Assembly: GCA_041677685.1 (NCBI GenBank) | Contig: JBAYPN010000024.1 | Location: 1 to 10,697 of the forward strand | Source of the DNA: an archaeon | GTDB lineage: Archaea > Iainarchaeota > Iainarchaeia > Iainarchaeales > CSSED10-239 | Direction of reading: 5' to 3' | DNA: 10,697 nt | Shown here: piece after piece, positions 1 to 10,697 of the stretch | Layout: the number at the start of each line of letters is the position of its first letter | Position numbering within the stretch: the first letter of the stretch is position 1 | Notes under the pieces: model-generated | The model's database searches: none | What the model was told of the DNA's origin: nothing | The model's input: only the letters and a program-made list of their open reading frames with translations | Position numbers and translations under genes: made by a program

Positions 1-137
1 AAGATAAATTAAAATTAAGATAAATTAAAATTAAGATAAATTAAAATTAAGATAAATTAAAATTAAGATAAATTAAAATTAAGATAAATTAAAATTAAGA
101 TAAATTAAAATTAAGATAAATTAAAATTAAGATAAAC
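1..137. repeat. Perfect 16-bp direct tandem repeat AAGATAAATTAAAATT, 8 full copies (1-128) plus a 9-nt partial copy (AAGATAAAC). The array starts at the window edge and may continue upstream.
   Basis: Read directly from the sequence. Every 16-nt unit from 1 to 128 is identical. The partial unit at 129-137 is followed by T and then the leuS ATG at 139. The repeat has stop codons in all + frames, so it is non-coding. Confidence 0.97.
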
Positions 138-138
138 T

Positions 139-3003
139 ATGTATGACTTTATATCTTCTGAAAAGAAATGGCAAGATAAATGGAATGACCTAAAAGTAGG
201 TGAAGTTAATTATGATTCTTCTAAACCTAAATTTTTTTTAATTTGGGCATATTTAACTGTATCTGGTTTTCACCATGTGGGGCATATGAGAGGCTATTCT
301 TATGCTGATGCTATCTGCAGATATAAAAGAATGAATGGATATAATGTTTTACTTCCTGCTGGAGGGCATGCAACAGGAAATGGAACAATCTCAAAAGCTT
401 ATAATGTTAGAAGTAAAGATCCTCAAACAATAGAATATTATAAAGAATTAGGTTTAAATGAAAAAGATCTAGAGAAGATTTCTACACCTTTTGGCTTTAT
501 TAATTTTTTTAAAAATATTTATATTAAAGATTATAAGTCATATGGTTTTATTGGAGACTGGAGAAGATTTGTAGTTACAACTGATAAAGAATATAATAAA
601 TTTATAGAATGGCAATTTAAAAAATTAAAACAGAAAGATTTACTTGTACAAAAACCATACTTTGCAACAGCTTGTGTTGAGTGCGGACCAGTGGCAGTTG
701 ATCCTTCTGAGATGGATCTAAAAAAAGGTGGGAATGCACAAAAGAATGAGTATACAATTTTAAAATTAAAATTTGAAAAGGATAACCAATATGTTGTTGT
801 TGCAACACTTAGACCAGAAACTATTTTTGGACAAACAAATATTTGGTTAGATTATAATGTAACTTACACAAAATTAAAAGTAGGAGAGGAAGTCTGGATT
901 GCCTCTAAAGAATTTGCAGAAAAACTAAAATATCAAAAAGAAAATATTGAAATATTAGATGAGATAAAAGGAAAAGATTTGGTTGGTAAGTATGTTACTC
1001 CACCAATAATTAATAGAGAAATAATAATTTTGCCATCTGAGTTTTGTGATCCAAACATCGGTACAGGAATTGTAACCTCTGTTCCCTCTGATGCCCCTAT
1101 TGATTGGATTGGATTATTTGATCTACAAAGATCAAAAGAATTAACAGAAAAGTATGGTTTAGATTTTGAAGAATTAAAAAAAATAGAACCAATTGCAATT
1201 ATTAATTCAAAAGGGTTTGGTAAATTTCCAGCAATTGAAATCTGCAAGAAATATAATATTAATTCTCAAAAGGATATTGAGAAATTAGAGGAAGCAAAAA
1301 AAGAAGTTTATAAAAAAGGTTTTCATACTGGTGTGATGCTTGAAAATGCAGGAAAATATTCAAACTTAAAAGTTGAACAAGCAAAAGAGGAAATTAGAAA
1401 TGATTTGATTAAAAGTAATTTAGCAGATATTTTTTATGATCTTTCAGAAGAAGTTGTTTGTAGGTGTGGTAAACAAGTTGTTATTAAAAAAATAGATAAT
1501 CAATGGTTTATTAAATATTCAGACAAAGAACTAACTAATAACACAATTTCACATATTAAAGATATGCTGCTTCTTCCTGAACAATATAAAAAAAACTTAC
1601 CAAACATTCTTAATTGGTTTGATGACAGAGCTTGTGCTAGACAAGGTAATTGGTTGGGAACAAAATTTCCTTTTGATAAAACTTACACTATTGAACCAAT
1701 CTCTGATAGTACTCTTTACCCAATATTCTATCTTGTATCTTTGTATATTAACCAAGGAATAGTTAAAGAAGAACAATTAACAGAAAATTTCTTTGATTTT
1801 GTTTATCTTGGTCTTGGAGATTCTGAAATTATTTCTAAGGAAATAAGTTTAGATATTAAGTTACTGTTGCAGATTAGAAAGGATGTAGAGTATTGGTATC
1901 CTTTAGACATCAATCTTGGTGGACAGGACCATTTAACAGTGCACTTCCCTGTGTTTCTAATGAATCATGTAGCTTTGTTACCTAAAAAGTACTGGCCAAA
2001 GGGCATAATCGTTAACTGGTGGGTTATAAACAAATCAGGTAAAATATCTAAGTCTAAGGGTGGAGTTAGAAGTATTGGGCAAGAAGCAAAAACCTACTCT
2101 GTTGATGCTATTAGATTGTTTTATTCAAATATTGCGTCTCCATTTGTAAATATTGATTTTCCTGAAGAGGATTTAATAAAGTATAAGCAAAGATTGGAAA
2201 AAATATATTATTTTATTGTAGACTTAGAAAATAATTTTAAATTATTAGAAATAAAAAACCTAAATAATATAGATAGATGGTTAGAATCAAAATTTAATCA
2301 AAGACTTAAAAATATTATTGGTTCTATGGATAAGATTGAATTTAAGGAAGCAACAGATGATATTTATTTTAATATCTATAATGATTTACATTGGTATCTT
2401 AGAAGAGGTGGAAACAATAAAACACTTTTAAAAGAAATTATTAAGAAATGGACTTTAAGTTTTGGTTTATTTACTCCACATATTGCTGAAGAGCTTAATG
2501 AAGTTTTAGGCAATCAAGAGTTAGTTTCAACATCTGTTTTCCCTAAGGTTAATGATTCTAAGATAGATGAAAGTTTAGATACTAATGAAAAAAATATTGA
2601 AAATATTTCCTCAGAAATTAGAACTGTTTTAAAGATGGCAAATATTGAAAAACCAAAGACAATTAAGATAATTGTTTCTAAGTCTTGGAAATATGATTTT
2701 TATAAGGATCTAAAATCAGAGCTAGAGGTTACACGAAATGTTGGACAAATAATTTCTACTTTAATGTCTAAATATTTAGATTATAAATCTGAAATTGGAA
2801 AGATAGTTCCTAAGTTATTAAAGCAACCAAGCCTATTAGAAAACATTACTTCTCAAGAACTTGATTTAAAATTTTTTAAAGAAATTCTTCTCTTTTTAGA
2901 ATCTGAATTTTCAACAAAAATGGAGATTTATAAAGCAGAAAATTTCAATGATCTAAAATCAGAGACTGCCTCTCCAGCAAAGCCAGGAATAATTGTTGAA
3001 TAG
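139..3003 (+). CDS. leuS: Leucyl-tRNA synthetase, archaeal/eukaryal-cytosolic type (class Ia aaRS with CP1 editing domain)
   Basis: 954-aa uninterrupted ORF.
- N-terminus EKKWQDKW is typical of LeuRS.
- HIGH motif is present as HVGH (aa 46-49, nt 274-285).
- GGHATGNG follows the first motif (the archaeal H-x-TG pattern), not the bacterial GWDAFGLPAE.
- CP1/editing signatures TLRPETIFGQTNIW and GTGIVTSVPSDAPIDW are present.
- KMSKS motif is present as KISKSKG (from nt 2041).
- The length matches archaeal LeuRS (about 950-970 aa). Confidence 0.95.
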   Translation: MYDFISSEKKWQDKWNDLKVGEVNYDSSKPKFFLIWAYLTVSGFHHVGHMRGYSYADAICRYKRMNGYNVLLPAGGHATGNGTISKAYNVRSKDPQTIEYYKELGLNEKDLEKISTPFGFINFFKNIYIKDYKSYGFIGDWRRFVVTTDKEYNKFIEWQFKKLKQKDLLVQKPYFATACVECGPVAVDPSEMDLKKGGNAQKNEYTILKLKFEKDNQYVVVATLRPETIFGQTNIWLDYNVTYTKLKVGEEVWIASKEFAEKLKYQKENIEILDEIKGKDLVGKYVTPPIINREIIILPSEFCDPNIGTGIVTSVPSDAPIDWIGLFDLQRSKELTEKYGLDFEELKKIEPIAIINSKGFGKFPAIEICKKYNINSQKDIEKLEEAKKEVYKKGFHTGVMLENAGKYSNLKVEQAKEEIRNDLIKSNLADIFYDLSEEVVCRCGKQVVIKKIDNQWFIKYSDKELTNNTISHIKDMLLLPEQYKKNLPNILNWFDDRACARQGNWLGTKFPFDKTYTIEPISDSTLYPIFYLVSLYINQGIVKEEQLTENFFDFVYLGLGDSEIISKEISLDIKLLLQIRKDVEYWYPLDINLGGQDHLTVHFPVFLMNHVALLPKKYWPKGIIVNWWVINKSGKISKSKGGVRSIGQEAKTYSVDAIRLFYSNIASPFVNIDFPEEDLIKYKQRLEKIYYFIVDLENNFKLLEIKNLNNIDRWLESKFNQRLKNIIGSMDKIEFKEATDDIYFNIYNDLHWYLRRGGNNKTLLKEIIKKWTLSFGLFTPHIAEELNEVLGNQELVSTSVFPKVNDSKIDESLDTNEKNIENISSEIRTVLKMANIEKPKTIKIIVSKSWKYDFYKDLKSELEVTRNVGQIISTLMSKYLDYKSEIGKIVPKLLKQPSLLENITSQELDLKFFKEILLFLESEFSTKMEIYKAENFNDLKSETASPAKPGIIVE

Positions 3004-3030
3004 TTATGATCGATTGTAATTTAACAAGAT

Positions 3031-4443
3031 GTGAAAAACATGCCTTGTAGGAAAATATATACTAAATTAATTGCAGAATACACTTCTGAAATTAATAAAG
3101 CTTTTAATTTATCTTGTAAACTATATAATAATAAAAAAATATTTGGCAATATTGATAAGATTGATTATGTTTTAAATATTTCTAGAAATTTAACTGATTA
3201 TGACGAAGAAATAATAATTGCAGGTCTATTGTATAATCCTTATTTAGAAAGCATAAATCTTAAACATCATTGTTTTAATAAAAATGTAAGAAAGATATGT
3301 AAAGATATTTATTTTATAAATTTTTTTAGTTTACTTAACAATTACAATATTTCTGAAGAAGAAATTAAAGAATATATTATTCAGCCTTTTTATAAAATTG
3401 AATCTGTATTAATTGTTTTTGGAGAAGTTATAACTATCTTAGATTATTTAGATAAAATTAAAGATCAAAAATATAAAAAAAGATTTTTAAATATTGTAGA
3501 AAAGTCAATTATTCCTCTTGCTTACCAATTAGGTGTTTATAACATAAAAGATAAAATTTTAAATAAATTAATTGAGATTAAATATCCAAAGAAATTTTTA
3601 AATATTAAAAAATATTTAGAAAAGAATTTTCCAAAAAATAACCTGGAAATATTTAAAGAGATTATTATTGATTATTTAAAATCGCGTAGTCTAAAACCTT
3701 TATTTTATGAATATAGGTATAAGAGTGCAGGTAGTTTTTATCAAAAGGTATATGTTAATAGATTAGTTGCCATTGATAATATTACTGATGTTTATGCTTT
3801 ACGATTAATTTTTGAAACTAAAAAGGATTGTTATAAAGCACTTAATTTAATAAAGAATAATTTTCTACTATATAATTCAAGAATTACAGATATGATTAAA
3901 AATCCTAAGAAGAATGGTTATCAATCAATTCATTTAAGATTAAATATTAATGGTTATCCTGTAGAGGTACAGATTAGAACTGCAGAGATGCATAATAATG
4001 CAATTTACGGAGTTTCTTCTCATTTCCATTACAAGAATATTTATGAATTATCTTTAAAAGAATCAAAAATTTTAGATTATTTAAAAAGCGAAACCTCTTT
4101 AAGTGTAAATAAATCTTCTGATTATAAAGACTACATTACTGTTTTTACAACAACCAATCAAAAAATTGTAGTTCCTAAAAAAGCAACAATTTTTGATTTT
4201 GCTTTTTATTTGCATACTACTTTTGTAATGTATTTTGATTATGCAATTGTTAATGGTGTGGCTATTAGAAATAAAAATTGTTTGTTAAAAAATGGAGATG
4301 AGATTACAATTGTTAGATCAAGAAAAATAACTTTAGAGGCAGATGATAGAAAATATTTGTTTGTTAATAAGAACAAAAAACAATTTAATTTAGTTTTAAA
4401 TAAAGTTGATAGGCTTTTAAGTGAACAAAATATTGTTGATTAA
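3031..4443 (+). CDS. RelA/SpoT-homologue (RSH): degenerate HD pseudo-hydrolase region + (p)ppGpp-synthetase-type nucleotidyltransferase domain + TGS domain, with the C-terminal regulatory half absent
   Basis: 470-aa ORF.
- Synthetase core (about aa 225-335, nt 3703-4035) carries YRYKSAGSFYQKV (the R-x-K...S-x-Y-x-K ATP-binding strand), DVYALRLIF, RITDMIKNPKKNGYQSIH (compare RxKD-YIA-PK-NGYQSLH), VEVQIRTAEMH and GVSSHFHYK (compare G-AAHW-YK).
- The linker IPLAYQLGVYNIKDKILN resembles APLAhRLGi..iKwELED.
- TGS domain (about aa 367-430, nt 4129-4320): ITVFTTTNQKIVVPKKATIFDFAFYLHTTF...AIVNG...LKNGDEITIV.
- The HD region is degenerate. LLYN (nt 3226-3237) replaces LLHD, and YVLNIS replaces HP-x-x-VA.
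- The tracked start is GTG at 3031. An in-frame ATG at 3040 is an alternative. Confidence 0.85.
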   Translation: MKNMPCRKIYTKLIAEYTSEINKAFNLSCKLYNNKKIFGNIDKIDYVLNISRNLTDYDEEIIIAGLLYNPYLESINLKHHCFNKNVRKICKDIYFINFFSLLNNYNISEEEIKEYIIQPFYKIESVLIVFGEVITILDYLDKIKDQKYKKRFLNIVEKSIIPLAYQLGVYNIKDKILNKLIEIKYPKKFLNIKKYLEKNFPKNNLEIFKEIIIDYLKSRSLKPLFYEYRYKSAGSFYQKVYVNRLVAIDNITDVYALRLIFETKKDCYKALNLIKNNFLLYNSRITDMIKNPKKNGYQSIHLRLNINGYPVEVQIRTAEMHNNAIYGVSSHFHYKNIYELSLKESKILDYLKSETSLSVNKSSDYKDYITVFTTTNQKIVVPKKATIFDFAFYLHTTFVMYFDYAIVNGVAIRNKNCLLKNGDEITIVRSRKITLEADDRKYLFVNKNKKQFNLVLNKVDRLLSEQNIVD

Positions 4444-4481
4444 ATTTTTTTAATAAAAAATAAAAAAAAGAAGGAAAAGGA
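4444..4481. terminator. Bidirectional oligo-T termination region between convergent genes
   Basis: A T7 run at 4445-4451 on the + strand lies directly after the RSH stop codon (4441-4443). A6 (4455-4460) and A8 (4462-4469) read as T6/T8 runs on the - strand, just downstream of the binding-protein stop (4482-4484). Oligo-T tracts are the known intrinsic termination signal for archaeal RNA polymerase. Confidence 0.5.
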
Positions 4482-5621
4482 TTAATTTAATTGAACCCAA
4501 CTTCCATTTTTGTATTCATATATTTTGTTTGTGTTTTGTAAGACTCTATCTTTAAAACCAGTATTACCATTAACAGTTACATGTCCTTTCACATTTTCTA
4601 AAGAATTAACTAAACATTCTGTATCTTTTGGTTTACAATTTTCCATAGCTTTTGAAATAATCATCACATGATCATATCCTTCTGCTGCATATGCATATTC
4701 TGTGTGACTTAAATTTGTTTTATTTATAAAAGTCTCATATTTTTTTGCAAATTCTGAATTGTCAATATCTATTCCCTTAAAATCAATAGTTAATGTATTT
4801 TCTAAAGATTCTTTTGTTACATTTTCAAAAACATTTTTTGGAAATATTTCTGAAGTTGTTGCTGCCATAACTTTTATTGGGTAATCATATTTTTGCAATT
4901 GATTAAATAAATTTACAAAATGATAATCAAAACCAAGAACAAATATTGTATCAATATTTTTTTGATTTGCTCTTAAAAGAATTGTCTTATAATTTTTTTC
5001 CTCAACACCATACCAAAATTCTTCAACATTAGGTTCTACTTTTTTAATACCTTCAAAACATTCTTCTGAAAAACCAATTTGTGGGAATACAATTGCCAAC
5101 TTTTCATATTTGTTATTTTCTTTTGCAAATCTTGTTAGTTCTTCACAACCTGATGATGAATCAAAATCTGTTTTGAAAATAATATTACTTTGATCTTTTA
5201 TACTTCTCACATATGCTTCATAAATTAAAGGTATATTATTTTGAATTGCAATTGGTGCTATTGCTTCTGCTGGTGGTTGAAATAATGTGACTAGTATATC
5301 TATGTTTTGTGTGTTAATTAGAAAGTTTGCAGCATTTGCACTTTCAGCTCCATTTATTTTTCCATCTTCAATTACTAAGTTTAAATTTTGTCCATTTATT
5401 CCGCCATTTTCATTAATTTCTTTTGTTGCTATTTCCATTCCGCTTGCCATCGCTAAACCTATTTGTGAACCAACACCACTTAATGGCGACACTAATCCAA
5501 TTGTGTACTCTTGATCTTTTATATCTTTATTTTTATTAATATTAGTAAATACTAACAACAAAATTAAAATTGATATTATTACTATGATTGTTCCTAATAA
5601 TATTTTCTTTTTCATAAACAT
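4482..5621 (-). CDS. Membrane-anchored solute-binding protein, type-I periplasmic-binding-protein fold (Leu/Ile/Val-binding LivJ/LivK-like family)
   Basis: 379-aa ORF.
- The N-terminus KKKILLGTIIVIISILILLLVF is a signal/anchor helix with no lipobox Cys.
- The mature part begins YTIGLVSPLSGVGSQIGLAMASGMEIATKEINENGGINGQNLNLVIEDGK...AANFLINTQNIDILV, the characteristic opening of branched-chain-amino-acid-type binding proteins.
- On the - strand the start region reads AAGGAG-ATG-TTT-ATG. The Shine-Dalgarno-like GGAG abuts the tracked ATG (5621) and sits 6 nt before the second ATG (5615), so 5615 is the more likely true start. Confidence 0.85.
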   Translation of the reverse strand: MFMKKKILLGTIIVIISILILLLVFTNINKNKDIKDQEYTIGLVSPLSGVGSQIGLAMASGMEIATKEINENGGINGQNLNLVIEDGKINGAESANAANFLINTQNIDILVTLFQPPAEAIAPIAIQNNIPLIYEAYVRSIKDQSNIIFKTDFDSSSGCEELTRFAKENNKYEKLAIVFPQIGFSEECFEGIKKVEPNVEEFWYGVEEKNYKTILLRANQKNIDTIFVLGFDYHFVNLFNQLQKYDYPIKVMAATTSEIFPKNVFENVTKESLENTLTIDFKGIDIDNSEFAKKYETFINKTNLSHTEYAYAAEGYDHVMIISKAMENCKPKDTECLVNSLENVKGHVTVNGNTGFKDRVLQNTNKIYEYKNGSWVQLN

Positions 5622-5694
5622 CTCCTTATTTAATTTCTTAACTTTTGCAAGTTATACAGAATTTATATTTTCGAAACTATTTAAAATATAACTA

Positions 5695-5710
5695 CTACTA
5701 AATATAGTAG
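5695..5710. promoter_or_regulatory. Inverted repeat CTACTA-AATA-TAGTAG (TACT-N6-AGTA) in the divergent binding-protein/TrmB promoter region; candidate TrmB operator
   Basis: 6-bp perfect arms with a 4-nt spacer, read directly. It lies 32-47 nt upstream of the TrmB-family ATG (5742), between AT-rich TATA-like tracts (TTAAAATATA 5681-5690 and AATAAATATATAAA 5714-5727). The half-sites resemble the TACT/AGTA half-sites that I recall for Pyrococcus TrmB. Confidence 0.3.
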
Positions 5711-5741
5711 GTAATAAATATATAAACAAGAGGCAACAAAT

Positions 5742-6473
5742 ATGGATGTGGAACAATTAACAGAACTTCAAGAGTTAGGTTTTACAAAACCAGAAATTAA
5801 AGTGTATACTACTCTTTTAGAACTAAATGAATCAAAGACAGGAAAACTTTGCTTTTTAACAAAAATTCCAAATTCTAGAATTTATTCAATTTTAGATTCT
5901 TTAATTGATAAAGGTTTAGTTAGTTATAAAATTACAAATAAAATAAAAGTGTATATGCCAGCACCTCCTGAGATTTTAAAATCTATTTTAGATGAAAAAC
6001 ATAAAAAAATATTGTCTGCAGTAAAATTATTACAAGAAAAGAAAACAAAAGTCTCTAATTTTCAATATAAGACATTTAATAATGTCAAGGGTATTAGGTC
6101 TATGTTTTTAGAAATAAATAATGTGATGAATAAGAATTTAGTTTTAAGTTATTATACTTCTGCAAAAGGAAGTTATGAGAGATTGATGGGGATTTTTAAT
6201 GAACATCATGATCTTAAAATTTCAAAAAAGATAAAAAGTAGAATATTAATATCTAATGAAAATAAAGATCTTGGTGAGAGAAGAAAAAATAAATATACAG
6301 AAGTAAAATACATCTCTATTGATAGTTCTGCAGAATGGGGTGTGATTGGAGATAAGATGTTATTTATTTTTTATATTATGGGAGATGACCCAAAAGGAAT
6401 ATTAATTGAGGATCAAGTAATTGCAAATACTTTTAAAAAAACCTTTGAAAAGATTTGGGATAAAACTAAATAA
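5742..6473 (+). CDS. TrmB-family winged-helix transcriptional regulator (short, TrmBL-like; no recognisable full sugar-binding domain)
   Basis: 243-aa ORF. The N-terminal region LQELGFTKPEIKVYTTLLELNESKTGKLCFLTKIPNSRIYSILDSLIDKGLVSYK matches the TrmB wHTH pattern (LGLT--EA-VY--LL--G--TA-EIA-----R--VY--L--L--KGLV). A GAGG Shine-Dalgarno-like element (AAGAGG, 5728-5733) lies 8 nt upstream of the ATG. Confidence 0.8.
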   Translation: MDVEQLTELQELGFTKPEIKVYTTLLELNESKTGKLCFLTKIPNSRIYSILDSLIDKGLVSYKITNKIKVYMPAPPEILKSILDEKHKKILSAVKLLQEKKTKVSNFQYKTFNNVKGIRSMFLEINNVMNKNLVLSYYTSAKGSYERLMGIFNEHHDLKISKKIKSRILISNENKDLGERRKNKYTEVKYISIDSSAEWGVIGDKMLFIFYIMGDDPKGILIEDQVIANTFKKTFEKIWDKTK

Positions 6474-6476
6474 GAT

Positions 6477-10697: not shown

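Follow-up and report, generated by a model that had tools for sequence, protein, structure and literature searches.

Judged from its sequence and predicted structure, the truncated RelA/SpoT homologue (RSH) that we found in an Iainarchaeota contig was an [hS]-type, synthetase-only derivative of the long RSHs, with a pseudo-hydrolase (pseudo-HD), a synthetase (SYNTH), and a TGS domain but without ZFD and ACT/RRM. We regarded it as probable, although far from certain, that this protein was a monofunctional (p)ppGpp synthetase that acted off the ribosome and may have used its TGS domain to sense deacylated tRNA. The features of the whole 10,697-nucleotide stretch of DNA that was analysed (the window) are collected in Table 1.

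An alternative ATG start at position 3040 gave a protein of 467 aa, and this start was used by the database protein P0001, which was 99% identical to the window protein. Residues 57-459 of the window RSH corresponded to positions 36-452 of the 687 in the TIGR00691 spoT_relA model, and the whole protein scored 166 bits, below the curated cutoff of 499. Profile alignment to B. subtilis Rel (6yxa) covered residues 11-457 with an E-value of 2.5e-39, and the solved RelA and SpoT structures could be aligned as well. Moreover, the top Foldseek matches of the AF2 model (mean pLDDT 89.9, pTM 0.87) were long RSHs, namely B. subtilis Rel 6yxa, RelA 5iqr, and SpoT 7qpr. The initial annotation had called the protein RelA-like, which held in the functional sense of a synthetase-only enzyme but not in the sense of orthology with proteobacterial RelA: the score against the RelA equivalog NF008124 was 95 bits (cutoff 728), and neighbour-joining (NJ) analysis placed the protein with Iainarchaeota and CPR RSHs.

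Table 1. Features of the window, with the domains of the truncated RSH listed below its gene
Feature	Position	Strand	Basis
Archaeal-type leucyl-tRNA synthetase (LeuRS)	139..3003	+	TIGR00395 leuS_arch, 807 bits vs cutoff 648
Truncated RelA/SpoT homologue gene: pseudo-HD, SYNTH, TGS, short helical tail	3031..4443	+	470 aa from GTG 3031
Pseudo-hydrolase (HD-fold) domain, residues about 8-200	3052..3630	+	Alignment to HD domains of 6yxa and 1vj7, predicted fold
SYNTH domain, residues about 201-340	3631..4050	+	Pfam RelA_SpoT, residue mapping
TGS domain, residues 369-428	4135..4314	+	Pfam TGS PF02824
C-terminal tail, residues 431-470	4321..4440	+	Alignment with first helix of long-RSH helical domain
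LivJ-like (Peripla_BP_6) substrate-binding protein, N-terminal hydrophobic anchor	4482..5621	-	
TrmB-family (archaeal) transcriptional regulator	5742..6473	+	Pfam TrmB E 9e-15
YchF-related (Obg-like) GTPase, C-terminal TGS	6477..7679	-	NF007171, 509 bits vs cutoff 387
orf124, conserved small protein, family not known, N-terminal hydrophobic segment, Cys-rich C-terminus	7879..8253	+	
Archaeal 23S rRNA, 5' two-thirds, runs off window	8618..10697	+	Rfam LSU_rRNA_archaea, 1679 bits

The catalytic set of the synthetase was intact. In the profile HMM search, Pfam RelA_SpoT (PF04607) matched residues 229-336 (E 3.9e-28, 98.4 bits against a cutoff of 27), and R229, K231, S235, K239, D253, R258, Y297, H301, E312, Q314, and R316 were all kept. 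When mapped on B. subtilis Rel, ten of ten synthetase residues (R241, K243, K251, D264, R269, Y308, H312, E323/324, Q325/326, and R327/328) were present both in the window RSH and in every member of its clade. Across 121 homologues, R229, K231, K239, R258, Y297, H301, E312, and Q314 were invariant. Each of the synthetase motifs listed by the initial annotation was at its expected position: R229-x-K231, S235..K239, D253..R258, NGYQSIH at 295-301, EVQIRT at 312-317, and HFHYK at 331-335. The dN/dS ratio of SYNTH was 0.11.

The N-terminal region gave no match to the Pfam HD_4 and HD profiles even at an E-value of 0.1. Because of this, we relied on the predicted fold and on profile alignment with sequences from the PDB to establish its homology to HD domains. 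In the AF2 model the region was all-helical with high pLDDT, and Foldseek TM-scores (normalised to the target) against the N-terminal structures of Rel were 0.73-0.80. Thus, by alignment and by Foldseek, an HD-fold domain preceded SYNTH in the window RSH, as in long RSHs. The loss of the hydrolase metal ligands, claimed from the first inspection of the DNA, was borne out: all eight residues checked against B. subtilis Rel differed (R44I, H53Y, H77Y, D78N, E81L, D82E, D144E, and N148I in its numbering), and the same eight metal and catalytic residues were lost in every member of the window clade. The motifs YVLNIS and LLYNPY lay at residues 46-51 and 66-71, and YDE, YNPY, and RKIxKDxYFxNF were clade-invariant motifs peculiar to the pseudo-HD domain. 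This domain was predicted to be catalytically dead and yet was conserved, with a dN/dS of 0.21.

The presence of a TGS domain was likewise established, by a Pfam match (E 2.3e-7, 31.2 bits against a cutoff of 22.2) and by the conserved residues D389, F390, A391, and H395. Its sequence was divergent, scoring 31 bits where other RSHs reached 60-80 bits. The D-F-A...H motif was at least 90% conserved across RSHs, and H395 was the equivalent of H420 in B. subtilis Rel and H432 in E. coli RelA, a histidine that stacks on the CCA end of tRNA (PMC7797070). The dN/dS of the domain was 0.19.

As had been noticed at the outset, the chain ended about 40 aa past TGS. The tail aligned to B. subtilis Rel as far as its residue 482, formed helices at 437-442 and 446-465 in the AF2 model, and had a dN/dS of 0.30. 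Since the helical domain broke off behind its first helix, ZFD and ACT/RRM were absent together with the rest of it, and Pfam ACT_4 and other C-terminal Pfam domains found no match in the window RSH. A split-off gene for the missing C-terminal part could be excluded because the next downstream gene was convergent. In bacterial RelA and Rel, ZFD, ACT/RRM, and the helical domain together dock the protein on the ribosome.

The gene was embedded in a conserved archaeal neighbourhood. LeuRS was located directly upstream on the same strand with a gap of 27-36 nt, and this adjacency was kept in all eight related loci. The block of LeuRS, RSH, YchF-like GTPase, orf124, and 23S rRNA was present in five GTDB Iainarchaeota genomes (L001-L005), including the complete Forterrea genome CP045477, and also on three metagenome contigs. 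In L001-L005, the YchF-related GTPase, convergent with the RSH gene, was 73-78% identical to that of the window, orf124 was 44-52% identical, and the 23S rRNA at the same position was 85-89% identical. The LivJ-like and TrmB genes were a lineage-specific insertion between the RSH and GTPase genes, found only in the window and L065 and absent from L001-L005, L066, and L067. Co-transcription of LeuRS and RSH was plausible. The adjacency may be no more than inherited synteny. The sister RSH of 610 aa had other neighbours: L007 had a CBS-domain protein on one side and a KaiC-like gene on the other, and one gene away was a class II aminoacyl-tRNA synthetase. A hydrolase-only group of archaeal RSHs (L058, L059) adjoined HisRS and the his operon. 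We considered adjacency to aminoacyl-tRNA synthetases as an RSH-wide theme and set it aside; it was suggestive, but small genomes are rich in translation genes, so that it was indistinguishable from chance.

Orthologues shared 48-54% identity with the window RSH, had a steady length of 455-467 aa, and were invariant in the catalytic residues. The dN/dS of the whole gene was 0.18 (0.09-0.27 for neighbouring genes), and every domain of the RSH was under purifying selection, the pseudo-HD included. In a bootstrapped NJ tree built from taxonomically assigned sequences alone, which is distance-based and merely indicative, the sister group of the window clade was the Iainarchaeota RSH of 610 aa with an ACT domain (70-83% of bootstraps), and the nearest relatives outside Iainarchaeota were CPR proteins. 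This tree replaced a first NJ tree of 196 sequences, many of them of unknown taxonomy, where the clade fell among long branches in what we judged to be long-branch attraction. Because the sister group was an Iainarchaeota RSH that retained ACT, the tree indicated that the truncation arose within the phylum, from an RSH of roughly 610 aa still carrying this domain. The gene was evidently inherited vertically in a Forterrea-related lineage of Iainarchaeota. If it had been acquired by transfer, the event was old, as the initial annotation had proposed; conserved synteny, purifying selection, matching third-position GC, and the sister group from the same phylum all supported this. The accompanying claim that its composition resembled the neighbouring genes was correct for third-position GC (0.12, with 0.12-0.18 in the neighbours) but not for overall GC, which at 21% was the lowest in the window.

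Among the known systems, bifunctional Rel (B. subtilis 6yxa; S. equisimilis 1vj7, N-terminal domain) was the best match in sequence and structure. It had HD-fold, SYNTH, and TGS domains in the same order, with the helical domain beginning behind them, and its synthetase catalytic residues and TGS histidine were identical in the window RSH. However, the window RSH was about 23% identical to it, had the hydrolase residues replaced, possessed one helix of the helical domain only and neither ZFD nor ACT/RRM, and came from an archaeal host. E. coli RelA, a synthetase-only [hS] enzyme, had the same functional layout of a dead HD, a live SYNTH, and a TGS with the CCA-stacking H432. The counterpart of the window RSH was its N-terminal fragment of residues 1-455, the classical constitutively active RelA construct. 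RelA itself is a non-orthologous paralogue of beta- and gamma-proteobacteria whose activation depends on the ribosome and A-site tRNA as well as on its own C-terminal domains, whereas the loss of HD activity predicted for the window clade occurred independently, within Iainarchaeota.

Closer to the host, the RSHs of about 610-650 aa from Iainarchaeota and other DPANN (L006, L007, L009; L014, L016, L048, L050) resembled the window RSH in their partly or fully degenerate HD and intact synthetase, and those of about 610 aa came from its own phylum. They differed in that they retained a C-terminal ACT/RRM, had a detectable HD_4 match, and were located in another genomic neighbourhood. Truncated RSHs of 360-530 aa from CPR bacteria (Patescibacteria; P0012, P0014, L008, L010, L013; P0155, L033; P0076, P0110, P0119) also ended right after TGS. 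Among them, P0155 had no detectable HD and P0119 from Peregrinibacteria lacked the whole HD region. In contrast to the window RSH, to which they were 25-30% identical, these proteins were bacterial, and most of them were probably bifunctional with an active HD, since their HD domain was intact.

Of the parts of the favoured explanation, a synthetase-only enzyme working without the known ribosome-docking domains was the most likely. It would pyrophosphorylate GDP or GTP at the 3'-OH with ATP as the donor, and it would do so off the ribosome because the autoinhibitory and docking C-terminal domains are missing. As in RelA, the pseudo-HD would support SYNTH structurally or allosterically, and breakdown of the product would depend on some other enzyme. 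Among the homologues examined, no hydrolase partner was found: the hydrolase-only archaeal RSHs mentioned above were encoded in the MAGs JAFCCL01, CAZMUN01, and JBAZQI01 and not in genomes of the window clade. Sensing of uncharged tRNA through TGS was plausible, since the CCA-stacking histidine was conserved and published work shows specific binding of deacylated tRNA by isolated TGS-helical fragments away from the ribosome (PMC7797070). TGS plus the following helix would be accessible in the truncated protein and would bind deacylated tRNA at its free 3' CCA end, and this binding would tune (p)ppGpp synthesis to the charging state of tRNA. However, specific CCA sensing was not guaranteed, because the off-ribosome tRNA binding of full-length B. 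subtilis Rel is largely non-specific (PMC7797070). Additionally, N-terminal-only RelA still binds pppGpp and is activated by it (PMC7797070).

The alternative that we took most seriously, while considering it unlikely, was a constitutive or expression-controlled (p)ppGpp synthetase, whose basal rate would depend on product feedback or on transcription, possibly joint with LeuRS, and whose TGS would be a non-sensing remnant. This would agree with the match to RelA 1-455, a fragment that carries synthetic activity, the C-terminal domain being the regulatory part (PMC7669825), as well as with the short gap to LeuRS and the weak TGS score. On the other hand, TGS was under purifying selection and kept its widely conserved D-F-A...H motif, and one study found no higher activity for RelA reduced to its N-terminal part than for the full-length enzyme. 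Moreover, the minimal CPR forms lost the HD region but always retained SYNTH and TGS, which suggested that TGS was functionally required. The use of a different acceptor, as in some toxSAS, seemed improbable. In that case, either adenine nucleotides would be converted to (pp)pApp or the tRNA 3' CCA end would be pyrophosphorylated, with TGS delivering the tRNA. The ability of TGS domains to bind tRNA 3' ends and the missing ribosome-docking domains would fit such an activity, as would the atypical RXKD/EXDD specificity motif, which read RITD in the window RSH and [KTLQ]-[VI]-[RNS]-D in its clade. However, the motif set of long RSHs was complete, including NGYQSIH with Y297 at the position of the guanine-stacking Y308, and the gene was located in a housekeeping block with no antitoxin-like neighbour. 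SAS (RelQ, RelP) and toxSAS had the SYNTH fold and catalytic residues in common with the window RSH, and both kinds are ribosome-independent; yet SAS are single-domain proteins while the window RSH had three domains, and the clade grouped with long RSHs (Foldseek E about 1e-22, compared to 1e-6 for SAS structures). The YjbM equivalog gave 21 bits, short of its cutoff of 320, and none of the loci contained a toxin-antitoxin-like operon.

It was still less probable, and indeed very unlikely, that the gene had been acquired horizontally from bacteria and was now a relic, either decaying or without catalytic function. The degenerate HD, the lost C-terminal domains, and the score far under the TIGR00691 cutoff would suit a relic, but the dN/dS of 0.18, the invariance of catalytic residues in such diverged orthologues, and the conservation of length and synteny in at least eight loci did not. 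Finally, the archaeal context could be an artefact of a bacterial (CPR) or chimeric contig, to which the CPR proteins as closest relatives beyond Iainarchaeota might point. We gave this a negligible probability: the window contained 23S rRNA, LeuRS, TrmB, and a YchF-related GTPase, all of archaeal type, and chimerism and bacterial origin were refuted by the identical gene order in five independent Iainarchaeota assemblies, one of them a curated complete genome. The archaeal assignment made at first sight was thus upheld.

To our knowledge, there was no earlier examination of what the RelA/SpoT proteins of DPANN archaea are. A census of 2011 reported no long RSH in archaea (PMC3153485), the supplements of a toxSAS/RSH census preprint contained no archaeal terms, and the Forterrea genome paper mentioned neither ppGpp nor RelA. 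The view that archaea have merely sporadic RSH genes, on which the initial annotation relied, is nevertheless out of date for DPANN, since RelA/SpoT was found in 69% of Diapherotrites, 42% of Woesearchaeota, 21% of Pacearchaeota, and 19% of Nanoarchaeota (PMC8407392). The genes counted there were presumably those of the RSHs of about 610-650 aa. With DPANN RelA/SpoT genes already reported and similar truncated forms present in CPR bacteria, the novelty of the window RSH was moderate. DPANN RSHs appear to have split repeatedly into synthetase-only and hydrolase-only forms, in parallel to the proteobacterial split between RelA and SpoT.

The window RSH lends itself to direct expression and assay, being small (467 aa), well defined, and clearly under constraint. 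If it is active, it would mean alarmone synthesis in archaea with genomes of about 0.8 Mb. With its natural combination of pseudo-HD, SYNTH, and TGS, it would allow one to test whether TGS by itself suffices to link off-ribosome alarmone synthesis to tRNA charging, a point debated for bacterial Rel and RelA. We also put forward, tentatively and as a rather unlikely possibility, that the protein is a natural minimal stringent factor, that is, an archaeal, ribosome-independent enzyme whose TGS would read the CCA of uncharged tRNA and switch on (p)ppGpp synthesis, possibly coupled to LeuRS, while the host or a hydrolase outside the RSH family would take care of turnover. If this were true, ultra-small DPANN archaea would have a working alarmone response, and the protein would be the first evidence both that Archaea have a working (p)ppGpp synthetase of their own and that an RSH can sense tRNA without a ribosome.

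The window contained six protein-coding genes and, cut off after its 5' two-thirds, a 23S rRNA gene. The initial annotation had described one of the former as a truncated RelA/SpoT homologue (RSH) of synthetase-only type, with a pseudo-hydrolase (pseudo-HD), a synthetase (SYNTH) and a TGS domain; the gene was confirmed, all the RSH motifs named were found where they had been placed, and the profile searches supported this reading (table). Besides the GTG start, ATG 3040 would give 467 aa, and the same start was used in P0001, a 99%-identical database protein. Pfam HD models did not match the window RSH even at E 0.1. The NCBIfam long-RSH model TIGR00691, 687 positions long, matched its residues 57-459 with model positions 36-452 but scored just 166 bits (cutoff 499). 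Thus, the protein extended over only the N-terminal two-thirds of a long RSH, ZFD and ACT/RRM being absent. As claimed, it stopped about 40 residues past TGS: this tail aligned to the first helix of the helical domain, where the protein ended. Since the gene downstream was convergent, the C-terminal domains were not separately encoded.

Features of the window and of related loci (L-numbers, genomic loci with RSH homologues; identity, window against five Iainarchaeota genomes; dN/dS, window against L065)
Feature	Position	Details	Identity	dN/dS
RSH ORF	3031..4443 (+)	470 aa from GTG	50-54%	0.18
RSH pseudo-HD				0.21
RSH SYNTH (RelA_SpoT)	residues 229-336	Pfam E 3.9e-28		0.11
RSH TGS	residues 369-428	Pfam E 2.3e-7		0.19
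RSH tail				0.30
Hydrolase site	Rel R44, H53, H77, D78, E81, D82, D144, N148	I, Y, Y, N, L, E, E, I in window RSH		
Synthetase site	Rel R241, K243, K251, D264, R269, Y308, H312, E324, Q326, R328	all kept		
TGS site	Rel H420 (E. coli RelA H432)	kept as H395		
LeuRS			64-68% (protein)	0.09
LivJ-like + TrmB pair	4482-6473; L065:5177-7162			
Substrate-binding protein				0.21
TrmB				0.27
YchF-like GTPase	6477-7679 (-)		73-78% (protein)	0.06
orf124	7879-8253 (+)		44-52%	
23S rRNA	8254-10697; L001-L005; L066:14460-18023		85-89% (nucleotide)	
DPANN RSHs, ~610-650 aa	L006; L007:7632-9470; L009:7329-9155; L014:7971-9866; L048; L050:4712-6667	C-terminal ACT		
Archaeal RSHs, 481-487 aa	L058:1029-2477; L059:7899-9344; L063:10001-11452; L064:9469-10932			
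Moraniibacteriota RSH	L033:7596-9005			

A profile of the 12 sequences closest to the window RSH covered residues 18-482 of B. subtilis Rel (PDB 6yxa; E 2.5e-39) and further matched S. equisimilis Rel (1vj7), E. coli RelA and other proteins, and the B. subtilis numbering was transferred onto alignments of 121 and 198 sequences. The hydrolase ligands had been said to be replaced, and indeed all 8 residues examined differed from Rel, while 10 of 10 synthetase residues were kept. The hydrolase residues were replaced in every member of the clade formed by the window RSH and its short Iainarchaeota orthologues; R229, K231, K239, R258, Y297, H301, E312 and Q314 were invariant columns in 121/121 homologues. 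At the level of aligned residues, the synthetase site was shown to be intact and the hydrolase site dead. An AlphaFold2 model built from the 121-sequence alignment (mean pLDDT 89.9, pTM 0.87) had the long-RSH fold, with Rel 6yxa as its best Foldseek match in the PDB (E 1.8e-22) and further matches to ribosome-bound RelA and full-length SpoT; small alarmone synthetases matched only at about 1e-6. All Rel N-terminal crystal structures were matched with target-normalised TM-scores of 0.73-0.80 over ~340 columns, and thus the first 200 residues kept the HD fold without HD chemistry. According to this model, they are a true pseudo-hydrolase domain.

The dN/dS values were computed against L065, an 80%-identical orthologue locus, with dS of 0.54-0.71 over five genes, and showed every part of the window RSH to be under selective constraint. 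The pseudo-HD also carried its own clade-invariant motifs (YDE, YNPY and RKIxKDxYFxNF), and hence was kept for a function rather than decaying. The expectation that composition would resemble the neighbours held for GC3 (0.12; neighbours 0.12-0.18) but not for overall GC, which at 21% was the lowest in the window (other protein genes 25-31%) because the encoded protein has many Lys, Asn, Ile and Tyr residues, the difference lying at first and second codon positions.

Both taxonomic markers of the contig were archaeal: its 23S matched the archaeal LSU model best (1679 bits) and its LeuRS passed the archaeal equivalog TIGR00395. TrmB and the YchF-related GTPase (NF007171) were typical archaeal genes as well. 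Scanning one genome per GTDB species, we found RSH orthologues in five genomes, all from Iainarchaeota (Diapherotrites, DPANN), including the curated complete genome CP045477 of Candidatus Forterrea multitransposorum. In 5/5 the order was LeuRS, RSH, a variable region, the YchF-like GTPase on the opposite strand, orf124 and 23S, and it recurred on three further metagenome contigs. This recurrence excluded a chimeric assembly and, together with the archaeal genes, a CPR or other bacterial origin of the contig.

In just two cases, the window lineage and its relative L065, the variable region between the RSH and GTPase genes held an inserted pair: a TrmB regulator and a LivJ-like branched-chain-amino-acid-type binding protein (Peripla_BP_6) that carries a hydrophobic anchor at its N-terminus. 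With neither ABC permease nor ATPase genes nearby, the latter was an orphan binding protein beside LeuRS and RSH. The GTPase, convergent to the TGS-bearing RSH gene, had its own TGS domain, so that two TGS proteins and LeuRS lay within about 7.5 kb, probably just a translation-gene cluster. The product of orf124, which had no family match, combined an N-terminal hydrophobic segment with a Cys-rich C-terminal half, and the gene lay just upstream of 23S in 5/5 Iainarchaeota genomes. In all related Iainarchaeota loci the 23S gene was preceded by a small protein gene and had no 16S upstream, and thus the rRNA genes were unlinked; on contig L066, a second gene for a class I aaRS came after an rRNA-sized gap.

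In a collection of 5.8 billion proteins, the clade comprised 11 clusters at 90% identity, all of 455-467 aa, beyond which E-values jumped from 1e-123 to 1e-30. Only two or three representatives were left in a library clustered at 50% identity, indicating a narrow lineage. In a distance-based, bootstrapped NJ tree limited to sequences with known taxonomy, the clade and P0124 were monophyletic in 200/200 replicates. Their sister group was the Iainarchaeota RSHs of ~610 aa (L006, L007, L009), which still had ACT and a weak HD_4 match (140/200 replicates on the full alignment, 165/200 on SYNTH + TGS). CPR (Patescibacteria) RSHs branched next, and those of Woesearchaeota, Nanoarchaeota and Pacearchaeota were placed elsewhere. 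The simplest reading, only indicative since the tree was distance-based, would be an old bacterial (CPR-like) origin of the Iainarchaeota RSH, with HD chemistry lost first within the phylum and the C-terminal domains afterwards.

Atkinson et al. (2011, PMC3153485) found archaea without any long RSH in their survey. A 2021 DPANN comparison, which predicted a bacterial origin (PMC8407392), then counted RelA/SpoT in 69% of Diapherotrites, 41.7% of Woesearchaeota, 21.3% of Pacearchaeota and 19% of Nanoarchaeota, so the mere presence of an RSH in DPANN was not new; we found no paper describing the domain architecture or catalytic state of these proteins. Many other DPANN RSHs in the 198-sequence alignment had a degenerate HD and an intact synthetase. 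In the ~610-650 aa forms, synthetase residues were fully intact and HD sites degenerate (D78 to E and D144 to S in Iainarchaeota; H53, H77 and D78 replaced in Woesearchaeota, Nanoarchaeota and Pacearchaeota). Loss of hydrolase chemistry thereby seems recurrent in DPANN. A mirror-image archaeal group of 481-487 aa, named 'HD domain-containing protein [archaeon]' at NCBI, had intact HD residues, a replaced TGS histidine and synthetase changes (R241 to E/K, R269 to N/I, H312 to Q, E324 to K, Q326 to R), and seems to be a hydrolase-only form similar to SpoT; in L063 and L064 its gene lay in divergent orientation beside hisG, hisI, hisA/F and HisRS.

RSHs ending after TGS were likewise common in CPR bacteria, most with an intact HD (P0012, P0014, L008, L010, L013), whereas HD was not detectable in P0155 and its whole region was missing from P0076, P0110 and P0119 (Peregrinibacteria). 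These four proteins and L033 were reduced even further than the window RSH, some (364-378 aa) to SYNTH + TGS alone and others (452-469 aa) with a pseudo-HD; in L033, Pfam did not detect TGS and the conserved histidine was Y. The earlier DPANN reports and these look-alikes reduced the novelty that the initial annotation had seen in an archaeal RSH. What remained was the combination, an archaeal, LeuRS-linked protein of pseudo-HD, SYNTH and TGS only, which is no new kind of system.

By analogy with long RSHs, the window protein would make (p)ppGpp from ATP and GDP or GTP. No hydrolase that would degrade this product was identified among the loci analysed. Production of (pp)pApp or tRNA pyrophosphorylation was unlikely instead, since the motif set of long RSHs was complete and the gene lay among housekeeping genes. 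In bacteria, activation involves docking of the helical, ZFD and RRM domains on the ribosome, with TGS reading the A-site tRNA; the window RSH would be unable to use this route. The TGS histidine that it retained stacks in Rel and RelA on the 3' CCA end of deacylated tRNA, and its change to Glu abolishes activation (PMC7797070). From published work, a role for TGS away from the ribosome is plausible, and so is a sensing mechanism for the window RSH; RelA reduced to its N-terminal part still binds pppGpp, which activates it (PMC7797070). The chief alternative is an enzyme whose TGS senses nothing and whose control is just a matter of expression level, in line with its correspondence to RelA fragment 1-455, which carries the synthetic activity (PMC7669825). 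The locus is a compact and favourable starting point for experiments on alarmone signalling in archaea.
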